A DNA stretch of 60,292 bases, the filler included, from Asterionella formosa (taxonomy: Eukaryota), in the NCBI GenBank assembly GCA_002256025.1. It is 7 parts of 7 records of this genome, joined end to end, with 100 filler letters (N's around TTAATTAATTAA, not from the genome) between each part and the next. Parts side by side here need not be neighbours in the genome. Positions count along the whole stretch, not along the records: positions 8,639 to 17,174 come from NKIB01012072.1; 6 more parts are not named here. The stretch is one strand, 5' to 3'. The notes beneath the pieces were generated by a model. It was not told the origin of the DNA and ran no database searches. It was given only the letters and a program-made list of their open reading frames with translations. Shown one piece after another: positions 1 to 60,292 of the stretch. Every line of letters starts with the position of its first letter. Position 1 is the stretch's first letter. The position numbers and the translations under genes were made by a program.

Positions 1-609
1 GCCAGCGTAGTGTTTACACAATACATATATAATAACAAGGAAAAACGACACGACAATGAACGTGATGGCTGGTTGTGGAGGATACCGGTATGTGATATGC
101 ATCAATCCATATCACAAATCATATTATGGTGATTTACATATCAACGCATCTGTATACTTAGATCCTATTCACTATATAATACAATCATATCAATTATTTG
201 TTTTTACTGTATACATTATAAGTCGAATATTTATTTTAACTAATATTTTTTATGATTGATCAATCTTTCTTCTATGATGTATTGATAACCTTTGCGTACA
301 TATTTTATCCTATTTATTATCGTTGTATTTTTTTTTAACATAATCATATTTTGATTAAAAATATATCCTAAACATTTTATTAAATCATCATGGTTCCATG
401 ATCAATATATCATAGGCATGTGATATACTTTATTCTATATTACGTATCATAGTTTGGTGATCTATGCATTGAAGTAACCCTATCGTGATATCACATTATC
501 ATCTTATCAATCATTCAATGTTGATTGGGAAATGTAGTATTCTGCATCGTACTACGGAGTATGATATTATAACACGCACTTTAGTAGCTAAGTCACTGCT
601 GTAATGTAC

Positions 610-1120
610 ACAAGTCGACAGTGTACATACTACACACATGCTAAGCAGGTTTGAGGCAATGGACAGTTCCAACGAGCAAATGACGACGATATGGGTACCT
701 TTTTTTTCTAGCGGCAAACCACAATGATGAAGGCAACTTGTCCCTCTATTGATGATGGCACGGACACCGACTTTTCCAGGAGCAAACAACAATGAAGAGA
801 GCCACTTGTCGCTCTATTGATGGTAACAAAGATGCGGACAAGTTCAACAGTGAATACAAGAACAACATACCAATGAAAACAAGTCGACAGTGTGTGTATG
901 CACAAGATAAGCAGGTTTGAGGCAACGGACAGTTCCAACAAGCAAATGACGATATGGATATCAAATTTTTCCAATGGCAAACCACAATTATAATGATGAA
1001 GGACATTCGTCCCTCTATTGTTGATGATGGGTTTTCCATGACCAAACAACAATGAAAAGAGCCACTTTTCGCTCTATTGATGGTAACAAAGATGCGGACA
1101 AGTTCAACAGTGAATAAAAG
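610..1120. repeat. Imperfect tandem duplication, unit about 260-270 bp
   Basis: AAGTCGACAGTGT...TAAGCAGGTTTGAGGCAA recurs at ~612 and ~881. CAAACAACAATGAA...GATGCGGACAAGTTCAACAGTGAATA recurs at ~783 and ~1042. Confidence 0.9.
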
Positions 1121-1820
1121 TACAGCATCCCAAATGCGGATACAAGCGATATGAAAAAGAAATTGTACTCAGCCAGAATCATTCTATAACTATAACTATG
1201 TGGACAACAGTCTGTTACATTTTCGTATCTCCTTCTATGCTGAATCTCAATAGTAGATGTAGTGTCGTATCATGTGAGAATTGAAAATGTCAACGAGAAC
1301 AATTAGAATGTGTTTGTTTATGGGTTGATTGGCGAGATTGTAATGCTGTTGGTCGACGAAACGGATTTACTATTTGCGCTGTGTGCGGAACCATTCCGAG
1401 TTCGAATGATTTCTTCTCTGTAAACTCTTAATTGAATGATTATAAGCATAGGTTCACTGCACATGACGATTACTCAAAGATATAATGATCACTTGACCAA
1501 CAATTGAAGACGTTATCGCAAACAATCATTCCACTTGTCATCGCTAGTATTTCATTGTTGTTGCAAAAATCAGAGTGATGACAGATGGAGATGACGAGCC
1601 AAATTACATTACTTTAGCTGGTACATTATCCTACCAAGAAATTCAAATGCAGGAATCTAATAGAAACAATACTTATAATAATAAAACATACATAGTCAAA
1701 AGGGTTACTATTTAAATTACAAGGGAATTTATCAAAATTATTAGATGATAGCTATAACGAAAAATTATGATCAGATGATCACAATTTTATGATGCATCAT
1801 GGGAATATGATAGTTTTTAT

Positions 1821-2270
1821 TTGCAGACGATAACTGATGAGAAATACAATAAAGTTGTGTATAACACAACAGGAGCAGGAAAAGCTAGATCATGTGAAAT
1901 CACTGATGAGAAATACAATGAAGTGGTGTATATAATTAAAAATTGGGATAATCCAGAGATACAACGACAACATCGAATTGGTTATTCACTTGTAAAAAAG
2001 TATACAGTGAGATCAAAGAAAGATGCAGAAGTCAATCTAATAAAAAATCTCTATGTTATCAGGAGGGAGACGAAGAAAGCAGGAGATAATGTGGGCAGAA
2101 AGCTTCTTCAGTGCAAGGAAATGTTCGATGGCATGACTATATGATGCTCACTATAGTCTTGGTCACTTGAAATCAACTGTTATATGGAGAGATTTGAAGC
2201 ATCATGTTTACAATATCACAACATAGCACGTAAATGCGTTTATCAGTGTGTGTCCTGTGTATTTTTGCCC
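1821..2270 (+). pseudogene. Relic of an integrase HHCC zinc-binding region (Ginger/KRBA2-like transposase)
   Basis: After ORF 1821-2144, shifted frames read YDAHYSLGHLKSTVIWRDLKHHVYNITQ and then HVNAFISVCPV, matching H-x3-GH...YNIT...F...CPxC. There are frameshifts and stops, and no DDE core follows. Confidence 0.55.
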
Positions 2271-2274
2271 ATCC

Positions 2275-3750
2275 TCAAATTCTAATTCTAAAATTTAAAG
2301 GAGCCCAATGTCCTACACATTCTGGTGAATTCCGTGGTCGCAGCCATGAAAATTGACTTAATTGATTATCGCACAATGAAAATTGCCATTGTGCTTGGTA
2401 TAGCCATTCTTTATTTTGGATTGCTTCCATGTCCTCCGGTGAAGCTGCTCTGCTGGGTGGTTGCATAGGTGTATCTGTGTAGTATCTGTCTTCCGCTTCT
2501 GATGTGGGGCTGTATTCTGGAAGTGATCCTTCTGAGGGTTGCTTGGGATGTGATTTGTGTGGAGGCCAAGGATGCTATCGACGTTTTCTTTTTCATTCTT
2601 ATCCCTAAGCTGGCCAAAATTCTTGGGCTCTGCCCAATCGCACTCTTTTCATTGAGTATTGTGGCAGAGCCAATCCCCCATATTCTCTCGTAAGAGTACT
2701 GTTAAATGACGACGCCCTCTTGAGTGCCTCTAGCTCATTGGCAGCTGGGAAAATTATTACTGGAATGCCCGAGACTGTGTAGTCTGTGTCGCATCATAGT
2801 AGCAGGCATTCCTTGTTGCATCTACCGCCTTCAACAACTTATACTGACAAAAAGTTGTAGTCTTCCCATTAATTCTTAGACATGTGTCTATATCGGTGAA
2901 GCCTGCCATTAGTTTTGTCCTTGTTGCTGTTGTGGTCAACCACTTCTGTTGATAATAATACCGGGCTATTTCTTCATGATCCAGTTTGGCGGCAAAGTTG
3001 AGGGCTTGGTATCCTACAAACCCTATGGAGTAATCCGATCGGATTGAAAAATCTTAAGAATTGCATTGTAGGTGTCCTGTGCTGTATTATTTCCAGCGCT
3101 AATACCATAAGCATACTAGGGATTCACATCAATCCCAAATTTAGAGAATTTGACTCCCTGGCTTCTGATTTGGTAGTCGAGTTTGGTTGCTAATTCTTCC
3201 CCCAGAAGACTGTAAATCCACTGCCTTGTTCTTTCTAAGGAGGCAATAAAACCGTTTTCCCAGAGATCCATCCCAATTGCTCATTATCAATACTTTGTTG
3301 TAGAGAATATTTGTCTAAAACATCCTGTTTTCCTTGAGGAATGGAAGGATATCTCGTTTCATGGTAGTGTATCCTTTCTGGGATTTCACGTTGATATTTG
3401 CATCTATATACTGCCATTTCATGACTTCTTTCATCTTGATATATCTGCGATGATCAACCAGATTGAGTTTAAACACTGCCTGATGTGAAATCCAGCTGTT
3501 CCCTGTTCCAGCACTAGCAACTTTGTTGTTATATCTTTATCATGCATTGCCTTCAACATCTGATAAGTTCTGTTTGAATATCGCCAATTGTTCCACAAAG
3601 TTGCCATTCTGTGGGACTATTCCTCTAACTTTAGTCTTCCATCTGATCATACTTGAACCACTGTGACTTCTTGGAGTGACATCCACTCTTTTGTGACTTC
3701 TTGGAGTGACATCCACTCTTTTGTGACTTCTTGGAGTGATGTCCACTTTT
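2275..3750 (-). pseudogene. Degenerate ORF, probably ORF1 of a non-LTR retrotransposon
   Basis: Chain of broken minus-strand ORFs (RWKTKVRGIVPQNGNFVEQL, DILPFLKENRMF, QLGWISG). It aligns by eye with the broken ORF at ~32480. The LINE assignment is inference. Confidence 0.4.
3662..3750. repeat. 30-bp minisatellite, 3 copies
   Basis: Unit TTGTGACTTCTTGGAGTGACATCCACTCTT, encoding KRVDVTPRSH repeats on the minus strand. Confidence 0.95.
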
Positions 3751-5332
3751 TAAAAACTTGTATACCATCATTTTTTTTTGATGAGCCGGCTATTTTTCCC
3801 TTGATGATGTCAAGAGTGAAGCAGCAGAATTAGTGGATAGTAGCTTGCTTATTATTCAAATCAGTTAAGACATAATTTATACTAAAGCAAACCATTTAAA
3901 TATTTGTGTATGTATAGTAAATTATCGATCTTAAATGTAAATTGTTACAAGTTCATTTTTATGTCATTATATTATAAGAAATTATGTTGAAACACAAGTA
4001 ACAATATGAATATTCAATTTGCACTATATAATTAAAACTGGTAAGAAAAGGAGGAATGAAAAAAAATTGAATCAATTGCAGCTATATGGCGCCAGCAGCA
4101 AAAATCAACCTCTGTCCCCCAAACCAATATTCGAACCAACATTCTTACGACCATAATTCTAGTCCATTTCTTCTCCTTCTTTGTCTCCATCGCCATATCC
4201 CTCTAAGTTTTCTAAGAGAAGTCCATGCCAATTTGATTCCTCACTTGCTTATAGTCGCTCTGGTAGTAAACCTTTTCATTCTAGCGCTGCTTTCCCCCTG
4301 TAAGTTTTTTTACTATTAGCTAAGTTTTCTCTCCTATGCTTGCTAAGAGAGAGTATTGGCCGAAAATGGGGTCAGGCGTCCCCATGTTGCTCGAGATGGG
4401 CAAAAGTGAAAGTCGAAAAATCCCCAAATCCTTTTTGAAACCTAGTTGCCAATTTTAATTTACCAAATATATATAAATTATCCATGGATCGATAGCTTTA
4501 GGATGTCGCACATTGGGGTAGTTGAGCCGGAGAAAATCGTAAGAGTCAAAATGGCACCAGATAAAATTTAAGAATCAACGCAATTGTTTTTGCCCAGAGG
4601 GAGTATCCAATATCATATACATAGCACATCAGTAAAATCTAGCAAGCAAGAATATTTACAAAGGACCATGTACTGTGCACATATGGATCAGCCGCCATGC
4701 TGGGGGAAGATACCCATAACATGTATCAACATCGTCCTAACATTCATGTGGTAAACATTTCTTGTCATGAACAAACTCGAGCAATATCCATTTATGACGT
4801 GATACTATTATCCTGAACAGTGTCGTCCTCATACTGTAAATCACATTGACTAATAGTTGCTCAGCATAAATGTAATCAAAATTTTCCTAGCCACTGTTGT
4901 CGGATACCTGTAATCAATTACTTTTCTTGCACGCTTCCCAATAGCTGCCTGAAGAATTGATGACAACAACAATTTCATGGAAAAGGCATTTCGTGAAATA
5001 TTTACCCAAATTTAACAATATGGATATATTAATGAATTTCGGGGTTTTATTTGATGAAGGTTGTATTTTTGAAACTTCCCAACTTTGATCTATACTAAAA
5101 TGTCGATAGGTGAATCTTCTGTGTTGACAATGTTGCTGGAAGGACTGCAATTGAGTTAGTTCATCAATGTCGATTATTTCAAATAGTGTATATAAAATGT
5201 TCTATAAATGCATATAGATGTAAAATGTGAGTCATTTTTTCTCAGCAGAAATGAATCGATGGACAATAAAATATATTCAGTGATCATGAATATCCTGTGT
5301 TGTGGATAAATTAGTCTATATTGCTAAGAAAA

Positions 5333-5430
5333 TGGCTTAATTGGTTGAGCACATTGCATTTCATCTGAAGTTGTGTGGTTAGATTCCCGCAAATATTTTA
5401 GAAGGAATTGTTGGGTTCGACTCCCACATG
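5333..5430 (+). other. Degenerate tRNA-like Pol III promoter, possible SINE head
   Basis: A-box TGGCTTAATTGG at 5333-5344, B-box-like GGTTAGATTCCC at 5377-5388 and a second B-box GGTTCGACTCC at 5414-5424. No intact cloverleaf. Confidence 0.45.
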
Positions 5431-6024
5431 GTCATGCCTGATGTGCAAGAAATAGTGGGTTTGCCCCCCTACAAGCAGCTTATGCTGTCTTCCTAGGCAG
5501 TCAGAGTTTCCCCTAATGCTGCGGCTAAGACAATCAGTTTTTATGAAAGGTGGTTGGGGATTCACCTACACTAACAAAACTAGGGAAGAACAGGTCATGT
5601 TGGCAGGTAGCACAATGAATACTTGCCTTGAAAAAGGGGAGTACAAATGGGCTATAAAACAGATTTCTCTCTTAGTCTATGTTGCTAATATTTGGTAGGG
5701 GTAGAGTACTGGTTGGGACCTGGTACTCTGGCATGCAAATAGTCAAGTAATGTGTTTACAGCGACATACTCATTTATAAGCCTTGATTTTAGCTATGATG
5801 GTTGCGGTTGCTGTATTAGTGAGCTTTCTGAAAGCAAGCAATATAAAAATCAGCAGGCAGGAGTTTGCTATACTCCACTGCTGGTGAAGTGTTGTACTTG
5901 GTAGATGTGACGGCAGTCAGAAAATAATAGACAATAGACTACTATGTCCCTGAATAATTGATACAGTATCAAGCCCATTGAATGGCGAATTTTGGCCTTG
6001 CAATAATGAAAGCCTCTTCAACTT

Positions 6025-7818
6025 CTAAGCTTGACAAAGCAAGATAAGTAGTATAACAGCAAATGCAATCCTGAGCCAATCTTCTGTCAACCACTGTAAC
6101 CATTGGTTTAAATTCGAACCGAGTTTACCAAAGATGTGGCTCCAATTGATGATGGGTTTTGCATTGAGAACGTACTGCTCGTATCGATGAATTATGGCTC
6201 GCAAGATCTCATCTTCGTCCCGAATCGCTTGCGGGTGAAAGAGCATATCAAAAACATACAATGTTGATCGTTTGGCGATTTCGCGGCACCTGTCTGGATT
6301 ACTTTGGGCCCATCGAACTTGGTCTGCGACATTTGACATGTTACTGTGGACAGGAATATAATGTACATAGGGTTCTAACAAATCCTCCATGACCCACGTA
6401 GCATAAGTGGCATTAGCAAGGAATACAACAGAATTACTGAACATCATCCAAAGGAGATTCATGGAAGAGTCCGCGCCTTCGAGTGACAACAAGTATTTGT
6501 GCTTCAGTATCGCGTCAATTGTCAAAGGTTTAGAATAAAAGGAATCAGGGAAAATTTTTTCTTGTTCTTGATCTGTATGCATGATGAATTTTGCGTCCAC
6601 AAATGGATGGCTTGCATAATTTTTCAGCAAGGCAATGGGTTGCTGCATTAAAGGTAATTCAGAACCAGTATTTGCCATTGCCGTTGGCACATCTGTGAGT
6701 AAATTGCCTCTCCAAACTAGCTTTCCTTCTTTCGTTTCAAACGGAACATCAAATTCTGGAACTTTTATAAGTGTTTCCATTAATGCATCTCGTTGCAAAG
6801 GCCATAAAATTGTCGTGTGCTGTGATCCACATTGAGAACAATCCTTGTCGTCATCAAGTCGTCGATGCCTTTGGTACTCCCAATCCCTTTCTGCCAATAA
6901 ATCGCGAACTCTACTGAATACTGGTGTCTGGACATTCCATTGATTCGTCGCCTTGGTTGTTCCAATTCCCAATGACCAAAGAAAGGCTTTGGTCGGGTAA
7001 TTTGATTGCTGCCATCGTCGGAAAATCATGGGCCACTCCATGATCCACCCTAGAAATCCTTCGTAGAATAAAATATTCCACATGCGAGTCCAAGTTGATA
7101 GTTGATCATTTGATTTAACCAGTAGGGCAGCATCAAGCAAGTCTCGTATCGAGCGCCGCACCATTGCCGACATGGGACTGTCGGCGTTGCACGCTTGTAT
7201 TAATGCATAATCGTCTGTCTTGGTGTATTTGCCTAAACTGCAACAAAGCAATAGATCTGGATTCATGTCGAGCGGATTGACAATGGGTTCGTAAGCCAAT
7301 CTCTCAGGATTCCAAGGTGAATCTTGCGTGGTAATCTTTAGCGCTTGGTATTTGTCATTCCAAAAAGGTCCAAATGGAGGCTGCGGCGGTTCACCCTGCA
7401 AGGCTGGTTCATACCAGTACCCCATATAATGCTTGATCCTTGTTTGTACGGAAGGAAACCGATTTGGCCTTCCCCTAAGATCAGATATCGAGGGAGAAAT
7501 GTAAGTAGGTGGCAATGGCCATTGTCTCCGTGATCTCCACGTGCGAAAGGAGGAAATGGCTTCGTTCATGCAACCGGCAGATGTAGGCGCCCCCAATAAC
7601 ATAACATGGAGCACAATAAGTACGAGAGCCACTCGTCTAGTGTGCGGCGAGTCCATTAACAGGTATGTAAATGATTGCCAGCGAAGTGACCGCCACGGAA
7701 ATTTCCGTCGTTCCTTGTCGTCATTGTCCGGATGAAGCGCCTTGTTGAGCGTCATTGTTGGATCCTGGCAGTCATCACAACAATCCAGCTTGCTGGTTGA
7801 ACGAACAGCACGACGCAT
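6025..7818 (-). CDS. Glycosyltransferase family 90 (CAP10/KDELC-like), membrane anchored
   Basis: Motifs KLVWRG, KHKYLLSLEG, LLWMMFSNSVVF and LEPYVHYIPV. Hydrophobic segments near both termini. First ATG taken at 7818; start uncertain. Confidence 0.85.
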   Translation of the reverse strand: MRRAVRSTSKLDCCDDCQDPTMTLNKALHPDNDDKERRKFPWRSLRWQSFTYLLMDSPHTRRVALVLIVLHVMLLGAPTSAGCMNEAISSFRTWRSRRQWPLPPTYISPSISDLRGRPNRFPSVQTRIKHYMGYWYEPALQGEPPQPPFGPFWNDKYQALKITTQDSPWNPERLAYEPIVNPLDMNPDLLLCCSLGKYTKTDDYALIQACNADSPMSAMVRRSIRDLLDAALLVKSNDQLSTWTRMWNILFYEGFLGWIMEWPMIFRRWQQSNYPTKAFLWSLGIGTTKATNQWNVQTPVFSRVRDLLAERDWEYQRHRRLDDDKDCSQCGSQHTTILWPLQRDALMETLIKVPEFDVPFETKEGKLVWRGNLLTDVPTAMANTGSELPLMQQPIALLKNYASHPFVDAKFIMHTDQEQEKIFPDSFYSKPLTIDAILKHKYLLSLEGADSSMNLLWMMFSNSVVFLANATYATWVMEDLLEPYVHYIPVHSNMSNVADQVRWAQSNPDRCREIAKRSTLYVFDMLFHPQAIRDEDEILRAIIHRYEQYVLNAKPIINWSHIFGKLGSNLNQWLQWLTEDWLRIAFAVILLILLCQA

Positions 7819-8243
7819 CTTCTGAATCTGAACCAAAACAAGCAATGCCAATACTAATCATGAATATACTCAGAAGTCGTATAATGGTGATGGGTTTTGA
7901 GATCATAACATGATGACTGGGTGCAATGACTTGCGAACGACAGCATGGCTGATGGTGGTCATTACCAAATTCCGCTATAGACTAACATGCATGCTGATGA
8001 TATAAACATGAAAATCTAAGATAGCTATGTAGCTGATTTTTAAGGACACTTCGACATTTACGTTGGCGAGATATGAACAAGAGACATACAATGAATTCTA
8101 CACAAGAGTGTAACACAGAACGGAATCCAGAATCCGTTCGTATGCCATACTTGATGTCGAAAGAATAGGGCAAAAAATTATGAAATACACAATGCATATA
8201 TGAAATCGTGCTTGGATTTGTACGGTTCACCCGGTATGCATAT

Positions 8244-8538
8244 TACGAACGTACCCGAAAATAAATCAACTCTCAGCGCAACCTTTTATGGCCATACATA
8301 TAGTCGTAGCTGTGTACTGCACTGGTAGTTAACTAGCCCCTTCGACAAAGCTCGCGATGTACATATACCGGTACTTGAGTACAGGGTAGACTGGGTACCA
8401 GGTACCAGTACATATAGTCGTAGCTTTGTTGTGCACCGGCACCTTCGACAAAAAAGCTATGTAGCGATGTACCGGTACTCGTTTAGACTGGGTACCTGGT
8501 ACCAGGTACCTGGCACATAAAGTCGTCGCTATGTAGTG
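8244..8538. repeat. Dispersed repeat, copy 1 (copy 2 at ~34004-34200)
   Basis: Shares TACGAAYGTACCCGAAA...AATCAACTCTCAGCGCAACCTTTTATGGCCATACAT...GTACTGCACTGGTAG...CTTCGACAAAGCTCGCGAT with copy 2. Also duplicated internally. Confidence 0.85.
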
Positions 8539-8638
8539 NNNNNNNNNNNNNNNNNNNNNNNNNNNNNNNNNNNNNNNNNNNNTTAATTAATTAANNNNNN
8601 NNNNNNNNNNNNNNNNNNNNNNNNNNNNNNNNNNNNNN

Positions 8639-9333
8639 TCCGTTTTGGTTGTTATCATGACAAGACCATAGCAAGATTTTATGCCACAATCACAAACTTT
8701 CGAAGCAAATCAGGCAAACATTTGGAGCAACAGTGTCTGGTAGTACTACAAACAAGATAGAACTGAGCGATGGAATTGAGAAGGGTTCCCATTTTATTTG
8801 TGATGGAGGATATCATTCACGGCCTCAGCTGATAGTTCCCTACAAGCATCAGCTCGATGATTCCACAGAAGGGCCTTGGAGCGATAATCTGGAATCAGCA
8901 AGAAAAGACGTGGAATGTTTCTTTGGCATTCCTAAGAAGAGGTGCATGATCCTCAAGAATCCAATGCAGCTGGCTACACAACAGAAAGCAAATTAGGAAT
9001 CATGTTGTGATGACTTGCTGCTATATTCACAATAAAAAATATTTTTCTTTTATATGATGGGTATGATGATTGGAAAGAATCAATTGGTGATGATGATGTT
9101 GAAAATGCAGTTGATTGAGTGAATGATGAAGATGATCTCCCAAGAGGAACAAATGAGTGTGAAGACATGAGCATCACATGGCTCAAGCTTTAGAAAACAA
9201 TTACACAGAGTATGCTGTTGACACTATTGATGCTCAGACTTTAAGTGACAAGTAAGCATATATAAATAGGAGAGCGAATTTAGTTCATTACTGCAGACAG
9301 GCAATCGAAAGAAATGAAATTGTGTGGAGCTAA
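8639..9333 (+). mobile_element. PIF/Harbinger DDE transposase fragment (pseudogene, 5' part lost in the gap)
   Basis: HFICDGGYH...WSDNLESARKDVECFFGIPKKR matches the DxGY and R..VE..FG..K.R motifs of the DDE_Tnp_4/plant transposon nuclease family. Stops follow. Confidence 0.85.
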
Positions 9334-9353
9334 TTAAATATATAATTATTAAA

Positions 9354-10230
9354 TCATTCACAAATGCTACCAGTATTTTCATTGTCCTTCTCCTCTAATG
9401 ATGAGTTTCTGTCATCAGGAGAGCATACAACATCAGCATTCAATGTTTTATTGATGAAAGTTAATTCATCTGAATGGCCAGCCAGTACTGGAAATGCTAC
9501 TGTTTCCCACCTCGAAAGCAGTTCCAGTACTACTAGGAACAGATGCAGGAAAGGCATTAGCAATGTGAATCTGAAGGAGGCGTTCCCAACTAGGTAAGTT
9601 TGCAGACTTGGCCAATGTGATTGCATTCATTTGATTCTTCACTTTAATATTGTCTGCCAATGTCCTCATTGTAGCATTAGCTCTCATCATTGCAGCTCTA
9701 TTCCTCTCATTAACAAGATCCTCACTTGTTGATCTCTTTGATACCAATGCCTGTCTCTTTGCATTCCTAGCCTTATGCCTCTGCTAATTATGGCTCTTGA
9801 GTTCATATTGTTTCTTGTTTTAGTAATTGACTTGTTCTTGATAAACACCCAAACATGTGGAAGGACCCTTTTGATTGCAGCTTTGTCAGAATCTTGTGTT
9901 TCACCACTCACCAACTTATAGTGTGGTTGCCACTGATTGATAAACTGAGACTTCAGGTCTCTGAATACAGCCCAAATACTTAACCCTTGTGGCATCATCA
10001 AAGTAGTGAAGTTTGCATAAAGCAAAGAATGGCGAACCACTGCCTCCATGGATTCCTAACATTCAATCCAGATTCTTCTTCATTTGATTTGTCTAGTATG
10101 GCCTTGAATGCACCCACTCTTTGGTGGAATTCTGTCTCTATTTGCTTGCAGATGTCCTCCAAGTTAGTCACTTTGCGAGATGAAATTGAAACACCAGACT
10201 CGAAAATAATCCAAGACGAAAAGCTCTGAT
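9354..10230 (-). pseudogene. Probable accessory (second) ORF of the Harbinger element, convergent with the transposase
   Basis: Frameshifted chain of ORFs 9687-10049, 9466-9747 and 9354-9626, tail-to-tail with the transposase. This is the typical two-gene Harbinger layout. Confidence 0.55.
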
Positions 10231-10903
10231 GATTTTCTTTTCTCTGTCATTGAGAAGCTTGTTGCATGCTTCGATTTGAACTGAATGCCTTGCTTGAGTA
10301 GCAAGGATATCCATTGGTTCTTGGATACTAGGCTGTTGATGATATTGTTATGTGAGTAAATCATTTCTATGTAAATGACAATGGCAGCAAATGAACAAAT
10401 AATGTTGGCACACCAATAGCACATACCAGTGTTGATGCAGCCTGTAGAGTAGCTGTGTCAGGATCCATGGGCATCAAGGTATGTTAATAAATCAAGAAGT
10501 CAGCATACTAGAAAGGATCCAAAAGGTTGGTTGTTGGTGTAAAACATCATCGTCAACAGAATCATTAATTTAATATTGAGGCATTGCCGACAGCAATAGA
10601 ACTCTCAAGATTTATCATCGTCAGTTTAACCATCTGACGGAATTCTGGCGCGGTAAGGAACAGCATTTTCCAAGAAGTTTCTAACAACCCCCAAAGTTTA
10701 ATTCCTTCGCGGTGGGAAACGGCGTTTTCTGGGGTCGGAGGATCACTTCCAGGTTCGAATTCCTTGGGAATTGAAAAATTTAGCGGTTTTCCCGGTAAGT
10801 AAGGGGGACGAAAAATCAGTTTCCTAATTCTATGTAGAGACAAAAAGGCGAGATCCCCTCTGCTTTAACTTGATCAAAAATTCACATTATTGTTCATCTC
10901 ACT

Positions 10904-13900
10904 ATGAGATTCTTGTTCCTTTGCCGTTGCATTATTATGACCAACTCAATCGCTATAGAGTTCATTTGGGCTAGGTTGGTCGATGATGATATGCGACAGC
11001 ATCATCATGCTCGTCACTTTAGGAATCGAATCCTAGGCGACGCGACAACTTCAAGCAACATTGTTACAATCGAAGGATCTGAAACTCCAATGTTTTTTTG
11101 CAATGATGACGTTTGTCGAACTAAAGTCATGACTCAACAAAATGATATTGTATCCAAACTCCAAGCGCTTCATCCCGCCGCACGGTTGGTGGCTCAAGTT
11201 CAGAAACTTGCTAATGTTGTCTTCGTAGACCTGGGTACTACTACTAGTACTAGAACATCTTACAAAATCAAAAACATTGCTGGGATAAAACGCATTCAAA
11301 AACATCAAACATATACTACTTTACTCAATAGGACAGTGGAATACATTCAAGGGAATCAGGCACATGAAACATTTTGTACGACTGGCAAAGGAGTTAAAAT
11401 AGCAATTCTTGATGACGGGATTGACTATACCCATGAAGCTATAGGTGGGTCTGGAACAATACATGCGTATCAACAAGCTTACGGAAGGTATGATGGATCG
11501 GAGAGAAATGCAAGAAGAGATGGCTTCTTCCCTACCAAGACTGTGTACGAAGGCATAGATTTTCTCGGTGATCTATTCAGAACAACTAAGGGCCTACAAC
11601 CTCAAGTTGACAATGATCCCATTAATCAACCACATGGTCATGGTACTTTTGTTGCGTCCAACATTCTTGCTGTAGCCCCTGATGCCAAACTCTTGTTGGC
11701 ACGAGTCTGTTCATCAATGGGTTATTGTCCAGAATTCGCCGTCTTGCAAGGGATGGAGTTCGCCATGGACCCAAACGGTGATGGTGACTTTGCAGATAAA
11801 GTCGATTTCATTAACCTTTCATTGGGCCTCCCTGCAATACCGTCGTACTACGACATGGTGTCCTATACCATTGAACAAGCCTTTAAGCTAGGGACCCTCA
11901 CGGTAGTTTCGTTTGGAAACACTGGTAATGTACCCTTCCTAGCAGGACCCCAAGCAAGTTCTCCCAACGCATTGGCGGTGGGAGCAACGATGCACCCTGA
12001 CTTTTGGGATCAAGTTGATGGTCACCAATACGTAGAATGGTATTCAACTCGTGGTCCAGGATCTCAGTTTCAGCTAAAACCTGACATTTCGGCGCCCTCT
12101 GGCTCCTTCGCCGCAGTAGCCGGAACAGGAAATCAATACGCCCGAGCCTTCGGGACGTCATTTTCCGCTCCAATCACAACGGGAGCTGCAGCACTGGTCA
12201 AGGAACGGTGTTTTACATGTAGTCCTTTTGCCATCAAAGCCATTCTTATGAATAATGTGGAAACCAACATTGGTGATCAAACTACCATGAATATTACAAT
12301 TAAGAAAGCTCCGTTGTCGTCGGTAGGAAATGGGGAGCTTCGAATAGGGACATCTCTTGACGCCGATTTTTGGGCCTTTTCACCTGATGAGGGAGATGTA
12401 CAGCCATCGATCAGTTTGGGACTTTTCAATGTGGCAGGGGATATTCTGGTACTTCGTCGGATCAGAATTGTAAGCTTGACGAATGCGACCGAAACGATTA
12501 AGATTTCAGTCAATTTTCGCGATCCATCGGATGCTGCGCTCGGTGCTCTTGAAGTGAACATCCCACAGTCAAATGTGACCCTTTCCAGCTGCAGCGCTGA
12601 TACCGAGATTCTAGTTCAATTTAAAATTGTTGCTACGAATGTTCCCAACAATTTCCTGGAATCTGCCAGTAGCCCTGAAAGCCTCGACAATAATGAATTT
12701 GATGGTCACATCGTCTTGGTGTCGACGAAAACATTCAAGTCGATACGAATTCCCTTTTACACAATACTCCGAAAAGCCTCGAATGTAACTGTTACACCAA
12801 ATGCACTACCAAATGGCAGTACACCATTCCAAGCGAACATTTCAGTTGAGAATACTGGTGCTGGTGTAGCACAAATCGATGTATATCAACTCCTTGGAAG
12901 GACCAAGGACGACCCTGAGGCAGAGTATGGAACCCCAGAATTGCCTTCTGACATTCGCGCAATAGGTTATCGGACGATCCATGCTAGTTATTCCAATTGC
13001 AGCTATGTTGTGGAGTTCGTGTTCAATCTGTGGGAGAGACCTCGTCGAATCATTCCCTTCTACCCCTTCATTGCCTTTGTTAATGCTTCCACAAACGAAA
13101 CCATTTCGTTCCTTATCAGCCGAGAGTCCACGCATTTCGAGTTTGAAGTCGTGGTAGTGAACAAGCTTGATGGTAGTCAACCAGCCTGTACTGGATTCTC
13201 CCTCATCAACTCTCCGGGATCCGCCAATATCGTCATGCGAGGGTGTGGTGAGCAATTGGGACTGAAAGAAAATCAAAACCTTTCTGTTAAATTTGGTGTA
13301 AGGGACATATCTAAAATAGGTGGTGATGATCTTCTTGAATTACTTGGTCCATTGAAAATAGAGTATCCACACCCAGCCATTTCGGCGCACTCGTACGATA
13401 TCCGTCCTGGAGCAACACTGGACAACCTCGAAGTTACTAACCGAAACAACAATAACATCAGTCAGCCCATGGGAATCTTGCTAGTAACAAACGCATACAG
13501 AAGTACCAACAGTACAGGAGCATCTGTCAAAGAGCAGGAAGGAATCCTGCTCCTCCGGAATGGTCTGAGCAACTACAAAGAAATCACCGTTGACAAACTT
13601 CTATACCCACAAGCTAATGACACCGGCGGTCCGCAATGTTTGTGGCGTAGCGAGATGTGCTTGTTCCCGACGCTGGCACCAACCCTATATCCTGCCCCGT
13701 CGAGTACTGAAACCCCTACCAAGTCGCCAACAGCAATTCTCACAGAGTTTCCCTCTGCGACATCCGAACCAAGTATCCCAACATATACATATAGTCCAAC
13801 TTTTGCACCTGACTGTCCACCCCATAAATTCATGAGTCAAAGTGTTCCCACCGGAAGCCCCAGCCTCTCGAATGGTCCCTCGGGAGTACCAGCATACGTA

Positions 13901-14422
13901 AGTCCATCGAATAGTCCATCCAGCAGCCCAACGCCGCTTTCCATGCCACCATATATCACTGCATCGAATGCACCATCTACTCCCCTATCCTTGATCAAAT
14001 CGCCCTCATCGGAGTCTTCATACATCCCTTCATCGAATAGTCCATCCGCTCCACCATCCGTGAGCCCAATGCCGTCGACCATGCCATCATACATCATTTC
14101 ATCGAATAGTCCATCCACTCCCCAATTCGTGAGCCCAATGCCGTCAGTCATGCCATCATACATTACTCCATCGACTCGGCCATCAACTCCCCGATCCTTT
14201 TTCCCATCGCCCTTGTCCCAGCCATCATCCAGTTCATCAAGTAGTCCATCCACTCCCGGACTGTTAAGCCCAGCCTCAGCGAAGAATACACCAATGCCCT
14301 TTGCATTCCCCGCTCTCCCTGGAACAACTGATAGTACGTCAGGTAGTGCAACTTGGAAGGGAAAGAATATCATTCTTGCGATTGTGGTTTCATTGACAGT
14401 AAAAATCCTAGTTTTGTACTAG
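10904..14422 (+). CDS. Subtilisin-like S8 serine protease (Vpr-like) with P/S/T-rich stalk and hydrophobic C-terminus (possible GPI signal)
   Basis: Catalytic triad ILDDGIDYTH / HGTFVAS / GTSFSAP, oxyanion Asn in SFGNTG, plus TRGPG and KPDISAP. PSxSPS repeats and C-terminal IILAIVVSLTVKILVLY. Intronless, 1172 aa. Confidence 0.93.
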   Translation: MRFLFLCRCIIMTNSIAIEFIWARLVDDDMRQHHHARHFRNRILGDATTSSNIVTIEGSETPMFFCNDDVCRTKVMTQQNDIVSKLQALHPAARLVAQVQKLANVVFVDLGTTTSTRTSYKIKNIAGIKRIQKHQTYTTLLNRTVEYIQGNQAHETFCTTGKGVKIAILDDGIDYTHEAIGGSGTIHAYQQAYGRYDGSERNARRDGFFPTKTVYEGIDFLGDLFRTTKGLQPQVDNDPINQPHGHGTFVASNILAVAPDAKLLLARVCSSMGYCPEFAVLQGMEFAMDPNGDGDFADKVDFINLSLGLPAIPSYYDMVSYTIEQAFKLGTLTVVSFGNTGNVPFLAGPQASSPNALAVGATMHPDFWDQVDGHQYVEWYSTRGPGSQFQLKPDISAPSGSFAAVAGTGNQYARAFGTSFSAPITTGAAALVKERCFTCSPFAIKAILMNNVETNIGDQTTMNITIKKAPLSSVGNGELRIGTSLDADFWAFSPDEGDVQPSISLGLFNVAGDILVLRRIRIVSLTNATETIKISVNFRDPSDAALGALEVNIPQSNVTLSSCSADTEILVQFKIVATNVPNNFLESASSPESLDNNEFDGHIVLVSTKTFKSIRIPFYTILRKASNVTVTPNALPNGSTPFQANISVENTGAGVAQIDVYQLLGRTKDDPEAEYGTPELPSDIRAIGYRTIHASYSNCSYVVEFVFNLWERPRRIIPFYPFIAFVNASTNETISFLISRESTHFEFEVVVVNKLDGSQPACTGFSLINSPGSANIVMRGCGEQLGLKENQNLSVKFGVRDISKIGGDDLLELLGPLKIEYPHPAISAHSYDIRPGATLDNLEVTNRNNNNISQPMGILLVTNAYRSTNSTGASVKEQEGILLLRNGLSNYKEITVDKLLYPQANDTGGPQCLWRSEMCLFPTLAPTLYPAPSSTETPTKSPTAILTEFPSATSEPSIPTYTYSPTFAPDCPPHKFMSQSVPTGSPSLSNGPSGVPAYVSPSNSPSSSPTPLSMPPYITASNAPSTPLSLIKSPSSESSYIPSSNSPSAPPSVSPMPSTMPSYIISSNSPSTPQFVSPMPSVMPSYITPSTRPSTPRSFFPSPLSQPSSSSSSSPSTPGLLSPASAKNTPMPFAFPALPGTTDSTSGSATWKGKNIILAIVVSLTVKILVLY

Positions 14423-14443
14423 AATCGACTCACTTTGGATCAT

Positions 14444-16375
14444 TTAGGTTCGAAAATGTATATTATGCTCTATCGAAACCCTGCTGAGTTGTAAAGCTAT
14501 TCGCTTTCCCTCTATCGGATCCACGGGAATTGAAGGTTCCGATGATAGTCGGGCGATATCATCGAGACATTTTTGAGTATTTTCTGGTATTTCCCCGTTT
14601 TCGCCCATAACAATAATAAATGGTTCAGGAACAACCAACCCAGCTTCAAGTATCGCTGGTGCCTCCTTGAGTACTGCAGAAAGGTCATAGTATTTAAGTT
14701 CTTTTTCTCTTCGAATCATATCAGGCTTGTTTGCTACAGTTACTTCAACAATAACTAATGACTTTCCTATCACACAGCACAGATCTGGAGCTCTCATCTT
14801 CTTGCTCAACTTCTTAATGTCTGTCGTCCACTTCCACTTGTACAGGGGCTGATCCCGTATGACTTCCACTGCTCCTCGACTGATCATCCATTCGGAAATT
14901 GTTCGAAGGATAGCATTGTGTCTCTTTCTTACTAAAACAGATTTATGATAAGACTCTTGTCGTCTTCTAGCATTCCAACCAAGCCCTCCAGGCTTGACGT
15001 GAGTATCGCCAGAAAAGGATGACTTCAGTTCGCTTTTTATGGCTAATTGTCCACAGTCTTCTGTTGGAACAAAGAGAGCACCGATGGGCAAATGATCCGA
15101 AGGAAATCCTTTGTCAAACTGTGGCAATCCTGATAAGATTAATTTTGTGCGATCGGGTTTTGCTGGATCCACCGTTGCTAAGACGCATTCCACTCGAAGC
15201 GGAGAAGGCAGGGCCATACCAATACCAGAGTCCCTTGCTTGTGCATGGACTCGTCTTAACTTTCGTTTGCTCTCCCATATACCACCGGCAATTGCTGCGT
15301 TGTTATTTTTGGCAGCTGATAATGATTTGACCATGGCTGCGGGACCACCATTAGCGTACAGTATATGGTCCATGCAGCCAGGACCACGACCGTGTAAAGA
15401 CACCGTAATTGGAGCAGCTTCGTCTCGAAGGTTATCTGCATAGATGTCCTTAAATCTATGACTGTGTCTCATTCTGGCTGCTTCATCTTTTGAAATTTTC
15501 GTCTTGTAGTTTCTATCTTTCACTGTCCCATGCATACTGCTGCCCGTTTTGAGTAAATGGACTGTCGGACTGTCCTGATCACAGTTGAAATCCCCTCCAA
15601 TGATAATTGCGCCATCCAAGGGAGTACATCGAATTGGACTCTCACATCCGTCTACCTTTCGAATTGTCGTTGCCATTGTCTTTAATCTCCCTTCAATGTC
15701 AGCAGGCTTGGCTGGCAAATGAACATTTCCAACACAAAATGTGGATCCCGAATCCAATTCTTCTAGCTGAACCACCATACCTCGGCGGAAGCCCTCCGAT
15801 GATAGAAGCGCATGTTTCTTGGATCTCCACGCTACGGCAAGACCAACTACATCCCCTGGTCGATTGGGATGTAGGGCTGTCCATACGTAGTCATCGTACC
15901 CCTCCAAGCCTCCAACCATTGGCTCTTGCAGAAGTTGCTTCAATCTAGGTTCAAACAGGTCGCCTCCTTCGACCTCTTGAAGAAGTAGTACATCGGCATT
16001 CGCGGCTTTAGCCATGGCAATCGAATTTGGTATTCGATCCTTTCGATCTTGTTCCTTTTTTGACTCTTCCTCGGCGTGTCCGATCCAATGATAGGCCGGT
16101 GCCAACATATTGAAGGAACATACACTTAATTCCCCAGTCTCTGTCGTGCGAAACGAAGTACCTGGTTTGATAATGTTTGCTACTACCGGTAGTACCTTGT
16201 TATTTTTCTCATCGTGGTCAATCGATGGAAGGACAGATGTGGATAATAGTGAAACAGATACTAAGGACGGTATCACGGTTCTGGAATGGATGACTGTTAC
16301 TTGATCAGTGAAGCTCTCGCATGGAAGCACAATTAGAAAGCACGCCAATACCAGCGCAGGAAAGTGTCTTTGCAT
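14444..16375 (-). CDS. EEP-superfamily (CCR4/PDE12/Angel-like) phosphodiesterase with predicted plastid presequence and C-terminal PD-(D/E)XK-like domain
   Basis: EEP motifs SFNMLA, LQEV, NVHL, GDFNC, DHILY and PSDHLPI. N-terminus MQRHFPALVLACFLIVLPCES-F. C-terminus RHN...PDL...VEVTV...EKELKY. Confidence 0.88.
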   Translation of the reverse strand: MQRHFPALVLACFLIVLPCESFTDQVTVIHSRTVIPSLVSVSLLSTSVLPSIDHDEKNNKVLPVVANIIKPGTSFRTTETGELSVCSFNMLAPAYHWIGHAEEESKKEQDRKDRIPNSIAMAKAANADVLLLQEVEGGDLFEPRLKQLLQEPMVGGLEGYDDYVWTALHPNRPGDVVGLAVAWRSKKHALLSSEGFRRGMVVQLEELDSGSTFCVGNVHLPAKPADIEGRLKTMATTIRKVDGCESPIRCTPLDGAIIIGGDFNCDQDSPTVHLLKTGSSMHGTVKDRNYKTKISKDEAARMRHSHRFKDIYADNLRDEAAPITVSLHGRGPGCMDHILYANGGPAAMVKSLSAAKNNNAAIAGGIWESKRKLRRVHAQARDSGIGMALPSPLRVECVLATVDPAKPDRTKLILSGLPQFDKGFPSDHLPIGALFVPTEDCGQLAIKSELKSSFSGDTHVKPGGLGWNARRRQESYHKSVLVRKRHNAILRTISEWMISRGAVEVIRDQPLYKWKWTTDIKKLSKKMRAPDLCCVIGKSLVIVEVTVANKPDMIRREKELKYYDLSAVLKEAPAILEAGLVVPEPFIIVMGENGEIPENTQKCLDDIARLSSEPSIPVDPIEGKRIALQLSRVSIEHNIHFRT

Positions 16376-17274
16376 ATTTATGTATAGAGATTTCTTAAGG
16401 AACAAGTAGGAAGGGGATCGATTGTGTCAACAAGAGACTGTTTTCGTGTGTAATATAATCGCGATGTATGGGTTTCCGATTACTCGCCGTCGCCATCAGG
16501 GATTATCACCGCTATCACGTACCTTGTACATACCAAGTAATAGTCAGTGCTAGTAAATGGCATCTAAACCATCCGTGACATATTACCGGTATGCACCCTG
16601 GTACCATACATACCGGTACTCCTTGTCGCATATATAGCTTAATAAAGTAAAGGAATCCACAACAAGCATTGTTAGCTACAGCTATAGCTATTGCTTGCCG
16701 CTTTGCTCGCCAAACTCAATTCTTAGTAAGAGGTTGGGTTTGTGAATAAAGTTAACGAACATACAGTTCATGTTTAATACTGGTAAACTACCTGGTACTG
16801 GCACTCGGAGTACCTGGTACTACCGTGAGCAAAACTCAAAAAGGAACTCCAACAAAATTAATTGGAGCCATCACCATTGGACACCACATTTGCAAAAAAA
16901 TGATTAATTCAACCTCATTGTTTCAACAAATGAGGGTCACATGATCTCTAGAATTTATTTTTTGAATAAAAGGTATGTTGTTGAACTTAACACACATTTG
17001 TCTCATCATGGAGGGAATGCCCCTTGTACCAATCTTCTTTGAGATACAGCTGGTGTTGTGAGTAACACTTATTGTTGCTAAGATGCATAGCAAATCGACC
17101 GAAACCTCCATATCCAAATGTAATACACCGTGCCTCCATGCCGAGGTATAAGTCTGCAAAGACAGGATAAAAGTNNNNNNNNNNNNNNNNNNNNNNNNNN
17201 NNNNNNNNNNNNNNNNNNTTAATTAATTAANNNNNNNNNNNNNNNNNNNNNNNNNNNNNNNNNNNNNNNNNNNN

Positions 17275-18505
17275 TTCGCAAAAAAGATGGAAGTGTCAGA
17301 TTTTCGTGAATTAAATAAATTCATCAATCGCATTATTTATTATTTACTTCGAATACAACTAGTCTCCCGAAACGTGCTGGATATGCATTTTTCACCAAAT
17401 TGGATGTGTCTTTGCAATATTACTATACATTTGCTTTAGATGTGAAGAAGAAAAAATGTGTTCGCTATTTCCACTCCATTTGGTTAATATAAATATTTAC
17501 GTCTCTCTATGGGGGTAAAACAATCATCTGACATTGCCAAAGAAACCACTATGGAACAGGTTCTTTGTGATTTAGATGAAGTGGAAATTTATATTGATGA
17601 TGTGGGTTGTCTTTCTATGAATTTTGAAGATCACTTACATTCGTTGGATACTATTTTACATCGCTTACAGGCAAATGATTTCACAATTAATTCATCAATG
17701 TGTGAATTTGCAGTCCAAGAGACAGATTGGTTAGGCTCTTGGCTAACTCCTAATGGTCTGAAACCTTGGTCTAAAAAGATCCTAGCATTGAACAATATGT
17801 CTTCACCTACCAATCTCAAACAAGTCAGATCTTTTCTTGGTGTGGTTAGCTACCATCGAGACATATTTCGTCGACGCTCTCATGTTCTCGGATAGCTCAC
17901 GGATTTAATTGGAACTGGTCCATTTGTCTTGTTACCTATACATGAACAAGCTTTTTTCAGAAATGAAAGCATTATTACTTGCAGATACACTCGTGCGTTA
18001 TTCTGATCATAAACTTTCCTCTCCATATTTTTACTGATGCTTCTGGTTATCAATTAGTGTCAGTCATTATGCAAAACGAACTCCCGGTTGTTTATTATTC
18101 TCGCGAATTATCTGCGGCTCAGAAAAATTATTCCCACCATTGAAAAAGAGTCACTTTCTGTCGTAGAAACTTTATAAAAAATTTGCTCTGTGTTATTGGG
18201 TGCAGCTCTACATGTTCACACTCATCATCGTTATCTTATTTATACTACCTATCACACTAAATGTGTTCTACAGTGGAGGCTTTATATTGAAGAATATCAT
18301 GCTACTTTTCACCTTCTGAAGGGGACTGATAATGCTATAGCAGATTCCATCTCTTGCCTCCCAAGACTTGAGTCTTTTGTGGGGGATAATATTCTGCTGA
18401 CATCTTCAGCATCAAAATCCACTTGTACTTTCTCAATTGAATTAGATGATAAACCTCCGCTTACCTGTTTCCTCAATCATCAAGTTTTGGCAGACAATAG
18501 TTAAA
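17275..18505 (+). mobile_element. Ty3/Gypsy RT-RNase H relic
   Basis: FTKLDVS, YIDDV, KQVRSFLG, FTDASGYQL, TIEKE and KGTDNAIADSIS, with many stops and frameshifts. Confidence 0.92.
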
Positions 18506-18775
18506 CTTTTTCTTTAGAACAGCACATGAATTTTGGATTGACCCCAATAAATTCCGAAAAACGTAAATCATATTTATGAGGTACTGTACAATTATGATGC
18601 ACAGGTTTTGGCATTCGTGTTTACAGCAGCGATTCCCGCTCCAGCTATCATCTTGCCATTTCGGTACTTCTATGTAATATTTAGGCTCTAAATAATTTAT
18701 TAAGTAATTTTTATTTAGGGGCAATATGGGGCTCATAAAATTTTTCGGCAATAAAATTGCCGATTTTAGCAAGAC

Positions 18776-19274
18776 AGCCAGAATAATGGTAATATGCATA
18801 GAGATGATACAACAAGCATAAAACACATGAGAATGATTGTAACATGCAACATCAATGAAATTGAACATGATGTTTGGAGCAACCAAAGTATGAAATGCGA
18901 TGTAATAAGTAGCATCAAATAAGAAATAGAAATTTTTTGTTGGGGATAGAAATGAAGTAAAAAATAGGAGTTTCAATTGAGATGTATGCATTGTGTCATT
19001 ATACTACTTACACAGGCAACATTGACTTTCCGTTACCACACAGTCAAAGACCGAAATCAGAAGAAAAAAAGCAGAAACCAATTTAGACCTGCATCGTCAT
19101 GTAGTGTAGATGATCTGGTTGCTGTAACCATTCACATCGCTGTAGTAGCCTGACACCAGTAGCAGTCTTTCCGCCACAGCCATTCCTCCCACCAAACAAC
19201 CCTGATCAGTCCATTCCATTCTGAGCGAGCATGATTGCCAGGCTGCTCCAGCACTATCGACTCCCTCTAGCTGA
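18776..19274. repeat. Dispersed repeat; inverted copy at 52944-53452
   Basis: ACAACAAGCATAAAACACATGAGAATGATTGTAACATGCAACATCAATGAAA and CCAGGCTGCTCCAG..CCCTCTAGCTGA are reverse complements of sequence in the 52.9-53.45 kb copy. Confidence 0.92.
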
Positions 19275-20207
19275 NNNNNNNNNNNNNNNNNNNNNNNNNN
19301 NNNNNNNNNNNNNNNNNNNNNNNNNNNNNNNNNNNNNNNNNNNNNNNNNNNNNNNNNNNNNNNNNNNNNNNNNNNNNNNNNNNNNNNNNNNNNNNNNNNN
19401 NNNNNNNNNNNNNNNNNNNNNNNNNNNNNNNNNNNNNNNNNNNNNNNNNNNNNNNNNNNNNNNNNNNNNNNNNNNNNNNNNNNNNNNNNNNNNNNNNNNN
19501 NNNNNNNNNNNNNNNNNNNNNNNNNNNNNNNNNNNNNNNNNNNNNNNNNNNNNNNNNNNNNNNNNNNNNNNNNNNNNNNNNNNNNNNNNNNNNNNNNNNN
19601 NNNNNNNNNNNNNNNNNNNNNNNNNNNNNNNNNNNNNNNNNNNNNNNNNNNNNNNNNNNNNNNNNNNNNNNNNNNNNNNNNNNNNNNNNNNNNNNNNNNN
19701 NNNNNNNNNNNNNNNNNNNNNNNNNNNNNNNNNNNNNNNNNNNNNNNNNNNNNNNNNNNNNNNNNNNNNNNNNNNNNNNNNNNNNNNNNNNNNNNNNNNN
19801 NNNNNNNNNNNNNNNNNNNNNNNNNNNNNNNNNNNNNNNNNNNNNNNNNNNNNNNNNNNNNNNNNNNNNNNNNNNNNNNNNNNNNNNNNNNNNNNNNNNN
19901 NNNNNNNNNNNNNNNNNNNNNNNNNNNNNNNNNNNNNNNNNNNNNNNNNNNNNNNNNNNNNNNNNNNNNNNNNNNNNNNNNNNNNNNNNNNNNNNNNNNN
20001 NNNNNNNNNNNNNNNNNNNNNNNNNNNNNNNNNNNNNNNNNNNNNNNNNNNNNNNNNNNNNNNNNNNNNNNNNNNNNNNNNNNNNNNNNNNNNNNNNNNN
20101 NNNNNNNNNNNNNNNNNNNNNNNGTTAGATGGCTATTATTTGGGTTACTAATCGATAGTCTTTGTGATCACCATCCTTCAGTACCTATTTCTCTCTTGAA
20201 AGTCACA

Positions 20208-20723
20208 ATGAAATCTCTTATTTGGACTGGCGTCTTTATCTTGCTGGTGGTGGAACTTGTCGTGACGTTCATCTTGGTTATTCCCGTTCCCCGGAAGATC
20301 CGGAATAAGATCGCTCGCTATATAGCAAAGTTTGATTTGGGCGGCAAAATCGGCCAAGCATCAATGTTTCTAATGATTGCCCTCTTTGGTGCATTGGCCG
20401 AGAGCATCATGACAGTGCGGGCCCTTCAGGAGCGAGAACACCCAACCGGTGCCACCATGACTACTTCTGTCGAACAAGAACGAATCTTTCATGACTTGGA
20501 CAAGCAGCGGATCTTCCGAGCCGAGCGAAACATGTACTTGGCAGGGTTCACTTTGACTCTGCTTTTTGTTATTGCGAGAATTTCGAAATTGATGGAAGAA
20601 AGTGTGGAAATGGAGGAGGAACACGAACGGCTTCTGAAGTTGATTCCATCGAAAGAGTCGGTCGAGACTAGAGGCAATTCAATTGAAATGAGGCCATTAT
20701 TGAGTCAAAAGAAAAAGGAGTAA
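20208..20723 (+). CDS. BAP29/BAP31-family ER membrane protein
   Basis: Three hydrophobic helices, the FRAERNMYLAGFTL signature, a coiled coil and C-terminal KKKE (KKxx ER-retrieval signal). Confidence 0.9.
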   Translation: MKSLIWTGVFILLVVELVVTFILVIPVPRKIRNKIARYIAKFDLGGKIGQASMFLMIALFGALAESIMTVRALQEREHPTGATMTTSVEQERIFHDLDKQRIFRAERNMYLAGFTLTLLFVIARISKLMEESVEMEEEHERLLKLIPSKESVETRGNSIEMRPLLSQKKKE

Positions 20724-20833
20724 ATTATGGATGTAAACTGGTGTTGATGTGGATATTGCATTGAAATAGCCATTACTACAACTAAGTCGTTTGTCACTGT
20801 CAAAGATCGAATCACCTAGATACCCATTCAAAG

Positions 20834-21598
20834 TTACGCCCTGCACTTGGTAACTCCGGCTCGGAGCGCATCTATAACACCCTGCCGATCATTGGATCCA
20901 AAAATTGCACTCGCCGCTACGATGACATTCGCGCCGGCTTCCGCCGCTTGATCAATTGTGTCAGGGGACAATCCACCATCGACCTCAATGTCCAGATCAG
21001 GGAACGCAGCACGCAACAGCTTTACCTTTTGCATTTGACACGGCATAAATGCTTGTCCAGAAAATCCAGGCTCCACTGTCATGATCAATACGAGATCCAA
21101 GTGCGGGACGTACTCAAAGAGGCTTTCAACGGGAGTGGCGGGTTTGACAACCATTCCCACACGCATACCAGCGTCGCGAATCATCTGGATCATGGCCCTC
21201 GGGCCACCTTCAGGCAATTCTGATTCAATGTGAAAGGTGAACGACGAGCACCCCGCTTTTTTCAGTGGTTCCACCCAAAAGGCGGGCTTCGACACCATTA
21301 AGTGACAATCAATAAAGGCCTACCAGTACGTCGATAAGATGGTACGAGTGAGTGGAGACAGTTCATGTCGAAGTCAGACGTCGTTGCGAAATGTGATGCA
21401 GCCCGCACTTACATTCTTATGAGCTTGACGCAAGGATGCAACCACGGGAGGACCGAACGAAAGGTTGGGAACAAAGTGCCCGTCCATAATATCCATGTGA
21501 AGCCAATCAGCTCCCATATCAAGCATCTGCTGCGCATCAGCTGCGAGATTCGCCAAATCACAAGACAGGAGGGAGGGAGCAATCAATGCAGCAGGCAT
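20834..21598 (-). CDS. RPE: Ribulose-phosphate 3-epimerase; exons 21598-21413 and 21319-20834
   Basis: [40 protein letters not shown] and IEVDGG. A 93-nt phase-0 GT..AG intron at 21412-21320 restores [11 protein letters not shown]. An upstream in-frame ATG exists at 21706. Confidence 0.97.
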
Positions 21599-22314
21599 GT
21601 TGATGGAGGTTCGTTGGATGTACTGGCGTGATAGCAATGAGGTTGCACGACACAACAATTCCTGTTGTGGTGATTTTAGGTTCGAGGACGAGCACACAGA
21701 TTGCATCGCGTTTGCGCTGATCTCTGATGGTAGGTGCTCACGACCAGATCTATCAACGTCATATCCTCACAGCACCCGTACCGGTACCTGGTACCTGGTA
21801 CCTGGTACACGTAATACGCACATACGACCTGTATCAGATAGTTTACCTGCTACTCCGAGCTCCGAGCACCACCTCCTAAAAACCGAGAGTCATCCATATT
21901 TTACCCCATGTTAAGACTCCAATTATTTTAGTCCGATTTCATGATGATGTTGAAGGAAGTACGAAGCTTCTTGTAGCTCGTCCTCTCAGGCCGTAGCTGA
22001 TGGTGGACCGAAATGCCAACCAAACAGTGTTTTGGTTTTGGTAACCCTAAAAATGATGCTATTGGGAGTGAAAAACCCAATGCAAATGCATTACATTTAG
22101 GGGATCATTCTGTGCCCACATCCCAATAAGTTACCCAAACACTTTACATTTAAGTAACTTTTTTCTAAAGTTACCTAAACATAGGATTCAGTATTGACTA
22201 CTTTGAATGTAGTCACTAGAAACCCAATTATTATTGTTGTAGAATCACTGCATGTATTGGCGAGAATCAGTTTGTTGGTGTACATATGTTTGTGTATGTA
22301 TTTGCATGTAGTCA

Positions 22315-22374
22315 CAACAAAAACAACAAAAACAACAAAAACAACAAAAACAACAAAAACAACAAAAACAACAA

Positions 22375-22467
<93 letters not shown>
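22315..22467. repeat. Compound microsatellite (ACAACAAAA)n followed by (CAA)n
   Basis: Directly visible in the sequence. Confidence 0.98.
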
Positions 22468-25400
22468 ATCATCGCTGATTTCACCATAGTCAACATGTCG
22501 TCAAACCCTCATTTCACCAATATTGCACAAATGAATTCATGTGACGATCAACCACATAGCATCGAGCAATGTCGAGATGCTAATGGTGAGGTATACCCAG
22601 AGAAATACCTCCAGTATCTTCAGTTTTTGTCTGATTTCGGAAAAACGCTACTAATGCTCACTCCAGAAACACAAGCTTGCACCATGATACAATAGAAATT
22701 CTTTTCTTCTTACTTTACCAGTTATGAGTCATACAGTATGGTTTTTGTGCTTCTGACACATAGTATACTATTCGAAAGCACAATGACGTCATACCCACAT
22801 TTAATTATACTAAATTGATTCTATTGGATGAATATAATTATTCTTATACACATACACATATAGAAAAGGCGATGCCAGCTCGATAGAGTAAACGTGACGA
22901 TATCCATTTTTCGCAATTTTGCATCGACAGCAACCTTTGGGCCATAAGAAGTATTTAAAACTTACACAATGCAACAATACAAGTACATAAATGTTTACTT
23001 GCTTCATAAATCTGGACAACTCCGCCTTCATGACAAAAATTAATGTATCTTGCAAACTAAGTTCAAACCGTGCGTTTACTCCGTTTAGCGGTGGCTTTCA
23101 ATTCAAAAGTTGTCATAGCGGTGGCGTACAGTTTTAAGTGGTAGCAGTTGAATATTCAAAGAACAGTTCATTAGCTATTGGTTGTTTCATCACTTTGTTC
23201 GGAAAAAGAGAAAGCAAGAGTTTGAGTTTGATGACATTAAAACGAAGTTAGCAAGACTTGCTTACTTTTGCATGATTTTACTCCATGCCAAAACACACAT
23301 ATAAATCAGGAGTATGCCAATATCTATATATACTCATGGTTTGTGTTTATACGGTTTTATTAAATCTACGTTGCTGCATGTAGTTTTAATATTATTACTC
23401 TACGCCCAAAGGCATATACATAAATCAGCACTGGAGTACTGGTATACCGTTAGTACATAATCTTGGTTCATGAAGATGGAAAACAGGATGAAACTAGTAC
23501 TGATTTTACCTACCGGTATACAGTACATCTAATATGTGTGGTTCAAGTGTGGCTGACTTGATTTTAGAAGATCGGGATACTCCAGCCAATCTGGAGAAGG
23601 TGAGTAAATTCAATTTAACCAATCATAATATGTGTAGTGACCTGGGAACTTACCCTGGAGTCTTTTCGGACAGAGAATTATGCAGCAAAACATACCTACG
23701 CAAGACTTTAAGTCTACGAGAACGTTTTTGCACCTACAATTTCCGATTCCAAATTTTGGTGACTGTTGAAAACGCCAATCAGATCGACTTTTTGGAGGAG
23801 GTTTGCTTGACATCTTCAGGGTTTCATGAAGATTAAAATAGACAGATATGCACCATATAATGTCAGGAGTTAACTTCAGCAGAGAAGTGGCAGTTATCTC
23901 AAGTAAAATTTTTTAAAGCTTCATGGCCCCCTTTTTGAATCGCTACAATTCCCAGAAGGAAAACTGCCACCTCTCTCCAGAAATGAGGTCCTTACAACCA
24001 TATCTGAATATAGATCATACCCCTAAGTCGAGCAATGACTGTATCCAAGTGTAGTATGCAAAGTGGTTGAATTGCTGAAAGATAATTTTACCTTTCACTA
24101 TACTTTATTTAGTTGTACATGGTGTCTGGATTGAGGTACATCATTAAAAAAATTTGGAAATGAAAGACCTCGCAATGTGTAACTCTGGGGCTGAAAGCTG
24201 CAACGCAATTTTGCTTATTGTGATGTCATTATTGCAATGCAGATGCTGTCACACCCACCTACAACCTAAGTAATCATACTATTGCTAATTATACTGAATA
24301 CTGGTAAACTCATGTAAGATGAAGTAAACAATGTATATCGCATACCGGTAAAGTGGGCAAATAAATCTTAAAGTACTTGGAGTTGCACTAGGGTCATAAG
24401 GGGCCCGAGGGAATGACGAGTGAGGGTGACCATTATTAAAGAAGCAAACTAGATATGATCTAGTTATGATTAACAGGATCATTCTGTAAGCAGTCTTCGA
24501 TCAAACAGCAACTGGCCTAAGTTGAGACAGGCCAAGATAAGACAAATGTGTATTTAGGAAGAGGATGTAGTTTATTCTCAGTTCAGGTTGGGAACACAAA
24601 TGAACCTTGCCTCTGAAGATCACCTCTATTTTGAAACATGCATGAGCTTGGAAGTTTCAAAATTATACATTCAAATTGACATTTACATTAAGCTCACTCT
24701 TTTGTAAAAGCAACTATTAGCAAACAATTGTGTAGAAACAACTTTCTAGCCATTTTTACTATGCGAGAGCTACAGATTGGTAGCATCTACCAACTGTATG
24801 TAGTACCCGAGAATATAGCACGCATTTGCTCTGGAATAATAATTTAGCTGAAATACTGCTATTCTTTTGTATATATAATACGCTATACCGATAGTGTAGT
24901 AGTGGTTGTGTACTTGCAAGCGGCTGGAGAATCCTTCATAATCATGTCATTGCAGCGTTGACCATGATTAAAATAGCGAATATCTCAACAAAAAATGAGA
25001 ACGACGCTTTCCTATTTGATACATATTTCAAACACGACATAGCAAGAAAAATCGTAAAAGGACAAATCCTAATAACACTAATATTGACAACGAAAATTGA
25101 AGTCGCCGCAGGCACATTTTTTCATGTAATTTAGAGATGCGCAATTTTGAAATGACAATACTACAAACATAAACAACAAATAAGACTATGAATACAGCAG
25201 TAACATGAATAACCGAAGCAAAAGATGTGAAATAAGGTTATTATATACTTCAGTGATTGCAAATTGGCAATTGTACCTATTCCTTTTGGAAGCCGACAAT
25301 ACAAATGTGAAGTATACACTTACGCTCCAGTATGATGTCATCGAAACTACCAGTAATGCCCTATGCATACCAGTGGTTGTAGGCAGCCCATTCATACGTT

Positions 25401-25908
25401 AGTGATATTATAGTGCAGTAATACTGTGGGCATTAATTTAAGAAAGCCAGTATGATATTGGTATACTGTATTCAATTGCCGAACAGTTAAGTATTTCAAT
25501 ATTGAAATGACAGTATACCAGTGTACTGATACTGGGCGCGCTCTGATAAAAAAAATTATTATATCGTGTGTGTATTATAACACAAATTATTCTGGTGATC
25601 TGCTACATAATATCGTCCTTGCATTCTGATAATAGAGATATTTTAGATTACTTCTCTGACATTATATATATTTTTAACTTGAATTTTCAACAGTTAAATT
25701 TTCATATCGATGCATCCTCTTGTATGCTATGCCGCCTCTTGTTCATTATATGCATGAGTTCTATATATTCATCATCGTCGGTCACTGACCATGTCGACTT
25801 TCATCTCANNNNNNNNNNNNNNNNNNNNNNNNNNNNNNNNNNNNNNNNNNNNTTAATTAATTAANNNNNNNNNNNNNNNNNNNNNNNNNNNNNNNNNNNN
25901 NNNNNNNN

Positions 25909-26915
25909 CGAAGTGCCAACGAACTATTATGGGAATTGATGGAGTCATGACTGATACAGCCTCCCTTCATGTCTTGCTTAATTCATTGATTGATCGTTCA
26001 AGGTATCCAACAGCTGGGATCCAGTTTCGATACACATTGGTTACTGAAGATGCAGTTGTAGCCGGAAACCAGATGATGGCACGTTGGGTCATGTCCACTC
26101 TGAATGCGACTCAATGTGGTGCTAGGATGGAAGTTGCCAAGCAAGGTATGCTTTGTGCAAAATTCAATTCGTCGCACAAGATTATTGGGCTAGAATTAAT
26201 GTTTGACGTCATGGCCTTTATGTTGCAGCTTAAGCAAGCATCTGGATCCGAGTTGTTTTCTGTTGTGCCAAACACTGTTCAAACTTGTCAACGGAGCTTT
26301 GACGTACCAATGGTAATGACGCTGGCCGAACGACCATATACAATTGTTCAGGTGAATAAGTTATGGGAGGAAATGACAGGTTACTTCGCAGAAGACGTAG
26401 TTGGCAAGGCTTCCTGTAGAATCCTTCAAGGTCAGGACACTGATCACCAAGCAGTCGAATCCTTAATGAATGAGATTCGGTACAAGCGACCCACCTCTGC
26501 TATGGTCTTGCATTACAATCGTCAAGGCAAGCGCTTTCGCAACTTCCTCAGCTTTTTCCCATTATCAACTGACTCAAAGATTACCCACTATGTAGCGCTT
26601 ACAGCTCATGTCGATAACATGAACTCCATTGCCTGTGCGGCGCCTCCTGCCATTCAGGGACAGCAACAGTCTCAAGTTGCTCAGCATGTCCTCCCAAAGC
26701 CATCAGTGGCCCCGCCCCCCACTGTGCTGCTTCCTGGAATTCCTGGGCATGCCCAAATTACATCACTTGGTGTTCCTCAACTAATTGCTACTTCTCAAGG
26801 CGGAGCACCACCAGTGATGACGTTTTACCATCCCCAACCTATCCCAAGTATGCCTGGGATGCTGCCATCTTCAATTCCAGCAGTGGTTATCTCAGCATCA
26901 GCTATTCAGCAGTGA
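25909..26915 (+). CDS. 3' part of a PAS (LOV-like) domain protein, probably diatom bZIP-PAS type; 5' part in the gap
   Basis: IVQVNKLWEEMTGY..EDVVGKASCRILQGQDTD...HYNRQGKRFRN, then a P/Q-rich tail. The frame is open from the gap. The bZIP domain is not visible here. Confidence 0.8.
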
Positions 26916-28136
26916 GGCATTCGTGAATTGGGGGGGTTCGACTTACACTGAACATATCACTTCATACTTTCAATTGGCCTAACAGGATTCTTACTTGCCT
27001 CATGCATTATGATTGTCCATATTGCTGGAGAAGTTCACATCTGTAAATTTATTAAATCAATTTATATCCATGCAATGCAAGTAGATTCCAACCAGGAACT
27101 ACTACTACTTGTGGTCTTAACAGCCAGTTACATCCTCTATGATTGTGTCCACTGGGATGAGGCAGATAAATATCTTACTTGATTCTCTATCAATTTGGTC
27201 TTTGTTCCTGATGATCATTTCCACTTCATTCAGTTTAAATCCAAAAGGTGATAACACATATTTTAGGCAAGTACTTAGAACAGTCTATTTTATGTTGTCA
27301 ATTTATTAGCTTACTAGGTTGCTTCAACATGCCACCACCTGCAAATAAGATATGCAAAGTTGCAAGTGTTGGATGTCCTCATCAATTTTGATGAGACCTA
27401 TTTGTTTGAGCAGTCTTTTAATTGCTTGCAGACATACCTACTAATGCAAAATTGACAGATGACTTGTAAGGTGACAACAAAGTGAACACCTCAGCTACCA
27501 CATGAAATGATGTATTTGCACAACAAAACCATGTTATCTGTCATGCCATTGTCTCATGGCACCTGTAAACATCACAGCAACCAACTTGGCCCTCACATGC
27601 CTTTGAAGTGTTATGATTGTTGATCACTCAAATAGAAAAGGGAAGAGAACAACATATGATGTTAAGTCTTGTTCGAAAAATATGCAAATGAGAAGGTGGT
27701 GGAAAGAATGAACAACTAAGCATTCTAGCAAAGTGCCATTCTTATCATTCTGTTATTTGTCGTCACTGGTGTATCATCGCCGAAATATGATACAAAAATG
27801 GCGGTTTGGTTTTTTTGCGTATCACCAACGGTTTTTTTGGTTTGATCACTGGTGTATCATGGGTGTATCTCTGATACAGTTTTTGGACCCCTGACCAATG
27901 CTGTATCAGTGATACAGCCGTTGATCACTGTGTATCGTGTCTGTTGGCACTGATAAAATAACTGTAAATACTCAAGCACAGCACTATTAAACATTGCGCC
28001 AACTATTCTTTGTTATATATTTAGTACTCTGTATACACTACCTTTCAGCTTCGTCAGTCAAACAAGAATCAGTAGTCCGCTCATCTCCATACCTGTCTTG
28101 CTTCCAACATCGACTATATCTGGGCTAATTGGCGCA

Positions 28137-29894
28137 ATGAGCAGCAAAGTAGTGGATACAGCTGAAACTTCTGATTCTGCCGATATTCCCATTTCGGAAA
28201 AGAATCAATGCCTTGTAGCTGATGAGGATGTCGACAATATTGTTGAGTCATCTACTGCTGGTCCAACCGACATTGACGAGATGGTTCCACCTGAAAAACA
28301 AATACCTCCAACTGCTGGTACACTTGACGTTGCCAAGATGGATCCATCTGAAAATAAAATACCTGCAACTTCTGGTACAATTCTTGACATTGACGAGATG
28401 GATCCATCTGAAAATAAAATACCTGCAACTGCTGGTACACTTCTTGACATTGACAAGATGGATCCATCTGAAAATAAAATACCTGCAACTGCTGGTACAC
28501 ATCTTGACATTGACAAGATGGGTCCCCCTGAAAAGAGGAAACTCTTTCCCGGTTGTCTAGCCAATATTGATGAGTTCGTCATCTCGCTCATAGTACCAGA
28601 TTTTGTTCTGAATGAAAGTGGGCTGGGATTGATTCATATAAAAGGAATTGGCATAAAACATATATCTGTCAAGGTACTTCGAAAAATTTGCGTGAGATTT
28701 AAAGTGTCAGGTTTACTCAAAAGAGACTGGCTGGTTGGTCAACTATACCCCCCTTCTACTATGATCACTTATAATGAAGTGATTGGCATCCAGAACAACA
28801 ACAGCAATAATGATGAATCTATTATTGAAGATAAAGAAAAGAGTCATAGCAATGTTGATATGGACTCTGATTGTTCACAGAAAGGGAAGCCATATGAAGC
28901 AGACAAAGACCCTGACTATGTTCTTAATTCGCAAATTAGCAGTGATGACGATGACAAATCATTGACTCTTCCTCCTCCTGTTGCAAAGAAGGCAATAAAA
29001 AAGAAAAAGGCTACAGTAGCAAAATCAACTCCTCCAAGCAGTGTCACTTGTGCTAACACAAATTTTCGTGTCCTCAATGTGTACATGTGTGAGCAACACA
29101 GAATTGATGTGTTGATGCTTGGTCAGCCTCCAACTATGGCTGAACTGGATACAAGGAAATTTAGGCACAAATGCATTTTCGATAGACTCACAACTACATT
29201 CCTTGATGATGACAATGATGACTTTTCACAAGATCCTTATTGGGAACAAATGGGGATAGACAGTTGTTACCCAAAGACGTATGATGCTCTGTCCTCTGTC
29301 GAATTTTCTATGGCAAGGGGGTACATTAACTATCATTACCAAATTGCATACAGGAACAACAAAAAGTCAGGAAGTCATGATGACTTTGTTAATTTTGTTG
29401 GAAGCCGACATTATTTATATTACTACCATTTATGGTTGTGCCAAGTTTGTCACCTTCTCAATTTTGCTGTTCCATTGCTTCCAAAATCATTATTCCGTGA
29501 AAGTGCTGATAGTGCTAAATCTTCTTCCTTGTCATCGAAGACTGTTGGCTCGAAGAAAGGAAAATGTTCATCTAGTTCATTCAATCATTCCCATAATTCT
29601 TCTTCCATGGTACAAATGGCAAATGCATTAGAGTGTTTTGATCGAGTAAATGCAGTGAAACTTCAAGTGCTTCAGTCTTCAGCAGCACCAAGACGTGACA
29701 AAGAGATCCTAGATGTTCTGGATCTGTAAAAAAGCCGTCTCAAGAATGCTCGGAAGGATTTGGAAGAGTTGGAAAATCATGGGTATGACTCCGAAAATTC
29801 TGATGTAGTTCAGGCTCGATTAGAAATTAAGATATGAAAGAGAAAGTGGGATCACTATTTTCATCTGCTTTCAGAAGGTGAAACATCAGATTAA
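28137..29894 (+). pseudogene. Harbinger accessory protein gene with 20-aa tandem repeats; premature stop at 29727-29729
   Basis: Long ORF inside the TIRs. In-frame sense continues after the stop (KSRLKNARKDLEEL...). Confidence 0.7.
28268..28535 (+). repeat. About 60-bp coding tandem repeat, ~4.5 copies
   Basis: Units encode DIDxMDPSENKIPATAGTxL. Confidence 0.95.
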
Positions 29895-29939
29895 ATCCAA
29901 CTAATGAATAAATTCTATTTTTGTCTACATTAAATTTAT

Positions 29940-31245
29940 TTCATGTAATTCTTTCCTTCTCCTCTCTAAATTCACAGGAGGTCGTTGCAAGCCTAAGGTT
30001 TGCAATCTGGTAAGAATCACATCTCACATCACAGAGCTTCCAGGCAATATACTCAATGGTTCCACAGTTGGTAAGTAGCCCCAACCAAGGGGTCACAAAC
30101 TGACTGGAATTATCTCTGTAAGTTTTTGATTATCATCCATAATCTCGTTATCAATTATCTTCTCATTAATCACATAGTTATGAAGTCGAGCATATGAATC
30201 AAGAATGCGTGCAGATGTTTCCAGCAAGCTTGTCAATAGGTTTTATCAGAACACACCATTTGATCTGAAGAAAACCAAATGCCATTTCTATTCTCATCCT
30301 CAGCTGTGAAAGGAAAAAGCTAGATGTATCCTGTGTTGAATCATCACGTGGTGATCCAACAAAGGGAACAAGCTTTACATCAGACAATGTGTATGCTGCA
30401 TCGCCGACCAGATAAAAACCTCTATTGAGTGCTGCAACTCGATCGAAAATGGAAGTTTGTTCAAAAGCTACTTGGTCCCTGCATTTTCCCGGTGCAATCA
30501 CACCAAAATAAATAAATCTTGAGTCAGCATCACAAACAACCTGAACATTGATTTCATAAGTCATGTAGTGACCAAAAAAATATGAACCAGGGTTGTTGCC
30601 ACTTTCAACTAAAGTCGGGCGGTTGATGGTGGCTAGGAAGCCATCAATAGCACCAAAACATCCTCTCATCATGCCCTCGGAGCTTTTGCATTCAAAGCTG
30701 TAAGCCAATTTGATACATTCTTCTTTTTCTTCTGGGAAAATAATCTTGAGTTCTTCACAGTTTAGTACAGCATCATGGAACAAATCATGACATCGATAAA
30801 GTGAAGCAATGCTACAACTGTAGGCATGACGAATGTCGATGTAACTGCCACCAGCCAACCATCGCAAACCAATGGCTACCACAATTTTGGGAATAATGGG
30901 CTCAGAAGTGCCACATTTGGAAAAATTCCCTGCAATCTGAATTTCCAGCATGGAGGTGAGTTTTTTGAATGCTCTGTGTGACATTCTGTATGTCTTCTCG
31001 AAAGCAATCTCGTGATTGAGTTTCTTGACATGTGATTGCCAGAAGATTCTTTCATGGTGCCACTTGTGCCTTTTTTGTCGTTGTCATTTGGATGAGTGAT
31101 GCTTCCGTTTACACTGTCACCTTTGTCGTTTTGACGAGTTTTCTTTTTCCTCTGCTTCCTTAGCTAAATGACAGAGACGAAGAAAAAATCAAGATCACTG
31201 CTGTCATCATCGTTATCATCAAGTAAATCAAATGGTGACGGCATG
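29940..31245 (-). pseudogene. PIF/Harbinger (HARBI1-like, DDE_Tnp_4) transposase
   Basis: LRWLAGGSY, GCFGAIDG, VQVVCDAD, LVGDAAY and RMRIEMAFG. Frameshifted at both ends of ORF 30199-30984. Confidence 0.93.
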
Positions 31246-31669
31246 ATTCATGCAATGGTGTGTTTTTAATATAATATATAGTTTACCAGTAATTATATTT
31301 TATGTTGCTGCTTGATATCAAGACCATCAATATATTTTGGAGGGATATACACCTGATCTTGCAAGCCTGTTGCTGTTGAAGATCCATGTTACTCCATGAT
31401 ACAATGTGATCACAGATTAGTGATACAGTGACACTTTTGGAATGAATGAAATTCAGTTCAAATCGAGTTACCATTGCTGATACATTTTCAAAAAATTTCA
31501 AATTCCGCGATACACAAAAAATGATAAGAACCGCCCTAAAGGCAAGTGTAGTAAGAACTTCTGTAGTACTTATATCAAATCACAAATAATCCTGGTATTC
31601 ACGCTACACCCACATCCGGGTACGGACGATCAGCAGATCAGCCAAGCCACACCAATCACAGGGGAAAAA

Positions 31670-32729
31670 ATGCGAAGAAGGCGAGTCGCTTTTCGGCAAC
31701 AGAGAAGCTCAGCCAAGCGCAACAAACTAAACAAACAGTACTCAAACCAGACAGAAAAAAAGGAAAAGAATGAGGAATTGATGAAGAAACTCGAATCAGT
31801 GGAACAAGAGACAAGTAGACAAGTGCATGAGGCACATGCAGCAGTGGAGGTTACAAACGATAAAGGCACAGTTGGAGACTTTATGAATACCATATCTGAC
31901 GCCCTGGAGAAAAAGGAAGATCCAAACCGGGTGATTTTGCCAGGAAGAAATCCTCTCAAGCCACCCTTCCATTCATCCCAACTATGAAAGCAGTCAGAGA
32001 GATTGAGGAAGAAACACCAGAGCGAGATCCAGGAACATGCTTAGCTTACACTCTCTCTTACTATGGAAGAAGCCTCTGATACTACAAAGAATGCTGAAAG
32101 TCCAGATGAGAATGAAAAGCAGAAACTGAAAAAATCATGGACCAATCACTACTTGACATAGACAAAGAAGCCAAGAAAGAAAACACATTTACAGAGGAGA
32201 TGGTGGGAGATGTCAACTTCTCAAAAGCTCAACCTCATTCAATTCAGCAACAGAAGACCAACAAGATTTAGACAAGCACCTATGAGGAAATATTAATAGG
32301 GCACCAAATGTTAGATTGGAGAGCAAAAGTTCAAGCAATCCTTCCGCCAAACCACGATTTTGCTTCTCAAATCAAAGGAGAGGATGTCAACTTCTCAAAA
32401 GCTCAACCTCATTCAATTCAGCAACAGAAGACCAACAAGATTTAGACAACTATGAAGAAATATTAATAGGGCACCAAATGTTAGATTGGAGGGCAAAAGT
32501 TCAAGCAATCCTTCCGCCAAACCACGATTTTGCTTCTCAAATTAAAGTCTTTGTACAGAAGCTTGACAAGGTCCTAAAACAAATGACAACTGTTGATGCC
32601 TTGATCCATATCCTACTACTACAAGAAAATTCAGATGACATACCACTAGTCAGTTATTCAAAATTGGCTCAGCCGCCCAAGCAGCACACATCAAAATCAT
32701 GTAATAACTTCAATTATTTAGCAATTTAA
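31670..32729 (+). pseudogene. Degenerate ORF homologous to 2275-3750 (probable LINE ORF1), with a ~175-bp internal duplication
   Basis: DWRAKVQAILPPNHDFASQIKVFVQKL. Segment ~32209-32374 is repeated at ~32384-32542. Confidence 0.45.
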
Positions 32730-33059
32730 ACCTACACAACTATGAATATTGCAGCTTGTGTGGCTCTTCCTGGCGTTGCCAGCCTAGGTTCTGAAGTGAG
32801 AACCAACCCATGATCAACTCAACAGACATGGTGATGAAAGGCGCTGGAACGTGGGGAAAAGGTGGATGCACTCCCTTGAATGGGAGTCAAATTTAAAGGT
32901 GCTTGTTGTTTCTGTGGCTGAGGTGCCTGAATACATGTATCAGTCTCTCCCTTGTCTATTGAACCGAAAAGAAAGTGGATAAGTTAGTTTGAGTTTTCAG
33001 AGTCCAAAATAGTCCTGATGCCCCAATGAACTCCCCTGTGATACCCTGTGGTACAGGGG

Positions 33060-33253
33060 TGTCAGAGTGTGTCTGTTAGGCTGTTGATGTTGACAGGTGT
33101 CTGAAGACTAGGTAGTCTGAGGAATGTCTAAACGGAAATAGACAGGATTTATATAGCAGAAGAATCTACAGACAAGCGGCATGAGAAAGATCTTGACCGG
33201 TCATTCCAGGGCAGTACTGGAGCGTGCTAGAGTAGGTGCCATATATTTTAACA
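33060..33253 (+). mobile_element. Possible LTR remnant
   Basis: Purine run ACAGGGG, then TG...TAACA, with an internal TATA-like TTTATATAG. No clean target-site duplication. Confidence 0.25.
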
Positions 33254-34003
33254 CAGGGGTACATGGACAATTTATGAATGAATTGCTGGCCTGCTAATTG
33301 TAATATTGGTTGAGTGCTTGATTCTCTGTATTCCTTGCCGTGAGCAGGGAATCGAATGCTGGATTGGTCATTGTTATTTCTGGTGCACTTGCTATCTTCA
33401 TTTCGTAGTTGCGTGATGTAGCTTTTGCTTTAGCCAGTTTGGCTGAACATATCTCCTGCTTTGAATACAGTGCCATCTCGACGCCGTCGCGATCATAGTT
33501 GCATTCGTTGATTTGCGGCGTTTTCTTAAGTCTTGCCAGCAATTGCTCTGCTTCCTTCAAGTGTCATAGTGCTGATATGGCATGTCGTTAATATTGTGGC
33601 GAGTTCGTTGCTTCCGGCATGGTTGTCCGCTTCAGTGCACGCTGCATGTCGCCATTTTTGTAGTCATTGCTAGTTAAACTTGATCCAAATTCAGAGTCTT
33701 TCTTTGATTTCTGTTTTTGCTCCTTAAGCTTCTTATAGCCGATTGCCATTGCCTTGGTTCTTGCAAGCCTTGCATCAAGCAACGACACCATGCTTGTCAT
33801 TTGCATGTTGTTTGTGAAGCTTTGCTGTGAAAATGTCGCTTCCTTTCGTCAACTTTACATAGGTGTGTCATTTCACAGATGATGTTGATCGCTTGGTTGT
33901 ATCTTCATAACCCGATATGATTGTTAGTTCTTTCATCATGGTGATGAGACCTTTTTGTTCCTGATTCCTAAAGGAAATCCGGAAACCGACGTAGATTTGA
34001 TAC

Positions 34004-34200
34004 TACGAATGTACCCGAAAGATAATCAACTCTCAGCGCAACCTTTTATGGCCATACATGTTGTTGTTGTTTTGTACTGCACTGGTAGCTAGCTTACTTA
34101 TAGCAGCTTCGACAAAGCTCGCGATATGTACGTGCATCGACTGGGTAGCTGGTAGTGGTACCTTGTACATATAGAGTCGTAGCTATATGTAATGCAATGG
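34004..34200. repeat. Dispersed repeat, copy 2 (see 8244-8538)
   Basis: Direct-orientation match to the copy starting at 8244. Confidence 0.85.
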
Positions 34201-34535
34201 TACAGTACCATAGTTAATTAAGTAGCACTTACATACGAGAATACTCGGGATAAATGATATAGGCTTTGATATCTAGCCGTGGTTATGTTGTGCACTGGTA
34301 GTTAACTACCGTAAAACCTGGTGTCTCGTACCCCTCAATGTACACAGCCACGACTGATTTTACTTAGAGGGGAGTACAAGACATCGGACCTTTTTTGATA
34401 ATCCAACACTGCGAGCAAACCAACTTCACCACCGTNNNNNNNNNNNNNNNNNNNNNNNNNNNNNNNNNNNNNNNNNNNNTTAATTAATTAANNNNNNNNN
34501 NNNNNNNNNNNNNNNNNNNNNNNNNNNNNNNNNNN

Positions 34536-37500
34536 CTCATCTTGGATTTCATCTGCATTCATTTCAACATTAAATTCGTTGTCGCCCTCAGGCTCAGGGT
34601 CATCCTCTTGGATATTGTTGTTTGATTCGAGCTGTTCTGCTTCATATATTTCATCCGGAGTCATTTCATCAAAGTCCTTTTCTTCTCCAAGAATTTCATC
34701 ATTGCTTTCGTCATCACTAGTGTGTTGATCTTCATAATCTTCATCTTGTGCATCTTCAAATGCTTCATTATCATAATCCACTCCTGAAATCCAAGCACTA
34801 TCATAAAAAAGTTGTCCTGTTCGATTTGATATCTTGAGACCATCTGGCATATTTTCCTGCCCAGCAAGGGTGTGTACTTGATTCACGATTGCTGGGGTAA
34901 GTGGTAGAGGAGTAACTGTTCGTCTCGTGATCAATGAATTTGTAGGTAGGTTTAATAATTCATGACCTCCTTGCACGTTGTCATTGTAGCGTAGATAAAT
35001 GCAATCTAGGCTGCGTGGTGCATTAGTGTTTGAAAACACAGGTTCATCATGTGCTTGGACATAAGTGCCAAATGTATACTGGCAATGTCGAGCATAGTCC
35101 AGGTTTTGCTGCTGTAAAATCATACAAGGACTGTAATACGGGGATATCACGCGCTTTGCTGGAAAGAAATTCAGTTTCATTGCAGATTCTGTCACTAGAA
35201 TCTTAATCATCAGTTGTGGCAAATGTTTGAAAGGTAATCGATGATAAGCTGCGCGCACGCTTTCTTTAATCACTCGATTATTTCGCTCCGCTTCAGGAAC
35301 ATGTTCTTGTGGGTTTGCGTAGTTCATAGTGACTTGAAATTCATTGGAAATTTGTTCCATCAAAGGTCGAAACTCGTTGTCACAGTGGATTGTTGTAATT
35401 TTAAATCCTCCGGTATTATAAACACGGAATACCTGAGTCAAAGCATCTCGATAGACATCAGCTGTCTGATTCTTGACCCATTGCGCTGTCCTATACATAA
35501 TGTTTCGAGAAATTGTTGTGAGAAATGATTGTCCATTCACTTTCATACCATCCATGGAAAGATTCACTTTGCATTGAGCTCAAATTAGCTCCTTAGGGAT
35601 CTCGATGTAGTCATTTACGACTGGCAGTGGCTTGCGACAAGTTGTCTTGCCTTTTAGTGTTCCGATGTCAGGTCCAAAACTTTTCTCTGCAATTTTCATA
35701 TCATCGGTAGTCACTGGATTATTGTTGATCGTATTCATACGAATTATTGCCTTGAAATCATTAATTGATGGCGTACCCAAGGCATGAAATAGATCACAAG
35801 CTCGCTTGGCTCTTGCAAATTGACGCTCAGTGTAAAATGTTTTGTTCTCTTCAACTGTATTAAAATTTTGAGCATTCTCCGCCTTAATTGCTGTAGGAGG
35901 CTTGAAAACATATAAGTTCATCCCAATTCTTTCGAATCGAACTGGTTTGTCAGGCAAATGAACAATGAATGCATCTTCTTTCTCAGAGTCATTGGTAATC
36001 TTGTACCTATTTGCCATTTTGGCATAACTGAAGATGTTGGTGATTGCCTTCTCATTAAACCATACTTCTCCCCATTGTGGAAGATCAGCCTTCATATTGT
36101 TAGTGACCATGGATCCACCATTTGTGGCCAGGTGCATGCTTCCAGTGGTTGACATTCGAATGTTTTCAACCATTTTTGGATTGCAAAAGACTGTGACACT
36201 TGATTGATTATCCAATAGTATCCAGTCATGCATCTCAGATGCTTGGTAAAATTGTAGTTCCATATGAGCTCCCGTCCATCCAAATTGATTGACATTTGCT
36301 TGTTGTGAAGCTTGTGATGACGGCGGGTTGTTGGAATTGACAGAGGTAACTGTACTTGTCTCCGATGTAGAAGCCTGTGCCTGTGCATGACTTTGGGCCC
36401 TGTTGATAGCCCATTCATCTTTCGGTTTGTTCTTGTCTTGGCACGAAGGAGATTTGTGACCTGCTTTACCGCAGCAGTAACATTTTCCTTCTAACTGTGC
36501 AAACGATAAGTTCGCATTTTCGTCTTCCTTCCCTGCATCCTTTTGTTCTCTGTCTTTATTATGATCTCCTGGTTTCTTGTGACTGTTGGATTTGTTTGTT
36601 ACGTCAAACCGATAGTTGCTGAGAACATTATTTGATTCGGTGATGGTCTTCGGGTATCGATTGTTGCCGAGTGATTGTTGAGTGTTCAGCCCGGTCATAA
36701 TTGATCTGTATTTGGCTTTATCGTCATTATCGAGATATAAATAGGCCATAAATTGACTGAAAGCTTGTTCACGAAATTTATCTTGTAGCTTGATGTCGGT
36801 CTCGTTGTATCCATCCATGGCTTCAACAAACTTGGTGAGGATAATGGGTCCTCCCATGTGTGACTTGAGTACATCTCGTGCCACACGAAATCTTTTGGTG
36901 TAGTCTTGTAGACTTTCTCCTTCCTTTTGCTTTGTAAATAAAAGTGTTCTCATCGCATCTAAAATGATCGACATTGAATATCGATTCTCTTGAAAATTTA
37001 GTGCGTGTTCTTTAATTGCCATAAGCAATGTTTTTGGGTTATTTTACAATCCTATTGTAATCAGATCTCGCTTCGATCTTGTTCTTCATGGCTTTGTTGC
37101 ATCTTTCCCAGAGCAACGCATATGCCTTGGTATTATTATTTTCGTAGGCCTGCACCCTTTTACTGTAGGTGTCATAATCAGCCTTGAACTCAATCTCATA
37201 TTGCCGATTCTCTGCAGTGCGATCTTCTTCTGTTGTCACAATGCTCACTTGCATTCTTGGCTTCCATGCCGATGTGTTGATTGGTTCTAACAACTTGAGC
37301 GCAGTTCCTATGTCGTTGCCATAGTCGAACACTTTCTTGATGTGATTGATGAGGTACTTAGTAGTAGTCTCATAATCAGATGCCTGCTTCGATGATCCGA
37401 GGTAGTAGATATAGTCATTAACTGACTTCTTGATTGTGTGAGAAGCAATGCTCCCTCCCTTGGCTTGAGGCTTCTTGGTGAACTTTCCTTTGCCACTCAT

Positions 37501-38209
37501 GATGCGCCTTGTGCGACTTCTTCAGACTCTGGATGGTCTGGTACACTCAGATCTTGTCTCCGGACTCTCAACGGTCCACCTGTTGTTGATTGTAATATAC
37601 GGCTCTCTCTGGCTGGCTAATTCTACTAAAACTGTTGAAATTGCGTCCTGAAGCACTCTATTGCTTTCTTGCATCCTGTAAGGACACGTCAGGGACCAAA
37701 TAGGCTGTAGATATGAACAACGATGTTGCAGTAATCGATTGTAATCGTTCCTAAGAGTTTTAGTAGAATTATGGGTTTTACTGGTGATGTAGATTGTTTT
37801 CGAATTCTGAGTTTTCTCTGGTACCATATTCTTTTTGATTCATTCGATTCAATATGTAGTAGGTAATTCATACCGGGATTTTCTTTCCTAAAATAATTTC
37901 TCCAACAATTGTGGAAAGAAAAAATGCTTGATCGAGGAAAGCATGGGCTCAAATAACCTATGTTTTGGATAATCAACTATCAAATTTGTTACGAAAGTGT
38001 TATCAATGTAATTGATCAGTAAATGAAAATTATGAGTTAGAGTGCTACCAAATGATTGAAAGATGAAGACCGAAGAAAGGAAATCAGATTTGAAATAGCA
38101 TAGAAGCATCAAAAAATAGTCGTTGTTGTATATTCAGATATAACTGATATATATATGAAATATACGACTTCCAAGAGCGAGATAAATATTACAGAATTAT
38201 AATCTCACA
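34536..38209 (-). mobile_element. Ty1/Copia (CoDi-like) LTR retrotransposon: 5' LTR, gag, protease, integrase; RT lost in the gap
   Basis: Zinc knuckle CYCCGKAGHKSPSC, protease WILLDNQSS, integrase TIHCDNEF and HVPEAERNNR. Two frame breaks. Candidate LTR at 38209-37961 (TGT...ACA) followed by PBS-like GGTTATTTGAGCCC. Confidence 0.93.
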
Positions 38210-39034
38210 CTCATGAGGACCTGCAAGGCAGCGTTTGAACCCAGGTACCGGTACCAGGTACTGGTACTGTTTACCAGCAAACATTCCATTTCTTTCCGTC
38301 CCTTTATATAGCAACATCAGTATGATGGTGCCTAAGTCGAATCCACTGTCGGGATCATCTGAGCAGCTCCTAGAAGAGGGTGATCAACATAGAAAGAAAT
38401 CTGCCGATCAGGACAAATGTAATTGGAATTATGTATCAGGTGAAGTCGTTTGATACCTGACGACAGATGGTACAGGAGCTCTCCCGATATTGTGCCTCTT
38501 GTTCCTTCTAGTTCCATTTGGTGCAATGCTGGCTCTAAAAATAGCTGGTCGACTGTGACGATTCCTTCAAACCCCAGGTTGATGGAAACTGAGTCCATAA
38601 ATGTTGACAATGGTTGGGTGAAATCCCATAGACTAGATTAATGGAAATAATGTTGGTTTCATACATCAACAAGCATGCCCAGTATTGACAATATTCATCA
38701 TTTTTGTGACAATCATTTATTCAAATTTAATTCCACCGCACCCTCTCACAAGGGTTCCCTGTTGTACTTATTTCCGTTAATTGATATTGTAGGTTGGATA
38801 GACTCATCAATTGACAGCGTCCGAATACTTCGGCATTCCTCCGACCCCATTGTGAATGATTCCAGATTGTTAAATGTGCTTCATTTATTTCTCTCGACTT
38901 CCGCGTCACATATTTCACCGTAATGTCAACTACAAGGATCATGCTTTAAAAGATTATCAACAAATCATTTCCTTTGAAAGGTTAGCCACTTGTTGGTTTT
39001 GTCATGAAAAGATCCTAATGCCATGTATCAATCA

Positions 39035-39160
39035 GACTCCTTTTTCAACAATGAATGTTGTAAACAAACTTGACGCAACTAAATATAGATATGCTTTGAC
39101 TCCTTTTTCAACAATGAATGTTGTAAACAAACTTGACGCAACTAAATATAGATATGCTTT
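39035..39160. repeat. Perfect 63-bp tandem duplication
   Basis: GACTCCTTTTTCAACAATGAATGTTGTAAACAAACTTGACGCAACTAAATATAGATATGCTTT, two copies. Confidence 0.97.
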
Positions 39161-39353
39161 GCTTGAAATTCTGCAACTAGTTTCCTCCTACTTCCTCATT
39201 CTCAATAAGAGTCCTAGCTCGTAGGTCGCACCAGCAAACACTTTTCATCAGGAACATTGTATAGTGCTGTGACAAGCATGAATTTCCTCCAAAGAAAGCT
39301 GAGAAAGAATGAAACTTTACTCTTTCTGTGGATTCATGTCCTAGACTGTGGAT

Positions 39354-40298
39354 CTACGTCTTAGGAGAAGCTGTGAAATCGTCCAAAGTATCCTTGTCAA
39401 TATATTCAACCCCGACAGGAAGTGGAGGGACGATTGGCTTCTCACCTTTCTCGCGCATGATCATGTCGCTTGTTTTTAGACCCAGACGCTCTTGTCTCTG
39501 ATCGAACAAAATTCTCCGAATATTTGCTTGCGTAATCTCATCGTAGGAATCGATCCTACGCGTTGAGTCCACCAAAGTAGTATCAATAATTGGATCTCCC
39601 TTAATAACAGTACTCCACCATGTCTTCTTCTGTTTATGCAAAACTAACAACAAGCATCCGCCTTCCAATGTCCATGTTGACTCGTCCTTTTGGACACGTT
39701 CTATCAAGTCCCCTTCGAGCAAAGGAGTGCGTGTATTCTTGATCTTGACAGAAACAGAGGATGCTTTGATATTCAAGTCTATATCCTTTCCGCGCGTGCC
39801 TTCTGGCACAGCAATGACCAGGCTTGCTTCTTCAAGACTCTGTGTCCATCGATAGCGCGCTGTCGTTCCCCCGTTCCCCACTGGGATCTGTAGGCCCTCG
39901 TCTGTCAAACGCGGCACTTCTTCGCATGACTGTGGCTCGCTTTTCTTCTCTGGTAATGTTGTCAGTACATTTGTCGTCACTGGAGGTTCCATTCTGACTA
40001 CCTTGGTAGTGGTGGGAGTGACCTTTCGCTTGGGTAGTTTGCGTAGCGGAAACTGCCGAAATGCCGCGAGTAGGAGCTTTTCCGCGTCTCCCTCTCTGAA
40101 TCCCATTGTTCCCACATCCTCCTCATGAGGAATGCAATAAAAATCTGTGCGCTCACTCAAAAAATCGAAAAAAGCAAACAGTAACTTGCGAAGGTCGCCG
40201 CCGGATTTTTGCGCCAAATCAATCAGTGGCCCTTGCATGGCTTCAAGCATCTTGGGATCAATCTGCACTTGGGCATTAGCAGGAGATGGGCGGCTCAT
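39354..40298 (-). CDS. nudC: NudC-family protein (CS/p23 domain)
   Basis: FFDFLSERTDFY, GNGG..RYRWTQSLEE, ESTWTLE, WWSTVIKGDPIIDT and LFDQRQ. Confidence 0.95.
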   Translation of the reverse strand: MSRPSPANAQVQIDPKMLEAMQGPLIDLAQKSGGDLRKLLFAFFDFLSERTDFYCIPHEEDVGTMGFREGDAEKLLLAAFRQFPLRKLPKRKVTPTTTKVVRMEPPVTTNVLTTLPEKKSEPQSCEEVPRLTDEGLQIPVGNGGTTARYRWTQSLEEASLVIAVPEGTRGKDIDLNIKASSVSVKIKNTRTPLLEGDLIERVQKDESTWTLEGGCLLLVLHKQKKTWWSTVIKGDPIIDTTLVDSTRRIDSYDEITQANIRRILFDQRQERLGLKTSDMIMREKGEKPIVPPLPVGVEYIDKDTLDDFTASPKT

Positions 40299-40671
40299 GC
40301 TGCAGTGATGTCAGTTGTTAGATCTAAAAAATGTCGCAGACTTGCTCTCCTCCTGAATTGAGGAAAGAGAAATAAATGCTAATGACTTCTACTGGGACGA
40401 TGGTGTGGTTGATGAGTTGATAAGATATACTCCAATTAATACTGAAGAGATGATCCTTTTTTATTCGGAAAAGGTTCTCATTAGCGATTGATGTACCGGC
40501 ATGTAGAGAGCAAATACATGCAGAAGTGGGTGATTAGATCTATTATGTAGGGAGGAACATACGAATTCTCAATTCCCAGGACACTTGGCAACACTAAAAA
40601 AAATTTCATTCAGAAGTGCTCACCAAGAAAAATAGGATGTGTTCCAAAAATATTTACCGTAGGCATTACGT

Positions 40672-40742
40672 TGCACCAACCGGGAATCGAACCCAGGGCA
40701 AACGCTTGGAAGGCGTTTATGTTACCACTACACCATTGGTGC
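40672..40742 (-). tRNA. tRNA-Gly (anticodon TCC)
   Basis: GCACCAA acceptor stem, D-arm TAGTGG, anticodon arm AACGC-CTTCCAA-GCGTT, T-loop GTTCGATTC. A T-run terminator lies at 40646-40650. Confidence 0.98.
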
Positions 40743-41206
40743 GTGCATGTGAAAAGGGCGTCTTGAAAAATATGAACTTTGCCTGTTTATCGATTTTCTT
40801 TCAATTTTGCTCATCACGTCTGTACAGGATGTCGACTGTCGACATTCATGGCAGAGCGACGCCTACATAAGATCGGCCATATTCCAGGTGAGCGAGCTTG
40901 CGAAATGTCTTGGAAACTGGCTGTGATTGACCTGCAATGCTCTTCGTGGTAGCATTGTCCATGGATGTTGTAAGTTTTGACTCCACTACCTTTTATGGTT
41001 TCAAATGATTGTCGTGCAATAACAATTAAATGGAGCAGAAGGCATTTAAGCCATCGTGTTTTCAATACAGACTATTTGAAAAAGAGAGCCAAGCACTACA
41101 TACTTGCTGAATTGAATAATGAGAAATATTGATCATTAAAAATAACTTGAATTAGCTCAAACACTTTATAAAGTCAAGGCTGCCAAACCAAATCCCCATG
41201 CAATGC

Positions 41207-42154
41207 CTACTGCGTTACAGTCTCGCCCTGAGTCTGAGTCGCCTCCTCTATGGCTATTTCTTGTAGCATGGTTGGATCCGGCTGTTCGTCCAAAATCTCC
41301 GAACAAAAGTAAATGACTTGACGACGTCCGATTTCCATGGCAGCTCGTGGTCCCATGCTGTATTGGAATTGTGCTTCATCAATCGCACTAGATTGCTGCG
41401 AATGTTGGTCCACATCGGTTTTTTGTTTTATTAAATAGTCCAATGCCACAAAGCGTTCCAATGCGGCGTCAACGTGTGGTGTATTTGCAATCGAGGTTGC
41501 CTGCGACGATGACGGACGCTTGACCGTCGGTGGCTCGGGTGGCAAGTTTTCATCCAAGCCGTTCAACAATCGGTAGAGATCTACATCTGTAATCCATCGC
41601 GATTTGTCACTACGAGGTGTTCCCTTGCAGAAACAAAAAGCCAAGCACACCATTAAGAAGCCTTGCTCGACAGCTACGGTTGGATGCACTCCGTGAATGG
41701 CCCTAGAATGAGTACCCTGTTGGTCATCAGACACTGTGTTAATGACGTACAAGCGGTCGAGATACTTCTTGGGAAGAGTAGGCTCCATATACTTGGGAAC
41801 TCTCAACAGCTCAAACCCAAAAACGTCTCGCAAGCGCGCACTAGCAAGGTCGAGGACAGCTGTGCTAATCTTGTCATTCGCGTTGGGCATGGCTTCCTTC
41901 AATACTTTCAAGCGATCAATGGGTTCGCCAGCAAGAGCTTTGAATAGAATAGATCTCGATAGATCCAAAACTGCCTTGTCCCGTTGTTGGCGACTCATCT
42001 TGTCGAGATTGTTCTTTTCCGAAGGCTTGACAGCTCCAATTGCTTGGGAGAGTTCCGGGGCTTGTTGGGTAAAGACGAATTCCTCTTCTTCGGCTTCCAT
42101 TCCTACGTCATCGAATACTTCTTCCTTGACAGAGGTGTTCTTTCGGCGTGGCAT
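41207..42154 (-). CDS. NSE3/MAGE-domain subunit of the SMC5/6 complex
   Basis: LRDVFGFEL, GFLMVCLAF, FVALDYL and YSMGPRAAMEIG (MAGE Y.WGPRA..E motif). Confidence 0.85.
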   Translation of the reverse strand: MPRRKNTSVKEEVFDDVGMEAEEEEFVFTQQAPELSQAIGAVKPSEKNNLDKMSRQQRDKAVLDLSRSILFKALAGEPIDRLKVLKEAMPNANDKISTAVLDLASARLRDVFGFELLRVPKYMEPTLPKKYLDRLYVINTVSDDQQGTHSRAIHGVHPTVAVEQGFLMVCLAFCFCKGTPRSDKSRWITDVDLYRLLNGLDENLPPEPPTVKRPSSSQATSIANTPHVDAALERFVALDYLIKQKTDVDQHSQQSSAIDEAQFQYSMGPRAAMEIGRRQVIYFCSEILDEQPDPTMLQEIAIEEATQTQGETVTQ

Positions 42155-42856
42155 GGTTATGAAAAGGGAGGGAATCCGCAATGAGAACAGTACCTGAATG
42201 AATGCCTAAAGGAAGTTTGACTTGATACGGCTACAGCTCCTTTTTAAATTCGATGATGGACAAGGAAGACTACCTGGTACTTTGTCAGGAATCTATGTAG
42301 TACTCCGTACCTGGTTCTAAAAACATACATTACACGGTAGGTAATACAAAGGTAAAAAGTTACCGGGTGTAATCATTATCGAGCATCTATGATGGCTGCT
42401 GGCCGTAAGGGGACGATTTGGCGCGCCATCCCCTTTCTTATTTTTGTTATTTTAGGAGCAGTGCGTCCCCTTTTCATGATGAATTTTCCACGTAGCGAGG
42501 AAGGATCGAGTTTCCCGTATCTTCCTGGTACTCCGTAATACCTGCAATCATAGTAAACATCATATGACCGAAGTAACTTCGACACAAATACCGTCTTGTC
42601 CGTTTCGTCTTTCTCCATATGTAGTCTGTGTAGTACTAACTTTGTGGGTACTTAGCTGCAATATATAAATCGACCCATCAAATACTAGAATAGCGAGCAA
42701 GAAATACTAAGTAGAAGTAGCATAAATGGTTTTTGAATTCGGTGCTAAGTAAACGTGTCCCTTTCCCAGAATCCGGGTTCAAAATGCGGATCCAATCTCC
42801 GGGTTCAGCGGCAGTCGAGTTGCGCTTTTGCCGATCCACTTTCTAGTCACGACGAA

Positions 42857-43060
42857 TTATGTTAGATGAGCCGTGGCATGCGCGTCTCGCCCTGCCATTG
42901 TCGATCGAGATGTGAATGCTATTGTATTTGCCAGCGGATGGAAGAATGTCGTTGTCGTGATCATCTTTTGGCTAACTGACTTCGTAAATTCCGCCACTTG
43001 CTTACGGATGTAAATTAGAAATGCGTCCGATTTCCAGCGACCAATTAGCATGACCATGTA
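42857..43060 (-). mobile_element. C-terminus of a DIRS/Ngaro-type tyrosine recombinase
   Basis: MLIGRWKSDAFLIYIR matches GRW.S.AF..YIR with the catalytic Tyr. Truncated by the gap. Confidence 0.85.
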
Positions 43061-43404
43061 NNNNNNNNNNNNNNNNNNNNNNNNNNNNNNNNNNNNNNNN
43101 NNNNTTAATTAATTAANNNNNNNNNNNNNNNNNNNNNNNNNNNNNNNNNNNNNNNNNNNNTCCTGGTACATGGTACCATCATCGACTGCATCGCTCTTAC
43201 CTGGTACCAGGTACCATTGTTTCATACACGCGGTTTCATCGCTTGTGGTTGGCATCGTATTTCTGTACCGGTATGTAGTGCTCGAACCAAGGCTGATTAC
43301 GAAAACGAACATTTTCACGCCAAGATCAAACTACTTTCACTTCCGCTTATATATTTTTAATTTGACCAATGGTGGTCCATGTTTTCCAACCAACTAGACA
43401 AACC

Positions 43405-44504
43405 ATGAACGTCAATGAAAGCGACACGCCCAATGCGAAGGCCAGCGCAGGTGTGGCTTCTTCAGGAGACGATGGGAATGAGGAGCTCAGCGATGCGATC
43501 TCCATGTCCTTTCCTCAAAAAGTAAGTTCTTCGGTTCGACGCAGCACCTGGTACAACGTTTTCCGATTACCATTCCTCGGTCATTCACTCGCTCACTGCT
43601 TCTTCGTCGACTACCGGGTATACTAAAACTTCAGTTGATGGAAATCCTCAGGAACTCGAGAACAAATGATATCATATCTTGGCTTCCTCATGGAAAGGCC
43701 TTTATTATTTACAAGAAGAAGGCGTTTGTGGGAAAAGTCTTGAACAAATATTTCAAACAATCCAAGTTCACGAGCTTTACTCGGAAGCTCAATCGATGGA
43801 AGTTTGTACGCATCACTCGCGGGCCTGACACTGGGGCCTACTTTCACCAGTTCTTCGTTCGTGACGATCCTCATTTGTGTCTTCAAATGTGTTGTCAGAA
43901 CATTCGCCTTCAAAACGAAGCAAAGGAGAAGAAACAGCAACAGCAAGCCTTGGCCGTGAGCAGCATGCCATTTGGTATGTCGCTTCCAATGTCTCCTTTA
44001 CAACATATTCAGCAGCAGGCCAATGCTACTACTAGCACGGCAGTCTTGAATAGTACCTTTTTGCAACAGCAAATGTTGGAACAACTTCAGCAGCAACAAC
44101 AGTATCAGCAGAGACAAGAGCAACTTCAACTTCAGCAGCAGCACTATCAACAACAACAAGAACAACAGCTCCAAACGGCAGAAATGCTCAGACGAGCCAT
44201 TGCTTTCAACCAAGGGAGTCATCAACAGCAGGCGTCTGCCTCACTTGATGCTGCCAACGCAATGGATCAAACATCTTCCTCCTACCACAACATCAATAAT
44301 ATCATGATGGATCAAGCATCATTGTACATGGAGCTGTTCCAAAATAAGTGGAGCTCCAGCTTGGACTCTTTACCATTAATTCAGAACTCAGCACCAGGTA
44401 GTGTGGTTGCGGAAATGCAACAAAAGCAATCAGCTGGACCCAAAGTAGCTGTTCCAATTGAAGACCCGAGAAAATCTGGAGTTTCCCGAGCATCGGCAGC
44501 ATAG
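43405..44504 (+). CDS. Heat-shock transcription factor; exons 43405-43521 and 43635-44504
   Basis: Splicing the 113-nt GTAAGT..TACTAA..CAG intron gives FPQK-LMEIL...ISWLPHGKAF...SKFTSFTRKLNRWKF. A polyQ tract follows. Confidence 0.95.
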
Positions 44505-44857
44505 TGTAATATCTGTTTTTAGGAATGGTAGATAGTATTAGCAGGCTGCGCCTTATGCACGCACACAACTGTTCATGCAACATCAACACAAAGTACCGGT
44601 AGACAGTCTAGATCAAATGAAAATACTATACTCTTAGGAACAAAGCAGAGTTCTAGACTAGACTACCAGTTTTTATATGCCAAGTAGGGAGGGATAGCAT
44701 AATAAACTATTTAGTAGACTGAAGTTGGCAAGTCAATGATAGGCACGATTTGTTAACAGTGGCAAGGGAGGGTAGAGGTAATGAACGAGATGTAGCAGTA
44801 ACGATTATACAGCGAGTCGGCAGTCAGTTGAGTTCGTGGCAACGTACTGATGGCTAT

Positions 44858-45684
44858 TTATTTCTTCTTCAAGTGCACCTTCTCTGCCTTCTGCGCTGGG
44901 AAGCGTCCATACTGTTCATTGCGATCAGCCACATTCCCAGGTGTCTTGTGGCGAACTCCCAAGGAAGCAATAATGGCGTTGTATCTGTCAACGTCCTCGG
45001 CGTACAGGAAGTTCAAAAGACGACGGCGCTTGTTGACCAAGGCCACGAGGCCTCGGCGAGTGGAGAAGTCCTTCGAATGCATCTTGAGATGCTTGGTAAG
45101 GTACGAAATACGCTCTGTCATGCCTGCCACCTGGTATTCAGGGCTGCCAGTGTCTGTCTCATGTCGTCGGTGTTGCACGCGTAGCTCTTGCACTCGCTGG
45201 GCGGAGGAATACCACGCAGGAGGCTCGCCATCGTCTTCAATGCCGTCTTCGTCGTCGGCGCCCTCGAGGTCGCCGACGTTCACAATGTAATCTTCGGCTG
45301 GAGGGTTCTCAATATCATCGCCGTCGCCTTCGGCAATCGCGCCGTCGATATTCTCTGTCAAGGAGCTAAAGAGCGATTGGCTCTGTCTGACCATAACGGC
45401 AATCTGCAATCATTCATTGCGGGTTTGGAGAAGAAGAAATTAGTAACGCGTAGAATCGAGCAACGTAGATGTCGGTACCGTCTGTACGTCCATATGACTA
45501 TCAAGGCCAGGTGAGTGGCCAACTGCGTCCCGAGCATGGCCGCACGCTCAAGATAGAATTGATGGAACGAACTACCGCGGGCGAAACGCACCTGTCTATT
45601 AGACGATGATACCGCAAAGGCATCAGCGCTATTGCAAGCTGCAAGCAGCAGGGCAGAGAGAAAGGCCGCCTTTGAGAAAGCCAT
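44858..45684 (-). CDS. rps15: Nucleus-encoded, plastid-targeted ribosomal protein S15; exons 45684-45592 and 45403-44858
   Basis: HETDTGSPEYQVA..TERI..LTKHL..HSKD.STRRGL..LVNKRRRLLNFL. Signal peptide ends in ADA-FAV. 188-nt phase-0 GT..AG intron with a TACTAA branch site. Confidence 0.93.
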
Positions 45685-46569
45685 GGTGGAATGGATGGGA
45701 ATGTAGCAGAGGTCGGGTCGAATTTCTGTGGAACAAGATGGTGATGGGTGAAACAGAAGGCGGTTGATGTTGGAATTTGTGTGCGTACCAAGACCACAGC
45801 TTTCTCTGGTACGTGGGGTGATGAGGCCGATGATGGGGCTGCGGACAGGACAACTGATGTGCTGGTGACGGTGTCAATGCTAACTTTGTCGCACTACCTG
45901 GTACCAGGTATCTGGTACCCTGGTACCCTGGTACCCAGACCTCATAGACGTACCTCTACATACGTCCCTGGTACCAAGTACCGGTACCACGTAGCAAATC
46001 GCTAGTAACTGAATCCACGTGTCGAGGTCCGGAGGAAGTACGCACTTTGGAATCATTTTGGTTGGCTCTTGCCATTACGATTACTTACTAGTACAACACC
46101 TGGTAGGTGATACTCCTATGACATAACGTATAATACGGTAGAGTTTATCTTGGCAAACGCTGTATGTACCAGGTACCAGGTACTGGTACTGGTACTGGTG
46201 GTAGAACACCTTTTAAATAAAAAAGATTAAGCTGACTATCTCGATTACCGGACCTTCCTTGTACTGAACACATAACGATCACCTTCTACTCCGTACCTGG
46301 TGGTAACCACGGTAAAACAGGTCATGTACCTTACACTAAATAATTTTAGTAAAAAGGACGTCGGACAGGGGAATGTTTTGAATCTATTGCAGCCATATGA
46401 AAACCCCTGTCCCCCAAACGAAATTTTCCAACTGACATTCCTACTGACTCCTAGACCATATCTTCTCCATATCCATCTAACTCATCTAAGAAAGTGCCAA
46501 ATCCTATTCTTACCTTGTCCTCACTTGCTTCTAGTAGTAGTCGCTCTGGTAGTATTCCTTGTTGTTCTA

Positions 46570-47690
46570 GTGCTGCTTTCCCCATAGTATGCGAAATGTC
46601 ATAATCATTGTCTCCCTCCCTGTTAATCACCTCCTCAAGAATTCCCTGTAAAGTAAAAATGAACAATTCAATTTCATCGGTTCAAATGATACATACAATG
46701 CCATCACTGCGGCTGCCTCCAGCAACCCATCCACATTGTGATTAGCGTCCTCCACTGAATCTCATTTGCCACTCTGAAGTGCCCAAAAAAATGATATCAT
46801 TGATTTTCATGTCTTCTTAGTTTTCCGGTGGCCTTGATAAATTGATATCCCATACATCCAAAGTAGCTGCGTCTAGAAAGGGAACATGGTTGTTTCTATA
46901 ATGAGTGCTTGAATTATTATGTTGGATATACACTGCTGCCTTCTTAGAACTGCTCACACCAGCTGGCCACTTATCCCAAGTTGCCGATATCATATTGCTG
47001 ATTATCACGTCTGTGTACTAGCCCTGCTTTGTAACCTGTAGATTTGTTGTTAGCATTGTCCCTGTTGATCTGATTTTCAAGTTCCTAAGCGCCAGAATCT
47101 GCTGAATGAAGGGCCATGTACCAATCTTGCCATCAAACGCGCGCACTCGATTTTTGTCATATCTGGGGCAAGCGATTGCAGAGAGAAACATCACTTTTTC
47201 AATGTGATCCTTGTGTTAAGCTCTACGAATGGGTCCCCTCTCTCTCTCTCTCAGTCAAGTAGAATCGCTGCTTGACCTCGCTCATGAACATATAACCATT
47301 TTTCATCGACATGTACTACCTGATCGTAAAAGCCATCGTAAATCACGAAGCAACTTACCTAGATCAAAATCATCTTTGTGTGAAGGGTGAAGTTGTTCTG
47401 GGTGATTCAACAGTAGATAATTAACGCAAGCAATATGCATAGAAATCGACTAGTCTTGCATTGTTCTGTCAACTTTGGAACAACAGCATTTGTATGAGGT
47501 CGTAGCACATCCTGCTATTGCTTGTTTCTTGCAAATTGTATAAACTGTGGGTTTTGGCAAAATAAGTGCTGATGCTAGCTTACAATACGTAGTGCGCTTC
47601 TGAAAAGGAATTTCCTTTATAGCTGCAATAATGTCATCACGATTATATTTTGATGAGAACCGGACCTGTATTTGCAGGAAAGCCAGGAAG
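46570..47690 (-). mobile_element. Tc1/mariner DD39D transposase relic
   Basis: VVHVDEKW, EKVMFLSAIACPRYD, FDGKIGTWPF, YIQHNNS and PPEN*EDMKIND. By hand count there are 39 residues between the degenerate second Asp position and the third Asp. Confidence 0.88.
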
Positions 47691-48129
47691 CAAAATTTTC
47701 ACTATCCTCTAAATAGTGAGAGGCGAGCGCGCGATTGCTGGGTACATATTTTTCACTTGAAAGAGAGTCAGATCCAGAATCAATGTCATTGAACTCAATA
47801 TCGTCAATACAAATTTCAAAAGCAAGTGAAAATTGTTGTCAGCAAATACTAGCATGTTTGAGTTCAACTGTATGAATGAATGGCGGGGGGTTTTGCAATG
47901 CGTAGGTATGGAATGATGTGGGATGGAATGGAAGCAAACTGTTAAAATTTGATTATGGAAACAATACTGACAATAAACTGTTGACATACTACCTTTTCTC
48001 ATCACCAGACAATAAACTGGTTCAACCAGTGGAAAGCGATCATAGGAAGACGAGGAGTTGCAGGATGGAGTGCTTTCTTCTAAGGTCTAAAGCAAAATAA
48101 ATCATTACTATAATTAGTATGATCAACCA

Positions 48130-49035
48130 TGGCGGGAACAATTCAAATATGACAGCGGCTATCAACAATCACACACATGTCCGATCTTGCTTGTAAGAGA
48201 AGACGAGTTGATATAGACCGCTGGTTCTCATCATGTTCCATCTACTTTGCTGAGTTTGAGATAGCACATTGGGATAGAAGACTTTTCGTTGTCAATTTAG
48301 ATGATAATATAAAAAAGTAACAAAAGTAATATTGTGATGAGAAGCAATGAAACACTCCTATTGTAGAGCAGCGGGTAAAAGTAAACATATGAGCACTAAA
48401 ACTTGGTGCCGAGATCTGATTTGAGAAAGTGTTGGACACGTAGAAAACATACCACAGAATTATAGTTAACATTTAATGGCTGATCTTATCTGTCGAAAAT
48501 ACCGATTCAGTGACGAGATGGAAGCCTAACTTTGACCTACTATTTCATTTTAAGTTTTGATACAAAACAACCGTTTGAGGTTGCTTGCTATTGAAGAATC
48601 AATATATGATTGAATATACTATGTATAAATCAAGAGAAGGAGTTGACCGGAAAGGCTTTCGAAATTCAACAGAAAGGGGAACCGAAATATTGGCGCCAAT
48701 GTGACGAAGCTAGAATGATGTGACGACATGAATCCTACAAGAAGTCTCATCATCCAACAACCATCCAGATCCAGCCATTTGATGAAGAGTTGGTGTTTTA
48801 GACATCAATGAACAGAGCCTGGAGGATAGCAGGGATGTAAATAGTGGAATTGCCATCAACACTTTGCAGAAAATCATCATTTTGTGCCTTCACGTAGCTC
48901 ACCATCCTACTCCCTTCCATTTTCGGCAGGGTTATCGATTTCGGCAATAAAATCTAGGTGCTATTGAAAATATTGAAGGTAGTTTGGCAGTCCAAAAACG
49001 GAGCATATTAAATATTCAAAATATATGATGGGCAA
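48130..49035. repeat. Diverged repeat; inverted relative at ~51800-52870
   Basis: Patchy collinear matches, e.g. GATGTGACGACATGAAT..AGAAG..ATCCAACAA, CGATTTCGGCAAT and ATGATGGGCAAT. Confidence 0.5.
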
Positions 49036-50152
49036 TTACAGAATTGAGTAATCCCAAAAACTGTACATATAAAATATACAATATATTTTTTATATGAAGG
49101 GCAATTGGCTAGTTTGCATCCAACATACAAACTATCTAAAAAAGGTTTGCAATGTTAACAGAAAGAAGGGCAATGTAGTTGCGAATTGCGCACCGATAGC
49201 TAGTTTGTGAATGGCCTAGTTAAGACATTACTCACGAGGAGTCTGTCTACTTGTAATCTTGTGTACTCGAATTGGGAGACCCTCACAGTTGGTAGACCTT
49301 CTCGCAACGCTGGGGGCACTGCTTGTTTGGTCAACCTACTTGCGCCTCCAAAGCCTCAAACACAAGAATACTTGCAGGCAGTCTCCACCCTTGTTCATGT
49401 CTTACCTTCAGTAGGCTACAACAACATCGCTCCTTGACAGAATCTCCGCCATGCTATTCGCCGTCATTGTCTGTGTATCAATCCAACACCCAGCCAGAAT
49501 TAGCAACAGTGAGCAAAAATTGAAGGCTTGTTCAAATTGCGCACTGCTAAAGGGAGAATTATGGATGATTTATACGTTGCAGAAAGGGGGAGTGAACATA
49601 CTTTAAAAATTGTGTGACAAATGGTGTCAACAGTTGGATTTGAGAAGAAACAAGCACTCAATGGTACTAGGGACGGAGTCCAGAATGATGGAGCTTTTAA
49701 GCTTTGCTTAGCTCACTCCCCTCTGGCAACGCTGCCAAGGTCATCGCCCTAAAGTCTGCATGAACAAGCAAGACCAAATCCACTGGATATGTTCAGTCTG
49801 GGTTCAACATTTAATTGTGAAACTACAGTAAGAGGGTCTGGGTACAACCCATGAGGACTTAACAAAGGTGCTCATGAAATGGTGTCTTGCATTCTAGGCT
49901 AAGTCTTGGATTTCTTAACCGATTTCGAGTGCTCACACGGCCTAGAACAGCGTTATTTTGTTATCATACTTGGCCAGGGGGCAGCTACCAGTTACAAAGG
50001 CGCAAACTGGTGAAAGGGATGCCTTGAGCATACATATTGGTAAGAAAGGTCCGGTGGAAAGACTATTAGTGCGATGTATAGAAAACAATCACCTCACACT
50101 AAAATTTATATAAATTGAAGTTTGATCTTGCTTAGGCATGAAAATGAAACAG

Positions 50153-50881
50153 CTAGATGGATGCAAGACTTCCAAATGCACCCTGAGCAGCAACGTGCGT
50201 CTCTTGTGTCCAGCAACATGGAGGCTGCTGTGTCAAATACCAGTAAGTATTAGCGATTCCCTCTGGGTCCAAGATTTCATTATCTGGCTTATTTCCAACA
50301 TGATCTCTAAAAGTACGAGTCTTGACGACTCCATCAATAATAACATGAAAAACATGAATCCCCTTCGACGGACCAAGATCTCTTGCCAAGGCCTGAGCAA
50401 GTCCACGAGTTGCCATCTTGCTCGATGCAAATGCAGGTGTAATCTGCATTCCTCTCCAAGATGCACTAGCTCCAGTGATGCCAATAGATCCACCCCACTC
50501 CATAGACGGTAGAACAGCCTTGGTCCATGAAAACAATCCAGCAGTGCCGACTCTCCAGCACATTTCAAACTCCTCCAAGGACGTATCTTCAAACTTCTTG
50601 AAGATACCTGCAGCAGCGTTGTACATTAAAGCATCAATTTTCCCTCCCATGTCTCTCTTGATGGCGTCAACAGTGATAACCACTTCTTCTGGATTTCCTG
50701 CATCGCAAATGTATGATTTCGAGTTGGGAATTTGCTCCTCAAGGGACGTGAGATCGGAACGAGCAACCATTGCGACGTTGTAGCCTTCCGCAGAAAATTT
50801 CTTGGCAATGTGATCTCCAATTCCGCCTCTGCCGAGACCGACAATGATGCAACACTTCTTATCAGTAGCAAATGATGGCAT
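50153..50881 (-). CDS. Short-chain dehydrogenase/reductase with atypical FxxxK active-site motif
   Basis: VGLGRGGIG, MYNAA, TGASAS, AFASSK and LARDLGP.GIHVFHVIIDG. Confidence 0.92.
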   Translation of the reverse strand: MPSFATDKKCCIIVGLGRGGIGDHIAKKFSAEGYNVAMVARSDLTSLEEQIPNSKSYICDAGNPEEVVITVDAIKRDMGGKIDALMYNAAAGIFKKFEDTSLEEFEMCWRVGTAGLFSWTKAVLPSMEWGGSIGITGASASWRGMQITPAFASSKMATRGLAQALARDLGPSKGIHVFHVIIDGVVKTRTFRDHVGNKPDNEILDPEGIANTYWYLTQQPPCCWTQETHVAAQGAFGSLASI

Positions 50882-51623
50882 GGTTCGATTTAAAAGGGAA
50901 AGGGACGAAATGAGTGAGATAAAGGAACAAGATGATCTCAGCCAGTGACAGTATTTGTTTGCACATATCTAACTTGACGATGGCCAGTTCGCTTGTTCAG
51001 TATCAGCAAAAGATTTGACATGGATTGTCCTTCGCAGTGTTCGCAAAGATGAAACGTTTCGAAGAACATCATCGAACATCCTGTTGTTCATACATACATA
51101 CTAGCTGCAAAGTTCAAAACATACTCGCTGCAAAGTTCAAACACATCAATCATATTATACCACCATGACCCCCTGCTACCACCCGCTGTTAGAAGCAAAA
51201 CGGCTAACACGTGAACAGTGCTCCTGGTTACCAGGGGTATCAGGTTCCCTGTAGGTAGTACCGGTGTAGGACCTGCCAGGTAACTTCAATCCAAGTGAAT
51301 GATACGCGTATCTTATGTCTTGATGGACATGATCCACATCTTCAGTACATGCAGGATATGTTTATATCCTACTACAGCAACGGTAATACCGGTAGTTTAG
51401 AAATACAAACCGGTACTGGTAACACCCGTACGTATACATCTCATGTGAACGCAAATATGTGTCAAACAGAGGGTCGGCATGCCATCAGTAGTGATCATGA
51501 ATACGTACCGGTATACCATATTTGTGGACATGCCGGTATGAACCAGGTGCCTGGTTCCGGTATGTATCCGAAACCCATCTCCACTGGACATCACATCCAA
51601 TCTTCCCCACCTCCACCGTTACA

Positions 51624-51683
51624 ATGAAATCAATTGTCCTCGTCCTCCTGGCTGCCTTGACGCATGATCATGTCTCGGCCTTT
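51624..51683 (+). CDS. Start of a signal-peptide (probably plastid-targeted) protein, cut by the gap
   Basis: ACA-ATG followed by MKSIVLVLLAALTHDHVSA-F, an ASAF-type cleavage motif. Confidence 0.6.
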
Positions 51684-52943
51684 NNNNNNNNNNNNNNNNN
51701 NNNNNNNNNNNNNNNNNNNNNNNNNNNTTAATTAATTAANNNNNNNNNNNNNNNNNNNNNNNNNNNNNNNNNNNNNNNNNNNNATATTTCCTATCTTCAC
51801 CTCGAAAATTGCCAAAGGTCCGATATTGCCCATCATTAAAATATATTTTGTTTATTTCATATGTTCGCATTTTGGCAAGACAACAGACACCAATTGCCCC
51901 TCGGTTTTCCAGCCCTGGGATTGCCGAAATCGGCAAGGGGTCTACTTAAGGAAACCATTTTATATACTATTCAGATTCTAATAATTTATATCTAGAATTC
52001 ACCTCGTTTTTGTTCGTCTCCTGAAAAGTGGACTCCGGCAATTCACCTTTCACCATGCCAATCGTCGTCCATCATGACCGGTTTGAAGCGAAATCAGTTC
52101 CGCGATGACGCCAGTAGCGATTCTTTGCCTAACGGATGCGGTTGATTGTTGGATTGCTTGTCTTCTCGAGGTATTCATGTAGTCGCATCGTCCATATTTC
52201 GTCGGACGCACGATGATATCGATACATCTGATGTTGGTGGCAAGTTTTTGCTCCGGTCATGTATGTAATGATGCTTAACGGATATTCTACCGGTACCGGC
52301 TGTCATCTAGTCTACATACGTACGTGGTACTAAAAGCAACCATGCATGCTTTAACGCTTACTTTGAACACGTTATAATATTATCTCTGTAGACTCGGTAT
52401 TATTTTTACGAGACCAGAATGTTAAATTATATCGCTCACATATTGATTGATTTTACGTACAGTATGGCCGATTTCGTCCTCACAAGTATAGTTCTCACTC
52501 TATCTTGCCTCCTGCCTTTGCTCTATTCGGGCTTGCAATAGGCAATCTTTGACTTTCTTTGATCCCATCGTCTGCTGCTTGTTATGCTAGTTGAAGCGGA
52601 TCGGTGAGTACAACAGTGAAACACTGAATGTGGATTGTAGATCGTATTTATCGGGCCGACTTTCCGATTTGATTGCTTCCGTGGTTTGTTTTGATCGCTT
52701 CCATCGTTGTTTGTCGTTACACACTGTCGTTTTGTTTCAATTATATTTATCTACATAAGAACCAATGCATTTATCAATGACTACTCATTGAAGATGTGGT
52801 ATTGTGCCGTTGTTGATCGTATTTGTTGATTTGTATAGTCGTTGACCATGATGTCAATATTGTCGCCGCCAAGCAATGCTTTTCTTGTACTAACGCGCTT
52901 TGCTACATTTCTACTACGAGTTCTTATCAGAAGCTACGTATAT

Positions 52944-53452
52944 TCAGCTAGAGGGCGGCGATAGTCCTGGAGCAGCCTGGCGATTATACTCAATCAGAAT
53001 GGATTGCAATGGAATGATTATCAGGGTTGTTTGGTGGGAGGAACAAGGACTGTGGGCGGAAGGACTTCAACTTGTGTCAGGCTCCTACAGCGATGTGCAT
53101 GGTTGCAGCAAGCAGATCATCTACACTACATAGCGATGCAGGTCAAAATTGGGTTCAGCTTTTTCCCTTCTTATTTCGGTCTTTGATTGTGTGGTGATGG
53201 AAATTCAATTGCCTGTGTAAGAACTACAATGTCTCAATGCATACATCTCCATTGAAACTCTTATTTTTTACTTCGTTTCTAACCCAAAACAATTTTTTCT
53301 ATTTCTCATTTGACGCTAGTTATTACATCGCATTTCATACTTTGGTTGCTCCAAACATCATGTTCAATTTTCATTGATGTTGCATGTTACAATCATTCTC
53401 ATGTGTTTTATGCTTGTTGTACCATCTCTGTGCATGTTACCGTTATTTTGGT
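52944..53452. repeat. Dispersed repeat; inverted copy of 18776-19274
   Basis: Reverse-complement match over about 500 bp. Confidence 0.92.
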
Positions 53453-53664
53453 CTTTTCATTCGAAATCTCTCGGTTTGATACTACCAGGTATACAATTTC
53501 TTGCCGTGTATTGGAAGCAATGTTCATATTGCCCCTGGATATTTAATGCCCCATGAGAGCTCCACCATAGAAATGGACAAGGCAATGTTTGGCCAGGGTG
53601 GAGCACTGATCTGCAGAGTGTCCCTTTCGAGTGCCACATGGATCACATTGAAGCTCTTCACGTT

Positions 53665-53747
53665 GGCGGAATGTTGTGAAAGAGGGAGAACAACAATGGT
53701 GAACGACCACCAAGAGGCGGAATGTTGTGAAAGAGGGAGAACAACAA
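53665..53747. repeat. Short direct repeat, period 51 bp
   Basis: GGCGGAATGTTGTGAAAGAGGGAGAACAACAA, two copies. Confidence 0.9.
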
Positions 53748-54291
53748 CGTTGAAAAACGAAGTGGACGAAGGAGGAGGAGGATAGTAGTTTGAGTCGATT
53801 AACAAACCTGACAACCTCAATAGGCATTTATAAGGGGGAATTTTAAAAGAGTGACATTAAAATATTTTATAGACTATAGAGATTGATACTAGTAGATTTG
53901 GATAACATCATGAGATAGTAAGTGTCCAACAGACTAGTAATAAGGAGGTGATATCACAAGCAAGTGACAGACACAGTGACAGCATCAAGTTCATCTTCCA
54001 TCTATGATGCTGTTTACAGCACGTTACGAATTTATGTCTAAAGTGACAATATTTATGTCACTTTTTAAGTATTTTATTCGGGTCAAACCAAATTACATTA
54101 CTGAATAATTAAAAATGTCAATGAAATTTTATAGTACATTAAAGCTCTCCAATAATTGCACTCGGGCCCACCAAATAGATGGACACTATTAGTACCGGTT
54201 TTATTCGTCTGTACGGTACAATGGGACCTGTCTTTTTGTCAGCCGCACCCCCTGGAACCCTAGGGACAACATCTAAGCCGCGAAATACGCC

Positions 54292-54667
54292 ACTTTTCGA
54301 AATTTCGTCTACGTATGAGTGTTAATTATGTGGTACTTCACATGCATTAATGCCACTCTTCCCTTAAAAAAGGTTACTTTTAACGGTTTCATGTGAAGTT
54401 TTAACGGTTTCATGTGAAGTTCTCACAATGAATTTTGAACGCGAGACTGAATTAGTTGATGTTTCAAATAATTCATTTGACTTTTCGAAATTTCGTCTAC
54501 GTACGAGTGTTAATTATGTGGTACTTCACATGCATTGATGCCACTCTTCACGTAAAAAGATTACTTTTAACGGTTTCATGTAAAGTTTTAACTATTTCAT
54601 GTGAAGTTTTCACAATGAATTTTGAATGCAAGACTGAATGAGTTGATGTTTCAAATAATTCATTTGA
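54292..54667. repeat. About 188-bp tandem duplication with internal 21-bp subrepeats, upstream of the Plavaka transposase
   Basis: ACTTTTCGAAATTTCGTCTACGTA...TCAAATAATTCATTTGA occurs twice. Subrepeat TTTTAACGGTTTCATGTGAAG. Confidence 0.95.
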
Positions 54668-55087
54668 AAGTTCAACTAAGATCCTGCTCTTGAGGCTAAT
54701 ACATTCACAATACGCATTTTACTTAATAAAATAGTAAGGATATTTGTGGTGTCTAATGTCATCCTCCATCTGAGATCAAAGTTTTACTGTTGTACACATC
54801 ACATGAAAAACTCACACTTTCCGGTAAAAAAGCTCCCTCTTCCCAGTTTTCATGTTATGTAGGTTATTACCGGTACTAGGTAACTGTACTAGCTACTAGC
54901 CAGTGGTAGACAACCCAATTCTTTACGTGATTATTATTACTCAAAATCAACACTGGTGGAATTATGTCTACTGACGAGGATTGTAGTATTGTTTGCCAAA
55001 TATGTGCCAAACAAGGTCCATTATTTTAGCTACCGGTTATTCTTGTTTTTCTCTCGCCAACACAGCACTGCAACGACAGCAAATATC

Positions 55088-57936
55088 ATGGATCTGTGTG
55101 TCAATAACGACGAGGACAAATGTCACTTCTATGGTAAAGGTCCTTTTAAATCAATTCGTGGTCATCACAGACACAGCCCCTTGTGTGGGCAACAATATAT
55201 GATTCAATCTCAGATTCAAGCATCACAGACATCATCAATGGTAGCGACTTTGCCAAGAGATGGACGACACCACTCTCATGACCCCCTTGCAAAATTCCTG
55301 AAACAATCGCCACCAGCCATTGATTTCGTTCAAACAGTTTGTTTTGATGCCGATGACTATGATAATGGTTTATTCCTTGATAGTTTAGTAGATCATGATG
55401 CTGCTGCTGTTAATAATCCAATCATTCAAAACGGAGAAATAAACGACATTGTAAACCCTACCAACTTCCGATTTTGCCAAGAAGATCAAGGTACAGCCTA
55501 CACACAAAAGGATGTTGTAAAAACGGAGCTACTTAGCATTTTACTTGGTAGTAGGTCACCATTATATCTTTATGATGCAATTCTTAAATGGCATGTCTCT
55601 TCTCAAATGGCAGGAATGACGATTTTAGAAGCTATTCCTCAACGTCGAAACAAATATCTGAAAGATCTGTTTACCCGGTTTGAGATGGAAGACCAAAAGC
55701 CATGTGTTAAGGCAGTCACCCTCCACTGTGGTAGAAGTGTCGACGTTGTTTGTTTTGATTTTCTTGTTGCAATCAAGAGCTTACTTTCCAATCCCAGATT
55801 AATGCATCCCAATAATGTTTCATTTGATTTTTCTGAACCCTGCAAGGCTCCACAACCGTCTGATGTCCGTTCAGAATTACACACCGGGAGTTGGTGGATT
55901 GATGCTCACAACTGCCTGTGCATTCAACCCAATGATTTTCTCGTCTCTCTCATGTTTTTCACTGATAGAACACATACTGTAGAAAATTCTAAAGTCACCA
56001 TGGAGCCAGTTTTGTTTTCTCTTGGGATTTTCCGTACAACTGTAAGGAACAAAGTCATTGCTTGGTGCCCCCTTGGTCTAATACCAAAACTTGATGGTCA
56101 GAGTCCTGCAATGAACAAAAATATGACTGCCAACGATAAGTGCAAGGATTATCATACAATTTTGGCAATTATATTGTCGGGAGTTCAAGAGACTCAGAAA
56201 TCTGGTGGCTTCAAGTATAATTTCAATTTCAATGGCAAAAAGCATAGCCTGGTTGTAAAGGTACTGGTCAGGTTGGTGCTTGGCGATGCGGAAGGATTGG
56301 ACAATCAGTGTGGGAGGATTAAATATTACCTGATAACTTTTCGTCTTGTCGGGAATGTGATTGTTCATATGACAGTTTAGATAAACCATCAATCAAATGC
56401 TCTCCAGTAGGGCAAGTGGGTTATGCTGCCCTATTAGGAATGAATGACAAAACACTAATGGATGCTGTGTCACAACGTTTTATCACACCTTGCTGGTATG
56501 CGTTGGATTTTGGTGGAGATCCATTTGGGAATCAATGGCCATTGCCCTCCTGAAAAGTTGCACTCAATACATGAGGGAATGATGCGTTATCTTATTCTTC
56601 TGTTCTCGGTAAAGTTCGGCACTGTTACTTCTGCTCAGGGGTTAAAAATAGAACCGCTTTTGATACATTATTCATAAAAGTGCCAAAGATGATGCAACAT
56701 CAAAGCGATCGGGATATGCCAAGGTGCAATTTTCATGGTGGATTCCATGGATGTTGTCCAAAGATAACAGGAAATGAAACCGTTGGGGTAATGCTTGTTG
56801 CTTGTTTGGTAATGGCTACAGATGCCGGAATCAAGCTTTGCAAGGATGAGGTTGGAATGTCAATGCAGGAAATAAAAGACATCAAAATGATTTTCGAGGG
56901 CATGGTTTGTTATAATTCCTTGTTCAGCCAAGAAAGTTATGACGTACATCGATTGATGGAAATTGATTGTCGATCCTTTGTCAAGTACTACACAAAATTA
57001 GTCAAGATTTTCCCAAGAGAAACGACAGAGCAAGGCTGGAAAATGACAAAGTTTCATCAGCAGATGCATACTGTCCGAAATATCGAACGGTTTGGCAGTC
57101 CGCAAGTTTTCAATGGGGGACCAATGGAAAAGAATTTAAAATTCCTTTGCAAGTTACCAGCTAAAACATCTCAAAAACGACATCACCTAATGGACCTTCA
57201 ATCTGGACAACGAATTATCGAAAACATTGCCATAGGTGTTGCATGATGGTACTACTAATGAAACACCAACAAGCACTGGGACTGACAGTAAAAGCACATC
57301 ACAGGTGGTGCACTCTTTATCTTAAAGTTACAGGAAAATAATGGTGGATTCGCTATTGCCTCCTCTGTCACTTCCAATTCGGCGACTATAAAGACATCAG
57401 GAGTTGACATTGATTTAATTCGATTTCTAGGAAAGGAAGTGCTTCCCTTCATAACCAAAAAGTCAATTGAGGTTCTGTGTGAACACAAACGAGATGGAAA
57501 TACTTTCCATGCCCATCCCAATTATTTGGGACAGGGGTCTTGGTATGATTGGGCCGACTTCAAATGGATAGACAATGAAAGTGGTATACCTTACATAGTG
57601 TTGGGGAAAATCTTTGGTTTTGTATTGCTTGGGCCTGAATTTGATTTTACTGATCCACGATTGTGTGCATCACTCCGCAACGAAACAACTGGAATCTTTG
57701 CGATTGTGAACTCATGTAAGGATCGAAGTGAAAGTTTATTTAATAGCCGTCGTTCTAAAATGTTTGAGATAGCACACCTGATGGGTTATGAATCAGGAAA
57801 GAGAAAACAGCTCATGTTTGTTACAGTCGATTGTATTTCTGCTCCTGCTGTTGTTGTCCATAATATTGGAGGAATACCTTGGTCGGTATTACAAGTTAAA
57901 CCTCAGCATACTTGGCCATCTTTTTTCTCATTTTGA
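55088..57936 (+). mobile_element. Plavaka-type (CACTA/EnSpm-related) transposase, frameshifted
   Basis: N-terminal C/H cluster, then SELHTGSWW, LMFFTDRTH, LGDAEG, PPEKLHSIHEG, KFHQQMH..IERFGS...GPMEKNLK and HAHPNY...WYDWA, spread over ORFs 54956-56380, 56462-56677, 56680-57246 and 57439-57936. Confidence 0.85.
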
Positions 57937-58087
57937 GATTCGAGATATGCATGCACACAACACAGCAGTACTAGTTATTTCTTTTAATATATATATTAGT
58001 AGCTATATGTATGAACGTCATAACGTCAATACCCACATTAAATTTGTAGACTGTAATTTCTTCTGGATTCGTGCACCTTATTCAATC

Positions 58088-58568
58088 ATGAGTGCCTCCC
58101 GAACCCCCAACGCGTTGTCTGCTCGGAATGAAGATGAAGACCTATCTCTGCAGACAAGTGATCTCGTTTACGTATTGAAGGGTAATTATTCTGGAGAAAT
58201 TGGCCAGTTTGTATGCTACACGAAGGCCAAAGCATTGGTCAATGTGTACGACAGGGTCTCCAATAAATCAGTTCTCGACCATGCCCGGAAGCCTTGCTTC
58301 CGAAATCAAGAAAATCGTTCCTTGGGACAATACTTCTCCTTTACCTGAATACTTCGAATCCATTTTGGAGGATGAGGTCTGGATTAAGATCAAGATTGAT
58401 CAGATTGCCGCATAGTTCGTTGCTTGTGGTCTAAATCATGAATCGCCCATTCTTCTCGATTATTTTCGTGATTGTCTGTATGCCGCACAACTTGAGTGTA
58501 CAGAAGTAAGCGACCGCGCGTTAGCCGCAACTCTTGCTTCAGAAGAGCAGAATAGTATTAATAATTAG
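58088..58568 (+). pseudogene. Small ORF with a KOW-like motif, frameshifted
   Basis: LQTSDLVYVLKGNYSGEIGQFV resembles GD.V.V..G.Y.G..G. It continues in a second frame (58200-58415 and beyond one stop). Confidence 0.45.
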
Positions 58569-58832
58569 TTGTCCTACTTCAAAATTAAATACCAATTCTT
58601 TTTTTGTAGTCAAAGAATATATTATATCGGTAAGTATAAAATATAACTCAATGCATTGGTGAGTTACCGGTAATACATTTGCCCCATTTTACTGAATCCA
58701 TTTCTTCTTGATTCCCATATGGTTATATTGCATGATCACTTAGTAGTACTAGTACCATAATAGCAGTGATATCTGTCATGTTGTAAATTCTGTGACATAT
58801 CATTATGCAAAATAACTTAACGACGAGCAACA

Positions 58833-60206
58833 ATGGTGATCTCGAGCAGCCTATGTGCATCCCGACTTGGAAGAATGATCCCCATTCTTCCAGTCCCACT
58901 TCCTGAGAACACATATCGGGTTGTGGTTAAATGGAGACTTCGAGTACTGCTTGATCAGCATCGTGACCACACTCACCGTATTTTACTTCGTCATTTCCTA
59001 CAAGGTCATGTCGAAGATACCGTGAATGCGGACCTTGATAGTTTATTGGACGTCATGTCTAGGAGACTGGAGTCAGTGACTTCGTCACTTTTCATTAAAA
59101 AGAAGGGTGGAAAGAAGATTGGATGGCATGCACTTGTTATTGATCATAGCAATGTCAAGTTTGCTAGAAGCTTTGTTGATGAGGTTTGGCCTTCGAACCA
59201 ATGTGACCGCATTAAACATCTCAACATTTTCTTACCAAAAGTTGCAGACACGATGAAAACTGTTCATTTGATTATTGATGATGATTTCATGCTACAGATT
59301 GAAGGGACTCTATCTTCCAAGATATTTTTGTTGAATTTGTCTTTCCTCCCAAACCAATTTTTCGGAACAAAAGATTGTCCTTTTCTTGACCTGGGCTTTA
59401 AACAAATTTTGGAGCAACTCAGAAATGATGAGGCTACTAATTCACTCATCAAGAACACATTCGGTTCTAAAACTATACTCTGTCGTGATTGCTATAGGCA
59501 AATGACAGGCAAGGTTATGTCATTGATTGCCTATGGAGCATTCACTGACAAGATGGTGATCTCGAATACATTACTTTCCAACAACATCGACATGTTTTGG
59601 AAAACTTTGTCTATGGTCATTCCCGGTTCTGTGCTGCAATCACTTGTAAGTGACGCAACATATGTCAGGAAGAGTATGCCTCACACCTGTACATTGTTGC
59701 ACACTGCTGTAAATCACTCTAATGTTCCTCAGGAGCCACATTTTGACAATCAGCAGGCAGAACTGGTAGTCAATGACTTCGAAAAGTGCCTTCCTTGGGG
59801 ATTGGATATGTCCCTAGGTGCTGGTGGTTTCTCTATAAATGTCTGGGATGGCGAGTCATTTGAGTCTAACCTCATTTTAGATCGAAAAGGTACAGGTAAA
59901 GCGGAATTCAAGCAACATGCCATGGAACATGTAAACCAACATGCGATGCTTCTTCGCATTCCCTTCAAGTACATCTTCTTAATGCGAGGTGATACAGTTC
60001 ATGCAGGTGCTATGGATAATCACCTAAGCAATGGTGCATTGAGACTTCACATGTATTTGTCGCCTGGTTCCACTCCAGAGCAAAACTCAGTTGCTATTTG
60101 CAAAAGATTCGGAAATGCCATTAACACAAAAGCAAATGGTACAGAGCGTATCCCTCCATCACTAGTTTCGTTTTTGCTTGATTCCTATGGGGAAAGATGG
60201 AAGTAA
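58833..60206 (+). CDS. 2-oxoglutarate/Fe(II)-dependent dioxygenase-like protein (C-terminal DSBH domain)
   Basis: QEPHFD (HxD), MRGDTVHAG (distal His) and ALRLHMYL (candidate 2OG-binding Arg) in an open 457-codon ORF. The true start may be the ATG at ~58805 with a frameshift. Confidence 0.75.
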   Translation: MVISSSLCASRLGRMIPILPVPLPENTYRVVVKWRLRVLLDQHRDHTHRILLRHFLQGHVEDTVNADLDSLLDVMSRRLESVTSSLFIKKKGGKKIGWHALVIDHSNVKFARSFVDEVWPSNQCDRIKHLNIFLPKVADTMKTVHLIIDDDFMLQIEGTLSSKIFLLNLSFLPNQFFGTKDCPFLDLGFKQILEQLRNDEATNSLIKNTFGSKTILCRDCYRQMTGKVMSLIAYGAFTDKMVISNTLLSNNIDMFWKTLSMVIPGSVLQSLVSDATYVRKSMPHTCTLLHTAVNHSNVPQEPHFDNQQAELVVNDFEKCLPWGLDMSLGAGGFSINVWDGESFESNLILDRKGTGKAEFKQHAMEHVNQHAMLLRIPFKYIFLMRGDTVHAGAMDNHLSNGALRLHMYLSPGSTPEQNSVAICKRFGNAINTKANGTERIPPSLVSFLLDSYGERWK

Positions 60207-60292
60207 GAATTTTTTTTACTCATAAATAGTTACTAACAAAATGGTTATTTGTTTTTAATCAAGTACAGCCATTTGCAAATAACCGGACGCTG

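Follow-up and report, generated by a model that had tools for sequence, protein, structure and literature searches.

An RLE-like PD-(D/E)XK nuclease domain fused to a CCR4/Angel-type phosphodiesterase in a conserved diatom gene with a putative plastid presequence

A single open reading frame of Asterionella formosa was found to consist of three parts: a hydrophobic leader, an EEP domain of the CCR4 family and a C-terminal domain of approximately 180 aa. By profile and predicted structure, the last of these resembles the restriction-like endonuclease (RLE) of R2 retrotransposons. The locus is considered likely to be an ordinary host gene, nuclear and conserved among diatoms, that encodes a two-active-site nucleic-acid enzyme; this assessment applies to the explanation as a whole, including a role in plastid RNA processing. 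Endonucleases of the RLE type are familiar as components of retrotransposons. A conserved, catalytically intact domain resembling them in a family of host genes, accompanied by an organelle-type presequence, would offer a cellular point of reference for how LINE endonucleases arose and how they are linked to the cap-snatching endonucleases of viruses, and it would name a candidate nuclease for nucleic-acid processing in the diatom plastid. The architecture was not described in the literature searched on RLE and domesticated endonucleases, cap-snatching, diatom plastid CCR4 proteins and PD-(D/E)XK nucleases; subscription journals lie mostly outside that literature, so this absence is unproven.

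Gene and open reading frame

The window is the whole stretch of DNA that was analysed (60,292 nucleotides, assembly GCA_002256025.1), and the gene lies in the part of it taken from record NKIB01012072.1. On the minus strand, an ORF runs without interruption through positions 14444..16405 (653 aa counted from a TTG codon), and its first ATG, at position 16375, gives a protein of 643 aa (Table 1). A 643-aa entry 100% identical to this gene product is present in a public protein collection. The first-pass annotation had proposed a plastid-targeted EEP enzyme fused to an R2-type RLE domain for the span 14444-14935, which corresponds to codons 481-643 and the stop codon. That the two domains are continuous is borne out by MMETSP transcriptome ORFs (type:complete) from related diatoms, among which three proteins carry both domains in one frame. 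Genes around the locus encode a GT90 glycosyltransferase, an S8 subtilase and a PAS protein, and no tandem repeats were detected between positions 16000 and 21000.

Table 1. Features of the Asterionella formosa gene, with positions in the window
Feature	Residues	Position	Strand	Basis or remark
Whole gene		14444..16375	(-)	Single ORF, 643 codons and stop
Hydrophobic signal-peptide-like leader, MQRHFPALVLACFLIVLPCES	1-21	16313..16375	(-)	Sequence reading; Kyte-Doolittle, crude script
F22 (putative +1; 16310-16312), then Ser/Thr-rich transit-peptide-like stretch	22-60	16196..16312	(-)	End not sharply bounded
EEP domain of the CCR4/Angel/PDE12/Nocturnin kind	78-440	15056..16144	(-)	PF03372; profile against PDB
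Variable linker	441-463	14987..15055	(-)	Sequence reading, identity
Predicted RLE-like PD-(D/E)XK nuclease domain	464-642	14450..14986	(-)	AF2, tail profile, Foldseek, VIA-align
RH(N/D) motif, helix 1	R483-K-R485-H486-N487	14915..14929	(-)	Conservation; aligns with R2 chains
(K/R)PD motif, directly ahead of strand 2	R528-A-P530-D531	14783..14794	(-)	21/21
Strand 3, putative second acidic metal ligand	E544-V-T546	14738..14746	(-)	E544 21/21, T546 20/21
Helix 2, putative relocated catalytic Lys and K..KY.D	E557-K558-E-L-K561-Y562-Y-D564	14684..14707	(-)	21/21

EEP domain

The EEP domain matches PF03372 with an E value of 1.4e-10 (41.8 bits against a gathering cut-off of 24.5). When a profile of this domain was compared with the PDB, the best match was ANGEL2 (6rvz, 4.6e-8), followed by Ccr4 (2.1e-4), PDE12 (approximately 0.009) and Nocturnin (0.039). 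A chloroplast AP endonuclease followed with an E value of 0.37, and chains of LINE APE or TDP2 were absent at E<=1. A profile was required for these matches, as a single-sequence phmmer search with the EEP part retrieved nothing from the PDB at E<=0.01. On these scores the domain is nearer to the CCR4/Angel/PDE12/Nocturnin branch than to EEPs of the APE/TDP2 type. This agrees with the CCR4/PDE12/Angel-like assignment made from the sequence earlier, and one orthologue carries the source name 'Angel homolog [Seminavis robusta]'.

Every EEP catalytic motif aligns with its ANGEL2 counterpart, and the string FPSDHLPIGALF quoted in the first-pass annotation lies at residues 424-435. The catalytic residues H219, D262, N264, D336, D427 and H428 are identical in 21/21 proteins, as are N89 (18/18) and E134 (19/19) in the sequences covering these positions. 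Judged by this conserved residue set, the EEP phosphodiesterase is predicted to be catalytically intact. PF03372 and all catalytic motifs are thus shared with ANGEL2, CCR4, PDE12 and Nocturnin. The diatom protein differs from these enzymes in an insert of approximately 50 aa, poorly conserved overall (residues 345-395) and including a conserved Arg-rich stretch (residues 369-383), as well as in the additional C-terminal nuclease domain. The activity of the EEP domain may be that of a deadenylase, a cyclic phosphatase or an NADP(H) phosphatase. It need not act on RNA, because a chloroplast CCR4-family member of Arabidopsis has been reported as an NADP(H) phosphatase (available text of PMC12557515).

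C-terminal nuclease domain

The EEP domain is followed by a linker whose mean pairwise identity is 18% (residues 441-470). No CCHC knuckle occurs between the end of the EEP domain and the tail; residues 436-470 are unconserved, with a single Cys and a single His among them. Likewise, no reverse transcriptase (RT) family was matched anywhere in the protein at E<=1, and the earlier reading that both CCHC and RT are missing was correct.

Beyond the linker, the strings on which the RLE-like reading was based are all in place: RKRHNAIL begins at residue 483, RAPDLCCVIGKSLVIVEVTV occupies residues 528-547 and REKELKYYDL residues 556-565. Their order and spacing are RLE-like as had been claimed, with 12 residues between D531 and E544 (within the x12-14 rule). 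Among 21 aligned proteins, R483, R485, H486, R528, P530, D531, E544, K558, K561, Y562 and D564 are identical throughout, and 20 of the 21 share N487, T546 and G594. When stand-alone forms of the domain are added, R-x-R-H, D531, E544 and K558 remain invariant (27/27), so that the conservation of the RH(N/D), PD, E and K..KY residues that had been proposed for checking in orthologues was found. T546 places a Thr at the canonical Lys position. With H486, D531, E544 and K558, the last on helix 2, the domain is predicted to be a nuclease with a complete H-PD-E-K set. Mean pairwise identity is 0.56 for the EEP domain and 0.51-0.54 for the tail; in the aligned sequences, the tail is conserved to the same degree as the EEP domain.

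An AF2 model of the tail alone was obtained with high confidence (pLDDT 93.3, pTM 0.86) and contains the elements H10-45, E49-53, E78-82, E85-94, H97-107, E132-137, H144-157 and H168-188. The tail thus models as a PD-(D/E)XK fold, and the R2 RLE provides its best profile and structure matches. Taken together, the observation made in the first-pass annotation is confirmed, its quoted strings being present and the motif pattern going beyond chance. Its interpretation, that of a retroelement-like nuclease fused to a CCR4/PDE12/Angel-like phosphodiesterase, is supported; none of the three contrary outcomes it had named (a tail of another fold, motif residues that vary among orthologues, transcripts ending or spliced ahead of the tail) was observed.

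Relationship to R2 and bunyaviral endonucleases

Searches with the tail as a single sequence were nearly blank, and among sequence searches the relationship to R2 emerged only when a profile was used. Pfam gave nothing beyond CRM1_repeat_2 (E 0.15), and the sole PDB entry reached by phmmer was 5ize, the Hantaan virus endonuclease (E 0.84). A tail profile was built from 27 relatives, stand-alone forms included, and its search of the PDB yielded 13 sequences at E<=10, namely five R2 proteins and eight bunyaviral L proteins. The R2 proteins scored 4.2e-5 (the top match), 1.3e-3, 1.8e-3, 5.4e-3 and 0.17. In these alignments RHN, (K/R)PD, (D/E)VTV and EK..KY are in register between the tail and the R2 RLE: RKRHN (483-487) aligns with the RHN of R2 chains 9nl2, 9dou and 9nl3, and D531, E544 and K558 align with Asp996, Asp1009 and Lys1026 of R2Bm. 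The latter are the catalytic residues D996, D1009 and K1026 of R2Bm, Lys1026 being located on a helix (available text of PMC10499050), and a role of the RH(D/N) motif in R2Bm has also been described (in the accessible part of PMC4838377). Structural comparison gave the same ranking. Foldseek of the tail model against the PDB produced nine matches at E<=0.001, with R2 proteins in each of the first seven places; the best of them reached 9.2e-8, with a TM of 0.62 on the query and an rmsd of 3.3 A over 167 columns. R2 proteins also came first by VIA-align. By profile and model, the closest known relatives of the tail are therefore the R2 RLE, followed by bunyaviral cap-snatching endonucleases; the RLE side of this comparison consists of R2, the sole RLE in the PDB, with the RLEs of R4, CRE, NeSL, HERO, Utopia and Dualen outside it.

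Compared with the R2 RLEs (R2Bm, R2Tg and turtle R2; 8gh6, 9dou, 9nl2), the diatom domain shares RH(N/D) in helix 1, (K/R)PD-x12-acidic, the shift of the catalytic Lys to helix 2, EK..KY and the catalytic triad. However, identity is just 18-24%, and the diatom protein is without the CCHC zinc knuckle, the RT and the N-terminal DNA-binding ZnF/Myb of R2. Its nuclease domain instead belongs to a conserved host gene, where it is preceded by an organelle-type presequence and then an EEP domain. An RLE-type fold is also present in Prp8 (PMC10499050, available text). In the ESM Atlas, the clusters nearest to the tail (0.95-0.96) are short animal proteins, one of them automatically named 'Reverse transcriptase', which is noted here as a lead only.

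N-terminal presequence

The N-terminus had been described as a signal peptide ending CES-F, and it does read MQRHFPALVLACFLIVLPCES followed by F22, i.e. VLPCES and then F. Its highest 9-residue Kyte-Doolittle mean, calculated with a crude script of our own, is 3.49, starting from residue 8. The stretch that follows is hydroxyl-rich and acid-poor, with 9 S/T, 1 acidic and 1 basic residue among its first 25 (crude script). The ASAFAP motif and the rule of F/W/Y/L at +1 for diatom plastid presequences have been described in PMC4329603 (available text). Among long fused relatives, 27/36 possess a hydrophobic N-terminal run (9-residue mean >=2.0) and then a small residue followed by F/W/Y, according to a crude rule of our own; the mean pairwise identity of the presequence is 0.23. 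The CES-F junction and the hydropathy script together suggest that the protein is probably targeted to the plastid. Against this stands the net charge of the transit-like stretch, which is close to zero, whereas a net positive charge is given as typical of such transit peptides (PMC4329603, in the text available).

Proposed role and substrate

The most likely role of the protein, by analogy, is that of a plastid-targeted two-site nuclease combining RNA cleavage with 3'-end trimming or healing. In this scheme the presequence would carry the protein into the plastid, where the metal-dependent RLE-like domain would cleave RNA internally. The tethered Angel/CCR4-like domain would then trim or heal the new 3' end, either as a 3'-5' exonuclease or by removal of a 2',3'-cyclic phosphate or 3'-phosphate. 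The protein would be a one-polypeptide analogue of an animal mitochondrial pair, a FASTK-family protein of PD-(D/E)XK fold and ANGEL2. ANGEL2 takes off the 3' phosphates that arise during non-canonical mitochondrial RNA processing, and co-precipitation has been found between DmAngel and a homologue of FASTK, the RAP domain of which has been proposed to adopt a PD-(D/E)XK fold (both from the available text of PMC9525292). What the two systems would share is the combination, in an organelle (putatively so in the diatom), of an RNA-processing protein of PD-(D/E)XK fold and an EEP enzyme of the Angel type. They differ in that the animal pair consists of two separate mitochondrial proteins (co-precipitating in Drosophila) and the diatom form of one polypeptide. 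By the Rosetta-stone argument, a natural fusion of this kind would back the pairing of a PD-(D/E)XK nuclease with Angel-type end processing, as proposed for animal mitochondria.

From the intact H-PD-E-K site, cleavage would be expected to depend on metal and to yield a 3'-OH. FASTKD5 has been reported to be metal-independent (PMC12242768, available text), whereas the diatom domain retains the full metal-binding set; the analogy with FASTK-ANGEL2 is therefore one of architecture and not necessarily of chemistry. No Pfam RAP match was obtained with the tail or the 27 profile members at E<=10, in searches where the HMMER filters drop most matches above approximately 0.1.

The same architecture could alternatively serve a DNA substrate, as a repair or recombination enzyme of the plastid (or the nucleus) in which the RLE-like domain nicks or resolves branched or damaged DNA and the EEP domain clears 3' ends of blocks such as a 3'-phosphate. 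The R2 RLE, closest to the tail in both sequence and structure, is a DNA-cutting enzyme (a nickase) and has been likened to Hjc/Hje (accessible part of PMC4838377), and DNA repair enzymes belong to the EEP superfamily. Nevertheless, the EEP profile points to enzymes of RNA ends (ANGEL2, Ccr4, PDE12 and Nocturnin, 4.6e-8 to 0.04), with the AP endonuclease at E 0.37 only and the LINE APE and TDP2 chains missing at E<=1, and RNA endonucleases rank second among the relatives of the tail. A DNA-processing role is accordingly regarded as rather unlikely, and RNA processing in the plastid is preferred.

Distribution and origin

The tail matched 64 sequences among 1.84 billion representatives, two of which (a 1340-aa repeat protein and a low-complexity protein) were taken as spurious and excluded from the counts. 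The named fused forms are diatoms throughout (Amphora, Epithemia, Seminavis, Thalassionema and Thalassiothrix). Stand-alone forms of the tail also occur, one of them from the haptophyte Pavlovales sp. CCMP2436. A tree was made from 76 of the 98 proteins matching the tail profile, after exclusion of the gene's own tail piece, the identical 643-aa copy, 11 fragments or members of already represented clusters, and rows with too little core coverage. All eight stand-alone rows fall to one side of a branch with an SH-aLRT of 91. From these forms we infer a self-contained nuclease module, carried alone by other algae behind N-terminal leaders of their own; the fusion to the EEP domain is consistent with one event on the diatom side. 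No RT family was detected in any of the 59 relatives scanned, and neither multi-copy insertions bearing target-site features nor a remnant of an RT between the two domains was observed among the relatives. Profile searches of a 5.8-billion-protein collection at near and longer lengths recovered EEP-fused, fragmentary and stand-alone members and no RT protein, an absence that carries little weight given the word filter and the huge database.

A broader proposal, possible but put forward tentatively, is that red-derived complex-plastid algae possess a host nuclease lineage of the RLE/cap-snatching clade which is sent to the organelle. In diatoms this lineage would have been welded to an Angel-like phosphodiesterase, giving a plastid counterpart of FASTK-ANGEL2 that cuts precursor RNAs and finishes their 3' ends. 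To call the module 'domesticated', as was done at first, presupposes descent from a retroelement, and the direction of descent remains an assumption. Derivation of the module from a LINE would make it a retrotransposon RLE that has been domesticated for use in an organelle, a case not met in the literature searched. Were the module an old sister lineage instead, it would represent a cellular relative standing between the RLEs of LINEs and the endonucleases used for cap-snatching by negative-strand RNA viruses.

A third origin would be endogenisation of a cap-snatching endonuclease from a bunya-like negative-strand RNA virus, in place of a retroelement or an old cellular lineage. Cap-snatching endonucleases cut RNA, which fits an EEP partner of the RNA type. 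The diatom domain shares with Bunyavirales L and orthomyxovirus PA-N a PD...E...K site in which the Lys is carried by a helix, as well as a helix 1 that contains a His, and with Hantaan virus in particular a local match, PD-x12-EVTV-...-REK.LKY (5ize, E 0.014, the best bunyaviral score). TIGR04202 (capSnatchArena) is matched at E 6.9e-4, weak matches to PF15518 and PF21991 occur in 9/27 and 5/27 members (best E 0.002-0.012), the top BFVD matches are bunyaviral L proteins (best 2.1e-6), and two members are named 'cap-snatching RNA endonuclease' by JGI. However, the viral match is weaker than that to R2 by every measure. The R2 RLE outscores it by structure and by profile, where the aligned span is 49-142, including RHN, against 95-130 for 5ize (profile positions), and the viral family models TIGR04202 (19.9 vs 40 bits), PF21991 and PF15518 all remain under their curated cut-offs. 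The viral endonuclease is furthermore an N-terminal domain of an L or PA polymerase subunit, whereas the diatom domain lies at the C-terminus of a cellular protein of the EEP family. A viral origin is thus judged very unlikely.

Least credible of all, and hardly to be entertained, is that the locus is no host enzyme and instead the relic of a two-endonuclease retrotransposon after loss of its RT: the RLE-like tail and the EEP ... RLE order in one polypeptide do recall Dualen/RandI, the non-LTR group encoding both APE and RLE (available text of PMC4640811), but the Dualen EEP is of the APE type with the RT between it and the RLE, whereas the diatom EEP is of the CCR4/Angel type and both CCHC and RT are absent from the gene (the RT also from 59/59 relatives scanned), which rules against a relic, as do the ordinary adjoining genes, the organelle-type presequence conserved by our crude rule, the fully intact catalytic residues and the equal purifying selection on both domains across diatoms.

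The P0001 gene and its product

The gene studied occupies an uninterrupted ORF, whose first ATG (16375) gives the 643-aa protein P0001, comprising a leader, an EEP (endonuclease/exonuclease/phosphatase) domain (residues 78-440), a linker (441-463) and a C-terminal tail (464-642). The stretch 14444-14935, described in the first-pass annotation as a retroelement-type nuclease domain fused to an EEP enzyme, corresponds to codons 481-643 plus the stop. All sequence strings cited there were located in P0001, and twelve residues separate D531 from E544. The sole Pfam family in P0001 is PF03372 (E 1.4e-10, 41.8 bits versus a cut-off of 24.5, residues 118-343). As annotated, the Pfam scan of P0001 gave no reverse transcriptase (RT), and the stretch joining the EEP domain to the tail contains no CCHC knuckle.

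Features of the window and motifs of P0001
Feature	Position	Strand	Remarks
GT90 glycosyltransferase gene	6025-7818	-	PF05686, 5.9e-15; ordinary host gene
S8 subtilase gene	10904-14422	+	1172 aa; PF00082, E 5.8e-34
P0001 ORF	14444-16405	-	stop codon 14444-14446
PD, 12 residues, (D/E)VTV, (R)EK..KY	14684-14794	-	local pattern in tail
Arg-rich stretch	15227-15271	-	residues 369-383; GKRKARR..A..R
AT-rich region	18001-20000		GC 0.238
306-aa ORF	19231-20151	+	no Pfam family
PAS-domain protein gene	25929-26915	+	PF13426, 8.2e-7; ordinary host gene
tRNA-Gly(TCC)	40672-40742	-	ARAGORN
N-terminus	P0001 start		MQRHFPALVLACFLIVLPCES-F
EEP motif	residues 424-435		FPSDHLPIGALF
RKRHNAIL	from residue 483		
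Tail motif	residues 528-547		RAPDLCCVIGKSLVIVEVTV
REKELKYYDL	residues 556-565		

The EEP domain

A profile of A1, a 21-sequence alignment of the family, matched ANGEL2 (6rvz, 4.6e-8), yeast Ccr4 (2.1e-4), PDE12 (about 0.009) and Nocturnin (0.039), with chloroplast AP endonuclease reaching no better than 0.37. Given this ranking, the position of every EEP motif inside the ANGEL2 alignment and the source name of the Seminavis robusta orthologue ('Angel homolog [Seminavis robusta]'), the original label of CCR4/PDE12/Angel-like is right. Among the A1 sequences covering each catalytic residue, N89 (18/18) and E134 (19/19) are invariant, as are H219, D262, N264, D336, D427 and H428 (21/21).

A poorly conserved insert of ~50 aa in this domain contains a conserved Arg-rich stretch (R374 invariant; R371, R375 and R381 at least 90%), which may be a nucleic-acid-binding arm. 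Similar Arg-rich C-terminal tails occur in the stand-alone nuclease proteins P0070, P0073, P0074, P0079 and P0081.

The tail is a homologue of the R2 nuclease domain

Searched alone, the tail matched no Pfam family and gave a single marginal PDB match, the Hantaan virus endonuclease (5ize, E 0.84). A phmmer search of 1.84 billion representatives returned just 64 proteins at E<=0.001, two of which (P0069 and P0078) were judged repeat or low-complexity artefacts. Alignment A2 (n=27), composed of the P0001 tail, 12 orthologue tail stretches and 14 short or stand-alone proteins, is invariant throughout at R-x-R-H, R..D, E, K..KY.D and one Gly. Its profile matched 13 PDB sequences at E<=10: five R2 retrotransposon proteins (9nl2, 4.2e-5; 9dou, 1.3e-3; 8gh6, 1.8e-3; 9nl3, 5.4e-3; 8ibw, 0.17) and eight bunyaviral L proteins (best 5ize, 0.014). 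In these alignments RHN of R2 falls on RHN of the tail, KPD on RAPD, DVTV on EVTV and EKV..YKDL on EK..KY.DL. Published descriptions of the restriction-like endonuclease (RLE) of R2Bm place an RH motif on helix 1 and a non-canonical Lys on the second helix, with PD and D/E as the further motifs (PMC4838377), and D996, D1009 and K1026, the Lys on a helix, are reported as catalytic (PMC10499050); counted along the R2Bm alignment, these correspond to D531, E544 and K558 of P0001.

The modelling proposed in the first-pass annotation bore this assignment out. The AlphaFold2 model of the tail built from A2 is confident (pLDDT 93.3, pTM 0.86), with elements H10-45, E49-53, E78-82, E85-94, H97-107, E132-137, H144-157 and H168-188; D77 (=D531) directly precedes strand 2, E90 (=E544) lies within strand 3 and K104 (=K558) within helix 2. 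In Foldseek searches of the PDB, R2 proteins were the top seven of nine matches at E<=0.001 (best 9.2e-8, query TM 0.62, rmsd 3.3 A, 167 columns, 23% identity), the remaining two being cap-snatching endonucleases (Ebinur Lake virus), while among BFVD viral models bunyaviral L proteins were matched (best 2.1e-6). By profile and fold, the tail is an RLE homologue, predicted to work as an RLE does. As leads only, short animal proteins make up the nearest ESM Atlas clusters (0.95-0.96), of which one is auto-named 'Reverse transcriptase'; in a weaker cluster match (0.86), 31% of members have zf-RVT.

The tail lacks two defining features of a retroelement RLE, the CCHC knuckle and a linked RT, and is therefore classed not as a retroelement but as an RLE-like domain found in a new setting. 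Dualen elements likewise contain both an EEP-superfamily domain and an RLE, with an APE-type EEP and an RT between the two (PMC4640811), whereas the EEP of P0001 is CCR4/PDE12/Angel-like and no RT is present. The fused architecture was not found described in the literature searched, coverage of which was incomplete.

The algal tail family has the local pattern PD...(D/E)VTV...(R)EK..KY in common with R2 RLE domains and with the cap-snatching endonuclease of Hantaan virus, and the A2 profile matched both the R2 and bunyaviral groups. The algal family may serve as a useful bridge in examining a possible specific relationship between LINE RLEs and bunyaviral endonucleases. With R2 the only RLEs compared, the algal module may have been taken from a LINE or a bunya-like virus, or may itself be an old sister lineage.

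Conservation, distribution and genomic context

When residues 455-643 were searched against a 5.8-billion-protein collection, 21 of 1080 candidates scored E<=0.001, and 18 of the 21 carry a precomputed PF03372. Two of the 21 come from MMETSP transcriptomes as type:complete ORFs, which means that a single mRNA covers both domains in related diatoms. In A1, R483, R485, H486, R528, P530, D531, E544, K558, K561, Y562 and D564 are identical in 21/21 sequences and N487, T546 and G594 in 20/21; the RHN/PD/E/KY residues, whose conservation had been left to be checked, are thus identical in 20-21 of 21. Averaged over sequence pairs, identity reaches 0.56 in the EEP domain and 0.51-0.54 in the tail, against 0.18 in the linker and 0.23 in the presequence; since the tail approaches the EEP value, it is judged to be as constrained as the enzyme domain.

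PF03372 was found in 26 of the 27 credible tail matches of at least 550 aa from the 1.84-billion-representative search; the other, P0020, has no precomputed PF03372, yet carries a GDxN motif and a source name of EEP-family hydrolase. Among 59 relatives scanned, none contained an RT family and 23 contained PF03372, the others being N-terminally incomplete pieces or stand-alone forms. The neighbouring genes encode a GT90 glycosyltransferase, an S8 subtilase and a PAS protein. The gene for P0001 does not belong to a transposon.

Named EEP-tail fusions are all from diatoms (Amphora coffeiformis, Epithemia clementina, Seminavis robusta, Thalassionema frauenfeldii and Thalassiothrix antarctica). Stand-alone forms (209-270 aa, one from the haptophyte Pavlovales sp. 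CCMP2436) have the nuclease domain alone after a hydrophobic or Ala/Arg-rich leader, often ending in an Arg-rich tail. A quick, unrooted maximum-likelihood tree was made of 76 core nuclease domains, after removal of P0002 (a P0001 tail piece), P0003 (identical to P0001), rows with poor core coverage and 11 other fragments or members of clusters already represented. One branch (SH-aLRT 91) has all eight stand-alone rows on the same side, and a single fusion or a single fission would account for this. P0069 (1340 aa) consists of ~50-aa tandem repeats with seven matches to tail residues 97-143 (E 9.4e-12) and lacks any credible nuclease domain. It could be a fragment that underwent repeat expansion, or a mis-called ORF.

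Putative plastid targeting

Presequences of diatom plastid proteins are described as having a signal peptide, a cleavage motif of the ASAFAP type in which position +1 is F (or W/Y/L), and a transit peptide that is hydroxyl-rich, acid-poor and net-positive (PMC4329603). P0001 reads VLPCES-F, followed by 9 S/T, 1 acidic and 1 basic among 25 residues. The putative plastid leader thus has a candidate +1 Phe and a hydroxyl-rich, acid-poor stretch, but net-positive charge is not clearly evident. A crude home-made rule (9-residue Kyte-Doolittle mean >=2.0 within the first 45 residues, then small-residue-F/W/Y), rather than a trained predictor, fitted 27/36 long relatives. Taken together, these features are suggestive of plastid targeting of P0001.

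Proposed mechanism

Judged from its residues, P0001 carries two intact catalytic centres in a single conserved polypeptide with an organelle-type leader. The RLE-like tail, through its H-PD-E-K site, would act as a metal-dependent endonuclease, and the EEP domain would then work on the 3' ends so made. RNA would be a distinctly likelier substrate than DNA, because the EEP relatives are RNA-end enzymes and the second-closest relatives of the tail are RNA endonucleases. Animal mitochondria provide a published precedent for pairing an Angel-type EEP with a PD-(D/E)XK-fold protein: ANGEL2 is reported to remove 3' phosphates from non-canonical processing, and Drosophila Angel co-precipitates with a homologue of FASTK that carries a RAP domain, for which this fold has been proposed (PMC9525292). 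The chemistry of P0001 may differ from that of the FASTK-ANGEL2 precedent. FASTKD5 is reported to be metal-independent (PMC12242768), and an Arabidopsis chloroplast CCR4-family member to be an NADP(H) phosphatase (PMC12557515).

Other features of the window

The AT-rich region (GC about 0.40 elsewhere in the window) overlaps the 306-aa ORF; no tandem repeats were found in 16000-21000. The S8 subtilase has a long, Ser/Pro-rich C-terminal region with a hydrophobic end. Its gene and that of P0001 are convergent, with 21 bases between the end of the subtilase stop and the P0001 stop, and their 3' UTRs must therefore overlap.
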